Shown here: positions 1 through 64,000 of the stretch, in pieces
How positions within the stretch are numbered: position 1 is the stretch's first letter
Layout: each line of letters starts with the position of its first letter
Origin: Escherichia phage Sa157lw
Length of the DNA stretch: 64,000 nt
Sequence record: OK322699.1
Direction: 5' to 3' (one strand)
Position numbers and translations under genes: made by a program
The notes under the pieces: model-generated
Database searches by the model: none
What the model was told of the DNA's origin: nothing
Seen by the model: only the letters and a program-made list of their open reading frames with translations

Positions 1-47
1 TGGATTCTATCGCAGCCGATATGAATTCAAACAACAACGGCCAGTAA
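1..47 (+). CDS. 3' end of an upstream gene truncated by the window edge (position suggests portal gp20 or a prohead core protein)
   Basis: Open frame from window start to TAA at 45-47; followed by AAGGAG RBS for the next gene; too short to identify. Confidence 0.2.
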   Translation, partial: DSIAADMNSNNNGQ

Positions 48-55
48 GGAGATGC

Positions 56-373
56 ATGATGGAAATCACAGAGATCGCCACGTTCGCTGATTTCCTGGCC
101 TCTCGTATGGACGAGCAGCGAGTCATCGATAAAGTGAACGCTCGTGGTAAACGCCGCCGCCGCTTGAAATGTGCCCCTGGGTTCAAATTGTCGGCTGATG
201 GTTCACGTTGTGAAGTTATGGACGCCAGCGAACGTCGTGTTCGCAAGATCGGCAACCGCAAAGCCCTCCGCTCTAAAAAGCGTATGGGAATGGGCTATCA
301 ACGTAAAATCGAGCGCCGCAAGAAAAAGGCTATGAAGTTCCGCAAAATGATGGGACTGAGTAAGAACAAGTAA
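56..373 (+). CDS. small highly basic protein, prohead core protein-like (gp67/gp68 position)
   Basis: 105 aa, Arg/Lys-rich, immediately upstream of gp21 as in T4 order 20-67-68-21; AAGGAG RBS. Confidence 0.35.
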   Translation: MMEITEIATFADFLASRMDEQRVIDKVNARGKRRRRLKCAPGFKLSADGSRCEVMDASERRVRKIGNRKALRSKKRMGMGYQRKIERRKKKAMKFRKMMGLSKNK

Positions 374-380
374 GGAGTTT

Positions 381-1049
381 ATGATGAAACTGTTGCGTGA
401 GATCACAGCGATAGGGAAGGATCTTCAAATCGGTGAGGCCACAACCTCAACTGGTGGGAAGGCCATGTTCATCGAAGGTCCGTTTGTGATGTGTAACCAA
501 GTCAACCGTAACGGGCGTAACTATGATCTACAGAAAGTGGGTATTCCTGCTGTCGAAGCATACGACAAAGAGTATATCCAAGATCGTCGCGCAATCGGTG
601 AAGTCACACATCCTGACTATCCTTTCCCTAATTTAGTGGAAGCTGCGCTCAAAACCGAATCCCTTCGATGGGAAGGCACTAATGCCATCGGTCGGGCGAG
701 AATTTTAAACACACCAAAAGGCCAAATCATTCGTGCATTGGCCGAAGCAGACTTCAATCTGGCCGTATCTACTCGTGGCCTGGGTGAGACTAAGTCGGTA
801 AGCGGTTATGATGATGTTCAGCCTGGCTTTATGCTTACCGCCGTTGACGCAGTTGACCGTCCTTCTGGACAAGTTTGTTATGTTAAGGCTGTGAGTGAAT
901 CTGTTGAATGGCAGCTGGACGAGGCTTCGGGTATTTGGATGCCTCGTGATGTTAAAGGGAAAGTTGTAGACCAGTTGGTGAAAGCCAATATCCAGGTTGA
1001 AGACGATTTCCTGCGCCGCCTTGATGCAGCATTGAATCATCTGGGCTGA
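381..1049 (+). CDS. 21: prohead core scaffold protein and protease gp21
   Basis: 222 aa; alignable by eye to T4 gp21 (NRNxRxY, HPxxxxxxxxEA, GRARI, STRGLG motifs); position before gp22/gp23. Confidence 0.9.
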   Translation: MMKLLREITAIGKDLQIGEATTSTGGKAMFIEGPFVMCNQVNRNGRNYDLQKVGIPAVEAYDKEYIQDRRAIGEVTHPDYPFPNLVEAALKTESLRWEGTNAIGRARILNTPKGQIIRALAEADFNLAVSTRGLGETKSVSGYDDVQPGFMLTAVDAVDRPSGQVCYVKAVSESVEWQLDEASGIWMPRDVKGKVVDQLVKANIQVEDDFLRRLDAALNHLG

Positions 1050-1095
1050 ATTTCAGCTCACTAAATACTGAAAAATCGTTCAGAAGGAAACTATC

Positions 1096-1935
1096 ATGAA
1101 ACCTGAATTGCAAAATCTGTTTGAAGGCGTTAACGGCATCAGCCCAGATTTCCTGGATAAAGTATCCAATTTGCTGGAATCGAAAGTTGAAGCGGCTCGT
1201 CTGAAAGCTATCCAAGAAACCGAAGCAGCTGGCAACGTCGAGCGCCTGAATCTGGTAGAATCTCACCAGAAAGAAATCGCCGACCTGAAAGAAAATTTCA
1301 TTCTGCAATTGGCTGGGAAAGTTGACTCATTCCTCAACGCGGTGGTTGAAGAATGGGCTAACAAAAATGCCCCAGCTATTGACGCTCAGATCAAAACTGA
1401 AGCTGCTGAACGCTTCCTCACTGGTTTCTCCAACGTGCTGAAAGAAGCAGGTGTGAGTTTCGCTACTGACCCAGACGGTCAGATTGCCGCCCTCACCAGT
1501 CGCCTTGCTGAAGCAGAACAACGCGCCAACATGGCTAATACAGAGTTGAGCCAACTCAAAGAAAGCGAGACTAAACGCCAGCGCACCGACGTAATTGATC
1601 GCATTTGTGAAGGTATGGTTGACACCAAGAAAGACACTGTTGTCAACCTGCTGGAAGGTATTGAATTCCAGACCGAGTCTGAATTCGAATCGCGTGTTCG
1701 CACCTTCCGTAATCTGGTAGAAGGTAAAGATGACTTCTCTGACAAAGTCGGTAAAGACAATGAAAAGGGTAAGCCAGATGGCGACAAGGCTGAAAAAGAC
1801 ATCAAAGAAGGTAAGAAACAGAAAAAAGAAGGTGATGATGTTGACGACGATAAAGACGACGACGACAAAGACGAAGTTGGCAAAGAAGTCAACGAAGCCG
1901 TCCGTCGCCAGATCAGCGCCATTCTGAACGGCTAA
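1096..1935 (+). CDS. 22: prohead scaffolding protein gp22
   Basis: 279 aa, coiled-coil rich, acidic KDDDDKDE C-terminus; between gp21 and gp23. Confidence 0.7.
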   Translation: MKPELQNLFEGVNGISPDFLDKVSNLLESKVEAARLKAIQETEAAGNVERLNLVESHQKEIADLKENFILQLAGKVDSFLNAVVEEWANKNAPAIDAQIKTEAAERFLTGFSNVLKEAGVSFATDPDGQIAALTSRLAEAEQRANMANTELSQLKESETKRQRTDVIDRICEGMVDTKKDTVVNLLEGIEFQTESEFESRVRTFRNLVEGKDDFSDKVGKDNEKGKPDGDKAEKDIKEGKKQKKEGDDVDDDKDDDDKDEVGKEVNEAVRRQISAILNG

Positions 1936-1948
1936 TTTTAGCAGCCAC

Positions 1949-1975
1949 AGCCCTCGAAAGGGGGCTTGATTTTGA
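1949..1975 (+). terminator. stem-loop (AGCCC..GGGGCT) followed by T-rich tract after gp22
   Basis: inverted repeat read directly. Confidence 0.4.
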
Positions 1976-2026
1976 ACTACTAAGTAATTTCAACTTAACT
2001 GAATATCAATGTAAGGAACGAGCATC

Positions 2027-3349
2027 ATGACTAAGAAACTTGTAACCGAAGAAATGCGCAAACAGTGGCTGCCAGTTCTCCAAAAAGAATCTGAAGCCAT
2101 CCAACCTCTGTCTGCCGAAAACGTAACCATCCGTCTGATGCAAAACCAGGCCGAGTGGAACGCTAAAAACCTGGGCGAATCCGACGCTCCTGGTTCTGTA
2201 AACAGCACTGTCGGTAAATGGCAGCCAGTCCTGATCGACATGGCAAAACGTCTAGCGCCGATCAACATCGCAATGGACTTCTTCGGCGTTCAGCCGCTGT
2301 CTGGTCCTGATGGTCAGATCTTCGCACTGCGTGCTCGCCAAGGTGTTGGTGACGGTTCTACTACCGCTCAGGCGCGTAAAGAACTGTTCATGAACGAAGC
2401 CGATTCCGGCTACTCTGGTGATGGCACTGTACAGGCTGGTGACCCGTCAGGCTTCAGTCAGGCTGAGATCGAAGGTTCCGGCTCTGTCGTGACCACTATC
2501 GGTAAAGGTATGCCGTCAACCGACGCGGAACTGCTGGGTACTACCACCAATCCGTGGGCGCGTGTTGGTATTACCGTTCAGAAAGCGACCGTTACTGCCA
2601 AGTCTCGCGGCCTGTATGCTGATTACAGCCATGAACTGCGTCAGGATATGATGGCAATTCACGGCGAAGACGTGGACAATATCCTGTCTGACGTGATGGT
2701 AACTGAAATTCAGGCGGAAATGAACCGTGAATTCATCCGCACCATGAACTTCAGTGCTGTTCGTTTCAAAAAATTCGGCACCAACGGTGTTGTTGATATC
2801 GCACAGGACATCTCCGGTCGTTGGGCGCTGGAAAAATGGAAATTCCTGACTTTCATGCTGGAAGTCGAAGCGAATGGTATCGGCGTTGACACCCGTCGTG
2901 GTAAAGGCAACCGTGTTCTGTGTTCTCCGAACGTGGCGTCTGCTCTGGCGATGTCCGGCATGCTGGACTATGCTCCGGTTCTGCAGGAAAACACCAAACT
3001 GGCTGTTGACCCGACTGGTCAGACCTTCGCGGGTGTTCTGTCCAACGGCATGCGCGTCTATGTTGACCCATATGCTGTAGCAGAATATATCACCCTGGCG
3101 TATAAAGGCGCGACCGCGCTGGATGCTGGTATCTTCTTCGCACCGTATGTGCCGCTGGAAATGTACCGTACTCAGGGTGAAACCACCTTCGCTCCGCGTA
3201 TGGCGTTCAAAACCCGTTACGGCATCTGTGCTAACCCGTTCGTTCAGATTCCGGCTAACCAAGACCCGCAGGTTTACGTGACTGCTGACGGTATTGCTCA
3301 AGACAGCAACCCATACTTCCGTAAAGGTCTCATCAAATCTCTGTTCTAA
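2027..3349 (+). CDS. 23: major capsid protein gp23
   Basis: 440 aa; motifs FGVQPLSGPDGQIFALRA, YVDPYA, FKTRYGI, C-terminal YFRKG match T4 gp23 pattern. Confidence 0.9.
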   Translation: MTKKLVTEEMRKQWLPVLQKESEAIQPLSAENVTIRLMQNQAEWNAKNLGESDAPGSVNSTVGKWQPVLIDMAKRLAPINIAMDFFGVQPLSGPDGQIFALRARQGVGDGSTTAQARKELFMNEADSGYSGDGTVQAGDPSGFSQAEIEGSGSVVTTIGKGMPSTDAELLGTTTNPWARVGITVQKATVTAKSRGLYADYSHELRQDMMAIHGEDVDNILSDVMVTEIQAEMNREFIRTMNFSAVRFKKFGTNGVVDIAQDISGRWALEKWKFLTFMLEVEANGIGVDTRRGKGNRVLCSPNVASALAMSGMLDYAPVLQENTKLAVDPTGQTFAGVLSNGMRVYVDPYAVAEYITLAYKGATALDAGIFFAPYVPLEMYRTQGETTFAPRMAFKTRYGICANPFVQIPANQDPQVYVTADGIAQDSNPYFRKGLIKSLF

Positions 3350-3367
3350 TCAACAGGTTTTGATAAA

Positions 3368-3397
3368 CAAACCCCGCCATGTGCGGGGTTTTTCTTT
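3368..3397 (+). terminator. rho-independent terminator after gp23 (AAACCCCGC catgt GCGGGGTTT + TTTCTTT)
   Basis: perfect 9-bp GC-rich stem and T-run. Confidence 0.8.
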
Positions 3398-3443
3398 ATA
3401 GGGATTCACTATAAGACCGCTAATAGTTTTCAATAAGTGGGCA

Positions 3444-3680
3444 ATGAACGATCATTACCTAACTTTCACAACTGGAACGCTACTCATGGCTAAAGAAACT
3501 CTGACTAAAGAAAACTCTAACTTCGCAGAATGGCATGCAGAATTAGAGCGTGTCGCTCGTTCTCAACATGGCTCTGCCGCCGATGCTATGGCGTGGCATG
3601 AAGATTATGAGTCTGGCAAAACCCCGCGTCAGGCTTGGGAAGATGAATGGGGGTGGAATGATGCAGACTCTAATTCGTAA
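3444..3680 (+). CDS. hypothetical small protein
   Basis: 78 aa ORF; true start may be internal (MAKETL). Confidence 0.3.
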   Translation: MNDHYLTFTTGTLLMAKETLTKENSNFAEWHAELERVARSQHGSAADAMAWHEDYESGKTPRQAWEDEWGWNDADSNS

Positions 3681-3891
3681 GATATATCTGGATAAGAACT
3701 ATTTGGAATCCAAAATCGAAGTTTTCTCGGCTCAAAAAATAATTGAAGACGGTGAAACGAGATATTATCTGAAACCTGACCTTTATCTTCCAGGAAGTAG
3801 TTTGAATCGCGATATAATTCAGTCGGACGGTATTACTGTTCGTTGGGAAATGGCGTCACAGGAAGACAACTGTCATAGCATAACACTTTGA
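3658..3891 (+). CDS. hypothetical small protein
   Basis: ORF 3550..3891 trimmed to internal ATG overlapping stop of upstream ORF, GGGGGTGG RBS. Confidence 0.3.
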   Translation: MMQTLIRKIYLDKNYLESKIEVFSAQKIIEDGETRYYLKPDLYLPGSSLNRDIIQSDGITVRWEMASQEDNCHSITL

Positions 3892-3906
3892 AGAGAGATC
3901 TATATT

Positions 3907-4347
3907 ATGTCAAAAGAAAAATACATATTCATCAGCCCCGCTACGAAGGAGTTCTTCATCTCCGACGTGAAAGATCGTGTTGAGAAGTTCCGCTACATGC
4001 GCAGCTATGGTCTGGCATCCGGTGATATTGATTATCAGTCACTGGACAATGATCGCCAAGATCTGATCGACGACGGTTGGCGTTTAGTTCCGTCCCCTCA
4101 GTACATTCATATCACGTTGTACTATATGAAGGACAGCGGGAAGTTCTATTCCGAAGGTGAACTCGTACTCAATCGAGGAGAAGCAGAAGCCGAACCTGCC
4201 AAAACCTGGATGTTGGCGATGGATCAGATCCGTGAATTGCTGGACTCCGGTAATCTGCCTGGCCTGATCAGGGGTTCAAAATTCGACGTGTTCGTTACTG
4301 GCCAGGGTCATCCTGGTGGATACCCACATCTGTTCCGTATTAACTGA
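3907..4347 (+). CDS. hypothetical protein
   Basis: 146 aa ORF; start carries conserved GAGAGATCTATATTATG element. Confidence 0.4.
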   Translation: MSKEKYIFISPATKEFFISDVKDRVEKFRYMRSYGLASGDIDYQSLDNDRQDLIDDGWRLVPSPQYIHITLYYMKDSGKFYSEGELVLNRGEAEAEPAKTWMLAMDQIRELLDSGNLPGLIRGSKFDVFVTGQGHPGGYPHLFRIN

Positions 4348-4355
4348 GGTCAATT

Positions 4356-4730
4356 ATGAGCAATTTACCACTGCTTCAAGTCGGTGACGTATTCATTCTC
4401 ACGGCAGAAATGACCGTTGAAACTCAGGTGCCAAAGCATTTCTTGTATTCTAATTGCAAGGGTGATTGGCAAATGGACTCTGGTTATATCACCCCTGAGG
4501 GATTCTTCGGTTACATGCAAGGACATTACGTCGTTACCAAAACAGCCCTACAAGGCGGTAGCACTGGTCATGATCCATACCCTGACGGCCATCATGTTTG
4601 GGCACAGCATACTGAAAATGAACGCATCAGAATCTGTTTCTATCAGACAGGTAGTTTCAGGAATATGCACCGGAATGTTCCAGTAGTCGGAAAGGCTAAG
4701 GCGCAAACATGGACTTGGGAGAAATTATGA
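4356..4730 (+). CDS. hypothetical protein
   Basis: 124 aa ORF closely following upstream gene. Confidence 0.4.
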   Translation: MSNLPLLQVGDVFILTAEMTVETQVPKHFLYSNCKGDWQMDSGYITPEGFFGYMQGHYVVTKTALQGGSTGHDPYPDGHHVWAQHTENERIRICFYQTGSFRNMHRNVPVVGKAKAQTWTWEKL

Positions 4731-4963
4731 AAATCAAAAAGATAGGCGCAAGCCCATTGACGGGAACAATCTTCCAGGGTACTTTGAACACCAAGACCAG
4801 TATGTGGGTCGGTGAGAAGACTGATGTGACTAACGACTGTGTAGCGGCTACGGCTGAACACATGCGTCACATCAAGAAAGACTACTGCTTCCCTACTAAA
4901 GACGGCAAGTTCCTGGTGCTGAGCGCTGAGGTTCACGACACCCTTCCTGATCGCTTCAAATAA
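4727..4963 (+). CDS. hypothetical small protein
   Basis: ORF 4709..4963 trimmed to MKIKK start with GGGAG RBS; ATGA overlap with upstream stop. Confidence 0.35.
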   Translation: MKIKKIGASPLTGTIFQGTLNTKTSMWVGEKTDVTNDCVAATAEHMRHIKKDYCFPTKDGKFLVLSAEVHDTLPDRFK

Positions 4964-4989
4964 ATTTAAAATTTATTCAATAAACGGGG

Positions 4990-5017
4990 TTTACTTCTTC
5001 AATAAACCCCGTATACT
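4990..5017 (+). promoter_or_regulatory. early sigma70-type promoter (-35 TTTACT, 16-bp spacer containing TTCAATAA, -10 TATACT)
   Basis: sequence read directly; member of repeated promoter family. Confidence 0.55.
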
Positions 5018-5066
5018 TCATTCCATAAGCAGCACAACACTGACTCTGAAATGAAGGAACTACACC

Positions 5067-5504
5067 ATGACCACAGCAAAAGTTACCATCTACGCTTTCG
5101 ACGCTTTCTCTAAATTTGACGCATTCGTCTCCTCCGCATTTGGTATCAAAGAAGTTGAAGCAGAGAAAACTTTCTGTGGTGGACTCGGCAAGTTTGCCAA
5201 CCTGAGTTTATCCCTGACAGAGTTCATGAAATCTCTTGAAGGTCACTTTGACGCCGAAACCATTCGCACTTCCTTACTCAAGAAAGACGGCACCCCTCGC
5301 AAACTGTCTGGCAAGACTAGAATTTACGATGCTGACGGCTTTACTGTGTCTGTGCATTTTACTGAAGAACCTGTGTACGAACTTTTCAGCGGGTCTGAGG
5401 ACCTCACTCACTATGTGGTCAGGAAAGGCGATTCCCGCCCTGTGTTCGAATCTGGCGACATCCTCGCCGCTATCAAAGAACTTGCGCGTCTGAATAGCCT
5501 CTAA
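5067..5504 (+). CDS. hypothetical early protein
   Basis: 145 aa; downstream of promoter and conserved leader GAAGGAACTACACCATG. Confidence 0.45.
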   Translation: MTTAKVTIYAFDAFSKFDAFVSSAFGIKEVEAEKTFCGGLGKFANLSLSLTEFMKSLEGHFDAETIRTSLLKKDGTPRKLSGKTRIYDADGFTVSVHFTEEPVYELFSGSEDLTHYVVRKGDSRPVFESGDILAAIKELARLNSL

Positions 5505-5579
5505 CAGACGTTTGTTCTAAACCTTTGAACGGGGTATGGTTAATCCATACCCTATCCCATACAAATAGAGGACTTTATC

Positions 5580-5924
5580 ATGACTACAAGAATCCCACCG
5601 CAGTCGATTGAAATCTCGAAGGTCGTCAATATCGAACCTCGTCGAGGAACCCGTAAACCCCGCGCGGGGCGTCATCTGACCACCAAGCTGGATCTTCTGA
5701 AACAGAAGTTCGGCGACCACAGTGTGTTTACCCGTATCCGCAACGCATTAAAGGAAGGGCGAACCGAGTTGGAGCTATATCGTCCGAACGGTTCGACTCG
5801 AGCGTATCAGACCACCGACGGTTTGCTGGAACTGATCCGCCTATCAGGGATGAACATAGAACCCCGTTCATCAGGAACCCCGCTATGCAGCCTGTACGTC
5901 ATCAGCAATCTTGGGGCGCTGTGA
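5580..5924 (+). CDS. hypothetical protein
   Basis: 114 aa ORF. Confidence 0.4.
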   Translation: MTTRIPPQSIEISKVVNIEPRRGTRKPRAGRHLTTKLDLLKQKFGDHSVFTRIRNALKEGRTELELYRPNGSTRAYQTTDGLLELIRLSGMNIEPRSSGTPLCSLYVISNLGAL

Positions 5925-5929
5925 GTTCT

Positions 5930-6352
5930 ATGAAGAAGTATATCGTTCTTATAACGGGTTCCCGTTCTATAACTGAGCGGGACAAAATATTTGCCAAATT
6001 AGATGAACTCTTAATCCCTCACGAGATAGAGACGTTTATTGAAGGTGAAGCAGTGGGTGTGGATCTGATATCCCGTGATTGGTGTGAAATCAATTATGTG
6101 CATATCACACCAATGCCGATTCCTCAAAATTACCATACGTTATATGGGAAAGGTGCGGGCAATCAACGTAACAAAGATATGCTGGACAAGGCTCTAACAT
6201 TGGCGAAGCAAAAAGATCTTGAGGTCTTTGGAATTGCATTATGGGATGGTTCGTCTACTGGGACGCAAGACATGATCAAGCGCATGAAGAAAGCGGGAAT
6301 AAATGTCAATATCACTCTCATGGGCAAACCCAAAACCAAACGATTGTTATAA
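5930..6352 (+). CDS. Rossmann-like SLOG/DprA-LOG-like protein (DUF2493-like)
   Basis: ORF trimmed to MKKYIVLITGSRS; motifs ITGSRS..GEAVGVD..DGSSTGT resemble SLOG family. Confidence 0.35.
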   Translation: MKKYIVLITGSRSITERDKIFAKLDELLIPHEIETFIEGEAVGVDLISRDWCEINYVHITPMPIPQNYHTLYGKGAGNQRNKDMLDKALTLAKQKDLEVFGIALWDGSSTGTQDMIKRMKKAGINVNITLMGKPKTKRLL

Positions 6353-6382
6353 ATAAATTTGCCACCCATGAGGAGTTATACC

Positions 6383-6553
6383 ATGTTACAAATACTGTTG
6401 GTGCTTTGTGTCGCATTTACCATGTACTTCATGGCACGCATCGGTTTTATTACTTTAGATGACATGAAGGGTATCCCACGTGAACCCAAATTCATCTTTC
6501 TGAAGAAGTTTGCCAAAAAGTTCTCAGAAAACTTTATTTATCATCTACCATGA
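6383..6553 (+). CDS. small single-pass membrane protein
   Basis: 56 aa with hydrophobic N-terminal helix (ORF 6359..6553 trimmed to ATG). Confidence 0.3.
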   Translation: MLQILLVLCVAFTMYFMARIGFITLDDMKGIPREPKFIFLKKFAKKFSENFIYHLP

Positions 6554-6557
6554 TTAA

Positions 6558-6583
6558 ATACCCCCAAAATTGGGGGTATTTTT
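6558..6583 (+). terminator. stem-loop ATACCCCC aaaatt GGGGGTAT + TTTT directly abutting the next start codon
   Basis: inverted repeat; also sequesters the G-rich RBS of the 6584 gene. Confidence 0.5.
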
Positions 6584-7312
6584 ATGAACGCACAAATCTA
6601 TGATGTCCTTTCCTCTGGCAATGCATTTAGCAATCCGCTTCCATCCCTCTCCGGTCCTTCTCAGGATTTAATAACCAGTGGCATCACCAATATACCATTG
6701 ATAACTGCCAACGCTACTCCGGAGATGCAGGCGGCTATGGCAGCTGGTGGACTAACACCAGAAAAACTCACAGCAGCCAGCACCATGTATAGCACCGCCA
6801 ACACAGGGATAACAACTCTGAACACATATGGCGACCAAAGTATCAATGACGCGTATTCTCGCATCGGTACTTCCGTGTCATACAAATCAGGTCTGAAGGG
6901 TATATCACGAGAGCCAAACAATTGTGATTTGATCAACAAGGCTTTTGGTGTTGTTCAGGATTTAGGACGCCAATGGCTGAATGCTATGGAAGGCGCTCTA
7001 CAGACCGTAACAAACAAGATATCGGAATTGTATGAGATGATCATGGAAGGTGCCTCAGAAGGAATGGCAAAGCTGCAGGAATTGGCTGCAGAAGTAACGG
7101 GACACATCAATACTGCGATAACCGCAGTCAACGGGGTTATAAGTGATATTACAGATGGTATAGCCGCAGAACTTGCACACATTGAAAGCATGATCAAAGA
7201 GTGCTTGAATTTCTCTTTTGCTAACGTGCTCGGGGAATGGGCTAAAGATCTGTGCGCCGGAGGTGTTATTGACAAAATAGGGACTCCAGCATTAAAAGAA
7301 TCCCTGAAATAA
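6584..7312 (+). CDS. hypothetical protein (Ser/Thr/Ala-rich N-terminus)
   Basis: 242 aa ORF. Confidence 0.45.
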   Translation: MNAQIYDVLSSGNAFSNPLPSLSGPSQDLITSGITNIPLITANATPEMQAAMAAGGLTPEKLTAASTMYSTANTGITTLNTYGDQSINDAYSRIGTSVSYKSGLKGISREPNNCDLINKAFGVVQDLGRQWLNAMEGALQTVTNKISELYEMIMEGASEGMAKLQELAAEVTGHINTAITAVNGVISDITDGIAAELAHIESMIKECLNFSFANVLGEWAKDLCAGGVIDKIGTPALKESLK

Positions 7313-7313
7313 A

Positions 7314-7934
7314 TCAATGACGAGCAGGGAGGACTCCCACTGGTTCGATGCCTTCGATCATCAGGGAGTCCACTCCAACATCGCTCAGGCGAATCCAAAC
7401 CTTACCCCCTGGCCTTATCTCATAGATGTTCATCTCGTTTCCAACAGCAGACCCATTCACAAAAACGCCTTGAGTAGCAATCCGAATAGGCGTTTTGGTG
7501 TTGTTGATTATCTGAAAAGATATCGTGATATCCCTTGTCAATTCCACATTTCTTGCTTTTGTATATCTCCTCAATTTTTCAAAGAAAGATGGATTGAATG
7601 TGGCTATGATGCTGTTGTTTTGTGAGTAGTAAATACTGGCAGACAGATAAGGGATTTTTCCCTCATCACCTTTCCTCAATAGAGGGATCGTGGTTTTCCA
7701 GTACGGTCTCAACGCCTGGTTGTTATCATCAAAACAACCGACGGCTTGTATGGTTTGGAAATTCTGGAAGTCTGCCACAACTTGATCCAGTAACTTTTTA
7801 TTACATTTGTCGACATCAGCAGAAATATTGACTGGTATAGTTCTGATTTCAGGATCCCAAAGATCGGTGACAGAAATCACGGACGTGACAAAGATACGGC
7901 AGCTTGTAAGTACAAGCACCATTATCATCGTCAT
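7314..7934 (-). CDS. putative lipoprotein
   Basis: ORF 7314..8012 trimmed to MTMIMVLVLTSC; lipobox L-T-S-C after hydrophobic stretch. Confidence 0.4.
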   Translation of the reverse strand: MTMIMVLVLTSCRIFVTSVISVTDLWDPEIRTIPVNISADVDKCNKKLLDQVVADFQNFQTIQAVGCFDDNNQALRPYWKTTIPLLRKGDEGKIPYLSASIYYSQNNSIIATFNPSFFEKLRRYTKARNVELTRDITISFQIINNTKTPIRIATQGVFVNGSAVGNEMNIYEIRPGGKVWIRLSDVGVDSLMIEGIEPVGVLPARH

Positions 7935-7997
7935 GATCCATTTTCTGAATCCGCGTATCAGGAACACTAAAAAATTCTCCACAGCAAAGGTGCTAAC

Positions 7998-8495
7998 ATG
8001 ACAGGTGTACAATTCAAAAACGAAAATCCTAATTTCGCGGCTTCCGATAAATGGCGCTTAACCATCGGAGACCTGGTGCTGCTAACCCGTTCGATACACG
8101 ACTTCAGTATCCCTGGCGTGTATTCCGAAGGTATCGAAGGCCCATCCCCTGGCGATGTCCTAAACTCTATACCTTCAGAACGTCTCACGTATGACCCCAT
8201 CGTATTTACGTTCGTTATCGATGAGAGTTGGTACAACTGGGAACAGATTTACAATTGGATCGCTTCGAACGCGGGTTCAGATTTAGCCGTCAGTAGAGAT
8301 ATTACGATTGAACTTTTAGACAACATGAACCGTCCTGTTGGGCTTCAGTTGCTTCTAGAAGAAGGGCGACCAACAGCGCTAGACAACGTGTTGGTTGACG
8401 TGGATGCATCGGTTCCTCAGTTGGTCACAACGGTGACATTCAAATATCTGAAACTGACTCCGACCCGCGTAACCCGCGAAATTGATAAACAATAA
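7998..8495 (+). CDS. hypothetical protein
   Basis: 165 aa ORF. Confidence 0.45.
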   Translation: MTGVQFKNENPNFAASDKWRLTIGDLVLLTRSIHDFSIPGVYSEGIEGPSPGDVLNSIPSERLTYDPIVFTFVIDESWYNWEQIYNWIASNAGSDLAVSRDITIELLDNMNRPVGLQLLLEEGRPTALDNVLVDVDASVPQLVTTVTFKYLKLTPTRVTREIDKQ

Positions 8496-8533
8496 GTTAT
8501 AATACAGAGAGTTGAAACAGCAGGAAATAAATC

Positions 8534-8989
8534 ATGAGTGAAACAAAATTTGAAACAATGAAGACCGAAGATATAATCGCGGAATTAGATCCTCTTATTT
8601 CGGTGAATCCTGAAGACATGAATTTAGACCAAATATCATTGAAAATTGGTCGTTCATGGATGGCTGTCCAGCGCCATTACATTCGTGAAGGGCGTTATCT
8701 AGAATTTTTGACAGGAAAATTCCGTCAAATCGATCTTTATTTACGTCGGTATTATGCAGGGGAATTACCACCCAATATTTATGTCGAACGTCCCCTGAAA
8801 GTTCGCCCCCTGAAATCTGATATAGACGTTTGGGTAAAGGCTGATGACGATTACATTGAGTTATCGAGCATGTTGCAAGAACAAAAAGCCAAAGTAAAAT
8901 TAATCGAAAGTAGTTTAGAACGTTTGAATAAACTCGGCTATGAAGTGAAAAATGCGATTGATTGGCGAAAATACTTGGACGGCATGTGA
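8534..8989 (+). CDS. hypothetical protein
   Basis: 151 aa ORF with AGGAAATAAATCATG start context. Confidence 0.45.
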   Translation: MSETKFETMKTEDIIAELDPLISVNPEDMNLDQISLKIGRSWMAVQRHYIREGRYLEFLTGKFRQIDLYLRRYYAGELPPNIYVERPLKVRPLKSDIDVWVKADDDYIELSSMLQEQKAKVKLIESSLERLNKLGYEVKNAIDWRKYLDGM

Positions 8990-9735
8990 TGGTTTCCCTG
9001 CAGGCTTTGCGTAAACTCAATGATTTTGAGAACCGCCATTACACATTTCAGCAGTATGCCTTGCCCTTTAAGGAACTGACTTGTGTAACAACGGAAAACG
9101 GACGCCATTATGTGTCTCCAACAGGCGTCAAACTCACATCTGTAACAACGATGTTGGGGCGTACCGGAGATCATACATGGTTAGAAGCCTGGCGGGACAA
9201 GTTAGGACACGAAGCCGCCGATATCGAAACAGAGCGTTGCGCAGACCGTGGGGAAAAACTTCATTTGGCCTGTGAATTATATCTCAAAAACAGGCCGATG
9301 AAGGAAGTGTTAGAAGCCGCAGGGGAATACGTGTTTATGTTTAAACAGGTCTTCCCCTACCTGAACAAAATGAGCAAGATATACGCGCAGGAGATTCCGT
9401 TATATAGCGAAGTCCTTGGTCTTGCTGGTCGTGTTGATCTCATCAGCGTTTACGAGGGAATCCCTAGCATTATCGATTTCAAAACATCCAACACCCTGAA
9501 AACTCGGAGCATGATAGAAGATTACAGCATTCAACTATGCCTGTACTCAGTCATGTTTCAACAGATGTTTAATGTTAAGATCGAACGTTTGGTCAATATT
9601 ATATCTAACGAAAATTCTCTTGTCCCGACTATAATCGAATTTAATCGAAAAGACGTTATTTCTAAAATGTTTGATCGTGTTCGCCTGTATCATAAAATGG
9701 ATAAAGAACAGAACGGGATCTGGGCGGATCGCTAA
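8989..9735 (+). CDS. PD-(D/E)xK family nuclease (RecB/Cas4-like)
   Basis: motifs GRVDLI .. IIDFKTS .. QLCLY; start coupled to upstream stop (TGATG). Confidence 0.5.
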   Translation: MVSLQALRKLNDFENRHYTFQQYALPFKELTCVTTENGRHYVSPTGVKLTSVTTMLGRTGDHTWLEAWRDKLGHEAADIETERCADRGEKLHLACELYLKNRPMKEVLEAAGEYVFMFKQVFPYLNKMSKIYAQEIPLYSEVLGLAGRVDLISVYEGIPSIIDFKTSNTLKTRSMIEDYSIQLCLYSVMFQQMFNVKIERLVNIISNENSLVPTIIEFNRKDVISKMFDRVRLYHKMDKEQNGIWADR

Positions 9736-9763
9736 ATACTCCATAATATTGGGGGAATTAGTG

Positions 9764-11269
9764 ATGTCAGAAATTCAAATAATCAAAGTTAACGAAGTGC
9801 GCATGCGAATCTTGGCGGAAGACTATATCCGCGAAGAACTCAATGATTACTTCAAATTTGAAGATCCTAATTTCCAACCGAATCCCTTCAGTAAATGGGA
9901 TGGCGTGGTACGCTTGTTCACAAAGAGTTCTGGCCTTATAGACATCGGTCTGTTGTTTGAGGTGTTTAAGTTCTGTAAGATGAATGGTTACACCATCAAA
10001 TTAGATCCCGCCTTAAAATATATCCAAGATATACCAGACGAAGAGATACATACATTTATCAATTCCCTGAACGCTGTTTACCGTGATGAAAACAAGCAAT
10101 ACCAAATCGCAACAGTGCGCGACTATCAATTCGACTCAGTGGCCACAGCAATACGCCAATCCAGATGCGTGCTAGAAGCGGCTACGAGCGCGGGTAAATC
10201 GTTTATTTTGTACATCATGGCGCGTTACTACAGGCAACGCAGAGAGGCACTGGAAAGCAATCTCAAGACGTTGATCGTTGTACCTTCCATTCACTTGGTG
10301 ACTCAGTTGTATGACAACTTTGAGGAATACAGCCATGGCACAAATTGGAATACCATGATGAATGTCCAGATGATATGTGAAGGTGCAACAAAGGATATAT
10401 TCAAGCCCATAGTCATTTCCACTTGGCAGGGTATTCAGAATCAGCCCAAAGAATGGTTCCATCAATTTGGGGATATTGTTGTCGACGAAGTACACACATC
10501 TAAATCTGAAAAGCTATCTTATATCCTGAACAACTGCATTAATGCTGACCAAAGATTGGGAGTAACCGGAACCCTCGCGAATACAAAGGTTGCAGGGTTG
10601 CAGGTCGTTGCCCATTTTGGAGCATACCATAAAATTATTACAGCACGTGATTTAATAAATCTTGGTTATGCCGCAGATATCCATGTCAACATGATTGAAG
10701 TCATACATCCCATGGCGGATTGTATAGAAATGCATGGTGCTGAGTACCAAAAGGAAATAGAATTCCTCATAGCGAATGAACGTCGAAACGAGTTAATAGC
10801 CAGAATGGCATTGTCTTTGAAAGGTAACGTGGCCGTTATGTTCGAACGCATTGACGCCCATATGATGATTGTTTATGAAATGCTTTCAGCCGTTAAGAAA
10901 AACGTATTTGTCATTAACGGCGAAGTTAAGACAGAAGTTCGTAAACAAATTCAGGCAGCGATGGAAGAGGGCGAAGATATAACACTGCTGGCATCTTATG
11001 GGACCATGCAACAGGGAGTGTCGATCAAAAAACTTCATCATTTGATATTGGCACACCCGAGTAAATCCTATATTCGTGTCATACAGACTTTAGGGCGTCT
11101 CATGCGCCAGCACTCTTCAAAGGATGTTGCCAAGATCTGGGATTTAGTAGACAACTTGCGTTACAAAGGATTTTCGTACAACCATGCCCTCAGACATTCG
11201 CATGAGAGATATAAATTTTATCTTATGGAGCGACACCCTGTACAAATGAAGAAAGTGTCGCTCCAGTAA
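9764..11269 (+). CDS. uvsW: UvsW RNA-DNA/DNA-DNA helicase
   Basis: 501 aa; Walker A ATSAGKS, DEVH box, C-terminal LHHLILAHPSKS..QTLGRLMR..WDLVDN match T4 UvsW. Confidence 0.9.
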   Translation: MSEIQIIKVNEVRMRILAEDYIREELNDYFKFEDPNFQPNPFSKWDGVVRLFTKSSGLIDIGLLFEVFKFCKMNGYTIKLDPALKYIQDIPDEEIHTFINSLNAVYRDENKQYQIATVRDYQFDSVATAIRQSRCVLEAATSAGKSFILYIMARYYRQRREALESNLKTLIVVPSIHLVTQLYDNFEEYSHGTNWNTMMNVQMICEGATKDIFKPIVISTWQGIQNQPKEWFHQFGDIVVDEVHTSKSEKLSYILNNCINADQRLGVTGTLANTKVAGLQVVAHFGAYHKIITARDLINLGYAADIHVNMIEVIHPMADCIEMHGAEYQKEIEFLIANERRNELIARMALSLKGNVAVMFERIDAHMMIVYEMLSAVKKNVFVINGEVKTEVRKQIQAAMEEGEDITLLASYGTMQQGVSIKKLHHLILAHPSKSYIRVIQTLGRLMRQHSSKDVAKIWDLVDNLRYKGFSYNHALRHSHERYKFYLMERHPVQMKKVSLQ

Positions 11270-11270
11270 T

Positions 11271-11648
11271 TCATTTATCTTGATTCACATAGGCGGGGGT
11301 TGCCTCGCCGTCTTTGTTAGAACCGAACAAACAACCCATCGTGTTGATGCATTGTTGTAGAACTTCCGGCTCAAGAATCTGACTCATCAGTTCTTCATTA
11401 GATTCCATCAGCGGGATGACTTTCACTTCCCGCGCCTGTCCTTGTTGGATAATGCCGATATACAGACCTTTGGTGTCTGGCAGTAACGGGATCACCATCA
11501 TTGGTGTCACAACAAACTTAGAAGTGCGATAGAGGCTGTGTAAGTAAACACCTTTCAATGTCGGTTGTTCTTCTACCAACATTGAAGACATTGAAAGGTT
11601 GGATTCTTGAACTTCCCCCACTGCATATAAACCCACGAATTGTTTCAT
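11271..11648 (-). CDS. hypothetical protein
   Basis: 125 aa ORF convergent with uvsW. Confidence 0.4.
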   Translation of the reverse strand: MKQFVGLYAVGEVQESNLSMSSMLVEEQPTLKGVYLHSLYRTSKFVVTPMMVIPLLPDTKGLYIGIIQQGQAREVKVIPLMESNEELMSQILEPEVLQQCINTMGCLFGSNKDGEATPAYVNQDK

Positions 11649-11984
11649 ATATCACTCTCTTGTTAGTAAACATAACTACATAATAATCTCATGCTGTGTT
11701 TAGACCAAATAAATTATTTTGCTAGTTGAATAAAAATCGCTTTCTTGTTGAACAATCCGTGCGTAATATACGAGTTGTGAGCTTTGCGAGCAACGAGTAT
11801 TATCACGAGCGAAGCGAGTAGACTGATAAAGAAAGGTTTTATTAAAACAGAATATTATAAATGCCGTCAGGCATTTATTTATCGCGCGTAGGGCATTTTA
11901 ACACTTGTTCTATAACTGCAAACACGCGATACTAATTTGCGTCAAACATGACTTGAACCCCACTATATTTTGAGGATATAAACA

Positions 11985-12653
11985 ATGCAAGAGATCACTC
12001 TCTCTGAACGCACTTTACAACTGCTGGCCAACTTTGAAACCATTTGCCCTTCTATCGTTCTGGCACCTGGTAAAAAGCTGCGCACTGTTAACGACTCCAG
12101 CACCGTCATCGCTATCGCTGACATCGACGAAGACTTCCCGTTTGAATTCCCTATTTTGGACCTGACCAAACTTCTGGCCATTCAGCGTCTGCCTAGTTTC
12201 AAAGGCGGTAAAATCGAAATGTCGGAAGATCATATTTTACTGAAAGGTGAAAACTCGCAGCTGCAATTCTGGCGCTCAGCAAAAGAATTGACTGTCGTTC
12301 CTGCCGACAGCATTGATCTCCCGTCCGTTGAATTCGAAGCGACGGTCACTCCTGAAAAAATGAAAGAGCTGACCCGCGCCTGTTCTACTCTGGGACACAA
12401 AACTGTTCGTCTGGTTGCCAGCGGCGGTAAAACCCGTCTGGTCGGTACGACTACGACTATCGATAATTCCAACGATTACACCGTTGAATTGGGTGAAACT
12501 GCTCTGGCTGATTTCGCTATGCCTGTCGACGTTGTTAACCTGAAAATGATCGAGGGCAACTATGTGATCCGCGCCTGTGCTGAAATGCAGCTTGTTAACT
12601 TCCAGTCGGCAGATGGTACCATCAACTACTACGTTGGCATGCAGCTGGATTAA
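11985..12653 (+). CDS. 45: sliding clamp gp45
   Basis: 222 aa; N-terminal LLANFETICPSI pattern like T4 gp45; followed by gp44/gp62. Confidence 0.85.
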   Translation: MQEITLSERTLQLLANFETICPSIVLAPGKKLRTVNDSSTVIAIADIDEDFPFEFPILDLTKLLAIQRLPSFKGGKIEMSEDHILLKGENSQLQFWRSAKELTVVPADSIDLPSVEFEATVTPEKMKELTRACSTLGHKTVRLVASGGKTRLVGTTTTIDNSNDYTVELGETALADFAMPVDVVNLKMIEGNYVIRACAEMQLVNFQSADGTINYYVGMQLD

Positions 12654-12683
12654 TCAATATCGCTTCGGCGCTTTATTATCGGT

Positions 12684-12708
12684 GGCGGGGTTATTATCCC
12701 GCCCTTTG
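12684..12708 (+). terminator. stem-loop GGCGGG ttattat CCCGCC + CTTTG
   Basis: inverted repeat after gp45. Confidence 0.4.
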
Positions 12709-12733
12709 AAATGTTTTATCTAAAGAGGCTGCA

Positions 12734-13723
12734 ATGTCCAACATTACTATCGTTACAGACCAATACGCGTGGGAAAACAAATATCGTCCTGATAATTTAG
12801 ATGAGATCGTTCTCCCCTCAGACGTCCGTGCCAAGATCCATGGTTATGTTACCTCTGGCAACGGAAACATCCCCTCTATGCTGTTCTACTCCCCTCAGCC
12901 TGGTACGGGTAAAACTACTTCTGCTCTGGCCGTGTGCAATGAAATCGGTTGTGTGAAACCTCTGATGATCAACGCATCGCTTGACAACAGCATTGATGTG
13001 ATTCGCGATCGTGTCATTCAATATGCTACTGGCGTCAGCGTTTTCGGTGGTCGGAAAGTCGTCATCCTCGACGAAGTTGAGCGTCTTTCTATGGCGGCTC
13101 AGGAATCATTGAAAGGTATCGTGGAAAAGGTTTCCAAGAACTGCTCGTTTATCCTGACCACCAACGCCAAACAGCGTGTCAATGAGCCTCTGCGTTCTCG
13201 TTGCCGTGAAATTGATTTCATCTGGTCCGAAAAAGAAGCCGACGAAGTTAAACTTCAATTTATGCGTCGTTGTGCCACTATCCTGACAGAAGAAGGCATT
13301 CCATACGAAGCTGGTGTTATTGCGTCGATTGTCAAGTCGTATTTCCCCGACAACCGTAAGATTATGGGCACCCTTCAGGATAATGCCACCACGTTTGGTA
13401 AAATCGATGAACGTGCTTTGGCTCAGGTGAAAGCGGGTGAATTCCAGGCGTTGGTCGATTTCTTAAAGGCCAATGATTGGGCTGGTATGAAGCAATGGGT
13501 GACTGACAACCAAAACTACATCACAGAGGACTTCTACTCTCGTTTCTTCCATTTCTGTGTTCCGCAGAACAAAGAGAAGAATCCTTTGATCCAAAACGAA
13601 TCTATCCCAGATTTGGTCTGTGTTTGTGGTCAGTCACAGATTGAACATCGTTCAGTTGGAGACGTCTGGTTACACGGCGTTTACTTCCTGACCAACGTCA
13701 TGCTCAACATCAAGTGGAAGTGA
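12734..13723 (+). CDS. 44: clamp loader large subunit gp44 (AAA+)
   Basis: 329 aa; Walker A SPQPGTGKTT, DEVERL box, SRC motif. Confidence 0.9.
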   Translation: MSNITIVTDQYAWENKYRPDNLDEIVLPSDVRAKIHGYVTSGNGNIPSMLFYSPQPGTGKTTSALAVCNEIGCVKPLMINASLDNSIDVIRDRVIQYATGVSVFGGRKVVILDEVERLSMAAQESLKGIVEKVSKNCSFILTTNAKQRVNEPLRSRCREIDFIWSEKEADEVKLQFMRRCATILTEEGIPYEAGVIASIVKSYFPDNRKIMGTLQDNATTFGKIDERALAQVKAGEFQALVDFLKANDWAGMKQWVTDNQNYITEDFYSRFFHFCVPQNKEKNPLIQNESIPDLVCVCGQSQIEHRSVGDVWLHGVYFLTNVMLNIKWK

Positions 13724-13727
13724 TATT

Positions 13728-14150
13728 ATGGCCGCTCCGTCACTGTTCGATTACCTGGGTGCTCTGAACAGCACCAAAGAGAATCTGTTGTTGACCGAAG
13801 ACCCCGAAATCAGAAAGGCTTTTGATCCTTTCATGACTCGGCGCGGCCTTGCTCAGAGTAAAGACACGTTGGTGGTTGCAGAACGAATGAACCGCTTCCA
13901 TGCCATTACTCCTTGGATGCAATGGAACCTTGCGTTTCATAGTATTCCAGCAAAACGCCGTTATGACAAATGGTCTAAGAAAGGAGCCATGGACCCTGAT
14001 GTAAAATTGATTTCTGAGTATTACTACATCAGTCCTGAAAAGGCTTCTGAGTATGTTCGATTCCTGCCGAAAGAAGTCCTGGCTGAAATCAAGGCGAAGG
14101 TCGAACGTTCCAACAGCAACGAAAAAGCTAAACCGCGCAAGGCTAAGTAA
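13728..14150 (+). CDS. 62: clamp loader small subunit gp62
   Basis: 140 aa; AKRRYDKWSKK motif resembles T4 gp62 RGKRYGKWAK; position after gp44. Confidence 0.6.
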   Translation: MAAPSLFDYLGALNSTKENLLLTEDPEIRKAFDPFMTRRGLAQSKDTLVVAERMNRFHAITPWMQWNLAFHSIPAKRRYDKWSKKGAMDPDVKLISEYYYISPEKASEYVRFLPKEVLAEIKAKVERSNSNEKAKPRKAK

Positions 14151-14248
14151 TTCAAATTATTGTTAAAGGGGTACGAGTCATGGCGCGTAATACGCTGGAC
14201 ATCTTGAAACTTTCAGCTGTTAACGATGAGGCCAGCATCGTTGATTGT

Positions 14249-14644
14249 ATGGTTGAAGTTCAATTGAACCAAGATAAACCAGGAATTTTTCTGGGTATCA
14301 AGGAAACGCTGAGCCGCATCGGGGTGAACACTCGTCAAGAGCCGAATACCCTGTACCAAACATGTCATATTCTGCATAAATTTGGCAGATATCACATCGT
14401 GCACTTCAAGCATCTTTTCATGCTGGATGGGCATTACAACGGCTTTACGCGTGAAGATGTCCTGCGTATGAATCGGATTATTCGGCTTTTGGAGCAGTGG
14501 AATATGGTTAAAATACTGCATCCGGAACAGATTACCGAAGTTGCTGATATGTCTCGAATCAAAGTTGTAAAACATGACCAAGTTTCTGATTGGAAACTGG
14601 TTCCAAAATATACCATCCGCCCGACTCGGGCGAAAAGCGAATAA
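14249..14644 (+). CDS. regA: translational repressor RegA
   Basis: ORF 14180..14644 trimmed to internal ATG; IKETLSRIGV..LYQTCHILHKFGRYHIVHFKHLF..WKLVPKYTI matches T4 RegA. Confidence 0.85.
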   Translation: MVEVQLNQDKPGIFLGIKETLSRIGVNTRQEPNTLYQTCHILHKFGRYHIVHFKHLFMLDGHYNGFTREDVLRMNRIIRLLEQWNMVKILHPEQITEVADMSRIKVVKHDQVSDWKLVPKYTIRPTRAKSE

Positions 14645-14660
14645 CTGGAGTCGCTATATT

Positions 14661-15524
14661 ATGACAACTACATTTAATAAAAACGTGAGACTGAATCTGG
14701 CTTTTGGTAATGCTGCAGGGGACGTGACCGACCCCGACTTTAGCAAAATTCGCAATCAGGCAAAACTCGTGCTGGAAGAGACCCGCGAACTTCTGGAAGC
14801 GGCTTATTACGATCATCAAGTGGTTCTAACATTAGAATTGAATCCTCGAGAAAGCGAGACGCCGACCACTACCGAAGATCTGATGAAAGCCATCATGGAC
14901 GCGCAGGGTGATATCACTACTGTTAACGACGGTGTGGCCCATATCGCGGGTTTCAATGGTGATGAGTGCTTACAGCGCGTGTTTGCTTCCAACATGAGCA
15001 AGTTTATCCGCTCTGAAGATGAAGTCGGTCCGGCTCTGGACTATTACTATTCTCGCGGTTTCCCTGATGGACAATTGCGTGTGGAAGGCGAATTCCCTCA
15101 GGCATGTATTAAAGTTAATGAAACTGTCGTTTGGAATGGTAAAGAATATCCTAAAGGGAAATTCCTTAAAAACATGGCTGTTTTCCAAGAGCCTGATTTT
15201 TCTGACATGCTGACCAAAACTCCTTCCCGTCAGATCAACGATATCGTTGCCAGCATGGCGATTGAAGAAGGTCAGGTGTTTATCGATGATCTCAATGGCG
15301 TGGCGTTGGTATCCCCGAACACATTGGGTGTAATCCTTTCCATGGCTGTTGAAAAAACTTCTCAACCTGTAGAGATCGACGGGCAAATCGAAAGTTATGT
15401 GCCAGCGTTCATCGTGGATGACACCAATATGCCTAAGCTGTGTGGGGTGTGGGGTTCTAATGTTCGTGTTTATGCGAGCACTCCAGTGCAGAACACGGTA
15501 ACACACCTCTCCCGTATCGATTAA
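14661..15524 (+). CDS. hypothetical protein with N-terminal MazG-like EExxExxEA motif (possible NTP pyrophosphohydrolase domain)
   Basis: ORF trimmed to ATG with GGAG RBS; LEETRELLEAAYYD motif; occupies the slot where T4 has gp43. Confidence 0.4.
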   Translation: MTTTFNKNVRLNLAFGNAAGDVTDPDFSKIRNQAKLVLEETRELLEAAYYDHQVVLTLELNPRESETPTTTEDLMKAIMDAQGDITTVNDGVAHIAGFNGDECLQRVFASNMSKFIRSEDEVGPALDYYYSRGFPDGQLRVEGEFPQACIKVNETVVWNGKEYPKGKFLKNMAVFQEPDFSDMLTKTPSRQINDIVASMAIEEGQVFIDDLNGVALVSPNTLGVILSMAVEKTSQPVEIDGQIESYVPAFIVDDTNMPKLCGVWGSNVRVYASTPVQNTVTHLSRID

Positions 15525-15548
15525 TATAAACCGTTATTCATTAAACAA

Positions 15549-15575
15549 CAGAGGCTATAATGGCCTCTGTTTTTG
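15549..15575 (+). terminator. stem-loop CAGAGGC tataatg GCCTCTG + TTTTTG
   Basis: inverted repeat read directly. Confidence 0.6.
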
Positions 15576-15593
15576 TATTCTAGAGAGGATACC

Positions 15594-16817
15594 ATGAAAG
15601 ATAAACCGTGTGACATTCCTTATTGCGGTGTTCGGGAAACCAAAATTAAATCTGCACACCCCACGTTAAGTCCATTCCATAAACAACTCGCATACGAATG
15701 GATGAGCGAGCGCTATAAGATCCACGTGAGAAAGGACGTCCAACGTCTTCCTGCTCCTTGGACGGATAATCCCATACTACGGCAGGTCAAGTTCTGTAAC
15801 GTCCGGAGAGAGCACGACAGGCAGTCTCTTAACCTGATCAACAATATCGTCAAGAACGATGCTCTGGGCATTGCCGACAAGATGTTCAACTGTGTTCTGT
15901 TCCGCATGTTCAACCTCTGGGACCCGATCAAGGCTATCGGTGACGCTCGTACTATCAAAGAGTTCGCAAACATCGATCTTGATGCAACCCGCAAAAGTCT
16001 TCAGGAATTTGAGGCCAACGGTGGTAAGATCTTCACCAATGCCTTCAACACAGGCGGTCTAAAGCAGTGTCTGGCGTTCCCCGAACTCGTTGTCAACCAC
16101 AAGGAGCAGCGCTTTGGTGGTATGATGGTTAAGGTACACCGTGTTGGCCAGGGTATCGTTGATGAATTGGATTACAAGGTCGCCAAGAAGCTGGTTGAAG
16201 AAAATCCTGGGGAGTACACGATCGAGGGCTGGGAGCCGTACATGCCGATGCGTGTTATCCGTTCCCTGAAGGCATTTGTCAACAAGTATCCTGATTATTT
16301 CAATGATCTTTTACGTCTTGACTCTCCGCTGAAAGTTTACCAGCGCATGTATGACGACATTGAAGGGCTTGGGCCATTCCTGGCATATCAGATATGGGTG
16401 GACTTCACATACATCCCTGAGTATCCATTCAGTGAGAATCACTTCACCATCGCTGGCCCAGGTTGCCGTGCGGGTATTGACCTGATGTTCCTGGATAAGG
16501 ACGGTATGACTCATGAAGAGTGCATCTTCTGGGTTCGAGATCACCAGTATCAATTGTTTGCCCAGTATGGTTATGTCCAAGAGCAGTTCTGGTCAGCCGA
16601 AGCGCCGGAAGATCAGTGCATGAATGTCATGCAGCTGGAGAACATGTTCTGTGAATTGAGCAAGTACACCCGCTGTGTTGAGGCCATTGAGAGAGGGGAA
16701 AAGCCACGCGGCAAGGTCGGTTACGATGGAGGCGGAGAATACAAAAAGCGGTGCGATGAAGTTGTCCTCAAACGCGGTTCCGTCAATTTGTTAGATCGTT
16801 TGAAGAAACCTGAATAA
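15594..16817 (+). CDS. hypothetical protein (407 aa)
   Basis: ORF 15573..16817 trimmed to MKDKP with GAGAGG RBS; no confident domain match. Confidence 0.45.
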   Translation: MKDKPCDIPYCGVRETKIKSAHPTLSPFHKQLAYEWMSERYKIHVRKDVQRLPAPWTDNPILRQVKFCNVRREHDRQSLNLINNIVKNDALGIADKMFNCVLFRMFNLWDPIKAIGDARTIKEFANIDLDATRKSLQEFEANGGKIFTNAFNTGGLKQCLAFPELVVNHKEQRFGGMMVKVHRVGQGIVDELDYKVAKKLVEENPGEYTIEGWEPYMPMRVIRSLKAFVNKYPDYFNDLLRLDSPLKVYQRMYDDIEGLGPFLAYQIWVDFTYIPEYPFSENHFTIAGPGCRAGIDLMFLDKDGMTHEECIFWVRDHQYQLFAQYGYVQEQFWSAEAPEDQCMNVMQLENMFCELSKYTRCVEAIERGEKPRGKVGYDGGGEYKKRCDEVVLKRGSVNLLDRLKKPE

Positions 16818-16825
16818 AGAATCGC

Positions 16826-16864
16826 TTTACTTCATTCTTCAATAACCCCCTTTCAACGTATATT
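16826..16864 (+). promoter_or_regulatory. promoter-like element of the TTTACTTC-TTCAATAA family (spacing atypical)
   Basis: TTTACTTCattcTTCAATAA .. TATATT; conserved leader AGGAAGACTATACCATG downstream. Confidence 0.35.
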
Positions 16865-16929
16865 GACCTCACTTTAACGACGCGCCCATTTAGGGCGCTC
16901 AATTTGAACTGAAACAGGAAGACTATACC

Positions 16930-18951
16930 ATGGCAGAATTCAAACCTTTCGCAACGGCTGTTAATGATAACGTGCTGGCGATGTCCGCAACTGGTCTGTT
17001 TATGACCAACGTTGATAAAGATGCTCTGTGGGATTTGTATTTGGCATCCTTCCCAGCTGGTACCAACCCGATGTACCGCGAACGCACTGAACACGACTGC
17101 ACCTGCTGTAAACAATTCATCCGTAATATCGGCGGCGTCGTGACTATCGATGCTGACCTGAACGTTATCTCGATTTGGGACAACATTGAGCTGGGTAACG
17201 AATACGACGTGGTGGCTGCGGCGCTGTCGACCTTCGTTAAACAACACGCAATCGTCGACGTGTATTTCAACGATTCTGCTAAAGTCGGCCTGTCTCATAA
17301 CCACGAATCTGGTGAAGACGGCAAAATCCGCACGTATAACCATTTCCACACCGAACTGCTCGGCAGCTATGTCCTGCGTTCTGATGCTATTGCATCTAAA
17401 AAAGGTGAAATCCGACAGGCTATCGAATTATTTGAACGCGGTCTGCGTGAAATTACTCTGGAATCAGCAGAAATCGTTCTGGAATTGATTGATCAGAATT
17501 CTTTGTATCGCGGCGCTGAACATAAAGCTGCGGTGATGGGCTTCGTAGTAGCCAAGACGGCATATGAAGAAATCCCAGAATCTAACCGTTCTCTGTGGGC
17601 ATGGCGCACTGGTTATCGTTCAAACAATCATGTTCCACATGGCATTCGCAACACCGTTATCGGTACTCTGTTGACTGATATCAGTGAAGGCGTGGAACTG
17701 GAAAAGGCCGTTAAGTCGTTTGAAACCAAAGTTGCCCCAGCGAACTACAAACGCCCGACGGCTCTGGTCTCCAAGTCCATGATCGAAAACGCTCAGAAAG
17801 AAGTGATTGCTCTCGGTCTGGAAGATTCGCTGGCGCGTCGTTATGCAGTTTATGACGACCTGACGATCAATAACGTTCTGTTTGCAGACCTGGCTGCTCA
17901 AAAAGCGATGGATCCATTCGCTCAACTGGCCGCCGAAGTGAAAACGCCGACCAAGTCGCTGGATAAAGTTGAAGAGATTGGCATTGACGACTTCCTGAGC
18001 AATATCCTGCCGAAAGCGCATTCAATGGAAGTGCTGGTTGAAAACTCGCATACTGGCAACCTTATGTCTCTGGTCGCTCCGGCTATTGCAGGTGCTCCTA
18101 ACCTTTTCAAATGGGGCAACGGTTTCTCATGGTCATACAACGGCGAAGTGGCCGACTCCATCAAAGAGCGTGTGAAAGCGGCTGGCGGTAAAGTCGACGG
18201 GTTCCTCCGTGTATCCCTGGCTTGGCACAACAACGATGACCTCGATCTGCATATGTTCTTTAACAATATGGAACATGTGTACTTCCGCGATCGTCGTTCA
18301 ATGACTGGTGCTCATCTCGATATCGACATGAACGGTATGGACGGCATCGACCCGAACCGCTCTCCGGTAGAAAACATCATCTTCACTGATGAAAGAAAGC
18401 TGCGTGACGGTGAATATCGTTTTGAGATTCACAACTACAACCAACGTGAAAAGATCGACGAAGGGTTTGAAATTGAAGTTGAATACAAAGGCGCTACGCA
18501 ACGTTTTAGCCACAATGGGTTAAAAGACCAGGGGCGCATCACTGCCGTCGTTCTGACTGTTAAAGACAAACAAGTCGTTAGCATCAAGTCTGAGCTGGCG
18601 AATGTTGATAAATCCAAAGAAATTTGGGGCATTAAGACAGCGACCTTCCAGAAGGTACAGCTGGTCCTGAACTCACCAAACCATTGGGATGGTGAACAAA
18701 CTGGCAACAAGCACGTCTTCTTCATCTTGGAAGGTTGTGCGAATCCTGAAGGTACTCGTGGTTTCTACAATGAATATCTGAAGCCGGAACTGGATAAACA
18801 TCGTAAGGTTTTTGAAATGTTGGGTAGTAAAATGAAAGTACAACCCAACGAAAACCAACTGTCTGGTTTGGGGTTCTCGACAACGCAACGCAACCATGTG
18901 TTCGTCAAAGTGTCCGGCGCGTTTAACCGTACTGTAAAAGTCATTTTCTAA
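16930..18951 (+). CDS. hypothetical large early protein (673 aa)
   Basis: long ORF with conserved leader; no confident domain match. Confidence 0.5.
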   Translation: MAEFKPFATAVNDNVLAMSATGLFMTNVDKDALWDLYLASFPAGTNPMYRERTEHDCTCCKQFIRNIGGVVTIDADLNVISIWDNIELGNEYDVVAAALSTFVKQHAIVDVYFNDSAKVGLSHNHESGEDGKIRTYNHFHTELLGSYVLRSDAIASKKGEIRQAIELFERGLREITLESAEIVLELIDQNSLYRGAEHKAAVMGFVVAKTAYEEIPESNRSLWAWRTGYRSNNHVPHGIRNTVIGTLLTDISEGVELEKAVKSFETKVAPANYKRPTALVSKSMIENAQKEVIALGLEDSLARRYAVYDDLTINNVLFADLAAQKAMDPFAQLAAEVKTPTKSLDKVEEIGIDDFLSNILPKAHSMEVLVENSHTGNLMSLVAPAIAGAPNLFKWGNGFSWSYNGEVADSIKERVKAAGGKVDGFLRVSLAWHNNDDLDLHMFFNNMEHVYFRDRRSMTGAHLDIDMNGMDGIDPNRSPVENIIFTDERKLRDGEYRFEIHNYNQREKIDEGFEIEVEYKGATQRFSHNGLKDQGRITAVVLTVKDKQVVSIKSELANVDKSKEIWGIKTATFQKVQLVLNSPNHWDGEQTGNKHVFFILEGCANPEGTRGFYNEYLKPELDKHRKVFEMLGSKMKVQPNENQLSGLGFSTTQRNHVFVKVSGAFNRTVKVIF

Positions 18952-18988
18952 TTGATTTGACAACAACTTCGTAATAAGGAACAAAGAA

Positions 18989-19360
18989 ATGTTTGATCAA
19001 GCAACCCGTTTAAAACTGCGTTTTAACTCTAACAAAGGTCTGCTGTCTGTTGAGCAGGTTTGGGATCTGAATCTGAACGCACTGAACGAGCTGGCGAAAG
19101 ATCTGAGCCGTCAGGTGAAAGAAGCAGCCAGCGATGAAGAAGACTTCATCGGTGTGAAAAGCGCGGTCGATTCTCAGTTACAACTGCGGTTCGATATCGT
19201 GAAAGCGATCATCGGTGTTAAACTGAAAGAACGCGATGAAAGCGCGACCGCAGCAGAGCGTAAAGCGAACAACCAGGCGATCATGGAACTGATCCAGCGT
19301 AAGAAACAACAGGAACTGGAAGGTCTGTCTGTTGAAGAACTGGAAAAACTCCTGAAATAA
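18989..19360 (+). CDS. hypothetical coiled-coil protein
   Basis: 123 aa, heptad-rich, AAGGAACAAAGAAATG start. Confidence 0.45.
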   Translation: MFDQATRLKLRFNSNKGLLSVEQVWDLNLNALNELAKDLSRQVKEAASDEEDFIGVKSAVDSQLQLRFDIVKAIIGVKLKERDESATAAERKANNQAIMELIQRKKQQELEGLSVEELEKLLK

Positions 19361-19380
19361 TCTGACGGCTCCGGCCTGAG

Positions 19381-19408
19381 AAACCCCGCCGTGTGCGGGG
19401 TTTCTTTT
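19381..19408 (+). terminator. rho-independent terminator AAACCCCGC cgtgt GCGGGGTTT + CTTTT
   Basis: near-identical to terminator at 3368-3397. Confidence 0.75.
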
Positions 19409-19419
19409 GGACAAAAATC

Positions 19420-19830
19420 ATGAAATCTATTACGTGTGATTACTGCGGTCAACCTGCCCAATACGTCGGGTGTGATGTTGTATACCCCCACCGCCCCGAC
19501 CTCCGCAATCTGAAGTTCTGGGTATGCTCGCCATGCGACGCTCGTGTGGGTTGCCATACCCATGGGGATGGTAGACAACCTCTGGGAAGGATGGCGAATG
19601 CCGCTCTCCGTGCTGCTAAGCAGGAAGCTCATAGATCGTTTGACCCTATCTGGAAAGGTGGGCAGAGGAGCAGGAGTGATGCTTACAGCTGGCTGGCTCA
19701 TAATCTGGGGATCAAGAAGCGCGATTGCCATATCGGCTTGTTCGATATCGATATGTGCCGTAAAGTAGTCGCTGTGTGTAATCAACTAAAGGCACAAGAT
19801 AATGTCAAAGGAAATACAAGAAGCATTTGA
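19420..19830 (+). CDS. zinc-finger protein (CxxC..CxxC)
   Basis: ORF 19393..19830 trimmed to MKSITCDYCG; cysteine pairs CDYCG / CSPCD. Confidence 0.45.
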   Translation: MKSITCDYCGQPAQYVGCDVVYPHRPDLRNLKFWVCSPCDARVGCHTHGDGRQPLGRMANAALRAAKQEAHRSFDPIWKGGQRSRSDAYSWLAHNLGIKKRDCHIGLFDIDMCRKVVAVCNQLKAQDNVKGNTRSI

Positions 19831-20053
19831 AAAATTATCTCAGGTAATGACCGACTGCAACCGCCGGAATTATTGTGATGAAGCGTATACCAAATTGAAA
19901 ACTGCTGTTGAAACCGAGCTGGCAGGTCTTTCCGTTTTCAAAGATATTCAGACCGAAGTGCTATATCTGTCGGATGAAGATTTAAGGCGTTGCCCCCGCA
20001 AGATTTACCAATTACTGGATCGTTTGGTGAAAGTGGGGGTGAATAATGGGTAA
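19802..20053 (+). CDS. hypothetical small protein
   Basis: 83 aa ORF overlapping neighbours. Confidence 0.3.
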   Translation: MSKEIQEAFEKLSQVMTDCNRRNYCDEAYTKLKTAVETELAGLSVFKDIQTEVLYLSDEDLRRCPRKIYQLLDRLVKVGVNNG

Positions 20054-20771
20054 TCGTGAAGGGATTAAACTCACACCAGAACTTCTGAAGTCACATATTG
20101 CTGAAGTGATTTATGAAGACCGTGAAGTTGGTGGTCACCGCGTCATTACATGCCATTTCAAGATGGACAATGGGTTCGTTGTGTGGGGTAAGAATAGTTC
20201 CACATCGGTAGACCCTGCCAACTTCGATGAAGAAATAGGCAAGCAGCTGGCCTATGAAAAGACCTTTTCTCAACTGTGGGAACTGGAAGCATATCGCGCG
20301 ATGGTAGAAAAGCAGATCATCGATGTGTCTGCCGAAGATGCTAAGATCAACATTGATGAATATGTGTCAGAAAGGGAAGCGATACATGAGATGGGTGGTT
20401 CTGAATTTCTTAAGGGTAAAGGACAATCCATCGTGTTTCGTCATCCCAAAGATCCAAGTCGGGGATTTCGCGTTGAATTTGTTCGCACCGATAATGAACG
20501 TTATAACGAACGACGCAATGGTGAGGCACGATCTTTGGTGGAAGCGTATCTTCGCTCGTTCATGACTTCTGAAGAACTAAATTCTGAACTTGTCTTGCGT
20601 TTGGCGAAAACGTGTAATGCTGCTTCAGGGGATTATCCGTGGTGTGACCTGTCAGAAGACAAACGCCAAGCAGCCTGTGATCGTGTTAAGAAATTCTTGT
20701 TAGATCCGAAAGCCCAACCTGGTGATTCCGTAGGGGCACTGTATAGAGCCATTGTGGTGTCCTACTTGTAA
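20046..20771 (+). CDS. hypothetical protein
   Basis: 241 aa ORF, ATGA-coupled to upstream gene. Confidence 0.45.
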   Translation: MGNREGIKLTPELLKSHIAEVIYEDREVGGHRVITCHFKMDNGFVVWGKNSSTSVDPANFDEEIGKQLAYEKTFSQLWELEAYRAMVEKQIIDVSAEDAKINIDEYVSEREAIHEMGGSEFLKGKGQSIVFRHPKDPSRGFRVEFVRTDNERYNERRNGEARSLVEAYLRSFMTSEELNSELVLRLAKTCNAASGDYPWCDLSEDKRQAACDRVKKFLLDPKAQPGDSVGALYRAIVVSYL

Positions 20772-21038
20772 TTCTTCAAAAGTCTTTCAAAATCAATAAC
20801 GTCCGGCAAAATGCTGGGCGTTTCAATTAATAAGCCAAGGTATAATGGCCCAACTGAAAACGCGGGGGAATTTCTTTGTCCAAGCCATTCATTCGTTCCG
20901 GAGTTGATTCTCTAGACTCCCAATTTAAGCCGAGCGAAGTTTTAATCCAACAAATTGAAACCAATCGTGAATTCATAGAACACATGTTGGCAAAGCCGGA
21001 AGGCGAAGCCGCTCAAACCACCAAAGAAGGTAATAACG

Positions 21039-23255
21039 ATGATTGAATCATTAACATTTAAAAATGCGGTAGCAACCGTCGCGCCGTCTAACCATGTAAT
21101 CGTTGTGGATATCTCCGGTTCCATGTACCGTTCACTTCCTGAAGTTCGCAAGCATCTGAAGGAAAATCTCCCGTCTCTGGTTAAACCAGAAGATACCGTC
21201 AGCATTCTTTACTTTTCATCCCGTGGTGATTTCGGTACGGTATTCGCTGGCCGTCAGATCAATAGCGCGACCGATCTCAGTGAAATCAATAAACTGATTG
21301 ACCGCTTCCTGCAACCGTCCGGTTGTACGGGATTTGTAGAACCTCTGAAGTTGGCTGCTGAAACCGCGTTGAGCCTGAACAAACCTGGTTATGTCAATAA
21401 CCTGGCGTTCATGACCGACGGCTATGACAACTGCTGGCGCTCTAATGAAATTCTGGCAGCAGCTGAAGTACTGCCCAAGGCGTTCGATAATATTACATTC
21501 ATCGAATATGGCTGGTATTGTAACCGCGAACTTCTGGCTCTGATGTCCGAGCGTTCTGGCGCGACTCACGTGTTTGCCGAAGGTCAGACTGAATATCAGA
21601 CCGAACTGGAAAACGTACTGAAATCATCTACGCCGAAAGTGGTTGTTGATGTTCCCCTGGTTTACACTCATGCCATCTACGTTGAAAACGGCGTGGCAAC
21701 TGTGCTAGCCGTACAACCCGATGAAGAACACCCGATTGGCCACGTCAGCATCCCTGAAAGCGTTTCTCAGCTGTGGGTTGTAAACCCTAACATGATCGAC
21801 CAGCTGGATAATCTGGCAGACACCCAGGCGGCATACGTGCTGGCATTCTATGGCGTGTACACCATGGACGCCGATCTGGTCTGGGCCGCGCTGAAGAAGA
21901 CGGGTGACGTCCGCTTCATCAAACAATACAGCAACTGTTTCACCAAGCAGGACTATTCCAACATCAAAGTCGATCTGACCCAGGCTATCGTGGATGAAAC
22001 TCTACGCGGCGTAGATGGCATCGATTACAATATGGTTCCAGCTGAAGATGCAACGACCATTGTTGATGTCTTGACCTACCTGGCCGAAGCCGATGTCTCT
22101 GTTGTCACTAAGCATCCATTGTTCTCTTACAACAGCATCGGTCGCGGCACTGTGCAGAAAGTTGATGACACTGAAGACAAGCTGGCTGAACAAATCGCCG
22201 AAGCCAAAACCAAAGCAGAGCGTAAAGCGCTGGCTCTCAAACTGGCTGAGCACGAAGATTGGACACCGGAATTTACTCCGGTTGATGACAAAGGGATTGT
22301 CCCAATTAGCAATCTGGTCTACAATTCAGAGCGCCCTAACATCAGCATTCAGACCGTTCAGCATGGGACGGTTGTTGTGCCGGAGTTCGTACAGAAGAAA
22401 TATGAACTCCCTGAAGAACTGGGAACCTGGCGTTATCGTAATTACACCATCGTCAAAGATGGAATCATCAACCTGAAGACGATGCCGATTACTGCCGAAT
22501 CTCCGATTGTCCGAGCTAAGGTTGTCCAAGATTTGATCGCCATGGGCGTTAATGTATTTGGTGGACCGGAAATCTTCATCGTTAATTTAGAAAGCGTTCC
22601 GATGGTCAACCGCGCCATGACCAAGAACATCAGTGCTGCCGAATTCTTCGCTGACAACGTTCGTCGCGAAGCGCTGAAGGCAAAACAGAAAGTTCTGAAA
22701 TTCTATCGTGATGAACTGGTTGGCAAAGGCAATGCAACTGGTCTGGCTTCTAAATATGGTAAAGAAGCCGCCGATTTCTTGTCGGCAAATGGCATTCGCG
22801 ACTACGGGTTCTCGCCGAAAACTACTTCTGTGGAATCAACCGATGTCTACATGAGCCGTGAGCTGAATGTGAAAATCAAAGGTGCTTCGTCGCTGCCGAG
22901 CATTGCGTCAGTTATCAAAAAGCAAGCAGATGGTAAAAAACTGAATGTCGCTGATCAGTTGATTGCCAATGCTTTGGCCGAATACGACGCTTTTGTTAAA
23001 TCGCCAATGATCACCAGCGTACCTGAAGAGACTCAGAAAAAGCTGATTGAAAGCTGGATCGGAGACGCAGCAAAAGCGGCCATTAACGAAGTCCGCGCCC
23101 TGAACAAAACTCTGTCTAAAGTAGTTTACGGCATCGTCGCTGGTCATGGTTGGTTCACTGATTTGGATCTGGAAGAGTCTACGATGGATGTAGAAGTTGA
23201 TGGGGTGAAATACACCGTCACTGCCGAACTGGCCGAAAAAGAAATCAAAATCTAA
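21039..23255 (+). CDS. von Willebrand factor A (vWA) domain protein with MIDAS motif
   Basis: 738 aa; N-terminal VVDISGSM (DxSGS) and downstream FMTDGYDN consistent with vWA/MIDAS. Confidence 0.55.
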   Translation: MIESLTFKNAVATVAPSNHVIVVDISGSMYRSLPEVRKHLKENLPSLVKPEDTVSILYFSSRGDFGTVFAGRQINSATDLSEINKLIDRFLQPSGCTGFVEPLKLAAETALSLNKPGYVNNLAFMTDGYDNCWRSNEILAAAEVLPKAFDNITFIEYGWYCNRELLALMSERSGATHVFAEGQTEYQTELENVLKSSTPKVVVDVPLVYTHAIYVENGVATVLAVQPDEEHPIGHVSIPESVSQLWVVNPNMIDQLDNLADTQAAYVLAFYGVYTMDADLVWAALKKTGDVRFIKQYSNCFTKQDYSNIKVDLTQAIVDETLRGVDGIDYNMVPAEDATTIVDVLTYLAEADVSVVTKHPLFSYNSIGRGTVQKVDDTEDKLAEQIAEAKTKAERKALALKLAEHEDWTPEFTPVDDKGIVPISNLVYNSERPNISIQTVQHGTVVVPEFVQKKYELPEELGTWRYRNYTIVKDGIINLKTMPITAESPIVRAKVVQDLIAMGVNVFGGPEIFIVNLESVPMVNRAMTKNISAAEFFADNVRREALKAKQKVLKFYRDELVGKGNATGLASKYGKEAADFLSANGIRDYGFSPKTTSVESTDVYMSRELNVKIKGASSLPSIASVIKKQADGKKLNVADQLIANALAEYDAFVKSPMITSVPEETQKKLIESWIGDAAKAAINEVRALNKTLSKVVYGIVAGHGWFTDLDLEESTMDVEVDGVKYTVTAELAEKEIKI

Positions 23256-23293
23256 ATCTAATTGGCGGGGAAACCCGCCTTTACTTTCAGGAA

Positions 23294-23611
23294 ATGAATA
23301 TGAGCAACAAACCGACTTATGTTGATGTCATGCGCGATTTGGCCCAATACGCATGTGACAACCTGAACATGGAAACTTGGCGCGACGGCGATCATAAAGA
23401 AAAGTTCGATAATATCGACGACAACATCGATGCGTTGGCTCCTCTTCGGGCCAAGAGCGATCTCGGCGGTGATGATCTTGACATGATTGAACTCATCATG
23501 GAAGTTGAAGAACAATATGATGTTGAAATCAGTGATGACTGGGTAGGCAAACATGGTGATGATCCCACGCTCGGCGAATTAGCTGAATTGGTAGTTGCCC
23601 TCAGCAAGTAA
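23294..23611 (+). CDS. acyl carrier protein-like protein lacking the phosphopantetheine-acceptor Ser (DDLD instead of DSLD)
   Basis: C-terminal DLGGDDLDMIELIMEVEEQYDVEISDD mirrors ACP helix II [20 protein letters not shown]..IPDE. Confidence 0.45.
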   Translation: MNMSNKPTYVDVMRDLAQYACDNLNMETWRDGDHKEKFDNIDDNIDALAPLRAKSDLGGDDLDMIELIMEVEEQYDVEISDDWVGKHGDDPTLGELAELVVALSK

Positions 23612-23619
23612 ACCAAAAG

Positions 23620-23648
23620 AATCCCCAATATTTATTGGGGATTTTTAC
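23620..23648 (+). terminator. stem-loop AATCCCCAATA ttt TATTGGGGATT + TTTT
   Basis: 11-bp inverted repeat read directly. Confidence 0.6.
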
Positions 23649-23657
23649 TTTTAGGGG

Positions 23658-23686
23658 TTTACTTCTTCTAAAGAATATCCTATTAT
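23658..23686 (+). promoter_or_regulatory. early sigma70-type promoter (-35 TTTACT, 17-bp spacer, -10 TATTAT)
   Basis: promoter family member; TTCAATAA lies just downstream of -10. Confidence 0.5.
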
Positions 23687-23731
23687 TCAATAACTGGCTA
23701 ACGTGGGGTTGGCTAGAAAAGGAGATACAAA

Positions 23732-23971
23732 ATGAAACTACCAGGTCATATTGAAGTTTATATGCGGTTATACAAAGAAGGTAACGCCGCTGCTAAAGAA
23801 CTACACGAACTGATTTTGTCATACGGCGTTAAGTCTGTTACAGAAGTAAAGAACAACAAAATAGACGGCGAATATGTGTCAATCAATGGGCGTGGTCTGA
23901 AAACCAACCCAACATATTTTGTGGGTGTCCATTTAGACACAGGGAAAGAAGTCGTGGAGATCGTGGCATAA
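23732..23971 (+). CDS. hypothetical small protein
   Basis: 79 aa, AAAGGAG RBS. Confidence 0.4.
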   Translation: MKLPGHIEVYMRLYKEGNAAAKELHELILSYGVKSVTEVKNNKIDGEYVSINGRGLKTNPTYFVGVHLDTGKEVVEIVA

Positions 23972-24210
23972 TGTCTAATAAGAAAGTTGAAACGACGGTA
24001 GAAATTGATCGTAATTGGGGATTACTCCGCGCTAAAGGTTTTCGTCGTGTTTATATGACCAAGGAAGTTTATGTTCAGCGTCGCGACGTTATTATCAGCA
24101 AGAAAGGTAAAGAGTGGGTTGCTGAAGAAGTTGACATTGAAACAGGTGTCGTGGGCAAAGTAAAAGCGAAGGCGGCTATTTTGTTTTCTCTTCTGAAGCA
24201 TATCAATTAA
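23971..24210 (+). CDS. hypothetical small protein
   Basis: 79 aa, start overlaps upstream stop. Confidence 0.35.
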   Translation: MSNKKVETTVEIDRNWGLLRAKGFRRVYMTKEVYVQRRDVIISKKGKEWVAEEVDIETGVVGKVKAKAAILFSLLKHIN

Positions 24211-24223
24211 TTCTATAAACTCC

Positions 24224-24250
24224 GGCGGGGTATGATTACCCCGCCTATTT
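24224..24250 (+). terminator. stem-loop GGCGGGG tatgatta CCCCGCC + TATTT
   Basis: inverted repeat. Confidence 0.5.
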
Positions 24251-24294
24251 GAAATTGCAGGAACTTATATCATGATCTCTGTCGAGGGTATAAT

Positions 24295-24582
24295 ATGACA
24301 AAGGAACAAGAACTCGCTTTGTTCTCTATGGTTCGCAGTAATGTTAAATTGAGTTTTAGACAAGTGGACTCCATTATTGATCTTATGAAAATTAAGAATT
24401 CCATAGATAACGATCATTTGCGCACCGCTCTTTTGGGATTGTTGGAATTCGTTTTGCGCGGATCTGATCTTGGACCAGTGAATGATATTGACGACCTGAC
24501 CAAATTGTTAAACACTGGCGGTGATGGTTTCGATACCGCTCGTATTCTGATTAACTGTGGTCCTAACAAAGAAGAGGTATGA
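24295..24582 (+). CDS. hypothetical small protein
   Basis: 95 aa ORF. Confidence 0.35.
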   Translation: MTKEQELALFSMVRSNVKLSFRQVDSIIDLMKIKNSIDNDHLRTALLGLLEFVLRGSDLGPVNDIDDLTKLLNTGGDGFDTARILINCGPNKEEV

Positions 24583-24583
24583 T

Positions 24584-24742
24584 GTGGACAAAGATTTGGT
24601 TTGGGAAATCGTGAAAGGTATCCTGGTAATAATTGCTGTGGTCTTTATCCTAGGAGGAAACTTCTTCTATTGGTTATTGCGGTATGAAGAGAAGCGTCGA
24701 GAGCGGAAAGAACAGAAGAGAAAAGATCGATGGATGAACTAA
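24584..24742 (+). CDS. small membrane protein (possible GTG start)
   Basis: ORF 24557..24742; hydrophobic helix ILVIIAVVFILGG then basic tail; start ambiguous. Confidence 0.25.
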   Translation: MDKDLVWEIVKGILVIIAVVFILGGNFFYWLLRYEEKRRERKEQKRKDRWMN

Positions 24743-24774
24743 CTAAGGGATAACCCTATATCCCGAGGTGTGTC

Positions 24775-25224
24775 ATGTTCCTTACATCCTTTATTGACTG
24801 GATGAATATCATAAATGGCCTGAGGATCCCTGTTGGGAACCTCGGGCTTTCTCGTTCTTCTATGCCGCAAATCGATGCCGACAAACAAGAAGATTTTCAC
24901 AAATATCTTGAAGACAACGGCGTGTCTATAGATGCTGCGCAAGTGCCCATCAAAATGCTTCGTCTTACCCAGAACGAAATCAACAAGATGAAGGTCTGGA
25001 AGATTATGAAGCAAATCCGAAATAAGAAACCTATGGGTCGAGTTTGGGTGTCTTCTGACAATTACGTTGTTGACGGATCTCACCGATTTGTCGCTGCGTT
25101 GAACATGGACGGCAAACAGCGCATGAAGGTCTACAAAGTTGATTTGCCAGCGATGGAATTTGTTAAACTCGCTAAACAGTTTCAAGGGGTGCGATACAGA
25201 ACGGTCAGCGATACCCGTTTCTGA
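24775..25224 (+). CDS. ParB/Srx-like nuclease domain protein
   Basis: 149 aa; VVDGSHRFVAA resembles the DGxHR core of ParB N-terminal/sulfiredoxin fold. Confidence 0.45.
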   Translation: MFLTSFIDWMNIINGLRIPVGNLGLSRSSMPQIDADKQEDFHKYLEDNGVSIDAAQVPIKMLRLTQNEINKMKVWKIMKQIRNKKPMGRVWVSSDNYVVDGSHRFVAALNMDGKQRMKVYKVDLPAMEFVKLAKQFQGVRYRTVSDTRF

Positions 25225-25303
25225 ATACGATAGTTTATTGAAACCCTTTACTCAACATGGTGACAGCCCTATCATTTTATCCAATGAAATAAGGAGAATC
25301 ACC

Positions 25304-25993
25304 ATGAAACGTTTAATCCTCGGGGTTGTGCTGGCAGGTCTGGCATTACCCGCCGCCGCCAAGCTGAACTCCACAGGTGACAAACTGTGGTCTGATCTTT
25401 CCTACTGTGCTGGGTTCTCCCAGGCCGTGGCTATAGACAAGTCCGGTTCCATAGAGAATTTCGCTGAACTTTGGAACACGGGTAACGTCTCCACTGCTGT
25501 TGTTAATGCTGGGATTGAGTTCAACCGTTACAAACAGGGAGCCTACAACTTGAAAGGCTACCTGAATGACGATGAATTTAACCGAGGAGGCATGGAGGCT
25601 GGCGATCTCATCATGACTGGCCGTATGGGCACACAAGGCCGTATGACTGTAAGGCAATGCCGTTCTCTCCCCTCTCCGGCATTACAGAAGGGTGTGCAAA
25701 TCGGGCGTCGACATTTGGATCTGATCAATGATGGCAACCAATGCATCAAGGTGTTTGAATATAGTGCCGACCAAGAATCAGATCGACGTTTGAAAAAGGA
25801 ATGGCGGACACGTGCCCTTGGATTGAGAGCATGGCTCGTAGAAAACGATTATTACTACGAGGATCGTGTTCAGAACGGATTGAAAGATCTTTCCACTAAT
25901 TTGTCTGTCAATCTAGACGACCCAAGGCTTTCGCGTGAACTCAAGCAAACACGGATTGACTGCGACAATATGATGAAGGAGAACGAAAGATGA
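25304..25993 (+). CDS. secreted (signal peptide) protein
   Basis: ORF 25139..25993 trimmed to MKRLILGVVLAGLALPAAA with AAGGAG RBS. Confidence 0.5.
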   Translation: MKRLILGVVLAGLALPAAAKLNSTGDKLWSDLSYCAGFSQAVAIDKSGSIENFAELWNTGNVSTAVVNAGIEFNRYKQGAYNLKGYLNDDEFNRGGMEAGDLIMTGRMGTQGRMTVRQCRSLPSPALQKGVQIGRRHLDLINDGNQCIKVFEYSADQESDRRLKKEWRTRALGLRAWLVENDYYYEDRVQNGLKDLSTNLSVNLDDPRLSRELKQTRIDCDNMMKENER

Positions 25994-26310
25994 GAAACAT
26001 AATATTCTTGTTATTCTTTTCTATGTTGGCATCATTCCAAGTTATGGCGACTCCGGCCAGCAAATTGAATATTTGCGCGGCCTGGTTGTCTACTTATCAA
26101 CAATTTCACCCTGATGATAAAGATACATCTATCCTTTTATCGGATTATGAAGGTGAGTTGAAACGCCTTGATCTCTACAGCGTGGATCAAATAGAGAATG
26201 CTTTAGATTTGCCAATGATGGAGTCCGCTGCCGACAATAGCAAACAGACGATCAAAGATCTGACTATGTGTCGGGAAATAGCCACTAATTTCGTTGGAAA
26301 TCAAAGATAA
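25990..26310 (+). CDS. secreted (signal peptide) protein
   Basis: MRNIIFLLFFSMLASFQVMA signal-like N-terminus; ATGA-coupled to upstream gene. Confidence 0.45.
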   Translation: MRNIIFLLFFSMLASFQVMATPASKLNICAAWLSTYQQFHPDDKDTSILLSDYEGELKRLDLYSVDQIENALDLPMMESAADNSKQTIKDLTMCREIATNFVGNQR

Positions 26311-26360
26311 TTTTCAGGTTAAAATTTAACTTCCATTGAACTGAAAGGAAATACTTCGTG

Positions 26361-27167
26361 ATGATTATTACTAAAAAGATCGCCGAATCGATCGTTGAAA
26401 AGAATAAGATGTTCGCGCCCAACAAAGCAAAGGTCATTCTGATTCACGAAGACGGGCGCGTCATCTTCGCTGAGAAGTTTGAGCAGGGTTGTGCTTTCTG
26501 GTTCGCAGATACTATGCGCGAAAGCAAGCTGCAGGGCATCATCTATAAATTGACCCTGGTTGCCAAGCGCAATGATCAGGGTGATTGGGTTACGGTCTGC
26601 GATTTCAGCTCTAAGGTTGAAACGAAAGCCAAAACCCGCCAAGAAAGAATTTTAGAGGCTCAGGAAAAACTTCGGGTCGCTCGCACATCATCCGCGGAGA
26701 AGCCGGAAATAAAACCAGCCGTTATGCCTGTCACCAATAATCCGCTCCCACCTGTGGGTCAAAAGGCTTTCGAACAATATGTTGAAAAGAGAAAAGAAGA
26801 ATCTATGAAGACTCCGGTAGAAAATAATGATGAGTCTGAATTCATTTCAATACGACAGTTGTGCCCGCAAGAACAACGTTATTCTTCTCCAAATGATTTA
26901 TTTGTGTCATTCAGATGCAACGGGAAGATCATCCTGTGTAAAACTCTGCGTGAACAACTACCATGGCCTAACATCAATATGATGGTGAGTCGCAATTTTA
27001 AACGATTTGCTATTAGTGAAGGGAACGATTATCCCGTAAACAAGAGCGGAACGTATGCCAACAAACATATGTGTGGTAAGTTGTCTTTCCCTAACGATTC
27101 CGGAACCATCCGCGTTCGTTTAGAATGGGATGAAACCCTGAACATGTATGTTGGTGATATAAAATAA
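26361..27167 (+). CDS. hypothetical protein
   Basis: ORF 26358..27167 (GTG) trimmed to adjacent ATG. Confidence 0.45.
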   Translation: MIITKKIAESIVEKNKMFAPNKAKVILIHEDGRVIFAEKFEQGCAFWFADTMRESKLQGIIYKLTLVAKRNDQGDWVTVCDFSSKVETKAKTRQERILEAQEKLRVARTSSAEKPEIKPAVMPVTNNPLPPVGQKAFEQYVEKRKEESMKTPVENNDESEFISIRQLCPQEQRYSSPNDLFVSFRCNGKIILCKTLREQLPWPNINMMVSRNFKRFAISEGNDYPVNKSGTYANKHMCGKLSFPNDSGTIRVRLEWDETLNMYVGDIK

Positions 27168-27180
27168 TTCAATAACATTA

Positions 27181-27210
27181 GGGCGGTTATTATTAAACCG
27201 CCTTTTATTT
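27181..27210 (+). terminator. stem-loop GGGCGGTT attatta AACCGCC + TTTTATTT
   Basis: inverted repeat. Confidence 0.55.
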
Positions 27211-27224
27211 GAGAGATCTATATT

Positions 27225-27893
27225 ATGAATAAGAAGAGTCGTATCATCATCGGCGCGGATCAGGGAAATCTGTATTTTGATACAACTGGTGCTATTGCCC
27301 ACGCCATCCTTCCAACAGGTATTTCTGTTTATTGTGTCGAACACCCAGATCCAGCGATCAAACGACTTTGTTACATCCATCGTGAAAAGGGATTGATTGT
27401 ATTACCGGAAGGCGCAATTATGCGCGCTCGTTCTTGGCCGATCGATTTTAATTCCATGACCGCCAGAGAGATTGACGCCCGTTTCTTCGCATACAATATG
27501 AATCGAACTTTAAGGAACGAAACTCAAAGAGTTGCCCATTTCGATAATGAAACATATACCGTGACATTAGAATTTCGCGTTCTTGGTGAAGCTCTTCAGG
27601 TAAAGAAAACGAGTTGGGCAACCGAAGGGACGTTTACCAATGATTATGCTCTTATCGATAGATTGTGTAATCGGTTCCGAATTAGCCTGACTGCGAATGA
27701 AGATTTGGGAGAATATGTATCATGGACAGCTCGTTCTCCACATATGAATGGGATCATGATGGAGAGCGGGACTCGTAATCGTGCTGTTCTTCAGCTGCTG
27801 TTGTTAGATGCGTATTCTCGCAATCCTCTGGAATATTTGTCTCGAGAGCAAATCGACAACGCTCTTTCCCATTGCAATCATCTGGAGGTGTGA
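27225..27893 (+). CDS. hypothetical protein
   Basis: 222 aa; start carries GAGAGATCTATATTATG element. Confidence 0.45.
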   Translation: MNKKSRIIIGADQGNLYFDTTGAIAHAILPTGISVYCVEHPDPAIKRLCYIHREKGLIVLPEGAIMRARSWPIDFNSMTAREIDARFFAYNMNRTLRNETQRVAHFDNETYTVTLEFRVLGEALQVKKTSWATEGTFTNDYALIDRLCNRFRISLTANEDLGEYVSWTARSPHMNGIMMESGTRNRAVLQLLLLDAYSRNPLEYLSREQIDNALSHCNHLEV

Positions 27894-27894
27894 T

Positions 27895-28182
27895 ATGTCC
27901 GGCGTATGGTGTGATGTATTATTAGTGAGATTTTCAAACGGGATGGATAACCAGATTATTTCATTCTTTTATCCTGTTCCCTTTTCTTCTATGGGTCTGA
28001 CTGTCAAGCGCGTTCTTGACATAGAAGAAAAACTCAACGCTATGCCGTATATGGCGCGACCACACGTGCTGGGTTGTGAACTGTTAAACGAAATGATGAT
28101 CGATGAGAATCTTGTTGAAACAATTATCACGCGTGAACAGATGAAAACTATACTGGCTCAGGGAGAACCCCATGTCGAATAA
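27895..28182 (+). CDS. hypothetical small protein
   Basis: ORF 27808..28182 trimmed to MSGVW behind GGAGG RBS. Confidence 0.35.
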   Translation: MSGVWCDVLLVRFSNGMDNQIISFFYPVPFSSMGLTVKRVLDIEEKLNAMPYMARPHVLGCELLNEMMIDENLVETIITREQMKTILAQGEPHVE

Positions 28183-28492
28183 ACCGTTTGAACTTAAATT
28201 TCGCGTTTGGCATATTCCCCAGGTTCCTGGGATCGCTTTTCATGTTGAGGTTCCAACATTTGAAGAAGCGCAGCGCCTGAAGAATGCTCTGGGTGATTAT
28301 GATTTGTTCCAGTTCAACAACAATATCAAGCCGGATTATTGCAATGCTTCGGGCATTCAGATTTATCAACATGATCTGACCGATGATGATCTTAATGATA
28401 TGGGTCTGGATGATCGTTGGGTTGATATGGAAGATGTTGACGAACTCAACGATTATTTCGAGCATCTGCGCAGTACAGGGTGGGAAATATGA
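28172..28492 (+). CDS. hypothetical acidic protein
   Basis: 106 aa, overlaps neighbours (operon-like). Confidence 0.4.
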   Translation: MSNKPFELKFRVWHIPQVPGIAFHVEVPTFEEAQRLKNALGDYDLFQFNNNIKPDYCNASGIQIYQHDLTDDDLNDMGLDDRWVDMEDVDELNDYFEHLRSTGWEI

Positions 28493-28797
28493 TTTCAAAA
28501 TATATTGTAAAGCCTGGGGATACTCTGTCCAGCATCGCTCTAAAATTATATGGTGATGCCCAACAGTATATCAAATTAGCCAGATTCAACAATATCCAAA
28601 ACCCAGGCCATATCACGGTTGGTCAGGTTATTTGTTTACCCACACCTGTCGAAGACAAAGAACACATTATGATTCCGGTTCAACCGACTCAGAAGTGTTT
28701 GGATGCGATAGCTGGTTTATTTCGGCCAGGTTTTTGTGATGGAACTATTGAACGTCACATTTATCAAGCGATTGTGGAAAACGCAGGTGTAAAATGA
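28489..28797 (+). CDS. LysM domain protein
   Basis: YIVKPGDTLSSIALKLYGD..QYIKLARFNNI..ITVGQVICLP is a canonical LysM. Confidence 0.55.
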   Translation: MISKYIVKPGDTLSSIALKLYGDAQQYIKLARFNNIQNPGHITVGQVICLPTPVEDKEHIMIPVQPTQKCLDAIAGLFRPGFCDGTIERHIYQAIVENAGVK

Positions 28798-29003
28798 TCG
28801 GATTAATTCGTTACCTGTTCATATTCGTAATTTCAACATTCATTTTATTTTTCTTTTTCAAATACTTGAAAGAGACTAAAATCTACCGAAGTAAACGTTG
28901 GCGCAAACGGGTGAGGGTAACTTTCCTGCTGCTGATTTCTTCGGTTACAATAACCGCACTCACATTGGGTGCATATATCTACATTTTTGAAGGGGTACAT
29001 TGA
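28794..29003 (+). CDS. small two-TM membrane protein (holin-like topology)
   Basis: 69 aa; two hydrophobic helices separated by basic loop; ATGA-coupled. Confidence 0.4.
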   Translation: MIGLIRYLFIFVISTFILFFFFKYLKETKIYRSKRWRKRVRVTFLLLISSVTITALTLGAYIYIFEGVH

Positions 29004-29794
29004 TGTTCAAGAAATTGGTGTTCGGTGCAATTATGGTTCTGGCTGCAAGTCTACTTTCTGGTTGTGGTGGCGTTATCGATGAAGGTAATGTCGGCGTTCG
29101 CACCCAATGGGGTGAAGTAGACATGAACCCTGTAACAGCGGGGATCTACACCAGCTTTGTTTCAAGCGTGGATGTTTACACGACCAAAGAAGCCGTTGTG
29201 AGTCTGACTAAAATGACGCCAAAGGCCAAAGACAACCTGACTCTGGAAGACTTGGATGTGGATGTTTATTACACACCCAATGTCGCAAAGGTTCCGTGGT
29301 TCCATACCAAATTTGCTGGCCAGAGCGCTGAACTCGATGATGGCACGATAGCGGTGGGTTTCAATCTAGTTAAAACTGCTGCAGCATCTTCTTCGATGGA
29401 CGCCGTTTCTTCTCTTGATTCTATGACAATTCACACCCAACGTGCTGAATTAGAGAAGATGATTAAAGACCGCACTCAGCAACAATTAGAGACTGCTGCG
29501 CCTGGCATGTTCACAATCACACGCGTGTTGGTCAAAAAGGCGCTGACGGATCCTTCTATTGAGCAGTCTATCCGTGATAATGTTATGGCGGACAAACGAT
29601 TGGATACGGCAAGAAAGAACGTTGAAATTCGCGAGCAAGAAGCCCAAGCGAACCAGAAACTGACCACTTCGCTGACGCCTGAATATCTTCAACATGAATA
29701 TAACATGGTATTACAATCATGTGCCAATAGTGGAAAATGTACTCTGATCGTTGACGGATCCGGCTCAGGTAAAATGCTGAACGTCGGCAAATAA
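29000..29794 (+). CDS. SPFH/band-7 (prohibitin-like) domain lipoprotein
   Basis: signal + lipobox LLSGC; GNVGVRTQWGEV start typical of SPFH. Confidence 0.5.
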   Translation: MMFKKLVFGAIMVLAASLLSGCGGVIDEGNVGVRTQWGEVDMNPVTAGIYTSFVSSVDVYTTKEAVVSLTKMTPKAKDNLTLEDLDVDVYYTPNVAKVPWFHTKFAGQSAELDDGTIAVGFNLVKTAAASSSMDAVSSLDSMTIHTQRAELEKMIKDRTQQQLETAAPGMFTITRVLVKKALTDPSIEQSIRDNVMADKRLDTARKNVEIREQEAQANQKLTTSLTPEYLQHEYNMVLQSCANSGKCTLIVDGSGSGKMLNVGK

Positions 29795-29877
29795 ACGCTT
29801 TATTCAATAATATTTGTTAGGTAAGCTGTAGTCCTCTTGTAGTGAAACATTGTAAACAACTAACTGGAGTAATCCGA

Positions 29878-30156
29878 ATGAACCGTACTGATTTTATCGC
29901 TCACATCGCCCAGACTCAGGGTATGACCAAAGGCGAAGCAGAGAAGATCGTGGCATCCTTTATCAATGGCGTAAAAACTGCAGTCGCAGCTGGCCAATCT
30001 GTCCAATTCGTCGGCTTCGGCGCGTTTGAAGTTAAACATCAGGAAGCGCGCACTGGTCGCAACCCGCTGAACGGGCAAGCGATTCAGATCGAAGCGAAAA
30101 ATGTTGTTAAATTCAAAGTCGGCGAAGGTCTGAAAGCTGCTGCCAACGGCCAGTAA
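29878..30156 (+). CDS. HU/IHF-family DNA-binding protein
   Basis: ORF 29842..30156 trimmed to MNRTDF (GGAG RBS); FxGFGxFEV..R.GRNP..G..I arm motifs of HU. Confidence 0.8.
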   Translation: MNRTDFIAHIAQTQGMTKGEAEKIVASFINGVKTAVAAGQSVQFVGFGAFEVKHQEARTGRNPLNGQAIQIEAKNVVKFKVGEGLKAAANGQ

Positions 30157-30204
30157 TCACATCCAGAGCGGTCGTGCCTAGCACAGCGTGTTAGGCTAAA
30201 AGAG

Positions 30205-30234
30205 AAAGCCGAGGTTAATGCCTCGGCTTTTTCG
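30205..30234 (+). terminator. rho-independent terminator AAAGCCGAGG ttaatg CCTCGGCTTT + TT
   Basis: 10-bp stem and T-run. Confidence 0.75.
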
Positions 30235-30281
30235 TTGTTGGAATTCGGGTAAACTATAACAGAACCCAAAGGAGGAACAAC

Positions 30282-32003
30282 GTGACAGCATTTAATCAAT
30301 ACCGAAAGGCGATTGACGCCATAGGCCGTAAGGTTCCTATAGAAGAAATACAAAGCCTTGCCAAAAACGAATTTCCATATGACAAGGCGAACCAAGGCCA
30401 GATGGAATGTATCGTCGAAGCCGTTGATGCCTTGGTCAACAAAAAGGTCAAACACGTGATCATTGAAGCCCCAACTGGCGTGGGGAAATCTTTGATTGGG
30501 ACAACAATTCATAAAGTGATTCGCCATTTGGTTTTACAGGCCGATCCTTATGGGCAATTCCGCACGTCTATCAGTACGCCCACCAAAGGTCTACAAGATC
30601 AGTATGCTGCTGAAAAGGCGGTGGCGATAGACATCCTGAAAGGCAAGAAGAACTATCGTTGCCACGTACACCCAGATGTGTATTACAACGCCGTGCAATG
30701 CCGTATAGCATGCCGCGACGGGCATTGTAGCAAACGCCGTTGTCCTTATGTACAGGCGCGCAATTTATGGACTGATATTTCGTCATTGCGTTGCACTAAT
30801 GCAGCTATGATGATTGAGATGTGCACCACCATCTGTATGAAGCCTGAAAACCGTTCCGATATGCTGATCTTAGACGAGTGCCATAAGATGCCCTCTACGC
30901 TCCTAGAGCACACGATAATGGAATACAATACAAAGGCTGTGGATGGGCTGCGAACTATCCCCGAAGGGAAGGAGATAGTCTCTATCATTGCCGATATCGT
31001 AGAACGCACCAAGGACTATGTCTTGGGCAAGTTGTATTCCTTGTCCGGTGAAATGCATTCGATGTTTGAAGACCTCCATCTTAAAGTGGAGTCTTTGTTG
31101 GAAGTTCTTGAAGAATTGGTTGAAGATGACCGCCTGAGTGAAAGCCAGGTGATGAAACTCGCCGACATTATCGATGTACTACACAATCTGAGTGATTATT
31201 GTGGTATTATGTCTCAGACAAAGGCCAGCACCTTTATCGTACAGGAAAAGGGAGATGACTTTATTCGGTTTAAACCCGTCATGCCTTCTGATGTAAGTGA
31301 ATTTGGATTGTTCAGGAAAGCCGATTACCATGTTCATATGTCGGCAACAATCTGCGGAATCGATTCATATGCCCGTTCCTTGGGTATCCGCCAGGGGGAT
31401 TATCATTCAATACAGATTGGAAATCCAATCCCAATTGAAAATCGGAAAGTCAACTATATGCCCATCGTTAAGATGACCAACAACATGGGCGATTATGAAA
31501 TGAAAAGGCTGACGGAATACATTGATGAAATAATCGCATTCCATCCAGGGCAATCTGGCATCATACATACGGTGAGCTATGATCGCGCATTAGCAATACA
31601 AAAATTCAGCAAATACCAGAACTTTATCCATGTGCCACGCACTCGAAAGGCGTTGATGGATATTATGGAAAATGCCTTCAGGACAAAAACACCTTGTGTT
31701 ATTGCCAGTCCGGCCATGGAAGAAGGATATGACTTCAAAGGTGATTACAGCCGATTCCAAATACTGATCAAAGTTCCTTACGATTATTTGGGTGATCCAT
31801 TGATCGCACATATTAATTCAGTGGATCCGTCTGCGTACTTCCGCAACGCAGTATTGCGCATTGTTCAGATGTGCGGACGTTCGGTCAGGGGTGTGGATGA
31901 CTGGGCTGCAACATACATAATCGATTCTTCCTTTGAATCTCTTATGATGCGCAACCCAGAGTTCTTCCCAACCTGGTTCACCGATGCAGTATTTGAAGTT
32001 TAA
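30282..32003 (+). CDS. DinG/XPD-like SF2 helicase with Fe-S cysteine cluster
   Basis: 573 aa; Walker A EAPTGVGKS, DECH box LILDECHK, Cys cluster CHVH..C..C..C..C. Confidence 0.55.
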   Translation: MTAFNQYRKAIDAIGRKVPIEEIQSLAKNEFPYDKANQGQMECIVEAVDALVNKKVKHVIIEAPTGVGKSLIGTTIHKVIRHLVLQADPYGQFRTSISTPTKGLQDQYAAEKAVAIDILKGKKNYRCHVHPDVYYNAVQCRIACRDGHCSKRRCPYVQARNLWTDISSLRCTNAAMMIEMCTTICMKPENRSDMLILDECHKMPSTLLEHTIMEYNTKAVDGLRTIPEGKEIVSIIADIVERTKDYVLGKLYSLSGEMHSMFEDLHLKVESLLEVLEELVEDDRLSESQVMKLADIIDVLHNLSDYCGIMSQTKASTFIVQEKGDDFIRFKPVMPSDVSEFGLFRKADYHVHMSATICGIDSYARSLGIRQGDYHSIQIGNPIPIENRKVNYMPIVKMTNNMGDYEMKRLTEYIDEIIAFHPGQSGIIHTVSYDRALAIQKFSKYQNFIHVPRTRKALMDIMENAFRTKTPCVIASPAMEEGYDFKGDYSRFQILIKVPYDYLGDPLIAHINSVDPSAYFRNAVLRIVQMCGRSVRGVDDWAATYIIDSSFESLMMRNPEFFPTWFTDAVFEV

Positions 32004-32767
32004 TAACCTGCAATAAACGATAAATGGCACTTGATATTTGGTTCAAGTGTCGTTATCGTGATGATCATATTATCCACATCTTGACTAAAAGATATATTTG
32101 CTATTGGTTTAGTCTGAACGTGGTTGTACAGGCTGTATATCAAATCTTCACCACGGTATCCGACTTTACCATCAGTATCCTGCCAATGGCCTAACGTGGA
32201 TTCATGAGCATGTACTCGGAATTCTATCATATGGAACAATGCTTTTGGGATTGTTTTCAGTATGCTGGTTCCGACAACAGGGATATCAATAGCAGAGTCG
32301 TTGGAATTGCCCTCATATACTGAAGCCCAACCAAATGTTGGATCTCCTCCCGCCACGGGAGTTCTCTTCCAGTATTGGAATTCTGGATTACCCGAAGCGT
32401 TCTTTTGCAGAAGGATTACTTCACCGCCTTCAAAATTAGAAGTGTCTATATCATCACGTGCTAATAAATCAGCTGGAGAACCAATAAATTTCCAGGTTTC
32501 GCGATCTAAAATAGACTTATAATAATCGGTGAATACGTTGCTGTCGTTAGCTGCATTGATTGCGTCTTTAAGACCTTCACCTGTGACCATCTCATTGAGT
32601 TTTAGCCACATGTTTTTGACAGCTGACGCAGCTGCGACTTGACCTTCAGTCCCACCCGCCGTGTAGTCATAAACGATGTCCAGCTTTTGTATGGAATCAT
32701 TTATAGACAAGAGCAAACGCTCAATTTCTGGGGCGGTCAGACTGAAACGATATGCGCGTTCTGACAT
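32000..32767 (-). CDS. hypothetical protein (isolated minus-strand gene)
   Basis: 255 aa ORF convergent with helicase. Confidence 0.45.
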   Translation of the reverse strand: MSERAYRFSLTAPEIERLLLSINDSIQKLDIVYDYTAGGTEGQVAAASAVKNMWLKLNEMVTGEGLKDAINAANDSNVFTDYYKSILDRETWKFIGSPADLLARDDIDTSNFEGGEVILLQKNASGNPEFQYWKRTPVAGGDPTFGWASVYEGNSNDSAIDIPVVGTSILKTIPKALFHMIEFRVHAHESTLGHWQDTDGKVGYRGEDLIYSLYNHVQTKPIANISFSQDVDNMIITITTLEPNIKCHLSFIAGY

Positions 32768-32809
32768 GATTCGTTCCTCATCGATAAAACCAGTTTGGGA
32801 TACTTATAC

Positions 32810-33337
32810 ATGATTGAAATATACACTGACGGGGCATCTTCCCCGCAGAAGACACAAGCCGCAGGTTGGGCATTTGCTATCGGTCCAATCACTGGAGAGC
32901 AATGGAAAGTGTTTTATGGGTATTTACCCCCACCGTCAACGAATAATATCGCTGAGTTGCTTGGGGTTATAAACGCCTTGAAGATTCTATGGAAATTCTC
33001 TAATTGTGGGGAACGCTGTATTCCCTCAGCCAGTATTATATCCGACAGCCAATATGTTATCAATAGTGTTTTGGAGTGGCGTAGAAAATGGGAATATGAA
33101 GGAATGCCGCCTAAGAACACAGAACTTCTGCTCGAGTTGTTCGATTATTATGACAAAGTTTGTTCAATTTGTGAACTTGAATTAAAATGGGTGAAAGGTC
33201 ATGCGGGGAATATCGGCAACGAAATCGCAGATCAGTGGAGCGTCAGAGCCAAAGAAAATAGCTCGATGGTTCTTGAAAATAATCGTTTCCTGGTCAGAAA
33301 GGTTGTTGGTTCTTTCAATGAATTCATTGGTATTTGA
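32810..33337 (+). CDS. ribonuclease HI-like protein
   Basis: ORF 32795..33337 trimmed; YTDGAS .. NNIAEL .. SDSQYV .. WVKGHAGNxGNExAD motifs. Confidence 0.7.
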   Translation: MIEIYTDGASSPQKTQAAGWAFAIGPITGEQWKVFYGYLPPPSTNNIAELLGVINALKILWKFSNCGERCIPSASIISDSQYVINSVLEWRRKWEYEGMPPKNTELLLELFDYYDKVCSICELELKWVKGHAGNIGNEIADQWSVRAKENSSMVLENNRFLVRKVVGSFNEFIGI

Positions 33338-33348
33338 GGATTATCACG

Positions 33349-34119
33349 ATGGGTATGAATTTTGTAGACAGGGGTGATAACGTCACCAAATATTTCACTG
33401 ACGAAGATAACGATCGAGTTGTGGGGATATTGCGTGATTGGATCCCTGCTCGTAAAAAGGCATTAGCCGAAGGAACACCCCTACCAAGAATCCCCAATTA
33501 TGTGGCCATGAATGTTCAGATGATAATCAAGAATATGAGTATGCGTTACAACTACCGTGATTATCCATATCGTGAAGACATGGTGAGTGAAGCGGTTGTG
33601 AACATCCTTCGTTACCTTCACACCTTTGATGTTAGCCATATCGGCAAGAAAGGAAAGATCAACTTCTTCTCTTGGGTGACTATGTGTGCCGATCGCTCAT
33701 TCGCCAAGAAACTCACGAGTGAAGAAGAACACAACTACATTAAATTGCGTTCCTTTGAAGAAGCAGGTGGGTTCGCAGCTTTATCGGATGACCCAGACTT
33801 CCAACAACAAACCTTCGTTGATAGCACTGGGATAACGATGGACTTTCGTGAACGCATCGGTAATTTCGAAAATAAGAAAGAAGCCCAGCGTGAAAAGGAA
33901 CGCCAAAAGCAAACGGCTATCAAAGAAGAGGAAAAGAATAAGAAAATCCCTCGCGGTATACTTCGATGTCTTACGAAGAGTGTAAATACCATTACCGCTG
34001 ACGCCGAAGACAATTCAGATAATGACTTCGGCTCTACTCAATTTAGTCTTGAAGATATAATGGACAGCCCCACATTGTTAGCCGAATCAGTTGGAGAAAA
34101 GAATAATGGCGATTGCTAA
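33349..34119 (+). CDS. 55: late promoter sigma factor gp55-like
   Basis: ORF 33334..34119 (TTG) trimmed to ATG; central region aligns to T4 gp55; located before gp47/gp46; Lys/Glu-rich C-terminal extension. Confidence 0.55.
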   Translation: MGMNFVDRGDNVTKYFTDEDNDRVVGILRDWIPARKKALAEGTPLPRIPNYVAMNVQMIIKNMSMRYNYRDYPYREDMVSEAVVNILRYLHTFDVSHIGKKGKINFFSWVTMCADRSFAKKLTSEEEHNYIKLRSFEEAGGFAALSDDPDFQQQTFVDSTGITMDFRERIGNFENKKEAQREKERQKQTAIKEEEKNKKIPRGILRCLTKSVNTITADAEDNSDNDFGSTQFSLEDIMDSPTLLAESVGEKNNGDC

Positions 34120-35221
34120 AATTGGCGATTTACACATCGGGAGCCGCAATGGTTCCCGTTACGTTCGTGAATTCATAAAGAATTATCTCATCAACTATTT
34201 TATTCCCGAATTGGTAGATGCAGACATTAAAGAAGTTTGGCAATTCGGCGACACATTTGATGTTCGTAAATTTATGTACGGGCGCGACAAAGATTGGTTG
34301 AAAGATGAACTGACTCCAGCCCTGAGAAAGGCGGGTATCAAATGGAATGGCATCGTTGGAAACCATGATATCACCTTAGAAGAATCTAACCGTATCAACT
34401 GGCCATCCTATCTGAATGAATTAGCGCCAGACGTCTATCATTATTACAGTGAACCCACTGAAGTTTCGATTGAAGGCGAAAAGGTATTGCTTCTCCCATG
34501 GATCAATAAAGAGAATTATGATGCATCTGTTAAAGCGATACAAGATACAGACGCCAAGTACTGTTTTGCGCATCTGGAGTTGGCAGGGTTCAAAATGTAC
34601 CAGTCCTCTGTATGTGATAAAGGTCAGATCGACGTGGCGCTCCTTTCCAAGTTCGAACGCGTGGATACCGGACATTTCCATACCCGTTCGATGGAAGGTA
34701 ACATTCAGTATATTGGGACTCCTTATCACCTTACCTGGGAAGACCATAAAGACGGAACGAACCGAGGATTCTATGTAGACGACATGAAAGGCGGGGAATT
34801 GTTTATTCCCAACAACGAGCAACAAACGTTGTTCCGATTCATCGAATACGACTACACCCAAATGTCTTCCGACACCGAAGGAAACTGGATTGACCCAGAT
34901 TGGCTAAACAATGGTTTGGGTATTGAAGGGCAAATCGTTAAAGTGATTGTACAGAACCGCGATAATGCCAAGCATTATGAAAAGTTCTGCGACGCGCTGA
35001 AGCGCTGTAAATGCATCGATTACAACTTTATAGATCGGACTATCACAGTCTCGTCTGAGAAGGTAGAAGTCACTGAAGAGATGGTGGCGACTGATGCTGT
35101 GGAAGTCCTAAAGAAAGATATCCGCGCCGCCAATAATATCCAGCGCCCTGAAAATGTTTGCAAATTAGCAGAACAATTCTATAATGCTGCCCAACAACGC
35201 CTGAACACATTGGATGCATAA
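34106..35221 (+). CDS. 47: recombination endonuclease subunit gp47 (Mre11/SbcD-like)
   Basis: ORF 34091..35221 trimmed; GDLHIG, QFGDTFDVRK, VGNHD, GHFH phosphoesterase motifs. Confidence 0.85.
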   Translation: MAIAKIGDLHIGSRNGSRYVREFIKNYLINYFIPELVDADIKEVWQFGDTFDVRKFMYGRDKDWLKDELTPALRKAGIKWNGIVGNHDITLEESNRINWPSYLNELAPDVYHYYSEPTEVSIEGEKVLLLPWINKENYDASVKAIQDTDAKYCFAHLELAGFKMYQSSVCDKGQIDVALLSKFERVDTGHFHTRSMEGNIQYIGTPYHLTWEDHKDGTNRGFYVDDMKGGELFIPNNEQQTLFRFIEYDYTQMSSDTEGNWIDPDWLNNGLGIEGQIVKVIVQNRDNAKHYEKFCDALKRCKCIDYNFIDRTITVSSEKVEVTEEMVATDAVEVLKKDIRAANNIQRPENVCKLAEQFYNAAQQRLNTLDA

Positions 35222-35223
35222 TA

Positions 35224-37557
35224 ATGAGCAACGTAGATCTATTATCAAAATTTGGTTCGCTGTTGAAAGAAGCGGACGCTCCTGTTATTGTTGAAGCACC
35301 ATTTGAAATCCGTGGGGAAATTACTCACAAACTGACTTTCCATCGTGGTCGCGCTAAGAACTTTCGTTCTATCGGTAATGAATTCATGGAAATTGATTAC
35401 CAACGCAATTCGGCAACCTTGGTTACATCCGATGACAATGGCGCTGGTAAATCCACCATGCTTGTCTGGCTGCTGTTCTTCGTTCTGTACAACGACACGT
35501 ACAGCAAGAAAGAGAAGAAAGCCGGATTGGTTAACTCTCAAAACAAAAAGGAATGCGTGGGTGAAGTTGAGTTCTCAACTCGCGGTAGTGAATGGAAAGT
35601 CCGTCGGGGTATCAAACCAGATTTTGTAGAAGTTTATCAGATGGTGGAAGGAGAGTGGAAGCAAGTCGTGAACGATGCGGCCAAAGCTGATATGAACAAG
35701 TACATCGTGAATCTCATCGGCGTGGACCAGAAGATGTTCGAGAACTCTTTGGTTCTGGGCAAGGAGAAGTTTATTCCTTTCACAGAGATGTATACCGCTG
35801 ACCGCCGCGCCATGGTTGAAACAATTTGGGACTTGGGTTTCTTCAGCCTGATGAATGAGGATGTTAAAGCATCTATCAAGGCGGTAACGAACGAACTCAC
35901 GACGGTCACCAATGATTACGCCTTTCATGATGTGAATCTAAAAGGCCAGCAAGCGCAGTTGGAACAGATCAATAATTCCAATGCGATGGTTCAGCAACAA
36001 TCTGCGGATATCCTTGTCCAAGAGAAGGAACGTCTGAATAGCCTGAATTCAGATATCGGCGCAGTGCAGGAACAACTGACCGAGTCCCGTGCTCAAGACT
36101 CTAAATTGGAATCAGAATTATCAGAAGTCCGTAATCGCCTGAACGCTGAAATGAAGGTGGATATCGATGCCATCAATGACGAGTATTTTGCCAAAATTCA
36201 AGCGGTACAGGATGAGGCTGATACCAAGGCTGAAGACTATGAACGTATCGAGGTGTCTGATGGCGAACGTTCATTACAAGAAATTCGTGAGAGAATGGCG
36301 GTAGTCGCGGAACGTAAAAATGATCTGGTCAGCCAACGGAATGCTAACCTGGATGAACTGAACAAAGCATTAGCGCGGCGTCAGCAGGGTGAGAACTTCC
36401 GTATCAAATTCGTAACAGAAATGGAAGGACATGAATCTGCCATCAAACGTTTTCACGATATGGGCACTTGCCCTACGTGTACGCAATTAGTGTCGGACGA
36501 TACCAAATCACGCATTGAAAGTCAATATTATCCACAAATCATTGAACTGACTGACAAGATTCTTCAGGTTGACACAGCCCTAGAAGAAGTTAATTCCCTG
36601 ATTGAGAATTACAACGTCAAAGATTCAGAATTATCTTCTCAGATTTCGGTTGTTGACAAAGAACTGGATGCTTTGCGCAATGAAATCCGAGAAGCGGAAT
36701 CAGCGATCGCTGCATTAAAACGCGACATCCAAGGATTCTATGATGTGGCAGCTGTTGAGAAAACATCTTTACAGCGGGAACAACAGTCCAAAATTAACGA
36801 TATCCTCAAGGCCGTAGACACCCGTTACGAAGATATCACGACGTCAATCCGTCAAGCGCGCGAGCAGCTCTCTAAGAGTATCAACGACACGGCTGATAAA
36901 CTCACCAGCCTGAAATCACGCCGTGCCCCTCTGGAGGCATCCATTGCCGATTTAGAGCGTAAATTGGCGGTTAAGCCGACACCAACTGACACCCTGGAAG
37001 AAGAGATCGCTCGCATCACGGCGTTAATGGAAGATCTGAATGCGCGGCGCGTAGAGTTGGATGAGAAATTGCAAGACCTGAACCATCTTCTGTTCTTCCT
37101 AAAAGATGATCAGACCAAGGCTCGAATTATCAGCCTGTATTTGCCTTTCCTCAATAGTAAAATAAACGAGTATCTTGAAGCACTCAATATGTTCTTGGAT
37201 ATTGCTGTTGATGATACATTTGAAATCACCATGAGCGCTGCAGGTCGTAAAGGGCAAAGTATCTTCTCGTTATCTACTGGTCAGCGTAGTCGCCTGAACC
37301 TGGCTGTGACATTAGCTTTACGCGATGTTGCAAACCTCAAGGCGTCGGTGCAATGTAACCTGTTTGTGTTAGATGAAATCCTTGAGAACATGAGCGAGCG
37401 CGGCGTACAAGAATCGGTTGAGATGCTGAAGCATAAATTTGGCGGGAACAATCTGTTCGTTATCAGTCAACGCGAGCAGGAATTCCAAGAGTATTTCCAA
37501 CACAACATCCGTTATGGTCTGCGTAATGGCATGACTGAAGTGATTAAGAAGGATTGA
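35224..37557 (+). CDS. 46: recombination endonuclease subunit gp46 (Rad50/SbcC-like)
   Basis: 777 aa; Walker A NGAGKST, long coiled coil, CPTC zinc hook, signature LSTGQRSR, Walker B LFVLDE. Confidence 0.85.
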   Translation: MSNVDLLSKFGSLLKEADAPVIVEAPFEIRGEITHKLTFHRGRAKNFRSIGNEFMEIDYQRNSATLVTSDDNGAGKSTMLVWLLFFVLYNDTYSKKEKKAGLVNSQNKKECVGEVEFSTRGSEWKVRRGIKPDFVEVYQMVEGEWKQVVNDAAKADMNKYIVNLIGVDQKMFENSLVLGKEKFIPFTEMYTADRRAMVETIWDLGFFSLMNEDVKASIKAVTNELTTVTNDYAFHDVNLKGQQAQLEQINNSNAMVQQQSADILVQEKERLNSLNSDIGAVQEQLTESRAQDSKLESELSEVRNRLNAEMKVDIDAINDEYFAKIQAVQDEADTKAEDYERIEVSDGERSLQEIRERMAVVAERKNDLVSQRNANLDELNKALARRQQGENFRIKFVTEMEGHESAIKRFHDMGTCPTCTQLVSDDTKSRIESQYYPQIIELTDKILQVDTALEEVNSLIENYNVKDSELSSQISVVDKELDALRNEIREAESAIAALKRDIQGFYDVAAVEKTSLQREQQSKINDILKAVDTRYEDITTSIRQAREQLSKSINDTADKLTSLKSRRAPLEASIADLERKLAVKPTPTDTLEEEIARITALMEDLNARRVELDEKLQDLNHLLFFLKDDQTKARIISLYLPFLNSKINEYLEALNMFLDIAVDDTFEITMSAAGRKGQSIFSLSTGQRSRLNLAVTLALRDVANLKASVQCNLFVLDEILENMSERGVQESVEMLKHKFGGNNLFVISQREQEFQEYFQHNIRYGLRNGMTEVIKKD

Positions 37558-37868
37558 TCATGGGAAGTCTGATTCGTGTTTCTAAGATATCCAAGGGCGC
37601 TGAAAAGCGCCTGTACAAAGCCGTTCGCCTGATGATCCTCTACAAGTACACTGCTGAGAATCGGTGCTGGCGAAAGAAAACACGTGCCCGATATCAGTTA
37701 GCTCAGTACAATATGAGGCGTCATGTCGTCCGGTTGGCGTTGAAGATCGCGGGGAATTACAAGTATTGGACTTGTGAGGCTGTTGGTAGCCGCAAGGCTA
37801 TTGACCTCATAAATGACCGGAATCTATCTTTCCTGATCAATCTATCGGATTATGAGGACATGTCGTGA
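37554..37868 (+). CDS. hypothetical basic protein
   Basis: 104 aa, ATGA-coupled to gp46. Confidence 0.35.
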   Translation: MIMGSLIRVSKISKGAEKRLYKAVRLMILYKYTAENRCWRKKTRARYQLAQYNMRRHVVRLALKIAGNYKYWTCEAVGSRKAIDLINDRNLSFLINLSDYEDMS

Positions 37869-38194
37869 AAGTCGTCCACTTCAAGAAGGAGCCATATGAC
37901 GTCTACATTGGGCGGCCTGGCAAATGGGGTAATGACTTCGAAGTCAAAGACCATGGGCGCGGCGTTTGTATCGAGTTATTCGAAGACGATTTGTATGTGC
38001 GTCTGATTGAAGGGGAAATCACTGAGGATGAACTCCTTGAACTGGACGGAAAGATTCTAGGGTGCTGGTGTAAACCACGCCCCTGCCACGGGGATGTTTA
38101 CGTCAAAGTGATCGGTCGTATTAAACTATTCCGTAAGTTGGGTAAATCTTTTACTGAATATTTGAGACAAACATATGTCAGAAGAGAAAGATGA
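37865..38194 (+). CDS. DUF4326-like protein
   Basis: GTG start; YIGRPGKWGN and CWCKPRPCHGD motifs. Confidence 0.45.
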   Translation: MKVVHFKKEPYDVYIGRPGKWGNDFEVKDHGRGVCIELFEDDLYVRLIEGEITEDELLELDGKILGCWCKPRPCHGDVYVKVIGRIKLFRKLGKSFTEYLRQTYVRRER

Positions 38195-38459
38195 AATACA
38201 GATTGCTTGTGATATCGCTGTGGAATTATGGAATCAGCGAAATAGACATCATCAGGTAGCATTGACACCAAAACGTTACCTAGAGCAAGGTGGGTTGATC
38301 GTTGTTGACGCCGTCTTGGGTTTCAACAAGTACACAGATATGCAAATCCTCCAAGGGGATTTCATAGTGGCATCAAAATCAGCATGGGACGATCCTATGG
38401 AGTTTGTCTACGGCTGGTTAGAGTGTATTGAGGAATCATACCATCTGATCTACGAATAA
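38175..38459 (+). CDS. hypothetical small protein
   Basis: 94 aa ORF. Confidence 0.35.
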   Translation: MSEEKDEIQIACDIAVELWNQRNRHHQVALTPKRYLEQGGLIVVDAVLGFNKYTDMQILQGDFIVASKSAWDDPMEFVYGWLECIEESYHLIYE

Positions 38460-38464
38460 GGTGA

Positions 38465-38498
38465 AGGGCACTAAATATCAAGTGCCCTTTATCTTTTA
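38465..38498 (+). terminator. stem-loop GGGCACT aaatatcaa GTGCCC + TTTATCTTTT
   Basis: inverted repeat. Confidence 0.55.
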
Positions 38499-38555
38499 AC
38501 CCTGTCAGGAGGCTCAATCGAGCTGCAAGTCGACAAACACATAAGGAACGCCATC

Positions 38556-39173
38556 ATGACGATGACAACGTTGAAGGCCATGGCCTTGTCCGTGACCTTT
38601 ACCATTGCCAGCGGGAGTGTGCACGCTTCCCAAAGTACCACCCAATGTGATTACGAATTTTCTGATCAGCAACTTTCAACTATGGCCACTGCCTATCACA
38701 TAGGCAAACAGCAAGACCTTGGTTTCACCCTAGCCGCGATATCATGGAGGGAAAGCCGCGCCGGAGAAGATGTGGTATCCATGCGGAATAACCTGAAATC
38801 GGCTAATATGGGGGCATTCCAAAATCGCGTCCAAACCGTTGGGAAACGGGAGGGATGCAAAACACAGAAGTGTTACGCCAACGTGGCGATTAAATTGCTG
38901 GTCAATCAAGAGTACGCAGCCAATGCAGCCCTTGATGAAATGAATTTCTGGCTTGGATATCATAACCAAAACATCCGCAAATCGCTCTCCTCTTACAATG
39001 CCGGTTTCAGTCGTAACCAAAAATCCAATTCATACGCTGCTGATGTCGTGAAGAAGGCTAAATATCTTCAACGATGTGTGTCTTTCAAAGGCATGGCAAT
39101 AAACCCGAAGGTCGACCCAGGAGTGATCGCCATGAATAAGCGCACGATTGAGAAACTCAAGAGGACCCGATAA
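38556..39173 (+). CDS. secreted protein with lytic transglycosylase (SLT)-like motif
   Basis: signal peptide with VHA-SQ cleavage-like site; AISWRESRAGEDVVS..ANMGAFQN resembles the ES..GLMQ motif of SLT domains. Confidence 0.4.
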   Translation: MTMTTLKAMALSVTFTIASGSVHASQSTTQCDYEFSDQQLSTMATAYHIGKQQDLGFTLAAISWRESRAGEDVVSMRNNLKSANMGAFQNRVQTVGKREGCKTQKCYANVAIKLLVNQEYAANAALDEMNFWLGYHNQNIRKSLSSYNAGFSRNQKSNSYAADVVKKAKYLQRCVSFKGMAINPKVDPGVIAMNKRTIEKLKRTR

Positions 39174-39811
39174 TGAATATCACTCCATCCCAGACCGGAT
39201 ACGAGCACTTAATGGTGTTTATTGCGATTCAGGGGGCAAAAGAAGGCATCATCAGTTCTGAATATTCTGGAACGATGCGCCTGGCTGATTATGTTGCTCC
39301 CGAAGCGTTTATCAAGAAATGTATCGACGCATGGTGCCTTTATGCTCTCGGCACGTATCCTACTCCTCCGGCAGGTGAGCTACTGTTTACCGTTCCGACC
39401 CCAGCCGCTGGCGACACAGACGCGATCTTTGCTGATATGTTGGCCAAAGGTTATTTGGCGTATGACAGTGCTCATGATGTCTACGATTTCTCGGCGTTGA
39501 ATCGTATCTTCGGATACACCATAACATCCGAAGCCAATATTCCCGACTATGGAATTCTGGCATGGGGTATTGACGGTCTCGGCGCAACATATGCGTCTTC
39601 TGATGTTGGTCCTGTATTGATTGACACAGGTGTGACAATGGAGCAATACATGTCACAATTCCCTCAGCATAATGTTACCGGAAGCGATATCATTATCGTC
39701 TATCCTGGTTCCAATGCGTTGTCCCGCCTGGTGGACGGCTGGAAACCTCAGCTGAAGGACATCGTTGCTGGAATCAGATTTCACATCCCTGTCGTCAATC
39801 CCACACCTTAA
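39173..39811 (+). CDS. hypothetical protein
   Basis: 212 aa, TAATG-coupled to upstream gene. Confidence 0.4.
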   Translation: MNITPSQTGYEHLMVFIAIQGAKEGIISSEYSGTMRLADYVAPEAFIKKCIDAWCLYALGTYPTPPAGELLFTVPTPAAGDTDAIFADMLAKGYLAYDSAHDVYDFSALNRIFGYTITSEANIPDYGILAWGIDGLGATYASSDVGPVLIDTGVTMEQYMSQFPQHNVTGSDIIIVYPGSNALSRLVDGWKPQLKDIVAGIRFHIPVVNPTP

Positions 39812-39840
39812 AATAATTCAATAAAAGGGGCAAACGCCCC

Positions 39841-39868
39841 TTTACTTCTTCAATAACTACCGTATAAT
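39841..39868 (+). promoter_or_regulatory. early sigma70-type promoter (-35 TTTACT, 16-bp spacer with TTCAATAA, -10 TATAAT)
   Basis: best match to consensus in the family; preceded by hairpin AGGGGC aaac GCCCCT. Confidence 0.6.
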
Positions 39869-39916
39869 TCTAAACATAAGCAGTACGACACCAACTTGAA
39901 AAGCAGGAACTATATC

Positions 39917-40285
39917 ATGACCAAAACTGAATTGAACAACATTCTGAACGTTGCTGGGTACAAGAATATTCGTCGTGGGAATAACAAAATCGCGCGTGAC
40001 CGTAGCAACAAAATCATCAAGGGGTTTCCCCTGTGTAAAACTGGTCCTCTCGATATCAGCAACCCGTCCAAGCGCTTGTTTAAAGACTTATTGCGTGAAC
40101 TCGGCACTAAAGGCCTGGTGCTAGATAAAAAGGATGACCTGGTTGACTTTGGCATCGCGGTTATGAAGATTGCCAAATTCAAAATAACTCTGTGCGTACA
40201 GACCATTCAGACATATGACTACTCTGAAGGCCGTGACCCGAATTACGAAACAAAATATGTCAACGTAAGGATTGAAGGGTTATAA
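39917..40285 (+). CDS. hypothetical early protein
   Basis: ORF 39896..40285 trimmed to ATG after conserved leader CAGGAACTATATCATG. Confidence 0.45.
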   Translation: MTKTELNNILNVAGYKNIRRGNNKIARDRSNKIIKGFPLCKTGPLDISNPSKRLFKDLLRELGTKGLVLDKKDDLVDFGIAVMKIAKFKITLCVQTIQTYDYSEGRDPNYETKYVNVRIEGL

Positions 40286-40366
40286 TACGAATATGCGGGG
40301 GCTTGATGCCCCTTTCTTTTCGCTAATTAAGGAAAACCGCACCGATTTATTATCAGGAGAATTACA

Positions 40367-42754
40367 ATGGCCATCCAATCTTTCTTAAATTTCCTTGACG
40401 AGTCCAAACAATTGGACGAAGCGTTTAACTCCGCTCCATACGAATTGACTTTCGGCAAGAAAAATGCTGGTGACATTTTCTTCACGTTCGTAGACGAAGA
40501 TGAAAAAGAATTCCGCATCCAATTTTATACCCCGCAGGGGCTGGGCAAGAACGTTCGTCAGGTCTTCATAGGCCAGAAACGTGGTTCAACCTATCCAGAC
40601 GCAATCGGTCGTTTCAAAAACCCAATGCGTGTCATCGCATCCATGATCGAAGCGACTAAACAATTCATGGCGACACCGCTGGGTAAAACCATTGATGGGT
40701 TTGCGATTAACTTCTCCAAGAAAGCTCTAGAACGCGGAACGACGTTACTCCCAAAAATTATTCGTCAATCTGGTCTGAAGCAGAAACTCAACGTCATGGA
40801 TCTGACTTATACCCCAATCCCTGACCGTGCCTTCGTATGGGTTGTGCGTAAAGGCAAGGATCCTGCTCAGGTATTTGATGGTCCGAAAATGAAAGGCGTG
40901 ACTTGGGACGATCCAGACAAAGTCGGTGACGTTCCTGACCAGGCTGCTCGTGACGCCGCACTACAAGGTGACATGGATGATTTGAGCCAATCCATAAATG
41001 CCGATTCTCGCTGGATTCTGACCAAAGCTGATCATACTCAGCCTATGCTGGTCTGGTCTGGTAAAGAACGTGGGCGGACTATTACCGCCAATATCGCACC
41101 TCACGCGAATGAACCTGGTGTGTATGCTGGTAGTATCATGAACGAGAAACGGATCCGCGCTCAATCCCCAGACGCTATTGTACGCCAACTGGGATTACCG
41201 CAGATCCCTGTGAATATTCTGAATGATTTCACCAAGCAGTCGTCCATCTTCTGGAAAGAGATGACGGGGGATTCTGGAAAAATAGACATGCAGACTTTGC
41301 CAAAAACAGGATCTGTGGATGACTTACGAAATCAGGGTTATATTGCTCGCCTTCTGGGGATTGTAGACACATATGCTCCACAACAGGTCGGTATGTATGC
41401 AGGTGAGAAACTAACACGAATCGGCGCGGGCAAATATCGTACTTCGGGTGGTCTGGACATTCAGGTTTATTTCTGGGGAATTGTCAACGGAAAACTTTCT
41501 GTAGAAGTGGTTTCTGATTTATCTGGCAATGAACAGCTGATGCTGGAAGGCGACGTGAAAAACGCTGCTTTTGAAATCGTCAGTGCGATATCCCGTGCTG
41601 CTGATTCTCAGTTCAACGGTGAAGTGGAATGTCGTGTTGTTCCGATCAACGGTGCCCCATACCCGATTCAAAAGGTTTCCCGTTCTCAGGGTTATTCTTA
41701 TGTCGATTGTATTTCGTTTACTTTGAAGATCGCCGATGCATTGTTAAATCGATTTACTCTGGGTAAGGCAGTCAAACTCGATCTGATAAAAGAGTTCCCT
41801 CGAACGACGTTTATTGTTCGTTATGACTGGCGCAGCAAAGATACTCTGATGGTCCAGTCTTCTGATGGGAAGACTATCTTCGGCGAAATCAACACAAATT
41901 CCAGTGATAACGCTGTCATCACTGCGAACCTGAAAGCCCCAAGCAATGCGAAGATATTTGGTGAAACCGTTCATGGGTTCTCTGTGGCTTGGGACTTCCA
42001 GTTCCCTGCGGGTAGCCAGCTGCAAGCCGCAAGATTCGTTACCAACGTGACTTACGACTTCGATCGTAATAAGGCCAACATCACGACCATGCTGACAGAA
42101 AATGGCCGAAATGTAGTCAATAGCAGCGGATATGACATTCAGTTATCTGTCAAGTCTGTGCAAGATGCATTGAATGAGACTTCACAACGCCTGAAAGACG
42201 CTGCGGCTCAATTGAGCCATCTTGGTTCATCAAACTATAACCCGAACAAGCTGTTCCTGAATGATATCACCGTCAGTAAGTTTGGTGCAATTATGTTCCA
42301 AGACAAAGATCTGGCACAGTCCAAAAACCGCACGGCAGTCATTGATGCTTTGGCTCGGGCGAAAGATCAGGTCGCTGGTGGTAAGAATGCAGGCGATCTG
42401 GCCACCTATGCCGGATCCATTCGTGATAGCGCTCCTAATGGACGAGATCTGGATTGGCAGGTATACACAGCCAGTAATGGTACAGTTCTGAATGTTGCCT
42501 GGGATATCACTTTCCGTCGCAATACGACCGAAGGAGCATATCGTGAATTCAAGGATCAGATCAACCGTGCCAACCAATACCTGCAAACGGTATACAACGA
42601 CGCGAAATCTAAAGGCTATAATCCTACCGAGCCAAATCTCATGACTCTTGAACGCGCTCGCCAATCCGACGAATGGGCTATGAGTAATGGTGATAGTGCA
42701 TACAGTGAATATGAACAATCGCTGGGTGGTAATCTTCAGATTAGTCTGAAATAA
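40367..42754 (+). CDS. hypothetical large protein (795 aa)
   Basis: long ORF, AGGAGAATTACAATG start; shares a ~40-aa module with the next gene. Confidence 0.5.
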   Translation: MAIQSFLNFLDESKQLDEAFNSAPYELTFGKKNAGDIFFTFVDEDEKEFRIQFYTPQGLGKNVRQVFIGQKRGSTYPDAIGRFKNPMRVIASMIEATKQFMATPLGKTIDGFAINFSKKALERGTTLLPKIIRQSGLKQKLNVMDLTYTPIPDRAFVWVVRKGKDPAQVFDGPKMKGVTWDDPDKVGDVPDQAARDAALQGDMDDLSQSINADSRWILTKADHTQPMLVWSGKERGRTITANIAPHANEPGVYAGSIMNEKRIRAQSPDAIVRQLGLPQIPVNILNDFTKQSSIFWKEMTGDSGKIDMQTLPKTGSVDDLRNQGYIARLLGIVDTYAPQQVGMYAGEKLTRIGAGKYRTSGGLDIQVYFWGIVNGKLSVEVVSDLSGNEQLMLEGDVKNAAFEIVSAISRAADSQFNGEVECRVVPINGAPYPIQKVSRSQGYSYVDCISFTLKIADALLNRFTLGKAVKLDLIKEFPRTTFIVRYDWRSKDTLMVQSSDGKTIFGEINTNSSDNAVITANLKAPSNAKIFGETVHGFSVAWDFQFPAGSQLQAARFVTNVTYDFDRNKANITTMLTENGRNVVNSSGYDIQLSVKSVQDALNETSQRLKDAAAQLSHLGSSNYNPNKLFLNDITVSKFGAIMFQDKDLAQSKNRTAVIDALARAKDQVAGGKNAGDLATYAGSIRDSAPNGRDLDWQVYTASNGTVLNVAWDITFRRNTTEGAYREFKDQINRANQYLQTVYNDAKSKGYNPTEPNLMTLERARQSDEWAMSNGDSAYSEYEQSLGGNLQISLK

Positions 42755-42805
42755 GTCATAGCCCCTTCGGGGGCTAAATACATCAAAATCCTTAGGAGAT
42801 CCACG

Positions 42806-43351
42806 ATGAAACCGTTTATCGAATATTTTAAAGAACAAGCTCAACAACCGCAAACTCATGGCGGCATACAAGGCAAAAGTGTAACCATCACCAAACAGGC
42901 CGACGGAACCCAATGGTGTACTGGTGCCACCGTGACCCAGATCACTCCAGATAATCAGGCCGACATCTATAATCTGGAATTGACTAATGGCAACACCATC
43001 AAAGTGAAGCTAACTCCAGACCAGACCCACGGCATTACCCAAGGCCAAGAAGTTGTTGCCGTCCATGATGGTTTTGAATTTTTCTTCGGCAAGTCAGCTG
43101 ACAAAGGTCAGGTTACTGAAGCGGAAGGCTGGCGTTTCGTCGGTGACCGTGGCGCTCATATTCTGATGTATGACGCAAAAGTTGGCGGTGCCTCCACTAT
43201 CCTTCGCAGTCCAACAGATCGAACCAAATTTGTTGGTGGTCTCATCAACGGTAGAAAAATTTTGGGTAATTCCCCAGAAGAACTGGCGGCAAAATTAGGT
43301 CTTCCAAAAATTCCTGATAATTTATTAAAATCGTTTTTTGGTAAAAAGTGA
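42806..43351 (+). CDS. hypothetical protein sharing LGLPxIPxNxL module
   Basis: 181 aa; C-terminal SPEELAAKLGLPKIPDNLLKSF parallels aa 267-290 of the 795-aa protein. Confidence 0.45.
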   Translation: MKPFIEYFKEQAQQPQTHGGIQGKSVTITKQADGTQWCTGATVTQITPDNQADIYNLELTNGNTIKVKLTPDQTHGITQGQEVVAVHDGFEFFFGKSADKGQVTEAEGWRFVGDRGAHILMYDAKVGGASTILRSPTDRTKFVGGLINGRKILGNSPEELAAKLGLPKIPDNLLKSFFGKK

Positions 43352-43362
43352 TTATAAAATAC

Positions 43363-43395
43363 AATCCCCCTAAATACAGGGGGATTTTCTTTTTA
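43363..43395 (+). terminator. stem-loop AATCCCCC taaataca GGGGGATT + TTCTTTTT
   Basis: inverted repeat. Confidence 0.6.
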
Positions 43396-43407
43396 GGGGT
43401 AAATATC

Positions 43408-43761
43408 ATGGTCAATGCGAGTATATTCATCAACCGTGGACTGCTTGCTATAGCCCACTCCCATGCCCTCCACTTCGTTACAACGTCCTATGCCAAGCAC
43501 AAGGCACTCGGGGAGTTCTACGGGGAACTGGAGGACTTGCTGGATACCTTCACAGAGGCATATATCGGCGCGGGTGGTGTATATGTCCCAGGGTTTGAGA
43601 ATATTAAACTGTACAACCCAGATCCTATATCGTATGTCAACAGTGTTGTTATCGACGTAAACGGAATTTATGGTCAATGCGACAGCCATCTTCAAAATAC
43701 GCTTGATGAAATCAAAACTTTGTGCTATCAAACGATTTACAAACTGAAGAAATTGTCCTAA
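43408..43761 (+). CDS. hypothetical protein
   Basis: ORF 43348..43761 trimmed to MVNAS. Confidence 0.35.
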   Translation: MVNASIFINRGLLAIAHSHALHFVTTSYAKHKALGEFYGELEDLLDTFTEAYIGAGGVYVPGFENIKLYNPDPISYVNSVVIDVNGIYGQCDSHLQNTLDEIKTLCYQTIYKLKKLS

Positions 43762-43824
43762 CTCAATAGGATCATCGTCAGGTTATAATTTTGCCCATTC
43801 GTCATCAATAGGATACAGATAACA

Positions 43825-44442
43825 ATGGGCAAAATCTTTATACCTTCTCACTCAGAAGGTTGTCAAATCGCTGCAAAATTTCTACACAAACAAATGAATT
43901 GTGGTGCTGTGTTCGTAGAACCAAATTCATTCGATAATCGTGAATCCCCTGACGCCATCGGGTTCAGACCTGGGGGTTGTTCTATATTAATGGAAGTTAA
44001 AGTCTCCCGCGCCGACTTCCTGACAGACAAAAAGAAACCTCATCGCATGAATCCTTCCATAGGCATGGGAGCATATCGTTTCTATGTTTGCCCAGCAGAT
44101 GTTATTAAAATTGAAGACCTCCCTCCCAAATGGGGTTTGTTGTACTTCACCCCTAGAAAATCTTTGAAGCCCGTTCACGTTCCGAATATGCAATATTCCT
44201 CTTTGTCTTCACCGGAACATTATGCATCATATTTGTCTAAATCTTTGGGCAAAAGAAGTCCTACAGATATCCCTCCTTATCTATTAGGGTACAAACAGAT
44301 GCTGGAAGAATTTGCCCACTTTGATCGCAATCAGGTTGCGGAACAAAATATTCTGTATGGGGCTTGGCGACAGCTTTGCATAGCTCAAAGTCGCGGGGTG
44401 GATTATAATGTGACAGAAGTGTTCCAGAGGCCAAATATCTAA
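43825..44442 (+). CDS. putative PD-(D/E)xK-like nuclease
   Basis: PDAIGF .. ILMEVKVSRADF pattern (D..ExK); coupled to primase start. Confidence 0.3.
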   Translation: MGKIFIPSHSEGCQIAAKFLHKQMNCGAVFVEPNSFDNRESPDAIGFRPGGCSILMEVKVSRADFLTDKKKPHRMNPSIGMGAYRFYVCPADVIKIEDLPPKWGLLYFTPRKSLKPVHVPNMQYSSLSSPEHYASYLSKSLGKRSPTDIPPYLLGYKQMLEEFAHFDRNQVAEQNILYGAWRQLCIAQSRGVDYNVTEVFQRPNI

Positions 44443-45506
44443 TGAAATTCTTGGACGAACAATACATCAATTTTCTCGCCCCCCGACTTGATAAATTCAG
44501 TTGGGAACGTGTTGGCGCTGTCGCCAAATTTCGTTGCCCATTATGTGGGGATTCTAAGAAGAGTGCCAACAAGCGTCGTGGTCACTTCTTTTATGATCGT
44601 GATGACGATGTGTTTCGTTTCAAGTGCCACAACTGTAATGAAATGAGCGGTTGGGCGTTTGAATTCTGGTTGAAGAAGTTTGACGAGCGTCTGTATAATG
44701 AATACAACCTTGAAAAATTCAGAATCATGGGGGATACCAGTTCCCGCCCGTTACAAAAACTCAAACCACTACAGCGCCTGACCCAGACAGCACGTATCGG
44801 TTCTCAGGTCGCCAAACGGGATGAAGAGCACCTTGGGAATATGATACGCCTTGATCTTCTTGACCGTGATCATATCGCCCGTCGTTATGTTGAAGGCAGG
44901 GGAATGCCGGAGAGTGCGTTATCTCTTTTGTATTACAGCAAAAACTTCCGCGAAGATCTTTTGAATTTTGAAACAGACGTTGAAAAACAGAAGAAGATCC
45001 CTGAAGATGAACGGTTGGTTATCCCATTCTGGACTCAAGACGGTCGCATGAAGATCGTTCAGGGGCGCGCATTCGGTGATAACCTTCCTGATAATGTGTT
45101 GCGGTACGCCACTGTCAAGCCCAAAAACGAGGATACTAAAATCTATGGGGAAGAGCGCATCATATGGAATAAGACCAAATTGGTCGTTGAAGGTCCAATT
45201 GATAGCCTGTTCCTCCCGAATTGTTTAGCAACTGCGGATGCTGACCTTCTGAGCGCCAAGGGGGATATCTATATCCCTGACAACCAATATCGAAACAAAC
45301 AAGTTTGTGACGGTATACAGAAGATGATAGACAGCGGAGTCAAAGTCGTTCTGTTTCCACCGGAAATACCGTGGAAGGATATCAATGATATGGTTCGCCC
45401 CGACAAGGGAAATATCCCGATACGTGATCTGCTTCAGATCATAGCCAAGAACGTATATCAGGGGATGTCGGCGTCCTTACGATTTTCTGACTTGAGGAAG
45501 ATATGA
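44442..45506 (+). CDS. 61: DNA primase gp61
   Basis: zinc ribbon FRCPLCGDSK..KCHNCN and EGPIDSLF motif align to T4 gp61. Confidence 0.85.
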   Translation: MKFLDEQYINFLAPRLDKFSWERVGAVAKFRCPLCGDSKKSANKRRGHFFYDRDDDVFRFKCHNCNEMSGWAFEFWLKKFDERLYNEYNLEKFRIMGDTSSRPLQKLKPLQRLTQTARIGSQVAKRDEEHLGNMIRLDLLDRDHIARRYVEGRGMPESALSLLYYSKNFREDLLNFETDVEKQKKIPEDERLVIPFWTQDGRMKIVQGRAFGDNLPDNVLRYATVKPKNEDTKIYGEERIIWNKTKLVVEGPIDSLFLPNCLATADADLLSAKGDIYIPDNQYRNKQVCDGIQKMIDSGVKVVLFPPEIPWKDINDMVRPDKGNIPIRDLLQIIAKNVYQGMSASLRFSDLRKI

Positions 45507-45712
45507 TGGATTTGAAAGAACTGAATAGTATGGACGATGAAGAGATTCTTCGTGGGTATCTGCAAGCCCGTGAAGGATATGTCCTGTCTGGCTTAGAATC
45601 TAAGAGTTTCATCCATGGTTGGAGGAACGGAATGGTGGACTTCGGCGGTTGTCCTATCACTGAAGAACAAATGAATTTGGCTCGCCAGTATTTGAAAAAG
45701 AAGCCGACCTAA
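45503..45712 (+). CDS. hypothetical small protein
   Basis: 69 aa, ATGA-coupled to primase. Confidence 0.35.
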   Translation: MMDLKELNSMDDEEILRGYLQAREGYVLSGLESKSFIHGWRNGMVDFGGCPITEEQMNLARQYLKKKPT

Positions 45713-45740
45713 AACTTTTTAACTCAAAAACCTTCTCTCT

Positions 45741-45765
45741 AGGCCTCATTCTACGAGGCCTTTTA
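45741..45765 (+). terminator. stem-loop AGGCCTC attctac GAGGCCT + TTTT
   Basis: inverted repeat. Confidence 0.6.
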
Positions 45766-45805
45766 AAATACTTCAAAAATAATTTAAAAATTTATTGAAA
45801 AAGAC

Positions 45806-45834
45806 TTTACTCTTCAATAATCATGCACTATTAT
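45806..45834 (+). promoter_or_regulatory. early sigma70-type promoter (-35 TTTACT, TTCAATAA spacer, -10 TATTAT)
   Basis: promoter family member. Confidence 0.55.
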
Positions 45835-45911
45835 AGTTCACATAGGGCGGTACACAACACCCCGCCGAATGAAAAGTGAAACGACCCAACTACATTATGA
45901 GGAATTACGTC

Positions 45912-46400
45912 ATGGCTACTACCAAAACTCTGATCACCAACGGCACCATCTCTTTTGAACTGAACACCGAAGTTGCAAAAGTTGAAATGTTCCGCATCGC
46001 TCAGGCAGCTGGCTTCACTGGTGGCAAAACTTCCTTCATGAATCTGCTGAACGGCAAAGTGAAAGCAACCAACGGTTTCACCCTGGTAGAGCAGGTTGTC
46101 GTAGACAAAGCCGTGGTTGCCAAAACTGCTGACAAGGTTGGCATGCTGAAAGACCTGGGCCATGACATCCACGTTGTCGAAGCGAATACCGAAACTTACG
46201 GCACCATCGTAGTCGGTAAAGGTCGCATTCAGCTGAACCCGCTGAACAACGGAACCTTCTCCGTGATGGTATTCCCGAAAAAGGGTTATGACAACAGTGA
46301 TATCGTGAAAGCCGCTGGCGGTGAAGCGAAATCCCAGTATGTCAAAATGGGTAAACTGAGCGCCGACGCAGTAGAAACTCTGGTGAACAAACTGGCTTAA
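45912..46400 (+). CDS. hypothetical early protein
   Basis: ORF 45876..46400 trimmed to MATTKTL behind GAGGA RBS. Confidence 0.5.
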   Translation: MATTKTLITNGTISFELNTEVAKVEMFRIAQAAGFTGGKTSFMNLLNGKVKATNGFTLVEQVVVDKAVVAKTADKVGMLKDLGHDIHVVEANTETYGTIVVGKGRIQLNPLNNGTFSVMVFPKKGYDNSDIVKAAGGEAKSQYVKMGKLSADAVETLVNKLA

Positions 46401-46404
46401 CCGC

Positions 46405-46430
46405 AAGGGGGAAACCTCCCCCTTTCAAAG
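46405..46430 (+). terminator. stem-loop AGGGGG aaacc TCCCCCT + TTCAAAGTTTT
   Basis: inverted repeat. Confidence 0.45.
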
Positions 46431-46450
46431 TTTTGGTAGGAGAATGAGAC

Positions 46451-46639
46451 ATGAGTAGAGCAATTATCCAAGCCTCTCCTGGCGCTCTATGGGTTGCCGA
46501 CCGAATTCCCAACGCGCACTTTCCTCAGTTCCAAGAGGAACTGGAACAAGCAATGTTGAAAATATTTGAAAAATATGGGTATGATTCCGAAGTTAGGACT
46601 TCCTTCAAAGAAATCATGCCTGTCGTCGTGGTCAGATAA
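46451..46639 (+). CDS. hypothetical small protein
   Basis: 62 aa, GGTAGGAGAATGAGACATG context. Confidence 0.3.
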   Translation: MSRAIIQASPGALWVADRIPNAHFPQFQEELEQAMLKIFEKYGYDSEVRTSFKEIMPVVVVR

Positions 46640-46708
46640 TCAACACTAAATCCTCAAGTTCGACTTTCACTTTAAATACCTTCGCATACATTGCGGAGGT
46701 ATTTTCTT

Positions 46709-47503
46709 ATGGCCATTCTAAAACTTGGCAACCGAGGTTCTGAAGTCAAAGCGCTTCAACAAAGCCTCAACAAAATCGGTTTCTCCCTTACAGCCGATGG
46801 CATATTTGGTAAGGCAACAGAGAATGCTGTCAAATCCGTTCAGGCAGGTGCTGGATTGGTGATTGATGGTATTGCAGGTCCAAAAACCTTCTATGCTATC
46901 CGTAATGCCGGAGACGCTCATCAGGAACATCTTACCGAAGCCGACTTAGTTGACGCAGCGCGTGAACTTGGTGTCGAACTGGCCAGCATGAAAGCTGTTA
47001 ACCAGGTCGAATCTCGGGGAACGGGTTTCACCAAAACAGGTAAGATCAAAACTCTGTTCGAGCGCCACATCATGTATAAGAAAGTGGCGGCTAAATTCGG
47101 ACAAGCAAGAGCCAATGCTCTGTACCAACTCTACCCAACATTGGTTAACCCCAATTCTGGTGGCTATATCGGCGGAGACGCGGAGTTGGAACGCCTTCAG
47201 GGTGCAATCGCCCTTGATGAGGACTGCGCGTACGAGAGTGCGTCCTACGGCTTATTCCAGATCATGGGGTTCAATTGCCAGATATGTGGTTATCCGAACG
47301 CCAAAGAAATGTTCACAGATTTTCTGACTGGTGAACGTGCACATCTTCTGGCATTTGTGAAATTCATCAAAGCTGACGCCAATATGTGGAAAGCATTGAA
47401 GAACAAAAATTGGGCTGAATTCGCCCGTCGGTACAATGGTCCAGCATATGCCAAGAACCAGTATGACACCAAACTAGCGGCGGCATACAAGAGTTTCTGT
47501 TAA
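46709..47503 (+). CDS. endolysin: N-terminal peptidoglycan-binding domain + N-acetylmuramidase-like domain
   Basis: ORF 46691..47503 (TTG) trimmed to ATG behind GGAGG; PG_binding_1-like LKLGNRGSEVKALQ..DGIFG; C-terminal FQIMGFN and WAEFARRYNGPAY. Confidence 0.7.
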   Translation: MAILKLGNRGSEVKALQQSLNKIGFSLTADGIFGKATENAVKSVQAGAGLVIDGIAGPKTFYAIRNAGDAHQEHLTEADLVDAARELGVELASMKAVNQVESRGTGFTKTGKIKTLFERHIMYKKVAAKFGQARANALYQLYPTLVNPNSGGYIGGDAELERLQGAIALDEDCAYESASYGLFQIMGFNCQICGYPNAKEMFTDFLTGERAHLLAFVKFIKADANMWKALKNKNWAEFARRYNGPAYAKNQYDTKLAAAYKSFC

Positions 47504-47505
47504 CA

Positions 47506-47529
47506 AAAGGCCGGAAACGGCCTTTTTCT
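47506..47529 (+). terminator. stem-loop AAGGCCG gaaa CGGCCTT + TTTCTTT
   Basis: inverted repeat. Confidence 0.65.
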
Positions 47530-47608
47530 TTATCTAACATACAGGTATGCTGGGCGCGTCGCTTAATTAAAGGTGTCGACAACCCCTGTAGATATAGGAA
47601 GGTTCAAC

Positions 47609-48448
47609 ATGCAATCTGCGTCTAAAGTTGTATCCATGAAGCCAGCGAAGACAAAATCTGCTCGTAAGAAAGACACCATCCAGAAGGAAGAAGACTGGAT
47701 GAAGTTTTCCAAAGGCGATTTCAAAATTGCTCCGTTCAATGGCCTCTCAGAAAATCAGAACCTCGCATATCAATCCGCACTCAATGAACATCTCACTATC
47801 GCTATCGGTCCGGCAGGTACAGGCAAATCCTATTGTGGTGCGTCCGCTGCTGCCAAGCATCTGATTGACAAAACCATCAACAAGATTATCATCACGCGTT
47901 CTCCTTTACCGACTGGAACCACAGCGGGGTTCCGGCCTGGTGACACATATGAAAAGCTGATGCCTTATTTGATGCCGCTCATACAGACATTCAAAAAGGT
48001 TCTCAAAACAGATACGGGTTCCGACGGTTTCTTCAACTATCTGTGGGAGAAACGCATCATAGAAATTCAAGACCTTGAAACTGTAAAGGGAATGACCTTC
48101 GATGATTGTTTCCTGATTATCGAAGAGGCGCAGGAATGCGATATGGAGCAACTGAAAAACTTATTGACTCGTGCTTCAGATTCTTCGTACATCTTCGTGA
48201 ATGGAGATATCAAACAGTCTAACAAGCGACTGCGTGATAGTGCGTTACAGACGTATGTAGATTCCTTTAAAGACTTCAACAACAAGCTGGAAACAGGTTC
48301 TTTGCAAATTGACGGTGTAGAAATCGGAGATGAATATCCTGAGTGGGTTCAGCCATTCAGCATCATCGAATTCGATAAGTCTGATCGTAATGGTCGCGGT
48401 AACTTCACCCGCCTGATGTTAGAAATTAACGACCTGTACAACATTTAA
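47609..48448 (+). CDS. phoH: PhoH-like ATPase
   Basis: ORF 47573..48448 (GTG) trimmed to ATG; Walker A GPAGTGKSY and PhoH-like architecture. Confidence 0.7.
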   Translation: MQSASKVVSMKPAKTKSARKKDTIQKEEDWMKFSKGDFKIAPFNGLSENQNLAYQSALNEHLTIAIGPAGTGKSYCGASAAAKHLIDKTINKIIITRSPLPTGTTAGFRPGDTYEKLMPYLMPLIQTFKKVLKTDTGSDGFFNYLWEKRIIEIQDLETVKGMTFDDCFLIIEEAQECDMEQLKNLLTRASDSSYIFVNGDIKQSNKRLRDSALQTYVDSFKDFNNKLETGSLQIDGVEIGDEYPEWVQPFSIIEFDKSDRNGRGNFTRLMLEINDLYNI

Positions 48449-48532
48449 ATACCACACGAACTTCCCCGTCGCCTTCAATCCATGGAGGCGACGTATAATA
48501 ACAGCCTGCATTAACACAAACCGAGGATCGCT

Positions 48533-50815
48533 ATGATTAACATCATAAAGCGGGACGGATCTTCTGTCCCCTTTGACATTGAAAAACTCCACACTGTTCT
48601 TGAACGTGCCTGTGAAGGATTAGAAGGAGTTTCGGTGTCTGAGGTGGAAGCAGCATCGAAGATTCAGTTCACAGACAATATGAAAACCGAACGCATTCAG
48701 GATATTATCATCCAAGCGGCGGCTACATTGATTTCTGTAGAAAAACCCAACTACCAATATGTTGCTGCCCGTCTGAAATCGTATGACCTGCGCAAAGTCG
48801 TCTATGGGCGATACAAGCCACCTCATTTGCTTGATATATTCGCTAAAAACATCAAGCAGGGCGTTTATGATCGTGAATTCCTCGAACTCTATACGAAAGA
48901 AGAATTTGAAGAACTGAACACGGTCATCAATCACAAACGCGACAAGAATTTTACTTGGGCGGCTATGGGCCAGCTCACGCAAAAATATCTTTTGCGCGAT
49001 CGCTCAGCAGACAGCAAAGTATATTACGAAACGCCTCAAGTCATGTATATGGCGATCGCGATGGCTCTGTTCTCTGCATGGGATAAAGAAACCCGCCTGA
49101 CGATGGTGAAGAAATTTTATGAATACGCCAGTACAGGTAAATTCAGTCTTCCAACACCCATCATGTCCGGCGTTCGTACCCCAACCCGCCAATTCAGTTC
49201 TTGTGTTCTTATCAAAACTGGTGACACTTTGGACTCAATCAATGCTACAGCCAAAAGTATTGTTGATTATGTATCCAAACGCGCTGGGATCGGATTTGAT
49301 GTCGGAGCAATTCGCGGCATCGGTAGCCCTATCCGAAAAGGCGAAATGGTGCACACAGGCCTGGTTCCTTTCATCAAATATCTGACTGGGGCATTAAAGT
49401 CTTGCTCTCAAGGCGGTATTCGTGGCGGATCAGCAACTTGCTATATCCCTATCTGGCATTATCAATTTGATGATGTTGTGGTCCTGAAGAATAACCGTGG
49501 TCTTGAAGAGAACCGTGAACGCCGTATCGACTACGGTATTCAGATCAACCGTGTCATGTTCGAACGTCTGGTGAACAAACAACCCCTGTATTTGTTCGAT
49601 CCGAAAGACAACCGCGATATGTACGAAGCGTTTTTCGCAGATGTCGATAAGTTCCGTACCCTGTACGACAACATGGTCAAAGCTGCTGATGCTGGTTTGG
49701 TTCGTGCCAAGAAGATGAATGCGGAAGAAGTATTCCAGATGTTGTTGGATCAGCGTTCAGATACAGGCCGCATCTACATCGCGTTTGTCGACCACATGAA
49801 CCAGTACAGTCCATTCAATCTAGACACAATCTATAGTTCTAATCTGTGTCTGGAGATTGCGCTTCCTACTCGTGAATTCCAACAGTACGACGATGAAGAA
49901 GGTCGGATCGCTCTGTGTACTTTGGCCTCTTTTAACCTGACGGCGTTTGAAGACCCGACAGAAATGGAAGATGTTGCTTTCGTTCTGGTTTCAGCTTTGG
50001 ATATGTTGTTGGAATATCAGGACTACCCAGCTCGCCAAGCCCGTTTGGCTGTAGAAGAATATCGTCCTCTGGGTATCGGTATCGTCAACGTCGCGCATTT
50101 CTTCGCCAAGAACTTCACGGGGTATGGATCTCCTGTTGGGTTAGAACTCCTGGACAAGTGGATGGCGCACCTGCATTTCTATCTGGTAAAGGCTTCGAAT
50201 CGTCTGGCCATGAAGTTTGGGGCATGTAAGAAGGAAACCATTCATCGTTCTGGTAAGATAACAGCCGACCTTCAACCGTTGCCGCTGGATATCCTCCCCA
50301 ATGGTAAAAAGCCGGAAGGTATGGCATACGGCCTTGACTGGGACGGTTTGAAAGACTCTCTGCGTTGCCATGGTATCCGCAATGCTACTCTCTTGGCGAT
50401 AGCACCAACTGAAAGCTCCTCTCAGGTGCTGAACGCCACGAATGGTATAGAGCCACCCAAAGGCCTCATCAGTATCAAAGGCAGCAAGGATGGCGTTTAC
50501 AAGCAGATCGTTCCGGACGTTGAAACCCTTGGTCCTCTATATGACCTGAAATGGAATCTGTCTTGTATCGACTATTTGAAAACAGCGGCGGTCGCCCAGC
50601 GTTGGGTAGACCAATCCATCAGCGTTAATACACATTATGATCCAGAGAAATTCCCAGACGGGAAGATCCCGCGCTCTCTCATGATGCAGGATATTCTGTC
50701 TTTCTACATGTGGGGTGGTAAAACTCTGTATTACAACACCAACAAAGACTCTAAGGAAGATGAAGAGTTGAAACAAATTGAAGATCCGAATCACTGTGAC
50801 ACCTGTGTTGTCTGA
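48533..50815 (+). CDS. nrdA: ribonucleotide reductase class Ia large subunit NrdA
   Basis: 760 aa; ATP-cone start MINIIKRDGSSVPFD, C-terminal redox cysteine pair. Confidence 0.9.
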   Translation: MINIIKRDGSSVPFDIEKLHTVLERACEGLEGVSVSEVEAASKIQFTDNMKTERIQDIIIQAAATLISVEKPNYQYVAARLKSYDLRKVVYGRYKPPHLLDIFAKNIKQGVYDREFLELYTKEEFEELNTVINHKRDKNFTWAAMGQLTQKYLLRDRSADSKVYYETPQVMYMAIAMALFSAWDKETRLTMVKKFYEYASTGKFSLPTPIMSGVRTPTRQFSSCVLIKTGDTLDSINATAKSIVDYVSKRAGIGFDVGAIRGIGSPIRKGEMVHTGLVPFIKYLTGALKSCSQGGIRGGSATCYIPIWHYQFDDVVVLKNNRGLEENRERRIDYGIQINRVMFERLVNKQPLYLFDPKDNRDMYEAFFADVDKFRTLYDNMVKAADAGLVRAKKMNAEEVFQMLLDQRSDTGRIYIAFVDHMNQYSPFNLDTIYSSNLCLEIALPTREFQQYDDEEGRIALCTLASFNLTAFEDPTEMEDVAFVLVSALDMLLEYQDYPARQARLAVEEYRPLGIGIVNVAHFFAKNFTGYGSPVGLELLDKWMAHLHFYLVKASNRLAMKFGACKKETIHRSGKITADLQPLPLDILPNGKKPEGMAYGLDWDGLKDSLRCHGIRNATLLAIAPTESSSQVLNATNGIEPPKGLISIKGSKDGVYKQIVPDVETLGPLYDLKWNLSCIDYLKTAAVAQRWVDQSISVNTHYDPEKFPDGKIPRSLMMQDILSFYMWGGKTLYYNTNKDSKEDEELKQIEDPNHCDTCVV

Positions 50816-50847
50816 TTAGGTCTATACCACACAATCGTTTAATATCA

Positions 50848-50870
50848 GGGGTGATTCGTCACCCCTTATT
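50848..50870 (+). terminator. stem-loop GGGGTGA ttcg TCACCCC
   Basis: inverted repeat; weak T-run. Confidence 0.35.
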
Positions 50871-50885
50871 CATCAGGAAAGAAAC

Positions 50886-51989
50886 ATGAACGAACAAAAG
50901 CAATTCTCAGTATTCGATCCATCTTCAAATAATACAGGACTGCCATTCTTTGGCGACCCTGTAAGTATCCAGCGTTATGACAAAGTGGCTTGGCCTTTTG
51001 TTCAAAAATGGTATGAAAAAGGCCTCAGCCAATTCTGGCGTCCGGAAGAAGTGGATGTCACCAAAGACAAAGCGGACTTTGCCACTCTATCCGCTGCGGA
51101 ACAACACATCTACTTCAGCAACCTGAAACGCCAAACCATGCTGGACTCTATTCAGGGCGCTGCTCCGTTCGAAGCGTTTGGCCCGTGGGCATCAACACCA
51201 GAAGCGCAATTTGCTATTCTGGAATGGACGCGCCAAGAAGCCATCCACTCACTATCTTACACGCATATCCTTCGTAACACAGTGAATGATCCTGGTATCG
51301 TTTTTGACCATGTTCTGGACGTTCAGGAGATCGTAGATTGCGCCGGACAGATCAGCGTATACTACGACGACATGGTGCGTTACAGCGGAATGCGTATGGC
51401 TGGACGCGCGTTCACCCGTGAAGACATCATGAACGCCAAGCGTGCATTCTGGCGTGCTCTGTTTGCTGCTAACTCCCTCGAAGGCGTCCGTTTCTATGTT
51501 TCATTCGCATGCTCTTGGGCATTCATGCAATTCCTCAACAAAATGGAAGGCAATGCCAAGATTATTCGCCAGATCGCTCGTGACGAGCAAGATCACCTCA
51601 TTCTGACACAGACTTTCCTGAATCGTCTTCCGTTGTTGGACCCTGATTTTGGTATCATCCGTGAAGAACTGCGTGGCGAAATGACCCAGATGTATGTGGA
51701 TGTGGTCAACCAAGAGAAAGAGTGGGCGAACTATCTGTTCAAAGACGGATCCATGCTGGGTCTGAACGCAAATATCTTACACCAAATGGTTGATTGGCTA
51801 GCAACACATCGTATGGGCGCGATTGGCCACCCGTACCCTGGGCAAGCCCGTAAAGACAATCCGGTTCCATGGATAAATGAGTGGCTAGATAATAAAACAA
51901 TGCAATACGCATTACAGGAAGCGGAAGCCCCTGATTATCTGACTGGTGTCCTTACTGGATCAGTCTCCGACGGTCTGAAATTTGTTTAA
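50886..51989 (+). CDS. nrdB: ribonucleotide reductase small subunit NrdB
   Basis: 367 aa; ferritin-like di-iron E/H motifs; follows nrdA. Confidence 0.9.
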   Translation: MNEQKQFSVFDPSSNNTGLPFFGDPVSIQRYDKVAWPFVQKWYEKGLSQFWRPEEVDVTKDKADFATLSAAEQHIYFSNLKRQTMLDSIQGAAPFEAFGPWASTPEAQFAILEWTRQEAIHSLSYTHILRNTVNDPGIVFDHVLDVQEIVDCAGQISVYYDDMVRYSGMRMAGRAFTREDIMNAKRAFWRALFAANSLEGVRFYVSFACSWAFMQFLNKMEGNAKIIRQIARDEQDHLILTQTFLNRLPLLDPDFGIIREELRGEMTQMYVDVVNQEKEWANYLFKDGSMLGLNANILHQMVDWLATHRMGAIGHPYPGQARKDNPVPWINEWLDNKTMQYALQEAEAPDYLTGVLTGSVSDGLKFV

Positions 51990-51998
51990 AGGTGAGAA

Positions 51999-52223
51999 AT
52001 GATTACGATCTATTCCAAACAAGGTTGTGCGCAGTGTTTACAAGCCGAAAACATCTGCCGCATTCGCGGTATTGAACACAAGATTCTGAAACTTGATAAA
52101 GATTACAAGCTGGAAGAATTACAGAAAATCACTGGTAAACAGCGCATGTCTATGCCCGTGATTGTCCTGGCCGATCAAACCGTGACCGATGTTACTGGAC
52201 TCGCCGCAAGTTTAAAACGTTGA
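51999..52223 (+). CDS. nrdC: glutaredoxin/thioredoxin NrdC-like
   Basis: 74 aa with CAQC active-site motif, follows nrdB. Confidence 0.65.
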   Translation: MITIYSKQGCAQCLQAENICRIRGIEHKILKLDKDYKLEELQKITGKQRMSMPVIVLADQTVTDVTGLAASLKR

Positions 52224-52249
52224 TATTTCAAAGCCCCTGATCCAGGGGC

Positions 52250-52278
52250 TTTACTTTTGAAACCTTCCCGCCTATACT
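52250..52278 (+). promoter_or_regulatory. early sigma70-type promoter (-35 TTTACT, 17-bp spacer, -10 TATACT) overlapping terminator hairpin AGCCCCTG atc CAGGGGCT
   Basis: promoter family member. Confidence 0.5.
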
Positions 52279-52329
52279 TCCCAATAATTCATTGGCAAAC
52301 GCCACAAATTGAACAGCAGGAACTATATC

Positions 52330-52563
52330 ATGACCAATTCTGAAATATATCATGCTTCTATGCATTATCATGACCTACGCGCCCGTCCAGGACACGCCAA
52401 ACAAAAAGCATTCTGGGTGGCAGAACTCAGATTACGCCGTGCCGTCGTTAACCACCAAATAATCATGAATCGGAAAAACGACAAATCACCGTTGTTGGCA
52501 GATTCTTATCTTGAACTCCGCACAGCCTATGAACAAGCCAAACAGCACGTAATAGGAGCATAA
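52330..52563 (+). CDS. hypothetical early protein
   Basis: ORF 52309..52563 trimmed to ATG after conserved leader CAGGAACTATATCATG. Confidence 0.4.
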   Translation: MTNSEIYHASMHYHDLRARPGHAKQKAFWVAELRLRRAVVNHQIIMNRKNDKSPLLADSYLELRTAYEQAKQHVIGA

Positions 52564-52564
52564 T

Positions 52565-53026
52565 ATGTCCAACAAATTACTCACCAACCCCCGCCACAAC
52601 TTTGGTTATATCCAATTACCAGAAGTGATAGACACGTTGTTTGCTGAAGACAAGGAAGAAGTTTGTTGGGCACCAGCGACTCTTATTGAACGCGAAATTT
52701 TCAAATCTGAAGTAGACGTGATGTTCCGCATCGGTTCATCCGGAGACCTTCATTATTTGGGGAAAGTGACCGAGTTAAAGACCTGCCATGCTCAAAGATT
52801 TTTGCGCATTGACACCACTCAATGTGACGACTTTTCATTCAGCATTCTGCGTGAATATGTTCAGGTCAACCGTCCTGTGTATCAACACCGCCCTTATTTG
52901 ACGTCGATGCATATAGACAATTATATTTCCGACATTCATTTACGTGCATCAACTATCCATGAAGAAGATTCTGGTATCGCGGTTGATACAGTACTCAATA
53001 TGATCGTCATTACTTTGGTGCCGTGA
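52565..53026 (+). CDS. hypothetical protein
   Basis: 153 aa ORF. Confidence 0.4.
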   Translation: MSNKLLTNPRHNFGYIQLPEVIDTLFAEDKEEVCWAPATLIEREIFKSEVDVMFRIGSSGDLHYLGKVTELKTCHAQRFLRIDTTQCDDFSFSILREYVQVNRPVYQHRPYLTSMHIDNYISDIHLRASTIHEEDSGIAVDTVLNMIVITLVP

Positions 53027-53027
53027 T

Positions 53028-53366
53028 ATGTACAAATTCCCGATATTAGAAACAGTGTACTCAGTTCACAAAAAGGAAGGTCCATTATTTGAAAATTTGG
53101 ATATTCTGTTAAAGGAAAATGTCCGTATCCCTCTGGTTCTAAAGGGAAAGCAAATAGGATATAGCCATGACTGCCAAATAATGCGTTCTGAAGGCATCGA
53201 CGTCTTACGCATCCGTCTAACATTTGTGTTGACAGGTAATCTGGACGGTATGGTGGTTAATCTGAAACCAACCACCATAGTCCACAGAACGGGTGGGAAA
53301 ATATTATATCGTTTATTAACTCATTTTGAGTTGGTGACAAAATGCTCTGCCACGGACGTTCTTTAA
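53028..53366 (+). CDS. hypothetical protein
   Basis: 112 aa ORF. Confidence 0.4.
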   Translation: MYKFPILETVYSVHKKEGPLFENLDILLKENVRIPLVLKGKQIGYSHDCQIMRSEGIDVLRIRLTFVLTGNLDGMVVNLKPTTIVHRTGGKILYRLLTHFELVTKCSATDVL

Positions 53367-53747
53367 TCAATTTGTCCGTTTCAACCATATGGTGTCTGTT
53401 ATCGGCTCTGGGTTGTTGACCACATAAAACGTTATGGTTACACCCAGAGAATGATAATCTTCAGACAATGACACATCAACTGATTGTATCTCCGCTCTCG
53501 GTTCAAATAAAGCAATCGCGTCTTCAACTTTGTTTTTAACATCAACCTGAATTGTGGGATTCGTATTTTCCCCCAGCATGGTATACAGCCCAGCCCCGAT
53601 ACTTGGGTATGTCGGCCAATCCCCAACTGTTGTCATCACGATATTTCGTACGGATTGCAACACGGCATAGACACCTGTTTTCTTTGTGACATCTTTGGTG
53701 ACCGGATGCATGCCAAACTTCAGGTCAATGTCCTTGTACTCTTTCAT
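53367..53747 (-). CDS. 25: baseplate wedge protein gp25 (GPW/lysozyme-like fold)
   Basis: ORF 53367..53780 trimmed to MKEYKDIDLKF behind AAGGGG RBS; pattern resembles T4 gp25. Confidence 0.65.
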   Translation of the reverse strand: MKEYKDIDLKFGMHPVTKDVTKKTGVYAVLQSVRNIVMTTVGDWPTYPSIGAGLYTMLGENTNPTIQVDVKNKVEDAIALFEPRAEIQSVDVSLSEDYHSLGVTITFYVVNNPEPITDTIWLKRTN

Positions 53748-53811
53748 GTTAAACCCCTTTGGATATTGCCTCTCCGGCACGAGAGGGCATTATCTACCCT
53801 CGCCAGTGTAA

Positions 53812-55437
53812 TCATGCGTCTTTACCACCAAAGTTGCCGCCATTATCCTCCAGTTCCGGTTTTATATCAATTGGACCAGGACCAGAAGTAGATACTGGAG
53901 TTGCCCCAGCGCGTGATGCAGCACGACCAGCACCTTCAGCATATTTGATGTTGCCTTCAATAGTCTGCGCCACCGACAACTTATCACAAACTATTTCACT
54001 AGCCAGTATTTTAGGCACTTTTAAAGTATTGGAAACTTCCAACATCTCGCAGATGATACGCATCACGTTTTGCGCCTGAATTTCGGCCAGCTGTGAAAAT
54101 TTCATCAACGCCGTGCCAGCAACCACATTGGAGTAGTTCGATGAATGTAGATGATAGACCTCACCTGTCTTGCGCTGAACTTCAGTCCCACCAATGGTCA
54201 GGTTGTGATCACGACCAACATAGTAACGTTTGTCAAACATCGTCAGATCATAATGATCTTTGACTGATTTATTGACCACGTCCCCGTCAGGAAGCATCTG
54301 CTTATAAGACCCCGAGGAGTGCATCCAATGGAGACGTTCCCCGCCTGGTGTGTCATCAACCTCCATAATATGCCCCGACCGAGATGCCATGACATTGTTG
54401 TAAGGATAACGAGACCCGCCAGCAGAAGGAACCGACACCTCTCCTGTGTTATCAATATCTTGAACACGCCCAGAAGGAGGCGGAGTTTCCTGAACTTTTG
54501 GTGTACGATCGGGGATTGGCTCAGACCATTTACCATTTTGTTGCGCAGGAGCCGCCGATGCTGTCGTAGCAGGACCAGGCCAACGATAACCCAACACAGA
54601 TGAGCGGCTGAAGCGACTCACCTTCACAGAATCTGATTGGTTGCCTCCAATACACCAAACATAATTGGCATCGAATTTCTGTACAAACGCAACGTGTCCA
54701 AATGTTGGGTTGTTGCCACGACGGAATACAACAACTGCGCCGTAACGGGGTTCTGACAAAGGGGAACCCCATTGCAAATATGAACGAGCCAAAGCCGAGC
54801 GCGTTGAAGTGTATCCTGCTTGGATCAACACCCATCCCACAAATGAAGCGCACCAGCTGACTTCATCTTCCGAAGCGCCCAAAGATGTTGTCTTGTGATA
54901 TTCCAAAATCCTTGGGTTATTATTGAATTTGCCAGAATATTCTTTGACACCTAATTCACCACGAGCCACTGTCATCCATTTCTCAGGATCATAACCGTCC
55001 ACAGGCGGTTGAGGTTCTGGTTGTGGGTCGTCTTCAATCTTGACAGGAACATTTTCAACGGCGTTATATTTCTGTCTTTCTATAGATTGAACAACCTGGC
55101 CCAGCGCCAACGGGTTTGTGTCTGAACCATCCGTTGGTGTCGCCGCTGGCCAAACCCAGGCGATACGAATATTTTGGTATGCTTCATCCAAAGCAAATCC
55201 CATAACATCCGACCCGACTGTAATACCCGTTGGAGACCAGCCTAAACCTGCCGAGGAGGCGTTAGATGCTGGCATGAGCATTTTACCCCAAGGCAATAAT
55301 TCGGTAGGTAAGAGAGTGGTATCTTCCGTGTGTACACCATAGATGCGCACAGCGACGCGCCCGTTCTGGTCGGGATCATTCACGTCTTCAACGCGCCCGT
55401 AAAACCAACGCAAGTTGTCTAACATATTGAAACCCAT
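53812..55437 (-). CDS. 5: gp5-like baseplate central spike with CHAP/TIGR02594-like peptidoglycan hydrolase domain
   Basis: N-terminal OB-like GRVEDVNDPDQNGRVAVRIYGVHT, middle KEYSG..WCASFV..GHVAFV domain, Gly/Ser-rich C-terminus. Confidence 0.7.
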   Translation of the reverse strand: MGFNMLDNLRWFYGRVEDVNDPDQNGRVAVRIYGVHTEDTTLLPTELLPWGKMLMPASNASSAGLGWSPTGITVGSDVMGFALDEAYQNIRIAWVWPAATPTDGSDTNPLALGQVVQSIERQKYNAVENVPVKIEDDPQPEPQPPVDGYDPEKWMTVARGELGVKEYSGKFNNNPRILEYHKTTSLGASEDEVSWCASFVGWVLIQAGYTSTRSALARSYLQWGSPLSEPRYGAVVVFRRGNNPTFGHVAFVQKFDANYVWCIGGNQSDSVKVSRFSRSSVLGYRWPGPATTASAAPAQQNGKWSEPIPDRTPKVQETPPPSGRVQDIDNTGEVSVPSAGGSRYPYNNVMASRSGHIMEVDDTPGGERLHWMHSSGSYKQMLPDGDVVNKSVKDHYDLTMFDKRYYVGRDHNLTIGGTEVQRKTGEVYHLHSSNYSNVVAGTALMKFSQLAEIQAQNVMRIICEMLEVSNTLKVPKILASEIVCDKLSVAQTIEGNIKYAEGAGRAASRAGATPVSTSGPGPIDIKPELEDNGGNFGGKDA

Positions 55438-55774
55438 TAGTCAATTAGAATCATGGGTTATTTATGGCGGGGATTTGAAATCTGTCGAATAGTAATATTA
55501 TAGGAAGCTCTGCTTCCGTTCAACTTTATTCTTTTCGTTTCTACTCGCTGAAGCTCGTAACACCGCCTTGACAGGCAGTCCCATTCCAATGCCATGGAGG
55601 CATAAAGGCGAGGAAAATACTGTACACCTCAGAACATGCGTAGAAAAGGATTATTTTTGCTTCAAAACAAATTCAAACCCCAATTTACACAACACTTACT
55701 TCAGCAACAACGGTGTTATAGCAATTTAAGGTTAAACGTTCCTGTCTTAACCTATAAAACAGGTAAGCAAAGAA

Positions 55775-55800
55775 AACCCCACATTACGTGGGGTTGGAAG
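55775..55800 (-). terminator. minus-strand terminator AACCCCAC gtaatg TGGGGTT + TTCTTTGC
   Basis: inverted repeat read on reverse complement. Confidence 0.55.
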
Positions 55801-55944
55801 ATTTCTTGGACAAACGTATCTTTAGTGTCTCTGTTAGCAAATCAAGATGCCAAGGCATCGACTCGCTTATTTCAAATATGCTATAGCCATGTGCCTTTAA
55901 TTCGTCACACATCACAAAGTAGGAGAGTAAATCAATTTCAAAAA

Positions 55945-56748
55945 TTAAATGAAAATTTCAGTGACACTGTTAAATTTGACTTCATGTTCTTTCCCACACG
56001 AAGGACATTTAATTTTCGTCGCGTAACGGATACGAGGAATCTTTTTAAAGAAATCGTCGGATATATCTTGAACAATCTCAGATTCAATATTTTCCCCCAC
56101 CCATTTAACAAATTCATCTTTGACGCGTTGACGTTCTTTAGCAACATCAGGTGCTATGCCAGGCTCTGCCGGATTCTCTACTTTCCAAACCTGACCATCA
56201 TCGTCATACAAACAATCAATAAATGTCGCGATCATTTGCTCCACAGATGATGCTTCGTTGAGCACTGAGGCGTCCGAGAAGGACGGTTGACGCATCTTGA
56301 TGTGATAGCCACCAGGGAGGTCAAATGTTTCCCTGAAGCCTTCTGGGGACACGCATTTCACTTGGTTGAGGGGGATCGGTAAAACAAGTTCTTGACCACA
56401 TTCTTTAAGGCCAGAAACTGGTTCTTCACCTTCATTTGTGTCGGATGGAACTTTGTTGTTACATTTGTATCGTATCTTCATGACCTCGCCGATAGATATA
56501 CAGCGCATCTTTAAAAATACTTCTTCAGTAACACCGATTGGCAGTTTACTAAAGGGAACCCCAGCGTCAACACAACTATCAAACAGTTGCTCCAGCGTCG
56601 CCACACGTTCACTCATAGGAGTGTTCGGATCAGCAACCTGAAGTAACATGGTCTGTTGCCCTGCTGTGAAAGCGCGGTATTTAATCACCGTCGGCCAGAA
56701 ATCACTTTTGTGTGTTCTCTCAGTTTTGGGCAATGATGGTAAATTCAT
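55945..56748 (-). CDS. putative baseplate-associated protein with C-terminal zinc ribbon
   Basis: ORF 55945..56841 trimmed to MNLPSL behind GGAG RBS; co-oriented upstream of gp5; KCPSCGKEHE motif. Confidence 0.4.
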   Translation of the reverse strand: MNLPSLPKTERTHKSDFWPTVIKYRAFTAGQQTMLLQVADPNTPMSERVATLEQLFDSCVDAGVPFSKLPIGVTEEVFLKMRCISIGEVMKIRYKCNNKVPSDTNEGEEPVSGLKECGQELVLPIPLNQVKCVSPEGFRETFDLPGGYHIKMRQPSFSDASVLNEASSVEQMIATFIDCLYDDDGQVWKVENPAEPGIAPDVAKERQRVKDEFVKWVGENIESEIVQDISDDFFKKIPRIRYATKIKCPSCGKEHEVKFNSVTEIFI

Positions 56749-56797
56749 AATGTATCTCCACGGTATATTGTAACCATATTTATAATGAGGACCGAAA

Positions 56798-57322
56798 ATG
56801 CACGCGTTCTGTTTCAGTAAAGTTGGAGAACAACTTACCATTAATTATCCGGATACAAATACGGATTTCTTTGTATTGCTAACGGATTTCGCAAATAAAT
56901 TGGGGATCAAGAATATCGCCATGACTGTGGACGATATGAAATTTGGTCGTCTGGGTGTAAAAGATTTATTGAATTACGGATTCAACGTAATCATCGTCGA
57001 TCAGACATACAGCCCAATTGACGAGGAAGATGTTATTCCAGTTTGGGTTCAACGAGACATAAACACTCTGGATAAGCATTATCCCGATTGTGTCATCATT
57101 GGCGAATTAATACCATATTTTCATAAACGTCGTCGGCTTGAATCAATTAAAAGTTATTTTCAAGATAGCGATGACGGATATAAAATGGATGTCCTTACGA
57201 GCGGTTGGGTTGTGAAGAATACCACAGGCAATGCCGACCGAATTACTTCCCGTCTTTATGAATATGTTAAAGAACGGGATTATGAACTGGAGAACAATAA
57301 TGCCAAACGTAGAACGCGCTGA
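56798..57322 (+). CDS. hypothetical protein
   Basis: 174 aa, divergent from the baseplate cluster, GAGGA RBS. Confidence 0.4.
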   Translation: MHAFCFSKVGEQLTINYPDTNTDFFVLLTDFANKLGIKNIAMTVDDMKFGRLGVKDLLNYGFNVIIVDQTYSPIDEEDVIPVWVQRDINTLDKHYPDCVIIGELIPYFHKRRRLESIKSYFQDSDDGYKMDVLTSGWVVKNTTGNADRITSRLYEYVKERDYELENNNAKRRTR

Positions 57323-57785
57323 TATTCAGCAGGTACAAGACGTCATCCTTCAACGCCTCCGCGCTGTGATCACAAATGAAAAGGGAGAAATTGCGCCAGG
57401 GTTTGAAGGCGCATTCGACGGTTTCGTTGCCGATGATCAGGGGAACCCCGTTGTACAAACGATCGCTGGCATGATTATGCTGAATAGCGAATTTATGGCT
57501 GATGGTAAAATCCATTATTCTCCCAATCTCAGTGTTGACGGAGAATCTTTGGCTTCCGAAGTGGTTGATTTAACGGTTGCCGTTGGTGAGTTGGGTTATG
57601 TTTTGATGGTTTGCACCGCGCATTATGTGGACGCCAACGGCCATGTGTCATATGGTGATGAAGCGCGGGGAATCAAACGTCATGTGGATACTGCGGCAGT
57701 TCTGCAACAGATCCGCCAGATGCAAGACAATATGGATTCCAAACCCCGCCTGATTTTGCCAGATAGTAAAATCGTGACAAGATAA
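57300..57785 (+). CDS. hypothetical protein
   Basis: ORF 57231..57785 trimmed to MPNVERAD. Confidence 0.4.
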   Translation: MPNVERADIQQVQDVILQRLRAVITNEKGEIAPGFEGAFDGFVADDQGNPVVQTIAGMIMLNSEFMADGKIHYSPNLSVDGESLASEVVDLTVAVGELGYVLMVCTAHYVDANGHVSYGDEARGIKRHVDTAAVLQQIRQMQDNMDSKPRLILPDSKIVTR

Positions 57786-57834
57786 TCCGGTCTAAATACC
57801 CATAACACAATGAAACTTCGTTATGGGTATTTTT

Positions 57835-58434
57835 ATGAAATTTTGCGGAATCGACTATTCTTATGGCTGTCCTGCCATGTGCTTCTGGGATGATAAAGAT
57901 CCTTTGGATTTTGACCATCTTCATTTCTATGCGCATCATACTGTAGAAAAACATTGTCGTCAGGTACGGCATAACATCCTCATTTTACGCCAGCCGAAAT
58001 ATGAATCCCCAGAAGAACGCTTCTACAATATCTCCAAATGGGCCGAAGCTGTTCTTCTAACCGAGAAGCCTGATTTCATCACCCTTGAGGGGTACGCAAT
58101 GGGCAACTCGAAGAATTCCAATAACATATGCCAGACTGCTGAAAATACATCTTTATTGAAGCAAGCAATGCGCCGGAATAATATGGAATTCCAGATCGTT
58201 ACTCCTTCTTTCGTTAAAAAGCATTTCTGTGGTAAAGGAAACGCCGATAAATTGGTAATGATCGATCATTTCGAGAAGCTGTTCAACGTTAAGATGCGTG
58301 GTATAATGGACATGTTGGACGTGAAGGATCCAAAGCCTATCGATGATCTTGTAGACTCATTCGCAAACATGGTGTCTGGACCTTACTTCATAGAAAATTA
58401 TCCCGATTTCAATAGAGGTGTAAGAAATGATTAA
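57835..58434 (+). CDS. putative RuvC-like Holliday junction resolvase
   Basis: MKFCGIDYS start, LEGYA, C-terminal DDLVDSFA compatible with RuvC catalytic layout; weak. Confidence 0.35.
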   Translation: MKFCGIDYSYGCPAMCFWDDKDPLDFDHLHFYAHHTVEKHCRQVRHNILILRQPKYESPEERFYNISKWAEAVLLTEKPDFITLEGYAMGNSKNSNNICQTAENTSLLKQAMRRNNMEFQIVTPSFVKKHFCGKGNADKLVMIDHFEKLFNVKMRGIMDMLDVKDPKPIDDLVDSFANMVSGPYFIENYPDFNRGVRND

Positions 58435-58723
58435 TTACTGGCTGTTGGCAGATATACTGCTTTTCGCCTTGCTGTTGATAACGGCATTTATTTGGGTTAA
58501 GGGATTTCTGACATTCCTGCACTCGTTGAGCGCCATGATATCTTTCTATGCTGTGTCCCCCCATAGTGACGTCAATGTACGAGCGGCAAATCAATCTGAC
58601 ATGTTGGCTGAATACGTCATGATGCGTGATAAAGCAACCAGGATCGTCCTGTTTTCTACACTGGCGGGGGCGGTTATTATATTCATACAACACGTCTTGG
58701 AGGCAACTCATGCCGTTTTATGA
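58427..58723 (+). CDS. small membrane protein
   Basis: 98 aa with two hydrophobic helices. Confidence 0.3.
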   Translation: MINYWLLADILLFALLLITAFIWVKGFLTFLHSLSAMISFYAVSPHSDVNVRAANQSDMLAEYVMMRDKATRIVLFSTLAGAVIIFIQHVLEATHAVL

Positions 58724-58955
58724 TTATGCCTGTACAGGTTGTGGTAATTCTTTCAGTACCAGAAGGTCTTGTGCTGAACGCCATACGCCTGAATTAGATC
58801 CATGCGCTGAATGTGGCGGTGAAATCAAAATGGTCATTGGAGCACCAAAGATCGTATCTGGTGTCCGTGGCCCACAATCCGCACCTGATGGCTTCAAAGA
58901 CGTATTGCGTCATATTAAGAAGCAGTCTGGGAAGGGGAATACAATCGATGTCTGA
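58710..58955 (+). CDS. FmdB-family zinc ribbon protein
   Basis: ORF 58626..58955 trimmed; MPFYDYACTGCGNSF .. CAECGG signature. Confidence 0.5.
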   Translation: MPFYDYACTGCGNSFSTRRSCAERHTPELDPCAECGGEIKMVIGAPKIVSGVRGPQSAPDGFKDVLRHIKKQSGKGNTIDV

Positions 58956-59190
58956 CCAACAAATAGCACAAGTCCTTACACCTGATTCATTCTCAGAATT
59001 GGTGTTGATGCGAGCGAGCCAACGCAAGGAGTCTATTCTTGAAACGATGGCCAGTGTTTGTGAAGAGTACGACATCGAAGAGGCGAAAGTTAAGAAACTG
59101 ATTACACCACCTCTCCTGTCAAGGCTAACAGCTGAATGTTCTGATGCTCGGTTGTTGAAGGGTGAATTGAAATCTAAAAAACTCATTTAA
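58948..59190 (+). CDS. hypothetical small protein
   Basis: ORF 58813..59190 trimmed to MSDQQIAQ. Confidence 0.3.
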   Translation: MSDQQIAQVLTPDSFSELVLMRASQRKESILETMASVCEEYDIEEAKVKKLITPPLLSRLTAECSDARLLKGELKSKKLI

Positions 59191-59199
59191 GGTTGTAAC

Positions 59200-59439
59200 A
59201 TGAGCAAAGAGCAAATTTATAAATTGTTGAAGGCGCAAGAGTATCTGCCAGGTTCTATTCGCTGGCGTCATGGTAGCCTCAACGAACATGCTGATGATAT
59301 GGATCGCGTTCGTTTCACAACGCCGGAAGGTAAATCCTATGTCATCGAGTACCATACATTCTTGGAAGGTCATAAAACCTTCTCGGATGTGTACGATATT
59401 ATTGAGATAGACCCAGCAAAACAAATGATTGCGGGTTAA
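59200..59439 (+). CDS. hypothetical small protein
   Basis: 79 aa ORF. Confidence 0.35.
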   Translation: MSKEQIYKLLKAQEYLPGSIRWRHGSLNEHADDMDRVRFTTPEGKSYVIEYHTFLEGHKTFSDVYDIIEIDPAKQMIAG

Positions 59440-59534
59440 CTCAATAGCAAAAGGCAGTATAATTACATCGTCGGAATAATAGACAAATACATTTATAGAA
59501 TAGCCCGAAGGGGCGGATTATAGAGGAATATAAA

Positions 59535-60572
59535 ATGGGTAACTTATTTGATCGTCTTAAACAATCTCGTGGCCAACAAGCCGAAGCCATGCAACAGCGT
59601 CTCGCTCAGCAAGGTCAGCGTGTTGGTGGCGGTCGTGACCCGCGCATCTGGAAGTGGACTTGGAATGAAAAAGGCACTTCCGAAAACATTATTCGTTTCC
59701 TGCCTATCCCTTTAGTGGACATGAAGGCTCAAGAAGAAGGCACCATCCCTGAAGATGCTGTGTTAACTCCATGCGCCATGATCATGAAACACGCTTTCCA
59801 GGGTGCTGGCGGCTGGTATATCGAAAACTCACCTCAGACTTTCGGTAACGATGATCCGGTTCGTGACCATGATCGTCCTCTGTGGGCACAACAGAAAGAA
59901 ACGAACGATGAAAAACTGAAGACGGTCCTGAAAAAACGTCTGCCGGACACCAAATACTACGCCAACATTCTAGTGATCAAAGATGGCAATAATCCGGAAA
60001 ATAACGGCAAGGTCTTCTTGCTGGAATTCGGTAATGCCGTCAAGAAAATCCTGGATTCGGCTCAGAATCCTAAGTTCTCAACCGACCCGAAATTCGACCC
60101 GTTCGATATGTGGGAAGGTGCGAATCTGATTCTTAACCTGTTCGGCGAAGAGAAAGAGTTCGGAAACTGGAAAGGCCTGGTTGCCAACTTCACCAACGTG
60201 AAGTGGGATAGTCCGGCACCGCTGGGAACCGACGAATACATTGAAGAGATCTGGGAAAAAGAGCACAGCTTGTTTGAGTTCTTTAATCCGGCCAACTTCA
60301 AATCGTACGAAGATCTGGAAAAACGTTTGCGCAAAGTTCTGGCCATCCCTGATAATCAGCCTCTGGTTGAAGGTGGTGCTTCTACTATGGCACATGCGCC
60401 TACCCAGTCTCAGGAACCCCAGCGCCCGACAGCGCAGGAAAGCCTGAACCAACAACAATCTCAGCCTTCTAATGCACAGCAATCTGTTCCAGCCAATAAT
60501 GGTGGTGCGGGTGCCGATGCGAAACAGACGGCTTCCATTGATGAGTTCGAGCAGTTCCTGAAGCAAGACTAA
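59535..60572 (+). CDS. 32: single-stranded DNA-binding protein gp32
   Basis: YYANILVIKDGNNPENNGKVFLLEFG aligns with T4 gp32 core; acidic C-terminus. Confidence 0.85.
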   Translation: MGNLFDRLKQSRGQQAEAMQQRLAQQGQRVGGGRDPRIWKWTWNEKGTSENIIRFLPIPLVDMKAQEEGTIPEDAVLTPCAMIMKHAFQGAGGWYIENSPQTFGNDDPVRDHDRPLWAQQKETNDEKLKTVLKKRLPDTKYYANILVIKDGNNPENNGKVFLLEFGNAVKKILDSAQNPKFSTDPKFDPFDMWEGANLILNLFGEEKEFGNWKGLVANFTNVKWDSPAPLGTDEYIEEIWEKEHSLFEFFNPANFKSYEDLEKRLRKVLAIPDNQPLVEGGASTMAHAPTQSQEPQRPTAQESLNQQQSQPSNAQQSVPANNGGAGADAKQTASIDEFEQFLKQD

Positions 60573-60580
60573 TTTCACTA

Positions 60581-60608
60581 AAGCCCCTTCGGGGGCTTTT
60601 TAGTTTTT
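60581..60608. terminator. bidirectional terminator AAGCCCC ttcg GGGGCTT flanked by T-run (+) and A-run (-)
   Basis: sits between convergent gp32 and the minus-strand gene ending at 60600. Confidence 0.7.
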
Positions 60609-61739
60609 AACGACGTCTTGTAACAAACCGAGTAAACTACTCTTCTCAGACGCCGTCAGGTTATCATTGCCTAATATATCCCTCTGGATGCCGATAGAGA
60701 TCCTTTCGAAGTCTGCCAGGCTGATACCCGCCAAATTATTTACAAGCTGATCGAGTTGCTTGTAGGCCAGTAGGGCTTCACCTGTAAAGTTCCCTTCCTT
60801 AATCTTTTTATACAGCTGTCCGGCTTTTGACGCTGCGGTTTCCCAATCTCCGGAAGCAAGAGCATCAGCAATGCCCAAAGGAAGAAAGTCGCTGGCGAGG
60901 CTGCGCGTTTCATATTCAGTCTCCGATAATACTTTATTGTAAGAGAACGATATATTGTACTGGTTAAATTGGTCGGCGGCACTTTTGTCGAGGTCGATGG
61001 AACTGAAGTTAATAGGATGAGCCTCCGTCACATAAACACGGTGCACCACCTGGTCTTCTGTATCCATTTGCTCTATACAAATATCAGTCACGAAATCTTC
61101 GTAATAACCCATCTTGGTCGTATATGGGTCGAATATCAAATTCTTCCATTTATCCATGACCGACTTTTCATAATAGTCGTTGGCAAGGAGAAATGATAAC
61201 TCCAGATCAACGTTTGTTTTGTTGTTCGGCATCTTAATATGGTTGCCGTTATTTGTCATTGGCGTTGTATCAATCCCAGTACCAGGCAAAGAAGCAACCA
61301 TACACATCATTTGTAAGGAACGAGACGTCTGGTTTGTCCCTCCAAAGAAAGCGTTTACAATACGGGCGCTTTGTTTGAACAGATCCCCAAATGATGAAGA
61401 TGAAGGATATGCGTTGCCGTCATTGGATAGAGTCGCATTAGAATCGAAAATACCAGGCGGCAACGGGATTGTAACACGAAATCTGTTCTTGCGGGAAATC
61501 CCCCGCTGAAGCAGTTGCGTTAGAAAATTGCGATAGTCTTCCACGATGAGGACTCCATTTAAATAATATATCTGCTGATATTTATAAGGAGTTGACAAAT
61601 GGCCAAGAACGCTATGGGTGAAGAAGACCCGTTGTTGCTTCCTGCCGAGATGGACGCCCCAGAATTGGTCAAGCGTTACATCCGCAAATATCGTCAACAT
61701 TTTGGACCAGAAGCGAAACGTAATATCCGTCGGTCTCAC
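60600..61739 (-). CDS. hypothetical protein (start uncertain)
   Basis: 379 aa maximal ORF; N-terminal ~140 nt overlaps the + gene at 61599, so true start is probably internal (candidates near 61310 or 61259). Confidence 0.4.
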   Translation of the reverse strand: MRPTDITFRFWSKMLTIFADVTLDQFWGVHLGRKQQRVFFTHSVLGHLSTPYKYQQIYYLNGVLIVEDYRNFLTQLLQRGISRKNRFRVTIPLPPGIFDSNATLSNDGNAYPSSSSFGDLFKQSARIVNAFFGGTNQTSRSLQMMCMVASLPGTGIDTTPMTNNGNHIKMPNNKTNVDLELSFLLANDYYEKSVMDKWKNLIFDPYTTKMGYYEDFVTDICIEQMDTEDQVVHRVYVTEAHPINFSSIDLDKSAADQFNQYNISFSYNKVLSETEYETRSLASDFLPLGIADALASGDWETAASKAGQLYKKIKEGNFTGEALLAYKQLDQLVNNLAGISLADFERISIGIQRDILGNDNLTASEKSSLLGLLQDVVKN

Positions 61740-62303
61740 GTGTGGTTTATGGAACGCGTATCGAAAGATGCCAATTTATCCCCCAACCACATGATGAAGG
61801 CGTTTGCTGAAAATAAACGTCCTGTTCAGGGTGTGCGCTATATTGTTGGTCGCATGTACTATTTCAAATATGATGCGCTGACCAAAGATGAACTCCCGTA
61901 TTGGGATATGTATCCTCTTGTATTCTTCTTCAATTTTGTGAAGGGTGACGGGGTAAAATTTGGGGAACGTGGTGTGACCTATCTTTATGGTCTCAACCTT
62001 CATTATTTGCCACCAAAGCTCAGATTATTAGTGTTTGAAGATCTTATCAAGTTGAGGAACGAAAGAGCGTATCGTTCTAAAACTCGTTTGAGACTTACTT
62101 GGGATGCCCTGAAACGGTTCGCCAATCACCCTCTGTACAACCATTGTGTGAAACTGTACCGCGCTGATCAATTTCGTTCACAGCTTTATGAGATTGAGCC
62201 TCAATACTGGGAAGTTGTTTTGTTTATGCGCACTGCTCGATTCCAGAAACAGAGCCAGATGTCTGTTTGGAAAGACGCTCGTCGTAAACACAAAAATGGT
62301 TAG
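61599..62303 (+). CDS. hypothetical protein
   Basis: 234 aa, TAAGGAG RBS. Confidence 0.45.
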   Translation: MAKNAMGEEDPLLLPAEMDAPELVKRYIRKYRQHFGPEAKRNIRRSHVWFMERVSKDANLSPNHMMKAFAENKRPVQGVRYIVGRMYYFKYDALTKDELPYWDMYPLVFFFNFVKGDGVKFGERGVTYLYGLNLHYLPPKLRLLVFEDLIKLRNERAYRSKTRLRLTWDALKRFANHPLYNHCVKLYRADQFRSQLYEIEPQYWEVVLFMRTARFQKQSQMSVWKDARRKHKNG

Positions 62304-62365
62304 TTCTAAAAGCCGTTCTATGGGATAATTCGCGAACGGCTTTCTATAAACATGAGGTTCCATAT

Positions 62366-63097
62366 ATGTCATATCTACACAGAATTTTTGGTATTGAATT
62401 CAGTTCCAACAGCGTTCGTTATGACCGCACTCACAAAGACTCCGGCGGCAAGACTGGTTACGAACTTGGATCTCGTTTGGGGTATACTGAAGAGCGCCGC
62501 CTGAGTGAACAAACTCTTTTCACAGCTATGGGTATTGAATTTGAATCCGAGGCTGCTTTAGATCTGGGGGATGAGGTTCGTTTTGGTAAGCCTGAAGTCT
62601 TAGAATTTGTTGAAGACTTCGTGACAGGTTATACCCATGCCGCTAACAATCGTCGCGCCGCCAATGATGCTGTTGGTAAATTTCATTTTGCTGTGAAATA
62701 CCTTGCCGACAAGCGTATTCAAATGGAAGCCGAATTCAGTGAAGAAAACTTGAAAGCAGTTTTCGGAGAGACTGGCGATTTCCTATTGACAGAAGAATCC
62801 GGTACTTCTTCCGCTCGTCATTTCTTTAGTCAACCGTTTATCGTGAAGGGATGTAAAATTCTGATTGATGAAGAACATGTTTTTGGTATTCATCCGGATG
62901 TTGTATACGATGAAGAGACGTGTCTGATCATTTCCAGATTGTTTAACAGCCTGGCGTACACTTCATATTCATTGATCGAACGCTGTATGGAAGAAGAGCA
63001 TCGCCAAGTTGTTGTCAACAAAATTCGCTTACATGTTGAGCAGAATTTTAATGGATTCCATTGCGCGTCTGGTGAGATTCCAAACTTCTACATGTAA
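62366..63097 (+). CDS. hypothetical protein
   Basis: 243 aa ORF. Confidence 0.45.
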   Translation: MSYLHRIFGIEFSSNSVRYDRTHKDSGGKTGYELGSRLGYTEERRLSEQTLFTAMGIEFESEAALDLGDEVRFGKPEVLEFVEDFVTGYTHAANNRRAANDAVGKFHFAVKYLADKRIQMEAEFSEENLKAVFGETGDFLLTEESGTSSARHFFSQPFIVKGCKILIDEEHVFGIHPDVVYDEETCLIISRLFNSLAYTSYSLIERCMEEEHRQVVVNKIRLHVEQNFNGFHCASGEIPNFYM

Positions 63098-63115
63098 AGA
63101 TATCAGGGGGGCTGT

Positions 63116-63403
63116 ATGAAGAAATATGTTCGTCTGAACACTGTACTTGAATCAGTTATAGAATATTTCATAATGCAGCACCTCAGAGCAGAAAATGAAC
63201 ACGTGAGCGACGCTCTGACTTATGATCACCGGATAGTGGTTCATTCCGTCGAAATAGTGGATGACGAATTGTTGATTGCCAATGTTGAGCATGCTCTCTG
63301 GGATGAAGTGTTAGATCAGTACGTTCAACCGAAGTTCACACAGATCGAGTTATCTGCCATGTGGCCACCTGAAACAGTTTTCAATATTGATATACAAAGT
63401 TAA
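63116..63403 (+). CDS. hypothetical small protein
   Basis: 95 aa, GGGGGG RBS-like context. Confidence 0.35.
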   Translation: MKKYVRLNTVLESVIEYFIMQHLRAENEHVSDALTYDHRIVVHSVEIVDDELLIANVEHALWDEVLDQYVQPKFTQIELSAMWPPETVFNIDIQS

Positions 63404-63482
63404 TATTCACGTCAGTCCGCGCTATACCAGCGTTCCGTTGTCTAACACAGAAGTGTTAACCAACTTTTCAATAAAAAGTGGT

Positions 63483-63509
63483 TTACATCTTCTAAAAAGG
63501 CAGTATATT
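63483..63509 (+). promoter_or_regulatory. early sigma70-type promoter (-35 TTTACA, -10 TATATT) preceded by TTCAATAA
   Basis: promoter family member. Confidence 0.45.
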
Positions 63510-63576
63510 AATGTTCCAGACGCACAGTTGAACATTAAACTGCCAAAGAAGGTTACTACACAAAAGGGTTTTTATT

Positions 63577-64000
63577 ATGTCCTATATTCTTCATATCGAG
63601 TCCGGCCTGAAATTTGAAATTGATGGTAAAACCGCTGCTGATCTTCAAGCAGAAATCAAAGGTGCAGACCTTATCATCGGCAACGTCACGTTACGCCGTA
63701 TGATGGAAGGCGTCCTCCAGTCAGCCAACGGCTTTGAACTCATTGAAGGTCTGAGCCAGGAAGAGAAAGAAGAGACTCTCGAAGCTCTTGACCGCGCTGA
63801 AGCCGAAAAAGTTAAACCGACCGAAGATGCGGGGGTTAAACAGGGCGACGGTGAATCAAATCCGGTGATTGACGCCGAAGAAACGGTTGGGCAACCTGTC
63901 GGTGATCAAAATTCCCAGACCGTCGAAGACGGTTCTCTTGAAGTCAACAAAGACGGCTCCATTTCCCTGGTAGTTGAAGGCGAAGAAGTTCTTGACGAAG
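63577..64000 (+). CDS. hypothetical protein, 3' end beyond window
   Basis: open frame from ATG 63577 to window end; acidic, repetitive C-terminal region; not in ORF track because no stop. Confidence 0.4.
   Translation, partial: MSYILHIESGLKFEIDGKTAADLQAEIKGADLIIGNVTLRRMMEGVLQSANGFELIEGLSQEEKEETLEALDRAEAEKVKPTEDAGVKQGDGESNPVIDAEETVGQPVGDQNSQTVEDGSLEVNKDGSISLVVEGEEVLDE

Follow-up and report, generated by a model that had tools for sequence, protein, structure and literature searches.

What do the products of two small, overlapping genes do once an Ackermannviridae phage has sent them, as their N-termini predict, into the periplasm of its host? Public databases offer a ready answer for the pair, here called A and B: several GenBank/RefSeq records name A an 'i-spanin' and B an 'o-spanin', 'Rz-like spanin' or 'putative lipoprotein', and phrog_3843, the PHROG that contains B, carries the name 'Rz-like spanin'. 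The ViI-like phages of this family are widely employed, or have been put forward, as biocontrol agents against Salmonella, E. coli O157, Klebsiella and Dickeya, and A and B are core genes there, routinely annotated as spanins via phrog_3843 and by transfer from phage Marshall. We find that this widespread annotation breaks down when the pair is compared with the features by which spanins are defined. Its removal takes away the only claimed spanin of the Ackermannviridae, re-opens how these phages breach the outer membrane, and marks A and B as a family-specific periplasmic effector pair with what appears, from a predicted model, to be a new small helical fold.

The window, by which we mean the whole 64,000-nt stretch analysed (Escherichia phage Sa157lw, OK322699.1, one strand, 5' to 3', with coordinates counted from its first letter), derives from a ViI-like Kuttervirus of the Ackermannviridae. 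The segment 24700-27200 has 99.8% identity to Salmonella phage AR2819, and 273 phage records matched it. The gene pair is laid out as follows:

25291..25296 (+): AAGGAG, the ribosome-binding site of gene A, visible in the sequence itself
25304..25993 (+): gene A, 229 aa, ATG at 25304 and TGA at 25991-25993; phrog_4260
25976..25981 (+): AAGGAG, the ribosome-binding site of gene B, within gene A at its 3' end
25990..25993 (+): ATGA, shared by the start of B and the stop of A
25990..26310 (+): gene B, 106 aa, ATG at 25990 and TAA at 26308-26310; phrog_3843

The same ribosome-binding site is given for Marshall gene A in the supplement of PMC6139136. A first-pass annotation of this DNA had described two consecutive, co-translated genes with an ATGA overlap, and the layout agrees: the stop of A and the start of B share four nucleotides and each gene has an AAGGAG of its own. 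The term co-translated is better replaced by probably translationally coupled, a reading suggested by the overlap. Such an overlap is by itself unremarkable, since 8 of the 64 same-strand neighbouring pairs in the window have one; its weight comes from its retention in four deeply diverged lineages. A and B are always adjacent with a start/stop overlap, even in orthologues that are 28-47% identical, and Kuttervirus, Miltonvirus and two divergent metagenomic contigs of the Ackermannviridae all retain the overlap, which is ATGA in Serratia phage Kevin (Miltonvirus) and in L007 and TAATG in L008.

The pair is also confined in its distribution. Searches with tblastn found 270 phage records with A and 276 with B, the two genes co-occurring in about 270-276; all records examined were Ackermannviridae, with enterobacterial hosts except for one record each labelled Pseudomonas and Enterococcus, which are possibly mislabelled. 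The A profile, run exhaustively with HMMER against 1.84 billion representatives, returned 11 matches, 10 of them from the same family (some as fragments) and the eleventh a marginal match to an unrelated repeat protein, while the B profile recovered 47 clusters, the longest contigs of which are about 150-164 kb, the size of a phage genome. Judged by these searches, both families are restricted to the Ackermannviridae, and in a published comparison A and B count as core genes of the Vi01-like phages.

The location of the two products was judged from their N-termini, MKR-LILGVVLAGLAL-PAAA/KLNS in A and MRN-IIFLLFFSMLASF-QVMA/TPAS in B, where the slash marks the predicted cleavage site:

25304..25360 (+): predicted signal peptide of gene A, residues 1-19, cleavage AAA/K, with a 12-residue hydrophobic core and invariant P16, A17 and A19
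25990..26049 (+): predicted signal peptide of gene B, residues 1-20, cleavage VMA/TP, lacking a lipobox

Each N-terminus has a positive n-region, a hydrophobic core of 12-13 residues and small residues at -3 and -1, and both agree with the criteria for Sec export and cleavage by signal peptidase I (a positive n-region, a core of 7-15 residues, small uncharged residues at -3 and -1, and no Pro at +1). Neither contains a lipobox. The call combines these rules with conservation. P16, A17 and A19 do not vary among 16 A orthologues, in contrast to the hydrophobic core, and the distant A orthologues P0068, P0069 and P0075 end their signals in AWS/E, ASA/A and ANA/G, respectively. The signal region of B is nearly unalignable across lineages, with charge, hydrophobicity and an A-x-A-type site always retained, and the Ala at -1 (A20) is invariant down to 28% identity. 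Because the cleavage-site residues are conserved while the rest of the signal sequence diverges, we take both to be real signals rather than chance resemblances, in keeping with the earlier description of the two N-termini as signal-peptide-like. A rough scan of the ~95 putative genes in the window found a hydrophobic N-terminus, an A-x-A-type site and a soluble domain together only in A and B; the six others that it flagged were small membrane proteins, two lipobox proteins or B itself, and A, for which the scan had taken a wrong upstream start, was added by hand. With cleavable Sec-type signal peptides on both, the products should be periplasmic, and they are very probably exported and soluble there.

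A proteomic comparison bears on whether the hydrophobic N-termini might instead belong to virion or assembly proteins and have no part in export. The mature A and B of phage Sajous1 (gp193 and gp194) are 100% identical to those of the window, and the gene product encoded directly upstream (gp192, ParB-N-like) and the nearby SPFH protein gp200 were both found in purified Sajous1 virions, which lends this alternative some plausibility. The text of the paper on mass spectrometry of CsCl-purified Sajous1 virions, however, names gp192 and gp200 and mentions neither gp193 nor gp194, and both the conserved AxA sites and the invariant pairs of cysteines point to export. A virion role is, in our judgment, extremely improbable, and detection as structural components, which had been named as a finding that would overturn the periplasmic reading, is not reported in that paper.

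The mature proteins were divided into domains from conservation and from AlphaFold2 (AF2) models:

25361..25717 (+): N-terminal domain of gene A, residues 20-138, with invariant Cys35 and Cys119; low AF2 confidence
25718..25990 (+): C-terminal helical domain of gene A, residues 139-229, with invariant Cys147 and Cys220
26050..26307 (+): mature domain of gene B, 86 aa, pI 4.5, a predicted five-helix bundle with invariant Cys29 and Cys94

The AF2 model of A is poor as a whole (pLDDT 46.9), and only residues from about 141 to 229 are moderately confident and helical, with helices at 142-157, 161-180, 186-199 and 207-228 and block-mean pLDDT values of about 57-85. That of B has a mean pLDDT of 85.9, with 89-96 for blocks of the mature part and 82 for the last few residues. 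All four cysteines of A and both of B are invariant, as would fit a single disulfide in each domain under the oxidising conditions of the periplasm; those of B belong to a larger set of fixed residues (C29, W32, Y36, H40, E54, K58, D73, A81, T87 and C94). The Miltonvirus orthologue of A (Serratia phage Kevin, L006 3914-4620; P0075) has 126-134 aa, two cysteines and an N-domain only, and in the window phage phrog_22078 matches residues 1-129 of A. Since the Miltonvirus protein lacks the C-domain and still overlaps B by ATGA, the conserved core consists of B and the N-domain of A, to which the helical C-domain is a lineage-specific addition. Similar cysteine spacing and helix pattern raised the possibility that A consists of B-like domains in tandem, which found no support in BLASTP (E = 0.18), in whole-profile hhalign (15% probability over 21 columns) or in domain-wise hhalign (E = 0.05-0.9).

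Neither protein has a sequence or fold match outside its own family in the databases searched. Pfam, NCBIfam and PADLOC gave no match to A or B, PHROGs returned only the family's own unknown or mislabelled groups, and PDB sequence profiles gave nothing below E = 0.19. Fold searches were run with the confident B model only; Foldseek against the PDB yielded no specific match, and the sole match in BFVD was the orthologue from Erwinia phage phiEa2809. The predicted fold of B is apparently new. A literature search found no experimental test of either protein.

Against this background the spanin label can be followed to its source, which is one unverified student annotation of phage Marshall. The Marshall genome announcement, written for an undergraduate course, does not explain why the pair was so named. 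The spanin census of PMC6139136 entered the Marshall pair as a singleton spanin family, with the curator's remark 'taking his word!' and with both proteins flagged 'too long?'; the combined periplasmic length of the pair, 300 residues, is the largest in that census. Its tables give Marshall A 0 coiled-coil segments, 35% helix and 12% strand, and Marshall B 56% helix. The same work lists Vi01, Maynard, SFP10, SJ2, SJ3, CBA120, ECML-4, PhaxI, AG3 and RC-2014 as spanin-less. We note that the census is in this respect internally inconsistent, counting Marshall among the phages with a spanin and its relatives with the same gene pair among those without one.

Were the label correct, A would be an inner-membrane i-spanin and B an outer-membrane o-spanin that together span the periplasm and fuse the membranes in the last step of lysis. 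Several features invite this comparison. As in lambda Rz/Rz1 and T4 PseT.3/PseT.2, the two genes are adjacent, lie on the same strand, encode envelope-targeted products and have the longer gene first, and their order and overlap resemble those of 'separated' two-component spanins, although this is a weak feature. In a minority clade of the Marshall type B is a lipoprotein, Marshall B beginning MKCKILLLMVLIAG/C with a true lipobox, LIAG/C, and the Ackermannviridae otherwise lack a recognised spanin (PMC6139136). The defining features of spanins are, however, missing from the window pair. An i-spanin retains an uncleaved transmembrane domain in a type II (N-in/C-out) orientation, and lambda-type Rz begins with a hydrophobic segment of about 20 residues; by the rules applied here A has instead the 12-residue core LILGVVLAGLAL followed by the invariant P16-A17-x-A19 (PAxA/) and then Lys. 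With so short a core and an invariant cleavage motif, the N-terminus of A reads as a signal peptide and not as a membrane anchor. Nor is the periplasmic part of A dominated by coiled coil: none is predicted for the pair, and the AF2 model of A combines a low-confidence mixed N-domain with a compact helical C-domain. B differs from an o-spanin in lacking the signal peptidase II lipobox with its lipidated Cys, and its confidently folded helical bundle is unlike the short, proline-rich and mostly unstructured mature part of an Rz1-type protein. Finally, neither protein shows sequence similarity to any other spanin family, and the endolysin gene (muramidase plus PG-binding domain, 46709-47503) lies 21 kb away.

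The lipobox is rare among relatives as well. A strict lipobox occurs in 8 of 49 B orthologues and is absent from the remaining 41, which include every deep-branching one (Miltonvirus, Erwinia phage Bue1, L007 and L008), and in P0005, a near relative of the lipobox clade, Ser replaces the lipidated Cys (AGS vs AGC). In the Guerrero, bering and PS5 records, which carry the name lipoprotein or o-spanin, B is identical or near-identical to the lipobox-less B of the window. Since the lipobox is missing from every deep-branching orthologue, parsimony indicates that the soluble form of B is ancestral and that lipidation is a local gain. About one sixth of the B orthologue clusters are lipoproteins, which implies a membrane-associated role for B in some relatives at least. 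As neither protein of the window phage has a membrane anchor, A and B would be unable to bridge the inner and outer membranes, and from their sequences we conclude that in the window phage they are not spanins, a function to which we assign a very low probability. This outcome indirectly favors the broader reading of the first-pass annotation, in which the two proteins are soluble periplasmic effectors.

A second candidate lipoprotein of the window, encoded at 7314-8012 (-) among structural genes, has the lipobox VLTS/C if an internal start is used; it is apparently the 'putative lipoprotein' of Guerrero, and no type II membrane protein adjoins it.

When the pair is made was judged from its upstream and downstream signals:

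25235..25242 (+): TTATTGAA motif upstream of the -35 element, which precedes several promoters of the same class
25247..25275 (+): putative sigma-70-type promoter, TTTACT-N17-TATCAT, 28 nt upstream of the start of gene A
4990, 23658, 25247, 39841, 45806, 52250 and 63482 (+): promoter-like class TTTAC[TA]-N16-17-TAnnnT
27180..27204 (+): terminator-like hairpin, after the next gene (26358-27167)

All seven sites of the promoter-like class are on the + strand just upstream of open reading frames, with none on the minus strand; simulation gave 1.09 expected sites and a maximum of 4 in 100 runs. These sites are frequently preceded by a GC hairpin and TTATTGAA/TTCAATAA, a motif that is itself enriched in the window (18 copies against 4.4 expected). 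Early promoters of T4 have the -35 element GTTTAC, and since the -35 element upstream of A resembles it, we infer early transcription by the host RNA polymerase. With 3 copies against 1.7 expected, the T4 late-promoter motif TATAAATA shows no enrichment in the window and thus did not help to place expression in time, and a literature search for an Ackermannviridae transcriptome found none. The hairpin at 27180-27204 likely ends the transcription unit that starts at 25247; the 269-aa gene at 26358-27167 that precedes it is not conserved beside A and B in distant relatives. The pair lies within a long + strand block, with a vWA protein, acyl-carrier-like genes and a ParB-N-like gene upstream and a LysM protein, a small membrane protein, an SPFH lipoprotein, HU and a helicase downstream, and the gene order around A and B is maintained in distant relatives.

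Taken together, these features are consistent with a pair of soluble periplasmic proteins, Sec-exported, cleaved by signal peptidase I and stabilised by disulfides, that bind an envelope target early in infection, a proposal that we consider to have about an even chance of being right. A and B would be transcribed early by host RNA polymerase from their own T4-early-like promoter, exported by the Sec pathway and then trimmed by signal peptidase I to a two-domain mature A of about 23.9 kDa and an acidic helical bundle, mature B, of about 9.7 kDa, each domain probably becoming oxidised to form its single disulfide. The conserved start/stop overlap should yield roughly equal amounts of the two proteins, and on that ground they most likely work together, probably as a complex, on a periplasmic or envelope target that they would engage early in infection. 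The first-pass annotation had placed the pair in the periplasm and named antiholins, superinfection-exclusion factors and host envelope modifiers as typical functions of phage proteins there. Its general reading is reasonable, and the location is upheld by the predicted signal peptides; for the three named functions, homology and fold searches returned no match.

The version of this proposal that we prefer is a guard analogous to T4 Spackle (gp61.3), a small helical protein with a cleavable signal peptide that acts in the periplasm as an inhibitor of the gp5 tail lysozyme. B is likewise small, with a predicted cleavable signal peptide and a predicted helical structure, and the window phage is T4-related, has a gp5-like hub and probably expresses the gene early. 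Such a guard would neutralise the tail-tip cell-wall hydrolase of superinfecting sister phages and so bring about superinfection exclusion or protection from lysis from without. The hydrolase in question would be the CHAP domain on the gp5-like tail hub (53812-55437, -), which carries Gp5_OB and a CHAP peptidoglycan hydrolase domain in place of a lysozyme domain; as the target would be a CHAP domain, a guard directed against it would be expected to have a fold unlike that of Spackle. Neither A nor B in fact has sequence or fold homology to gp61.3, and the same holds for RI, the lysozyme inhibitors and any other characterised protein in our comparisons. Taken on its own, the guard function is tentative, a possibility suggested by analogy. 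The hub gene is annotated 'tail associated lysozyme', a name that the CHAP domain makes inexact.

A second analogy comes from the lysozyme inhibitors (PliC/MliC, Ivy), in which one family includes soluble periplasmic and lipoprotein forms, as do the B orthologues. Optional anchoring is known for the PliC/MliC families of periplasmic inhibitors, and the alternation of B between soluble and lipoprotein forms among close relatives (AGC vs AGS) is, by that comparison, typical of such inhibitors. PliC and MliC are beta-barrels, in contrast to the predicted all-helical B, and the pair has no Pfam or structural match to inhibitors of this kind.

The target may instead belong to the host envelope, such as a periplasmic protease, a peptidoglycan enzyme, an outer-membrane biogenesis machine or polysaccharide export, in which case A and B would reshape or stabilise the envelope in favor of phage production and not act against other phages. 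Phages of Salmonella, Escherichia, Klebsiella, Dickeya and Serratia share strongly conserved mature sequences, which fits an Enterobacterales-wide target, and the region also encodes the LysM protein, the small membrane protein and the SPFH lipoprotein. That conservation is, however, equally compatible with a conserved phage target, and neither protein has a domain hinting at an enzyme or a known inhibitor. We consider a host target rather doubtful, although on the available data it is not really distinguishable from the early-binding effector pair proposed above.

Lysis timing offers a further function for periplasmic proteins, with A and B serving as a sensor or antiholin that would bind the periplasmic part of an Ackermannviridae holin and so delay lysis. 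T4 RI, like A and B as predicted here, is a periplasmic phage protein that acts on another envelope protein; the phage family has rIIA/rIIB, no holin appears among its listed core genes, and both A and B are core genes. RI is, however, tethered through a signal-anchor-release N-terminus that it retains uncleaved, whereas A and B have conserved cleavage sites, and neither Pfam, which gave no match, nor the PDB fold searches, which gave nothing specific, revealed a similarity to RI or to holin T. With no known holin partner to link them to lysis, we regard an antiholin role as unlikely. Very improbable, too, is that A and B supply the missing outer-membrane or lysis-control system of the 'spanin-less' Ackermannviridae while acting free of any membrane anchor. 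If this were true they might, for example, bind and destabilise an outer-membrane or cell-wall linkage, and would represent lysis proteins of a new class, built on a new fold.

Returning to the soluble effector pair that we favor, its neighborhood includes several genes with properties of their own. The gene at 28172-28492 (+) is called 'superinfection exclusion protein' in relatives; its acidic, 106-aa product has neither a signal peptide nor a transmembrane segment and no NCBIfam or PADLOC match, and the label looks like an unsupported transfer. It is followed by an envelope-related trio at 28480-29794 (+) joined by 4-nt overlaps, comprising a LysM protein lacking a signal peptide (28480-28797, +), a 69-aa protein whose hydrophobic segments resemble two transmembrane helices (28794-29003, +) and an SPFH/Band_7 lipoprotein with the true lipobox LLSG/C (29000-29794, +), which corresponds to Sajous1 gp200 and is listed in the virion proteome. 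Directly upstream of A and B, the ParB-N-terminal-like gene at 24775-25224 (+; phrog_2859) corresponds to Sajous1 gp192, which was represented by 11 spectra in CsCl-purified virions; in Dickeya phage Limestone it is described as a structural protein. To find a ParB-like domain in a virion is unexpected.

Follow-up and report, generated by a model that had tools for sequence, protein, structure and literature searches.

Membrane-bound SPFH proteins that form rings or cages include HflK/C, prohibitin, erlin, stomatin and QmcA. Escherichia coli HflK/HflC, which occurs with FtsH, has two paralogous subunits that each carry an N-terminal transmembrane (TM) helix, and QmcA faces the cytoplasm. In the SPFH-NfeD pairs, such as E. 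coli QmcA-YbbJ (PDB 8z5g) and archaeal stomatin with the 1510-N protease, the SPFH gene lies obligately beside a gene for a small membrane protein. SPFH proteins of phages were already listed in 2006 (PMC1524935), and the phage proteins closest to the one considered here are the phrog_200 lipoproteins PAK_P3 gp041/KPP10 ORF38, KVP40.0339, gp132 of the Erwinia phage Joad and gp020 of AhSzw-1 (Demerecviridae). The role of the phage SPFH lipoprotein was called unclear in a 2026 paper (PMC13239085).

The DNA analyzed here (the window, 64,000 nucleotides of Escherichia phage Sa157lw, record OK322699.1) is that of a Kuttervirus of the Vi01/CBA120-like type, and Salmonella phage Mooltan is 99.8% identical to it. 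A preliminary description had reported six ORFs with overlapping stops and starts between positions 27225 and 29794. When read directly in the sequence, all six are present on the plus strand at the coordinates reported there, with the exception of the start of the last: A (27225–27893), B (27895–28182), C (28172–28492), D (28489–28797), E (28794–29003) and F (29003–29794). The ATG of gene F is at 29003, giving a protein of 263 residues rather than the 264 previously assigned from 29000, which is an in-frame TTG one codon 5′. The genes are kept in 164 phage records, and these are therefore not chance ORFs. The junctions from B to F do overlap, by 11 nt at B/C, by ATGA at C/D and D/E and by TGATG at E/F, whereas A and B are separated by a 1-nt gap. 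A purine-rich, Shine-Dalgarno-like run precedes every start, that of A being weak. Stop/start overlaps are common in the rest of the genome, including the neighboring operons, so the coupling of A–F is real and not unusual. The transcription unit is limited upstream by a terminator-like hairpin with a T run on the plus strand (27180–27204) and downstream by a second terminator-like hairpin (30205–30230), and Mooltan has a terminator annotated at both places. The downstream hairpin was called on the minus strand by the scan, and a T run also lies 3′ of it on the plus strand; the final gene before it encodes an HU/IHF-like DNA-binding protein (29878–30156, plus strand; PF00216, E-value 1.6e-29). 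The scan for sigma-70 promoters performed no better than on shuffled sequence, and the T4 late motif TATAAATA shows no enrichment, with no occurrence near A–F.

The product of gene F is an SPFH lipoprotein, as the preliminary description had recognized. It has a signal peptide and the lipobox L18-S19-G20-C21, which takes the place of the usual TM helix or hairpin of SPFH proteins, and the first strand starts at residue 22. The match to Band_7 (PF01145) covers residues 25–217 (E-value 3.2e-13; 50.5 bits against a cut-off of 23.6), and the same domain is present in all 60 homologues of F but one truncated protein. The SPFH core (residues 22–182) is followed by helices at 184–223 and 226–242, by the cysteine pair Cys240/Cys246 and by a strand-prone C-terminal tail, and F thus has the α/β core, long coiled-coil helix and C-terminal oligomerization segment of the SPFH architecture. 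The cysteine pair near the C terminus is conserved, which is consistent with a periplasmic disulfide. A sequence search of the PDB gave no match; the AF2 model (pLDDT 89.2) has full-length Foldseek matches with E-values of 1e-12 to 1e-8, and on the basis of this model F is confidently predicted to be a full-length cage-type SPFH protomer, nearest to prohibitin, HflK/C and erlin. The suggestion of novelty in the preliminary description is not supported, for in addition to the 2006 listing, the F protein is annotated in several Kuttervirus records and was seen by mass spectrometry in virions of Sajous1 (PMC10892097).

F differs from HflK and HflC in being a single protein that is shorter and anchored by a lipobox, in having 13–19% identity to them with no NCBIfam HflK or HflC match at an E-value of 0.01 or less, and in having a separate two-TM partner, E, that is not an SPFH protein. 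These differences bear on the proposal that F mimics HflK/C, capturing or modulating host FtsH or another quality-control client and thereby stabilizing short-lived phage or host membrane proteins. In one T4-like contig the E-F module lies 3 kb from a Bax1-I/YccA-like gene, and YccA is a substrate and modulator of FtsH. HflK/C cages that enclose FtsH (PDB 7wi3 and 9cz2) are also among the fold matches of F. However, F is one gene rather than a K/C pair and lacks a TM helix, FtsH contact sites are not inferable at such divergence, and no FtsH-related gene is consistently linked to the module among phage neighbors in 27 loci or in 39 bacterial loci. Mimicry of this kind is accordingly considered quite unlikely. 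FliL, which forms rings around flagellar stators, consists of just the core domain with a TM helix of its own, and nothing flagellar lies near E-F.

Gene E encodes the 69-residue, two-TM protein that had been described, with hydrophobic segments at about residues 4–22 and 42–60, a connecting loop with 10 Lys/Arg and a C-terminal tail of 7 residues, so that it is essentially devoid of a soluble domain. It belongs to phrog_11680, and the four PHROG families matched by members of the E family are all function-unassigned. Among 30 E-type partners, the Lys and Arg residues number 16 in the N terminus, 143 in the loop and 8 in the C-terminal tail, from which E is predicted to be a hairpin with an N-out/C-out topology, the basic loop being cytoplasmic and both ends lying at the periplasmic face. 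The pairing of an SPFH gene with a small membrane-protein gene is shared with the SPFH-NfeD systems, but neither E, nor the 30 E-family members, nor six long-tailed partners from a second phage clade match NfeD (PF01957), and F is predicted to be exported, unlike QmcA. The layout of NfeD, TM helices followed by a soluble tail, is resembled by the long-tailed partners; an NfeD-like identity of the partner was ruled out by the profile evidence.

E had also been called holin-like. Its size and two TM segments are those of a small membrane protein with at least one TM segment, as in class II holins and pinholins, but the predicted topology is opposite to the N-in/C-in arrangement of class II holins and the charge resides in the loop between the TM segments instead of in a cytoplasmic C-terminal tail. 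In a check of 30 E-family members, for which 25 Pfam families were listed, no holin family was matched, and a single member reached Phage_holin_3_3 at an E-value of only 0.03. The endolysin candidate (46691–47503) lies about 17 kb from E-F and has no TM protein beside it, in agreement with the preliminary view that the pair is distant from the endolysin gene and is not the standard holin-endolysin pair. These properties, together with its obligate SPFH partner and its replication gene neighbors, are the reasons for abandoning the holin-like label.

The association of E with F extends well beyond Kuttervirus. In loci that span about 25% to 100% identity, a gene for a small two-TM protein, taken as an ORF of 55–73 residues that ends −4 to +28 nt from the SPFH start, is directly upstream in 32 of the 34 lipobox-bearing homologues of F, as compared with 7 of 253 other genes of the same loci (2.8%; Fisher p = 2.9e-33, a value that overstates independence because the loci are phylogenetically related). 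A second clade of the phrog_200 family, which spans KPP10/PAK_P3, KVP40, T5-like and jumbo phages, has an adjacent two-TM protein with a tail of 50–65 residues in all six members sampled (KPP10, Joad, KVP40, AhSzw-1, PT11-V22 and Vibrio X1). Its lipoproteins are in the same PHROG as F (E-values 4e-59 and 6e-61) and share the lipobox, Band_7 domain and adjacent two-TM gene, but they have about 17% identity to F, and their partners have 116–129 residues and are encoded upstream or downstream depending on the phage. A comparison of A1 with KPP10 ORF38 by hhalign gave a probability of 97%. As judged from gene order, the conserved unit is E plus F, kept together across many unrelated phages, and lipid-anchored SPFH proteins are carried by phages of at least six unrelated lineages. 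The TM-anchored phage homologues (L041 and L051–055) have no partner, nor do most bacterial relatives of F; a few bacterial relatives of the lipobox type also lack one, which counts against the E-F model. Clustering of neighbors in the 39 bacterial loci disclosed no conserved partner or operon; the profile scan of genome contigs for relatives used 12 sequences. The identity of E rises with that of F, from 0.22 to 0.42, but this co-divergence is weak (Spearman 0.23) and is explained equally well by vertical co-inheritance.

The remaining genes are not tied to E-F in this way. Gene A (222 residues) matches phrog_5426 and no Pfam family, and in a search of 5.8 billion proteins its homologues were confined to Kuttervirus. 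Gene B (95 residues) is a DUF7425 protein (PF24200, E-value 1.2e-51). Gene C (106 residues; phrog_1510), a predicted cytoplasmic protein, is a homologue of P22 gp17 (PF17420, 174.2 bits against a cut-off of 25), for which a sequence search of the PDB returned noise only; its family carries the label "superinfection exclusion," and P22 gp17 has been described as counteracting a prophage exclusion system (PMC9409062). Gene D (102 residues) has an N-terminal LysM domain (E-value 1.1e-11; 44.9 bits against a cut-off of 20.9; PDB LysM matches down to an E-value of 5e-10) and no catalytic domain, as had been proposed. The AF2 model of this domain has a β-α-α-β arrangement (strand 2–6, helices 13–21 and 24–33, strand 47–54) with a pLDDT of about 85, and the conserved C-terminal half, with two invariant cysteines, is modeled at low confidence (pLDDT about 50). 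The best NCBIfam match of D is to a YgaU/Kbp-type model, limited to the LysM region (E-value 1e-07; 32.4 bits against a cut-off of 134), and Kbp is cytoplasmic. In PADLOC and NCBIfam scans of all the A–F proteins, LysM-region matches for D, all below the curated cut-offs, were the only ones found.

The preliminary description had joined all six genes in a single envelope cassette, in which the LysM protein would bind peptidoglycan beside the two-TM and SPFH proteins. The genes do share a transcription unit bounded on each side by a terminator-like hairpin, and their stops and starts overlap or abut. On the other hand, no hydrophobic segment suited to an export signal occurs in A–D (maximal 19-residue hydropathy of 1.25 or less), A and B like C being predicted to be cytoplasmic; D lacks a signal peptide, and neither D nor any of the three clusters that made up its homologues has the hydrophobic N terminus that access to peptidoglycan would call for. 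D is represented by about 49 records at 95% identity or more as compared with about 165 for F, it is absent from L011 and from the majority of Kutterviruses in which E-F is retained, and a further Ackermannviridae contig (L103) has it together with B and C but lacks E-F. In an Erwinia relative, E-F is located elsewhere in the operon, apart from C, and among the E-F loci compared, no other module has A, B or D in its vicinity. Gene D is an accessory indel that is independent of E-F, A and B likewise lie outside the module, and the six-gene cassette is largely refuted by these patterns of presence and absence and is regarded as extremely unlikely. The region is best explained as a mosaic early/middle operon of accessory genes in which E and F are the sole unit with an envelope function, a reading that, taken whole, has about an even chance of being correct.

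The genes that surround the module elsewhere also differ from those expected of a lysis locus. In 27 loci the neighbors include exonuclease, RNA ligase and DNA polymerase genes, associated with replication and RNA repair, and no lysis family is present among the 25 most frequent neighboring Pfam or PHROG families. Transcript levels from RNA-seq are available for the F homologue of PAK_P3, gp041, which has about 17% identity to F: its normalized reads were 18–39 thousand at 3.5 min and 13–27 thousand at 13 min, whereas the endolysin of PAK_P3 and its neighbors are late (log2 fold change 3.3–5.8). Neither member of the PAK_P3 pair is late, but the partner mRNA is about 15 times less abundant than the SPFH mRNA, a disparity that speaks against a simple 1:1 complex in that phage.

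These properties suggest a model in which E-F is an early-made envelope scaffold complex and not a holin/endolysin device; the balance of evidence leaves it about equally poised between right and wrong. F would be exported and lipid-modified at Cys21, with the SPFH domain directly after the lipid anchor, and its long coiled-coil helix and strand-prone C-terminal segment would correspond to the architecture of SPFH proteins that form rings or cages. E may supply the TM component missing from the lipid-anchored F, and the two together would constitute an SPFH assembly that sits on the inner membrane, faces the periplasm and could wall off a patch of membrane or a client membrane protein. If it behaves like the PAK_P3 homologue, E-F would be made early, abundantly and throughout infection, and such expression would indicate that it conditions or protects the envelope rather than executing lysis.

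The T4 proteins Imm and Sp and T5 Llp are small inner-membrane proteins and/or lipoproteins, early, non-essential and accessory, and E-F would resemble them in these respects. An analogous purpose, superinfection exclusion or envelope defense, in which E-F made early would alter the envelope so as to block the DNA delivery of later phages or lysis from without, fits the high expression of the PAK_P3 homologue from early in infection onward, the predicted envelope location of a lipoprotein with a small inner-membrane protein, the accessory distribution of the module within Ackermannviridae, the proximity of gene C, whose family is tied to exclusion conflicts, and the lysis-inhibition-like response of CBA120 at high multiplicity of infection (PMC3184105). 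However, E-F has no sequence or profile similarity to T4 Imm, T4 Sp or T5 Llp, nor to known exclusion proteins in Pfam, PHROG or PADLOC, and an SPFH ring covers only small patches of membrane. T5 Llp, a small lipoprotein, acts by blocking a receptor, whereas F is a 243-residue SPFH scaffold, and receptor masking is disfavored by the occurrence of E-F-type modules in phages that differ greatly in receptor and host. Exclusion is thus an unlikely purpose for E-F.

A role in lysis would require that E be the missing holin or pinholin of Kutterviruses, with F as its regulator, or that F, as an outer-membrane lipoprotein, and E, in the inner membrane, form a non-canonical spanin. No holin was identified in CBA120, ViI or AG3 (PMC3184105, PMC3121705), and Kutterviruses are listed as spanin-less in a study that also notes 31 genomes whose lipoprotein genes have no linked i-spanin (Kongari 2018, PMC6139136). 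E is small with two TM segments, and F combines a lipobox with an extended helical region and a pair of cysteines near its C terminus, features that are frequent in spanins; moreover, the lysis genes of Kutterviruses are scattered, and the distance to the endolysin is therefore weak counter-evidence. Against this, E-F is absent from other Ackermannviridae that equally lack a holin and a spanin, and KPP10/PAK_P3 encode holin-like and Rz-like proteins of their own next to the endolysin, all expressed late, whereas the SPFH gene is early and sustained. The E family has no holin profile match, and E, a hairpin with no charged C-terminal tail, has almost no periplasmic part with which to bind F. 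F resembles the Rz/Rz1 spanins in being a lipoprotein with helical regions and periplasmic cysteines, but it is not accompanied by a type II i-spanin with a periplasmic coiled coil, and its 243-residue SPFH fold is one that forms rings and is not a fusogen. A lysis function of either kind is considered very unlikely, and of the functions that had been put forward (lysis timing, exclusion and an anti-host activity), lysis timing is least favored because the PAK_P3 homologue is expressed early and continuously; exclusion or modulation of a protease by E-F is possible.

A protein encoded at 25990–26310 has been labeled an Rz-like spanin (phrog_3843). The label, which bore on whether E is a canonical holin beside a spanin pair, was rejected: the signal peptide of this protein is cleavable, a lipobox is lacking, and the curators of the near-identical Mooltan annotated no spanin.

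In the F family the lipidated cysteine is followed by Gly, Thr or Ser, and hardly ever by Asp. Under the enterobacterial +2 rule such residues predict sorting of a lipoprotein to the outer membrane, which would part F from E in the inner membrane. An outer-membrane F and the inner-membrane hairpin E could then form a trans-envelope device that supplies the missing lysis-control or outer-membrane-disruption step of the "holin-less, spanin-less" Kutterviruses; the device and this role for it are, taken together, highly improbable. If true, an SPFH scaffold would here be the basis of a non-canonical spanin or of a system for lysis inhibition, and this would be the first case of an SPFH assembly located at the inner leaflet of an outer membrane.

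The E-type two-helix partner is often left unannotated in phage records, and two public labels in this region, "endolysin" on the LysM gene D and "Rz-like spanin" on the nearby secreted protein, are misleading. One candidate is removed from the long-standing search for the holins and spanins of Ackermannviridae. Membrane scaffolding by SPFH proteins is universal, and few of their clients have been identified; E-F provides a defined two-component unit. Should E-F turn out to govern the proteostasis of host membranes or the exclusion of phages, it would represent a new class of early host-takeover device.

All six ORFs, A to F, exist on the plus strand, and their junctions are close: a 1-nt gap between A (27225–27893) and B (27895–28182), an 11-nt overlap of B with C (28172–28492), ATGA at both boundaries of D (28489–28797) with C and E (28794–29003), and TGATG between E and F (29003–29794). 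The start of F is most likely the ATG at 29003, as in the annotation of Salmonella phage Mooltan, which is 99.8% identical to the region. These overlapping stops and starts do not set A–F apart as a unit because the same overlaps are frequent across the whole genome. Terminator-like hairpins at 27180–27204 and 30205–30230 are the upstream and downstream boundaries of a unit comprising A–F and an HU/IHF-like gene (29878–30156), and genes nearby serve replication and recombination (Rad3-like helicase, RNase H, gp55-like sigma factor, and gp46/47 homologues). The region is matched in 164 phage records, nearly all Kuttervirus (Ackermannviridae; Vi01, CBA120, Det7). Records of Enterococcus phage Efm 3-10 (7.9 kb) and Pseudomonas phage Pa-sanjiao (158 kb), with identity and score equal to those of Kuttervirus records, are probably mislabelled or contaminated entries.

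The preliminary description treated A–F as a single envelope cassette. Its calls of a LysM protein, a two-TM protein, and an SPFH lipoprotein stand, but the single six-gene cassette does not, the gene content being mosaic. Pfam profiles match LysM in D (E 1.1e-11) and Band_7 in F (E 3.2e-13); F has the predicted lipobox (Cys21), and E has two hydrophobic segments with ten Lys/Arg in the loop between them. B matches DUF7425 and C the P22 gp17 family (PF17420). No export signal was found in A, B, C, or D, leaving the LysM domain of D without any export route, and no catalytic domain was found in D. The RefSeq name "endolysin" for D, a label from a PHROG name, was rejected on these two grounds. 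The C-terminal half of D (IPVxPTQKCLDAIAGLF..GFCDGxIER), modeled with low confidence, has two invariant Cys and shows stronger conservation than the LysM part (D 28489–28797; 3001–3315 in L103, another Ackermannviridae contig).

Homologues of A are confined to Kutterviruses, and those of D form three clusters. Many Kutterviruses lack D, and at locus L011 the gp17 stop overlaps the start of E; D DNA occurs at ≥95% identity in ∼49 records versus ∼165 for full-length F. The L103 contig has an A-like gene, B, C, D, the HU/IHF-like gene, and the helicase in order, with E-F missing, and Erwinia phages phiEa2809 and Bue1, without A, B, and D, have two secreted proteins, then E-F, then a 269-aa gene and gp17. 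These patterns of presence and absence mean that D and E-F come and go independently of each other, with D accompanying C.

The conserved unit within the six genes is E+F. Homologues of F fall into 60 clusters, with identity down to 34%, and a profile searched against 1.84 billion representatives gave 127 matches at E ≤1e-30 and 2397 at E ≤1e-3, so few that the family is a small SPFH subfamily; a lipobox is present in 54 of 68 full-length representatives. The comparison covered 40 phage loci: the window, 36 of 48 from IMG/VR, and three more obtained by protein look-up. In them, 34 SPFH genes have a lipobox. Directly upstream of 32 of these lies an ORF of 55–73 aa whose product has two TM segments joined by a basic loop; the two genes lacking it appear to be a truncated remnant and a frameshift. 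Such a partner was found for 7 of 253 other genes in those loci (2.8%), and the p value of the pairing test is indicative only, the loci being mutually related. None of six TM-anchored phage homologues has a partner. The proteobacterial chromosomal relatives (n = 39, 34–41% identity) are mostly TM-anchored, without partner or conserved neighbours; lipobox-type bacterial relatives are few, some with a partner and some without. A second phrog_200 clade (141 phage records) includes Pseudomonas KPP10/PAK_P3, Vibrio KVP40, T5-like Aeromonas and Vibrio phages, jumbo Erwinia and Pseudomonas phages, and one Alteromonas phage. In all six sampled, an adjoining gene, upstream or downstream, encodes 116–129 aa with two TM segments and a 50–65-aa hydrophilic tail.

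The partner gene is frequently unannotated, as in phiEa2809 and the L006 gene calls. In phiEa2809 the 64-aa partner, an 86-aa ORF with a C-terminal TM segment, and a 69-aa ORF, all unannotated, lie upstream of the SPFH gene (L095 2842–3497; L017, an Erwinia relative, 3338–3998). In T4-like metagenomic contigs (L006 3862–5813, L007), the two-TM/SPFH module directly follows rIIA-rIIB, and a Bax1-I/YccA-like gene (PF01027; L006 8578–9270) lies 3 kb downstream of the module, whose two-TM ORF (L006 4831–5004) is absent from the source annotation.

The AF2 model of F (48-sequence alignment, pLDDT 89.2) comprises a signal helix, an SPFH core (residues 22–182), helices 184–223 and 226–242, and a flexible, strand-prone tail. 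Foldseek matches that span the full length were to erlin, prohibitin, stomatin, HflK/C, and QmcA (E 1e-12 to 1e-8), all of which assemble into rings or cages bound to membranes. As a single gene without NCBIfam match or TM helix, F is no orthologue of HflK or HflC, and an FtsH-directed mimic of HflK/C is doubtful. Conservation of the C240/C246 pair suggests a periplasmic disulfide. The Lys+Arg residues of 30 E-type partners (N terminus 16, loop 143, C-tail 8) predict a cytoplasmic loop with both ends outside; long-tailed partners have a neutral to acidic tail, consistent with periplasmic placement. Profile searches with E and its relatives gave no holin or NfeD family match. Of the models considered, a two-component SPFH scaffold facing the periplasm has the best support; in it, F would be the lipid-anchored ring-former and E the transmembrane subunit, and the complex would be made early and would organise or protect part of the envelope. 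General membrane scaffolding or protection is the default role; superinfection exclusion, one of the functions first proposed, is unlikely, if a little less so than the HflK/C mimic. The main weakness of the model is lipoprotein sorting. F-type lipoproteins have Gly, Thr, or Ser at position +2 and Asp only very rarely, and under the enterobacterial +2 rule such residues direct proteins to the outer membrane, which would place F away from E.

A lysis role, also proposed at first, is highly improbable. The absence of an identified holin in ViI-like phages (PMC3184105, PMC3121705) and the inclusion of Kutterviruses in a published "spanin-less" list (PMC6139136) favour it, but E-F is missing from other Ackermannviridae that are just as holin- and spanin-less, and PAK_P3 data set the SPFH gene apart from that phage's lysis genes. 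In KPP10/PAK_P3, holin-like and Rz-like genes directly adjoin the endolysin, and by RNA-seq the endolysin-side lysis genes are late (log2 fold change 3.3–5.8; PMC4933390, S5 table); normalised reads for gp041, the SPFH lipoprotein, number 18–39 thousand at 3.5 min and 13–27 thousand at 13 min, 10–20 times those of its neighbours, and the gene is classed "unchanged" (PMC4933390). No Kuttervirus temporal class was readable from sequence motifs. In 27 non-redundant loci, the genes most often found next to the module encode RNase_T-type exonuclease, RNA ligase, DNA polymerase, and phosphoesterase; the 25 most frequent neighbour Pfam or PHROG families include no lysis family, and rIIB is a neighbour in two loci. 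Phage SPFH modules repeatedly have RNA ligase, RtcB, and RNase_T genes beside them (L005 3454–5780; KPP10, L096 24134–26940; AhSzw-1, L100; L021). During PAK_P3 infection, reads for the host gene PAK_4493, annotated SPFH/Band 7 and followed in the tables by RtcB (PAK_4494), increase from a mean of 15 to 6009 (PMC4933390 supplement). An association of SPFH with RNA repair is possible.

Lysis genes are scattered in this phage, and the published list of spanin-less phages includes Ackermannviridae (PMC6139136). As first described, the endolysin candidate (46691–47503, plus strand; "canonical endolysin" in Mooltan) is far from A–F; it is the only gene between its flanking terminators, and no membrane-protein gene adjoins it. 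Two overlapping plus-strand genes encode signal-peptide proteins (25304–25993 and 25990–26310). Both phrog_3843 and some records name the second an "Rz-like spanin", a label that looks wrong because the product lacks a lipobox and has just a conserved Cys within a C(A/L)AWL motif. Homologues of both secreted proteins lie in the E-F gene run of the Erwinia relative (L017 2548–3341), upstream of E-F and separated from it by two small ORFs. Just upstream of a 149-aa gene (24775–25224) and the two secreted-protein genes, a plus-strand ORF of 61 aa (24557–24742; RYEEKRRERKEQKRKDRWMN) has one TM segment (residues 14–32) and a very basic C-terminal tail, and its predicted product is holin-like or antiholin-like in shape. 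To our knowledge, the holin of this phage group has never been identified.

A catalogue of phage SPFH proteins dates from 2006 (PMC1524935), and BFVD holds SPFH folds from many phages and giant viruses. Several records annotate Kuttervirus F as an SPFH protein or a lipoprotein, and virion preparations of Sajous1 yielded three spectra of it (PMC10892097); a 2026 paper calls the role of the phage SPFH lipoprotein still unclear (PMC13239085). No description of an obligatory two-TM partner was found in the literature searched, where absence is no proof of novelty. The finding is thus a known, uncharacterised phage protein, F, with a newly defined partner, E, and a testable model for the pair.

Follow-up and report, generated by a model that had tools for sequence, protein, structure and literature searches.

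An XPD/DinG-type helicase with a compact four-cysteine module in Vi01-like phages

A gene in the T4-type replication and recombination block of Escherichia phage Sa157lw is likely to encode an XPD/DinG-family helicase with a predicted Fe-S Cys4 module and an accessory, Dda-like role in Vi01-like phages. The gene was read in a 64-kb window, meaning the whole stretch of DNA that was analysed, and encodes a protein of 573 amino acids from a GTG start codon (Table 1). At the level of sequence, its designation as an XPD/DinG-type helicase, here with an unusually compact Cys4 module, is well supported. This family assignment is correct but fairly ordinary, and the gene has already been annotated as a helicase in Vi01-like phages. 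The main yield is that the generic annotation "DNA helicase" can be replaced with a specific, testable family assignment. Literature searches returned no experimental work on the metal content, ATPase activity, helicase activity or polarity of this phage helicase family.

The gene, its family and its motor

Annotated coding sequences with equal coordinates are present in phage Matapan (CPT_Matapan_118) and in Vi01 (Vi01_106c). The gene is 99.8% identical at the nucleotide level to genes in Kuttervirus genomes (Ackermannviridae, Vi01-like), where it is annotated as a DNA or ATP-dependent helicase, and it is conserved across the Vi01-like Salmonella phages. Megablast matched the gene in 211 phage records and tblastn in 496. 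The GTG start is required, because the conserved residues F31, G39 and Q40 precede the first in-frame ATG (M41). A start at M41, as annotated for the 533-aa protein of Klebsiella phage T751 (P0012), was rejected, as it would cut off invariant residues of the Q motif. Further upstream, a GC-rich hairpin looks like an intrinsic terminator between the HU-like gene and the helicase gene. Its stem was found on the minus strand by the terminator scan, and the Matapan annotation gives the hairpin as a terminator on both strands. Between this putative terminator and the start codon, the promoter scan detected no sigma-70 promoter directly upstream of the helicase gene.

Table 1. Coordinates of the helicase gene, its motifs and selected neighbouring features in the window
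Feature	Position	Strand	Basis
UvsW	9525-11030		
GC-rich hairpin AAAGCCGAGG-TTAATG-CCTCGGCTTT, then T-rich run	30205..30230	+	Sequence read
Shine-Dalgarno AGGAGG, GTG start 6 nt further on	30270..30275	+	Sequence; Matapan RBS annotation, equal coordinates
CDS, XPD/DinG-superfamily SF2 helicase, 573 aa	30282..32003	+	ORF, profile and structure searches
Q-motif region FPYDKANQGQ; F31, G39, Q40 invariant	30372..30401	+	31-sequence alignment
Motif I / Walker A APTGVGKS, aa 63-70; T65, G66, G68, K69, S70 invariant	30468..30491	+	Alignments
Motif Ia TPTKGLQDQY; T101, L104, Q105, Q107, Y108 invariant	30576..30605	+	31-sequence alignment
Compact insert with Cys4 site, helicase domain 1, aa 121-166	30642..30779	+	Invariance, DinG/Rad3 alignment
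Motif II / Walker B DECH, aa 198-201; D198, E199, H201 invariant	30873..30884	+	Alignments
Helical insertion after motif II, aa ~205-333, approximate boundaries	30894..31280	+	
Motif III region HMSATI; M353, S354, T356 invariant	31335..31352	+	Alignments
Helicase domain 2, aa ~400-573, matches Pfam Helicase_C_2	31479..32000	+	Profile, alignment
Motif V SPAMEEGYDFK, within helicase domain 2	31707-31739	+	S476...D484 invariant
Motif VI QMCGRSVRG, within helicase domain 2	31866-31892	+	Q529, R533, R536 invariant
E. coli-type RNase HI gene, one gene beyond helicase	32810-33337		

An earlier note on this DNA had named a Walker A motif, a DECH box and a cysteine cluster between them as signs of a DinG/XPD-type helicase. 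All three are present, with five cysteines (residues 127-154) packed in 28 residues at nt 30660-30743. The class proposed in that note is also borne out: the family profile run against PDB sequences finds E. coli DinG first (E 1.3e-18), followed by Rad3, XPD, Chl1 and FANCJ, four of the cysteines are invariant, and no profile search placed the protein in a non-Fe-S helicase family. Of the two Pfam models that had been suggested as a check, Helicase_C_2 (PF13307) scores 46.2 bits against a gathering cutoff of 25.3 and matches all 31 aligned relatives (best E 1e-20), whereas DEAD_2 (PF06733) does not match the phage protein and reaches E<0.1 in only 6 of the 31 relatives (best 2e-5). The weak DEAD_2 match is probably due to the shortened Fe-S insert. 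The Pfam HBB model matches the phage protein only faintly, and PHROG 2488, "DNA helicase", matches at E 5e-265.

Among the NCBIfam models, the best matches are DinG, YoaA, dinG_rel and rad3. The curated DinG, YoaA, rad3 and Csf4 models give only 12-60 bits against cutoffs of 247-680; the DinG and YoaA equivalogs NF008729 and NF053712 score 60.5 against 598 bits and 53.9 against 680 bits, and TIGR00604 (rad3) scores 26.8 against its subfamily cutoff of 246.95 bits, over the C-terminal part only. As these scores lie far below the cutoffs, the protein is not an ortholog of DinG, YoaA, XPD or Csf4, and the transfer of function from any single characterised enzyme is therefore indirect.

The set of superfamily 2 motor motifs (Q, I, Ia, II, III, V and VI) is complete. 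The key residues are invariant in an alignment of 31 sequences, and this invariance also holds in 20 aligned phage and cellular sequences. The cysteine of the DECH box (C200) is replaced by alanine or serine in many relatives; DECH is therefore a mere variant of DEAH, and C200 is no candidate for a metal ligand. The AlphaFold model of the helicase (pLDDT 89.4, pTM 0.88) predicts two RecA-like domains, a small Cys4 module after motif Ia and an Arch-like helical insertion after motif II, which is the four-domain fold of XPD and DinG. This insertion, mostly helical and the most variable stretch among the family members, is read as corresponding to the Arch domain of XPD. In a Foldseek search against the PDB, the top 44 hits are all DinG, XPD, CasDinG or Hna, with DinG 6fws as the best match (E 3.8e-26, TM 0.64). 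Judged from its sequence, the encoded helicase appears to be catalytically intact and to belong to the XPD/DinG (Rad3) branch of superfamily 2, and it presumably works as a monomer. Its translocation would be powered by ATP hydrolysis at the interface between domains 1 and 2 and would run 5'-to-3', the characterised family members being uniform in polarity.

The bacterial XPD-family [4Fe-4S] 5'-3' helicases are represented by E. coli DinG (6fwr/6fws) and its paralog YoaA. DinG is the best match by both sequence and Foldseek; it has the same domain order, the last three cysteines are likewise closely spaced, and cysteines 1, 3 and 4 are aligned. On the other hand, the identity to DinG and YoaA is only 15-17%, the phage protein has 573 residues against 716 in DinG and carries DECH as motif II, and the gap between its first two cysteines is 12 residues, compared to about 73 in DinG. 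The phage protein also differs from the XPD (Rad3) proteins that were compared (TaXPD 4a15/2vsf, SaXPD 3crv, yeast Rad3 and human XPD) in its cysteine spacing and in having no TFIIH-type partners, and its Arch region has no recognisable homology to that of XPD at the sequence level.

Genomic context and proposed role

The helicase gene is surrounded by a T4-type block that includes genes for an HU-like protein, RNase HI, a gp55-like sigma factor, gp47 and gp46. UvsY, UvsW, the clamp, the clamp loader and a primase are also encoded within the window, and Vi01-type phages in addition encode gp41 and its loader gp59. In T4, according to the earlier note, Dda, UvsW and gp41 take the place of such a helicase. 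This contrast holds for Dda only, since UvsW and gp41 (with gp59) are present here as well. With tblastn over the window and the rest of the Vi01 genome, no homolog of T4 Dda was found below E 0.39, and the match with this value falls in a PhoH-like gene (CDS 47514-48353). Among the Salmonella phage records, a Dda homolog is found in only 49, compared to 165 for the present helicase.

With gp41 and UvsW present and only Dda missing, an accessory 5'-3' helicase in the niche of Dda is the most likely role. The protein most probably fills this niche, as judged from the genomic context and from the absence of Dda in one lineage. Dda would be a functional analogue only, by way of the proposed niche of a non-replicative 5'-3' helicase: it belongs to SF1B, a superfamily unrelated to the SF2 of the phage protein, is dissimilar in sequence and lacks a metal cofactor. 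In Vi01-like phages, the enzyme may thus assist the T4-type machinery for replication, recombination and repair as an accessory helicase, next to gp41/gp59 as the replicative helicase and UvsW as the 3'-5' branch helicase. Its tasks could include removing proteins, R-loops or D-loops from the path of forks and supporting recombination-dependent replication. The additional fork-processing capacity that had been suggested earlier is plausible.

A narrower role would be the removal of RNA-DNA hybrids, such as R-loops and primer remnants, jointly with the downstream RNase HI. E. coli DinG is believed to act in a comparable manner, clearing R-loops where replication and transcription collide, and both DinG and CasDinG unwind RNA/DNA hybrids. 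The RNase HI gene lies one gene away, and the order helicase, RNase HI, gp55, gp47 and gp46 is kept in Kuttervirus and in Vibrio phage K476 (helicase identity 46%). Rhizobium phage P10VF has a putative RNase H less than 2 kb from its helicase homolog. However, the helicase and RNase HI genes are separated by a gene on the opposite strand, adjacency to RNase H is lost in distant T4-superfamily phages, jumbo phages and haloarchaeal viruses, and UvsW, the R-loop helicase of T4, is encoded too. Such a joint role is therefore considered unlikely. The gene order as a whole is absent in Rhizobium P10VF, haloarchaeal HRTV-8, sewage T4-like phages and a 262-kb phage, and no fixed partner gene of the helicase was found across the Kuttervirus, Vibrio, Rhizobium, haloarchaeal, sewage and 262-kb neighbourhoods compared. 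As the neighbours of the distant homologs are quite different, the context says little about a specific substrate of the accessory helicase.

The cysteine module

Between Walker A and the DECH box, cysteines are found at positions 127, 140, 144, 149, 154, 171, 181 and 185. Four of these, C127, C140, C149 and C154, are invariant in the 31-sequence alignment, in which the mean column identity is 43%. The same four are kept in 20 of 20 aligned phage and cellular sequences, apart from one gap, and this retention extends to cellular relatives at about 24% identity. At least four cysteines are present in this short segment in 244 of the 252 family members. Conservation of the cluster is far beyond chance. 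The other cysteines (C144, C171, C181, C185 and that of the DECH box) were considered as extra ligands or as a second site and were rejected, as they are not conserved.

The four cysteines follow the pattern G-x-x-N-Y-x-C127 ... C140 ... C149 ... C154-P-Y, with a spacing of CX12CX8CX4C-P-Y in the phage proteins, and the insert that holds them contains the conserved aromatic and basic residues Y125, Y135, Y156, R160 and W163. In the AlphaFold model, the pLDDT of this region is 81-88. All four cysteines coincide with the [4Fe-4S] ligand positions of DinG and Rad3 or lie only a few residues away. C127, C149 and C154 align with the Fe-S ligand positions C120, C199 and C205 of DinG, C154 also aligns with C191 of Rad3, and C140 is four residues off the column of DinG C194. 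In the alignment, GkknYeC of the phage helicase is placed opposite GRGRYVC120 of DinG, and its C..CPY opposite C199..C205-P of DinG and C191-PY of Rad3. On these grounds, the Cys4 module is probably a [4Fe-4S] wedge module.

The same module could also be read as a zinc site in an XPD-like helicase fold, in which the redox cofactor has been lost and a metal-stapled wedge has been kept. A Cys4 motif of about 28 residues, the span found in most phage members, is much shorter than the C120-C205 span of DinG and is in principle capable of binding zinc; in addition, the DEAD_2 model does not match the phage protein. The cluster has been lost completely elsewhere in the family, for example in CasDinG, whose domain is called "vestigial FeS" in PMC10450177. 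These cluster-less lineages, however, are also without the cysteines, which are nearly universal here. The cysteines occupy positions homologous to those of the Fe-S ligands in DinG and Rad3, the fourth one with its C-P-Y/F signature as well, and there is continuity through archaeal relatives that have full-size inserts with the same four positions. Structural zinc is therefore regarded as improbable, slightly more so than the joint role with RNase HI.

Under the preferred assignment as a [4Fe-4S] module, and by analogy with the helicase family, the cluster would be loaded by the Isc/Suf machinery of the host. Single-stranded DNA would be threaded between domain 1, the Arch-like insertion and the Fe-S module, and the latter would act as the wedge that separates the strands. 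If the cluster is real, the phage protein would have a minimal natural Fe-S wedge domain and could serve as a small model for cluster function in XPD-family helicases, a question that bears on disease mutations in human XPD, FANCJ and RTEL1.

Relatives of the phage helicase

A part in conflict systems, either as an anti-defence factor or as a phage-borne relative of the type IV CasDinG or Hna defence helicases, has very little going for it. The anti-defence role had been raised in the earlier note, and no evidence for it was found: the PADLOC model PDLC01439 ("typeIV_DinG; CAS-IV-A associated") matches nearly over the full length (E 3.4e-50), but it gives 230 bits for a Nitrosotalea homolog in a chromosomal housekeeping context and 169 for the phage protein, and this sole defence-library match is therefore a generic clade model rather than a CRISPR marker, so that a CRISPR or defence link through it was ruled out. 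The structures of CasDinG and Hna are among the fold matches, and in the contig of the 262-kb phage the homolog is located less than 7 kb from SAM-lyase, Tad3 and Acb3 anti-defence genes. On the other hand, the Csf4 models reach E 3.5e-6 or worse (PADLOC Csf4_0_IVA at E 3.5e-6 with a partial match; TIGR03117 with 12.2 bits against a cutoff of 400), and the annotated phage neighbourhood contains neither type IV cas or csf genes nor a CRISPR array. Throughout the Ackermannviridae the gene is kept inside the replication and recombination block, unlike typical accessory anti-defence genes. The type IV-A proteins CasDinG/Csf4 (8e2w, 7xex, 8s35) also differ in their Fe-S domain, described as vestigial in PMC10450177, compared to the four invariant cysteines of the phage protein.

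The closest cellular relatives found are chromosomal Rad3-like helicases of Nitrososphaerota (Nitrosopumilus, Nitrosotalea and Cenarchaeum), which are uncharacterised; the scan relies on shared motifs, and further cellular relatives may have escaped it. These proteins score 206-252 bits against the phage-family profile; DinG, scored at an equal database size, reaches 70. They are similar in length to the phage protein and keep all motifs and the four cysteines. They differ in identity (24-30%), in having DEAH instead of DECH as motif II, in their housekeeping chromosomal context and in the size of the Fe-S insert, which is 70-90 residues compared to 28; accordingly, the span from the first to the fourth cysteine is about 28 residues in the phage proteins and about 70-90 in the archaeal chromosomal relatives.

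A broader and more tentative proposal, with a minority chance of being right, is that phages and ammonia-oxidising archaea share a third clade of Fe-S helicases, in which the phage wedge has been pared down to about 28 residues and which replaces Dda in Dda-less T4-superfamily phages, the Ackermannviridae among them, with the need for host Fe-S assembly. If true, widespread phages that are candidates for therapy (Vi01, CBA120 and relatives) would rely on the iron-sulfur assembly of the host for a replication or repair enzyme, and an accessory helicase would have been replaced non-homologously within the T4 superfamily, Dda by an XPD-like enzyme. Apart from this proposal, the phage helicase falls by sequence in a large clade that appears to be separate from DinG, YoaA, XPD and CasDinG. 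With a limit of E<=1e-30, this clade comprises 4,388 clusters, whose members come from phages of the T4 superfamily, jumbo phages and haloarchaeal viruses as well as from the chromosomes of ammonia-oxidising archaea.

Helicase class and the conserved cysteine site

The helicase gene encodes a product with a Walker A motif (APTGVGKS, residues 63-70) and a DECH motif II (residues 198-201), separated by a region with eight cysteines, five of which (127, 140, 144, 149 and 154) lie inside 28 residues. The earlier note had read this combination as the hallmark of XPD/DinG helicases, and the pattern was confirmed far beyond chance, with C127, C140, C149 and C154 invariant in a 31-sequence alignment that extends down to 32% identity. 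In that alignment, C144, C171, C181 and C185 are not invariant. The same four cysteines are retained at about 24% identity in archaeal and bacterial chromosomal relatives. When 252 family members were aligned to the profile, 250 had C127 and 249 had C154; at least four cysteines occur within the short cysteine segment in 244, and the span from the first to the fourth cysteine is most often 28 residues. Conserved residues near the site are Y125, Y135, Y156, R160 and W163, and the motor motifs are intact, including the P-loop lysine K69, D198/E199 and the arginines R533/R536. The cysteine of DECH is replaced by alanine or serine in many relatives; therefore, DECH is a variant of DEAH, and C200 is no candidate for a metal ligand. 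Between the cysteine site and motif II, C171, C181 and C185 (LRC171TN and EMC181TTIC185; codons at 30792, 30822 and 30834) are kept in the enterobacterial and Vibrio Ackermannviridae proteins and not in more distant relatives.

Of the two Pfam profiles suggested for checking this class, Helicase_C_2, which describes the typical C-terminal domain of DinG/Rad3 helicases, matched at 46 bits (cutoff 25.3), but DEAD_2 gave no match to the window helicase. ResIII also scored above its cutoff. Across 31 relatives, Helicase_C_2 was found in all, and weak matches to DEAD_2 and the XPD arch-related HBB were found in six and nine, respectively. The best NCBIfam matches were DinG, YoaA, dinG_rel and rad3, all well under their cutoffs, and PHROG 2488 ("DNA helicase") matched with an E-value of 5e-265. 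Against PDB sequences, the single protein retrieved E. coli DinG (E 1e-4), and the family profile retrieved DinG (1.3e-18), followed by Rad3, XPD, Chl1-type XPD, FANCJ and archaeal XPDs. In these profile alignments, the family G-x-x-N-Y-x-C lines up with DinG GRGRYVC120, and C..C-P-Y lines up with DinG C199..C205-P-F and Rad3 C191-P-Y. In DinG, the cluster ligands are C120, C194, C199 and C205. A confident AlphaFold2 model computed from the alignment (pLDDT 89.4, pTM 0.88; cysteine region 81-88) predicts a fold in four parts, in which a small Cys4 insert follows motif Ia and a helical one follows motif II. The top 44 Foldseek matches in the PDB were all DinG, XPD, CasDinG or Hna structures, with DinG 6fws as the best (E 3.8e-26, TM 0.64). 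Taken together, these searches and the model identify the protein as an XPD/DinG-superfamily helicase, as had been proposed, and the profile searches did not place it in a non-Fe-S helicase family.

Within the superfamily, the scores fall far below the curated cutoffs: 60 bits for DinG (598), 54 for YoaA (680), 27 for rad3 (247) and 12 for Csf4 (400). Judged by sequence, the protein is not orthologous to any characterised member. Public records name the gene a helicase; the Matapan record adds a DinG/Rad3-type C-terminal domain and PANTHER PTHR11472, and other records use "DinG" (one Klebsiella phage) or "Rad3-related" (haloviruses). No paper discussing or testing an Fe-S cluster in this phage helicase family was found in the literature. 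The window helicase is an uncharacterised member of an already-known helicase type.

In the proposed mechanism, a [4Fe-4S] cluster loaded by the host would shape the Cys4 insert into a strand-separating wedge, single-stranded DNA would pass between HD1, the Arch-like insert and the Fe-S module, and ATP hydrolysis would power 5'-3' translocation. The least certain part of this picture is the metal. A 28-residue Cys4 motif binding zinc instead of [4Fe-4S] is rated improbable, since the positions of its ligands are homologous to those of proven Fe-S ligands, and the cluster-less branches of the family lost the cysteines too.

Gene limits and genomic surroundings

The window comes from a myovirus of the Vi01 type (genus Kuttervirus, family Ackermannviridae). 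Over the 1,722 nt of the helicase region, identity is 99.8% with E. coli phage ECML-4 and with the Salmonella phages FSL SP-063, Matapan and Guerrero, and 99.4% with Vi01. The limits of the gene match exactly the annotated CDS Vi01_106c / CPT_Matapan_118 ("DNA helicase"), and the GTG start is needed, since three invariant residues of the Q motif, F31, G39 and Q40, precede the first in-frame ATG. The gene lies inside a T4-type replication/recombination block; gp41, the gp59 loader, UvsX, ligase and DNA polymerase are encoded in other regions of Vi01.

Features of the helicase gene and its surroundings (window coordinates)
Feature	Position	Strand	Remarks
UvsY	8295-8750		upstream
PD-(D/E)XK exonuclease			upstream
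UvsW	9525-11030		upstream
Clamp, clamp loader, RegA			upstream
DenV	23991-24446		upstream
HU/IHF-type DNA-binding protein	29878-30156	+	directly upstream of helicase gene
GC-rich hairpin and T-run	30205-30230		between HU-like and helicase genes
AGGAGG	30270-30275	+	5' of helicase GTG
Helicase ORF	30282-32003	+	573 aa, GTG start
Convergent gene	32000-32767	-	255 aa; end shares 4 nt with helicase stop codon
RNase HI	32810-33337	+	downstream; E. coli-type, not T4 FEN-type rnh
gp55-like late sigma factor	33349-34119	+	downstream
gp47 and gp46 (Mre11-Rad50-like nuclease)	34106-37557	+	downstream
Primase	44345-45409		downstream
PhoH-like P-loop ATPase	47514-48353	+	

The hairpin is strong, and the Matapan record marks a terminator there on both strands. 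The convergent gene stands on the opposite strand amid an otherwise co-directional block, and is named hypothetical, "putative structural protein" or "baseplate wedge protein" in the records. In Vibrio phage K476, whose helicase is 46% identical, a similar-sized minus-strand gene (8522-9262 of the locus) likewise lies between the helicase and RNase H genes, and the order helicase, RNase HI, gp55-like, gp47/gp46 is kept. A 262-kb phage contig (GCA_902725575.1; 1-15614 of the locus) carries a homolog with 37% identity. The surrounding region contains the anti-defence genes SAM lyase, Tad3 and Acb3, as well as Thg1, a Y1 transposase and two IS605 OrfB/TnpB-like genes; directly 5' of the homolog, and overlapping it by 8 nt, is a gene for a DUF2828/DUF7788 protein.

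Viral distribution and archaeal relatives

The family is large: of 1.84 billion cluster representatives, a profile search matched 4,388 at E<=1e-30, and 15,345 when the threshold was E<=1e-3. Phage records with the family include Ackermannviridae of Salmonella, Escherichia, Klebsiella, Dickeya, Erwinia and Serratia, related Vibrio phages (about 46% identity), the Rhizobium T4-superfamily phages P10VF and TM30, haloarchaeal tailed viruses (annotated "Rad3-related DNA helicase"), the jumbo phages RsoM2USA and PAU, and Lak megaphages. Metagenomic relatives (32-37% identity) occur in T4-like genomes beside gp23, portal and neck genes, or in the 262-kb phage.

A motif-based scan of species-representative genomes gave 70 loci, about 55 of which are Nitrososphaerota chromosomes (Nitrosopumilus, Nitrosotalea, Cenarchaeum and Nitrosopelagicus); further cellular relatives may exist, because such a scan favours shared motifs. 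The closest cellular relatives in the scan are chromosomal genes across these ammonia-oxidising archaea, with two copies in some genomes. Against the phage profile, the Nitrososphaerota proteins reach 206-252 bits, whereas DinG reaches 70 at equal database size. Every motif and each of the four cysteines is kept in these archaeal proteins, but they have an Fe-S insert of 70-90 residues and DEAH as motif II. In Nitrosotalea devanaterra, the homolog (7941-9647 of the locus) has a housekeeping setting beside RIO kinase, HhH-GPD glycosylase, GINS (GINS51) and glutamine synthetase genes. The archaeal genes seem to form an uncharacterised Rad3-like clade, and, given the shared motifs and cysteines and the longer archaeal insert, the phage proteins appear to be a compacted form within a clade with cellular members too.

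Proposed replication role and the defence question

It had been stated that T4 uses Dda, UvsW and gp41 instead of such a helicase. This phage type encodes UvsW and gp41 too, but Dda is missing: tblastn with T4 Dda over the window and the rest of Vi01, apart from a gap of about 1.3 kb half-occupied by another gene, gave a best E-value of 0.39. This insignificant match, the sole one in the window, falls in the PhoH-like ATPase gene and covers the N-terminal 38 residues. Among the Salmonella phage records in the collection, a Dda homolog is present in only 49, compared with 165 for this helicase. Characterised XPD/DinG helicases all translocate 5'-to-3'. From the absence of Dda and this polarity, the most economical inference is that the window helicase would supply accessory 5'-3' helicase activity, as Dda does in T4. 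The helicase may instead have a narrower role in R-loops, together with the RNase HI encoded close by, but this reading is weakened because the adjacency of the two genes is lost beyond Ackermannviridae-like phages and UvsW is present as well. The likely substitution for Dda and the minimal predicted Fe-S module make the protein mildly interesting.

The suggested anti-defence role found no support. The PADLOC profile PDLC01439 ("typeIV_DinG; CAS-IV-A associated") matches the window helicase with an E-value of 3.4e-50, but a CRISPR type IV meaning was rejected, since the housekeeping Nitrosotalea homolog scores higher (230 bits). Genuine Csf4 models barely register on the window helicase, and no cas genes were found near its gene. 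PDLC01439 also matches haloviral, rhizobiophage and Thermoplasmatales homologs, with phage, haloviral and housekeeping thaumarchaeal proteins ranging from 137 to 230 bits; genuine Csf4 models do not match in this way. As it favours a housekeeping homolog and matches varied viruses, it is a generic clade profile, and its label could lead to genes of phages and archaea being wrongly called "defence".

Follow-up and report, generated by a model that had tools for sequence, protein, structure and literature searches.

Comparative analysis of the 64,000-nucleotide stretch of Escherichia phage Sa157lw (OK322699.1; hereafter, the window) indicates that the solitary minus-strand gene lodged between a helicase gene and an RNase H gene is very likely a late gene from the core set of the Ackermannviridae, inherited vertically and specifying a virion component, and so an ordinary phage part and not a recent passenger. 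The narrower claim that it is a conserved late virion gene can be made with even greater confidence. The gene itself, with its layout and its virion product, is already known from the records of its orthologues. The elements of the locus, in window coordinates, are as follows.

30205..30230, minus strand: first terminator-like hairpin downstream of the gene on its own strand, with a stem of 10 bp between A and T tracts, apparently bidirectional
30282..32003, plus strand: DinG/XPD-like SF2 DNA helicase, the convergent neighbour (Pfam Helicase_C_2, ResIII and DEAD; phrog_2488)
32000..32003, strand not applicable: TTAA in which both convergent stop codons overlap, read from the ORF list and the sequence
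32000..32767, minus strand: coding sequence of the 255-aa virion protein, an ATG-started ORF orthologous to Vi01_105, LIMEstone1 ORF93 and Sajous1 gp203 (phrog_3833)
32006..32296, minus strand: C-terminal beta-sandwich domain (codons 158–254), a probable homologue of the T4 gp9 C-terminal domain (PF23618-like)
32775..32779, minus strand: Shine–Dalgarno sequence GAGGA, 7 nt 5' of the ATG, read from the sequence; GAGGA or AGGA is kept there in relatives
32795, minus strand: predicted late transcription start, placed by T4 late-promoter geometry 6 nt 3' of the box, with a 28-nt 5' UTR
32801..32808, minus strand: putative T4-type late promoter box TATAAGTA, 33 nt 5' of the ATG, with 1 nt separating it from the start codon of RNase H
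32810..33337, plus strand: RNase H (HI type), the divergent neighbour (Pfam RNase_H, E = 8e-25; phrog_531)
33349..34119, plus strand: gp55-like late sigma factor (phrog_234 'late sigma transcription factor', E = 1e-53; Vi01_103c annotation)

The minus-strand ORF is a real gene rather than a chance ORF because it matches phrog_3833 over its full length (E = 1.2e-164, residues 1–255 on profile positions 1–255), because pN is far below pS, and because its orthologues have been detected in virions by mass spectrometry. All 37 aligned relatives match the same profile, and the cross-genus comparison yielded a pN of 0.10–0.27 against a saturated pS of 0.74–0.82, indicative of purifying selection; the two values are given instead of dN/dS, which is not computable for most pairs owing to saturation of the synonymous sites. 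The ORF list contains no plus-strand ORF longer than 86 aa in the interval occupied by the gene. The original prediction described the layout correctly and, in one respect, too modestly: the gene had been considered the only one on its strand in about 20 kb, whereas in the annotation of Salmonella phage Vi01, of the 58 CDSs from Vi01_078c to Vi01_135c (~42 kb), its counterpart alone lies on the opposite strand. The nearest non-shadow minus-strand ORFs in the window lie at 11271..11648 and 53367..53780. The anticipated convergence with the helicase gene and the overlap of the stop codons were both confirmed, the helicase TAA being located at 32001–32003 (plus strand) and that of the 255-aa gene at 32002 to 32000 (minus strand). 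The gap to the divergent RNase H start, estimated at about 40 bp, is 42 nt long (32768–32809). An alternative TTG start of the RNase H gene, at 32795, is unused in all annotated relatives.

The window represents a Kuttervirus that is ~99% identical to Vi01 across the 3 kb compared, and tblastn with the 255-aa protein retrieved matches in 356 phage records. The slot and the orientation, with RNase H divergent and the helicase side convergent, are kept in Kuttervirus, Limestonevirus, Agtrevirus, Taipeivirus, Nezavisimistyvirus, Miltonvirus and the Vibrio Ackermannviridae; in the latter, protein identity falls to 28%–35% with the slot unchanged. All nine annotated Ackermannviridae genomes in which the helicase/RNase H cluster was inspected carry the gene in this slot. 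The 4-nt stop overlap recurs in LIMEstone1, Ag3, KpS110, phiEa2809, the Vibrio phages and two distant contigs (L017 and L019). More generally, the distant homologues (25%–33% identity; contigs of 112–169 kb) are again lone opposite-strand genes amid nucleotide-metabolism genes, with the 4-nt stop overlap and either TATAAATA or TTAAATA 5' of the gene. The most distant annotated homologue, that of Acinetobacter phage nACB2, runs in the same direction as its neighbours and is not preceded by a TAAATA box. No conserved partner gene was found, the convergent neighbours in the Vibrio phages, L017, L019 and nACB2 being only pairwise related. The family was widened by an exhaustive search of representatives; a second, word-indexed protein search gave only five more distant sequences.

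Compared with the orthologues on record, nothing material differs. Vi01_105 ('conserved phage associated protein'; 100% identity), LIMEstone1 ORF93, also known as G379_gp126 ('unknown structural protein'; 83.5%), Sajous1 gp203 (about 99%, judged from 99.4% nucleotide identity across the region) and phiSboM-AG3 orf00124 (phrog_3833; 83.5%) are the same gene, alike in position and orientation, with the Kuttervirus box TATAAGTA standing where others carry TATAAATA.

The putative late promoter box matches TATAAATA at seven of eight positions, the one mismatch being a G at position 6. The exact TATAAATA is found at the aligned position in LIMEstone1, Ag3, KpS110, phiEa2809 and phiMAM1, representing five other enterobacterial genera, three Vibrio phages have a box ending in TAAATA there, and the LIMEstone1 record annotates a 'putative late promoter' at this very position. 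The G variant is present in all nine IMG/VR Kuttervirus contigs that match this context. In T4, late promoters consist of an 8-bp box at about -13 to -6 with no -35 element, and those listed include single deviations from the consensus; such variants are used in vitro and have been linked to RNA 5' ends in vivo, and T4-type late transcripts can be of either polarity (PMC2988020). The gene resembles T4-type late units in having an 8-bp box ~30 nt before the start codon with no -35 element, a polarity opposite to that of the surrounding early genes and a structural product, as well as in residing in a genome which encodes homologues of gp55, gp33 and gp45. The latter two correspond to Vi01_069c and Vi01_135c, respectively, in the Vi01 annotation, within the stretch covered by the window, whereas the gp55 homologue, located two genes from the 255-aa gene, would be expected to recognise this box. 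Unlike in typical units of this kind, the Kuttervirus box, a candidate promoter known from sequence, contains one mismatch.

The hexameric core of the box is informative across Vi01: TAAATA occurs 12–60 nt upstream of 18 of the 45 late-class genes (virion, assembly and neighbouring genes) versus 3 of the 57 early-strand genes (Fisher p = 1.7e-5), at distances of 21–49 nt, compared with 33 nt for the box of the 255-aa gene. Unlike this core, the exact TATAAATA is too strict a definition of the late box in Kuttervirus, the window having only 3 such sites and the assembled Vi01 sequence only 4. There was no statistical support for TAAGTA being a late variant in general (1/45 vs. 1/57), and TATAAGTA occurs once in the Vi01 sequence assembled for the analysis. 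The late-promoter consensus was reportedly not yet identified in the CBA120 genome paper. A testable Kuttervirus consensus, NCTAAATA or TATAAATA, can now be put forward; the genome-wide late consensus of Vi01 resembles these sequences, which are close to the variant of Aeromonas phage Aeh1 (PMC2988020).

The scans revealed no sigma-70-like promoter on the minus strand in the spacer upstream of the gene, and the counts of sigma-70 promoters and terminators around the gene did not exceed those in shuffled sequence. The suggestion of a separate promoter for the gene, close to where RNase H begins, holds insofar as the T4-type late box is found there, with its exact counterpart in other enterobacterial genera, but the promoter is not of the sigma-70 type; similarly, its proposed placement inside the RNase H coding start was close, but the box adjoins that region from 1 nt outside the ATG. 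Among the papers searched, there was no transcriptome of an Ackermannviridae infection.

Under the conserved late gene interpretation, we infer that the gene is expressed late from near 32795 on the minus strand. Host RNA polymerase, bound by the gp55 sigma factor of the phage and together with gp33 and the clamp protein gp45, would open TATAAGTA at 32808..32801, for which no -35 element would be required, and the resulting mRNA, with its GAGGA ribosome-binding site, would be translated into the 255-aa product destined for the virions. The opposite orientation and zero-spacer packing would then represent the usual T4-like way of embedding single late genes in early and replication clusters, a layout which would be workable since the two converging units are not transcribed at the same time. 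Two observations weigh against this scenario, namely, the co-directional, box-less nACB2 homologue and the G in the Kuttervirus box, the sole such octamer in the assembled Vi01 sequence.

The same layout had originally been taken to suggest a moron-like insertion; on this reading, the gene would be a recently acquired, dispensable accessory gene with its own promoter between two replication genes. The isolation of the gene on its strand, the tight packing, the promoter-like element of its own and the lack of a Pfam family for the protein are all compatible with such an origin, and a single gene slotted between two module genes with its own promoter does recall the phage morons, such as bor and lom of lambda or those of the HK97 type. 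Morons, however, vary in presence between close relatives, often display odd composition, are equipped with a sigma-70 promoter and a terminator, and serve the lysogen. By contrast, the gene studied here shows no presence variation in the presence/absence comparison, its slot being unchanged in each of the Ackermannviridae genera inspected, even where identity falls to 28%; neither its GC content (0.419 vs. 0.42–0.45 in the neighbours) nor its codon adaptation index (0.70 vs. 0.67–0.73) deviates; both a sigma-70-like promoter and a terminator of its own are absent in the scans; the product of its orthologues is a virion protein by mass spectrometry; and the phage, a T4-like myovirus, is virulent. 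The actual presence/absence polymorphism of the locus is a homing endonuclease gene located elsewhere in the cluster, which in phage Mutine separates RNase H from gp55. The original prediction itself named conservation at the same position in all relatives as grounds for rejecting the moron reading, and this is what was observed in all nine relatives inspected; the reading is thus refuted, and a moron origin appears extremely improbable. Accordingly, when a gene of a T4-like genome is tightly packed and alone on its strand, this points to an embedded late gene, not to horizontal acquisition, and flagging morons by such layouts would yield false positives in these phages. A regulatory function of the layout itself is likewise improbable. 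The late transcript would run antisense through the helicase gene; alternatively, the 806 nt left untranslated on the early strand would form a polar barrier delaying RNase H, gp55, gp47 and gp46, so that position and orientation would be selected and not just tolerated. Indeed, the scan detected no terminator-like site on the minus strand from 32000 until the hairpin at 30230, which sits between an HU-like gene and the helicase gene, and therefore the late transcript could run antisense through the latter; furthermore, the last 750 nt before RNase H (32060–32809) contain neither a sigma-70-like promoter nor a plus-strand ORF above 86 aa, and the order of the 255-aa gene, RNase H and gp55 is deeply conserved. 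Yet, the distant homologues keep the lone opposite orientation in entirely different neighbourhoods and that of nACB2 is co-directional with its neighbours; the specific neighbours are therefore not required. The regulatory reading is derived from sequence features, for which a simpler account is at hand, namely, that late genes are often found on the strand opposite that of the early genes.

The assignment of the product to the virus particle is underpinned by proteomics of two phages. LIMEstone1 ORF93 was detected in virions by mass spectrometry with 40.8% coverage and 8 peptides, and all 12 unknown structural proteins of this phage have virion counterparts in ViI (PMC3296691). Sajous1 gp203 yielded 39 spectra from CsCl-purified virions, more than the neck and several baseplate proteins (PMC10892097). 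A few non-structural proteins, including ligase, PhoH and RegB, also appeared in the virion preparations of both studies, as would be the case for a late non-structural protein, for example, an assembly factor, merely co-purifying with the particles; however, the non-structural contaminants in LIMEstone1 remained below 5% coverage, and the high spectral count of gp203 in Sajous1 and the ViI counterparts of the LIMEstone1 proteins likewise render this explanation very improbable.

The C-terminal domain of the protein is likely homologous to its counterpart in T4 gp9, the baseplate 'tail fibre connector', in which this domain docks the fibre. The AlphaFold2 model built from a diverse alignment (mean pLDDT 86) superseded a first run on a shallow alignment (55%–97% identity), in which the N-terminal half was poor (mean pLDDT 68). 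Structure matches in BFVD include gp9 connectors, hhalign against the gp9 family gave a probability of 94.2% with the alignment covering the C domain only, and one family member matches the gp9 connector PHROG. Matches to PF23618 and phrog_967 were sub-threshold or limited to single members, no family member reaching the Pfam gathering score for PF23618; the Pfam scan of the 255-aa protein returned no family, none of the 37 family members matched PF07880 (the gp9/gp10 N-terminal domain), and PDB sequence searches with both family profiles produced nothing or chance Kelch-repeat matches only. Kinship with T4 gp10 was considered and dropped when hhalign gave no match. The protein differs from T4 gp9 (wedge tail fibre connector; PF07880 and PF23618; PDB 1QEX, 9f4a) in its Pfam scores below threshold, in its gene residing in the replication cluster and not next to the wedge genes, and in its N-terminal 150 residues, for which no resemblance to the N-terminal coiled coil of gp9 or to its middle (XD1) domain could be detected. 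The N-terminal half is predicted to be family-specific, with helices and small strands, and, given its combination with a probably gp9-type C-terminal sandwich, we infer a trimeric adaptor or short knob at the baseplate periphery, in which the trimer, location and partner are all predictions.

A role in the baseplate or as a fibre adaptor has slightly less than an even chance of being correct. The gp9 C-like sandwich also matches the C-terminal knobs of many fibre-like proteins in BFVD, and the virion location is therefore not fixed by the fold; the domain could be a generic 'knob' on a short fibre, prong, whisker or head/neck decoration. Such a virion protein other than a gp9-like baseplate adaptor is a less favoured possibility, given that the top structural and profile matches are specifically to gp9, that one family member hits the gp9 connector PHROG and that there is no signal toward capsid decoration families. 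According to reviews, gp9–gp11 are absent from Ackermannviridae (PMC11721090), which lack long tail fibres and carry gp9/gp10-like N-terminal modules on the tailspike TSP4 (PMC8825819, PMC8432352). It is conceivable, if doubtful, that Ackermannviridae retain an adaptor derived from gp9 whose gene lies far away from those for the rest of the baseplate. If so, a gp9-type docking domain on a new N-terminal anchor might attach the 'prongs', or a portion of the branched tailspike complex, to the baseplate, and would constitute a missing piece of the host-recognition apparatus as well as a handle for its engineering; the host range of Ackermannviridae is being engineered via the tailspike complex, which lends the putative gp9-type domain some interest. 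Among the papers searched, there was no cryo-EM structure of an Ackermannviridae baseplate. With this analysis, a conserved virion protein previously without an assigned function is given a probable C-terminal domain of the gp9 type: the records of Vi01_105, ORF93, gp203 and orf00124 assign none, and that of SeF3a reads 'baseplate wedge protein'.

The minus-strand gene at 32000..32767, orthologue of Vi01_105, is one of the late structural genes of the Ackermannviridae, conserved among them and already on record. The window is a segment of a Kuttervirus genome, and the 3 kb around the gene, which match 246 phage records, share 99.1-99.4% identity with Salmonella phages Vi01, AR2819 and Sajous1 and Escherichia phage ECML-4. 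Away from the gene, at ~11-32 kb, positions in the window shift by several hundred bases against those of Vi01 (NC_015296); the Vi01_136 homologue, for one, is displaced by ~400 nt from where it is predicted. The sequence therefore derives from a close relative carrying indels rather than from Vi01 itself. The locus is arranged as follows:

30282..32003, plus strand, DinG/XPD-like helicase gene (Pfam Helicase_C_2, ResIII, DEAD)
32000..32767, minus strand, gene under study, 255 amino acids, ATG start
GAGGA, minus strand, 7 nt before this ATG
32808..32801, minus strand, putative late-promoter box TATAAGTA, 33 nt upstream of the same ATG
32810, plus strand, ATG of the RNase H gene, separated from the gene under study by a 42-nt spacer
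gp55 gene, two genes from the gene under study, annotated in Vi01 in a stretch covered by the window

The original prediction had described an isolated minus-strand gene with a stop codon overlapping that of the helicase and tight spacing to RNase H, and each of these points was correct. The helicase stop TAA occupies 32001-32003 and the opposing TAA is read from 32002 to 32000, TTAA being common to both. The isolation was, if anything, understated: in the Vi01 annotation the orthologue is the sole opposite-strand CDS among 58 (Vi01_078c to Vi01_135c), over ~42 kb, and the closest other minus-strand genes in the window are at 11271..11648 and 53367..53780. The interval contains no plus-strand ORF longer than 86 aa. 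The encoded protein is 100% identical to Vi01_105 ('conserved phage associated protein') and matches phrog_3833 end to end (E 1e-164). Compared with its orthologues in four other genera, the gene diverges by 0.10-0.27 at non-synonymous sites, whereas synonymous sites are saturated at 0.74-0.82; the ORF is a real gene under selection. By GC content (0.419) and by codon adaptation to the replication genes around it (0.70), it cannot be told apart from the genes for the helicase, RNase H, gp55 and gp47.

Orientation and tight packing had suggested a moron-like insertion, to be checked by presence or absence in relatives. The gene proved to be present and in the same position, the result that the prediction itself had named as contrary to it, and because of this positional conservation the moron interpretation is refuted. 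The order of divergent RNase H, the gene and convergent helicase is found in Limestonevirus LIMEstone1, Agtrevirus AG3, Taipeivirus KpS110, Nezavisimistyvirus phiEa2809, Miltonvirus phiMAM1 and three Vibrio Ackermannviridae, the last with only 28-35% protein identity and one small additional gene between the orthologue and the helicase. The genuine mobile insertion at this locus, and the element truly variable between close relatives, is a homing endonuclease gene, located between RNase H and gp55 in Salmonella phage Mutine (L034, 2649-3371) and absent from the window around 33338-33348; the two-piece match of BRM 13312 resembles the Mutine arrangement.

The family is small and phage-restricted: tblastn with the protein matched 356 phage records, and a profile searched exhaustively against 1.84 billion representative proteins yielded only 57 clusters, mostly of ~245-260 aa. 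Two distant homologues (25-33% identity) reside on Logan contigs of uncultured large phages, L017 (5001-5747; 112.7 kb) and L019 (5001-5765; 168.9 kb), in the vicinity of thymidylate synthase and dUTPase genes or of dCMP deaminase and topoisomerase genes. Both again stand alone on the opposite strand and share a 4-nt TTAA-type stop overlap with the convergent gene; the lone-antisense habit travels with the gene despite differing neighbours. The sole homologue co-directional with its neighbours is that of Acinetobacter phage nACB2.

The product is a component of the phage particle. LIMEstone1 ORF93 (28.3 kDa) was detected in virions by 8 unique peptides covering 40.8% of its sequence, and all 12 unknown structural proteins of that phage have ViI virion counterparts, according to the authors (PMC3296691). 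In CsCl-purified virions of Sajous1, the region of which is 99.4% identical to the window, gp203 yielded 39 spectra, compared with 33 for a neck protein and 20 for the tail lysozyme (PMC10892097).

Searches of Pfam and PDB sequences with the protein produced no match, and its N-terminal 150 residues matched nothing known. An AlphaFold2 model built from a diverse 37-sequence alignment (mean pLDDT 86; >90 for residues 160-255) predicts four helices and short strands in the N-terminal half, followed by a C-terminal beta-sandwich. In a comparison of the family profile with one built from 35 gp9 sequences, residues 158-254 aligned with gp9 176-281, the gp9 C-terminal domain (94.2% probability, E 1.2e-7); the probability was 55% with T4 gp9 alone, and gp10 gave no match. 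PF23618 (T4_gp9_10_C), the only Pfam family matched by more than one member, was hit by 5 of the 37 (best 17.8 bits, under the 25-bit cut-off), and one member matched the gp9 connector PHROG. In the T4 gp9 trimer, the C-terminal domain docks the long tail fibre and the N-terminal part sits on gp7. By analogy, the protein would most likely be a trimeric adaptor or short knob at the baseplate periphery. Such a role agrees somewhat poorly with a recent review, in which gp9-gp11 are missing from Ackermannviridae (PMC11721090), but fits the reported location of gp9/gp10-like N-terminal modules of these phages on the tailspike TSP4 (PMC8825819, PMC8432352). The likely homology to the gp9 C-terminal domain is the only new element here.

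No sigma-70-like promoter was found upstream of the gene. It is preceded instead by a putative T4-type late promoter, TATAAGTA, which differs from the T4 late box TATAAATA at one position. At the aligned position, 23-38 nt from the ATG in relatives, LIMEstone1, AG3, KpS110, phiEa2809 and phiMAM1 carry exact TATAAATA, labelled 'putative late promoter' in the LIMEstone1 record, and the three Vibrio phages carry boxes ending in TAAATA (TCTAAATA, CCTAAATA, ACTAAATA); TATAAATA or a TTAAATA box also accompanies the homologues on L017 and L019. The G variant is present in 9/9 IMG/VR Kuttervirus contigs matching the promoter context and occurs once in the assembled Vi01 sequence, at this site only. 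Promoters of this type are read by gp55, gp33 and gp45; in addition to gp55, the other two are annotated in Vi01 in the stretch covered by the window. The predicted promoter near the RNase H start is thus upheld in substance, as a putative late box 1 nt from the RNase H start codon; the promoter class and meaning assigned to it were not.

For Vi01, assembled from annotated pieces (L001, L007, L008, L009, L010), upstream regions were compared; the late class comprised genes for virion and assembly proteins together with unannotated ORFs located in structural clusters or opposite to early genes. TAAATA lies 12-60 nt upstream of 18/45 late-class versus 3/57 early-strand-cluster genes (Fisher p = 1.7e-5), at distances of 21-49 nt from start codons. 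The apparent Kuttervirus late-promoter consensus is NCTAAATA or TATAAATA, resembling the Aeromonas phage Aeh1 late variant of Geiduschek and Kassavetis (PMC2988020); according to the CBA120 genome paper, the late consensus of this phage family had yet to be identified (PMC3184105). [quoted passage not shown] TAAGTA shows no statistical enrichment in front of late genes. The major capsid gene carries CTAAGTA 40 nt upstream (window 1979-1994, plus strand), the same A-to-G variant as in TATAAGTA. Further late boxes and a terminator-like site in the window are:

1060-1067, plus strand, late box
30205-30230, hairpin of 10 bp, GC-rich, flanked by A and T tracts, between the HU-like gene and the helicase
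55466-55459, minus strand, late box
56784..56777, minus strand, exact TATAAATA, gp26 hub gene
~60600..61544, minus strand, gp54-like baseplate gene (tail tube initiator), exact TATAAATA at 61586..61579

The layout of the gene is ordinary, as the window has other late genes opposite to early neighbours. Since the gene and the helicase are expected to be active at different times, their convergence with no spacer can be tolerated. The hairpin at 30205-30230 looks like a bidirectional intrinsic terminator. Read as 30230..30205, it is the first such site that minus-strand transcription would meet downstream of the gene, and the late transcript may therefore continue through the helicase gene in antisense. 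On the early strand, 32004-32809 comprises 806 nt without a plus-strand ORF. No plus-strand sigma-70-like promoter was found in its final 750 nt, ahead of the cluster of RNase H, gp55, gp47 and gp46, and one 9/12 match lies at 32031-32059, directly after the helicase stop. This cluster, of which the late sigma factor is part, may be transcribed either by read-through over the antisense strand of the late gene or from a middle promoter that escaped recognition.

The gp54-like gene is a second late gene standing alone on the opposite strand, flanked by the gp2 end-protector gene and ssb; its shared divergent spacer holds back-to-back late boxes, TATAAATA (minus) and TTTAAATA (plus), 61558-61565 within 61558-61575, in the same geometry as at 32000..32767. 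The peptidoglycan-binding endolysin Vi01_086c, one of few early-strand genes with a near-consensus late box, has TTTAAATA 30 nt upstream (~35725 on L001, a piece of Vi01; ~46.7 kb in the window), which suggests that the early-strand cluster contains an internal late promoter.
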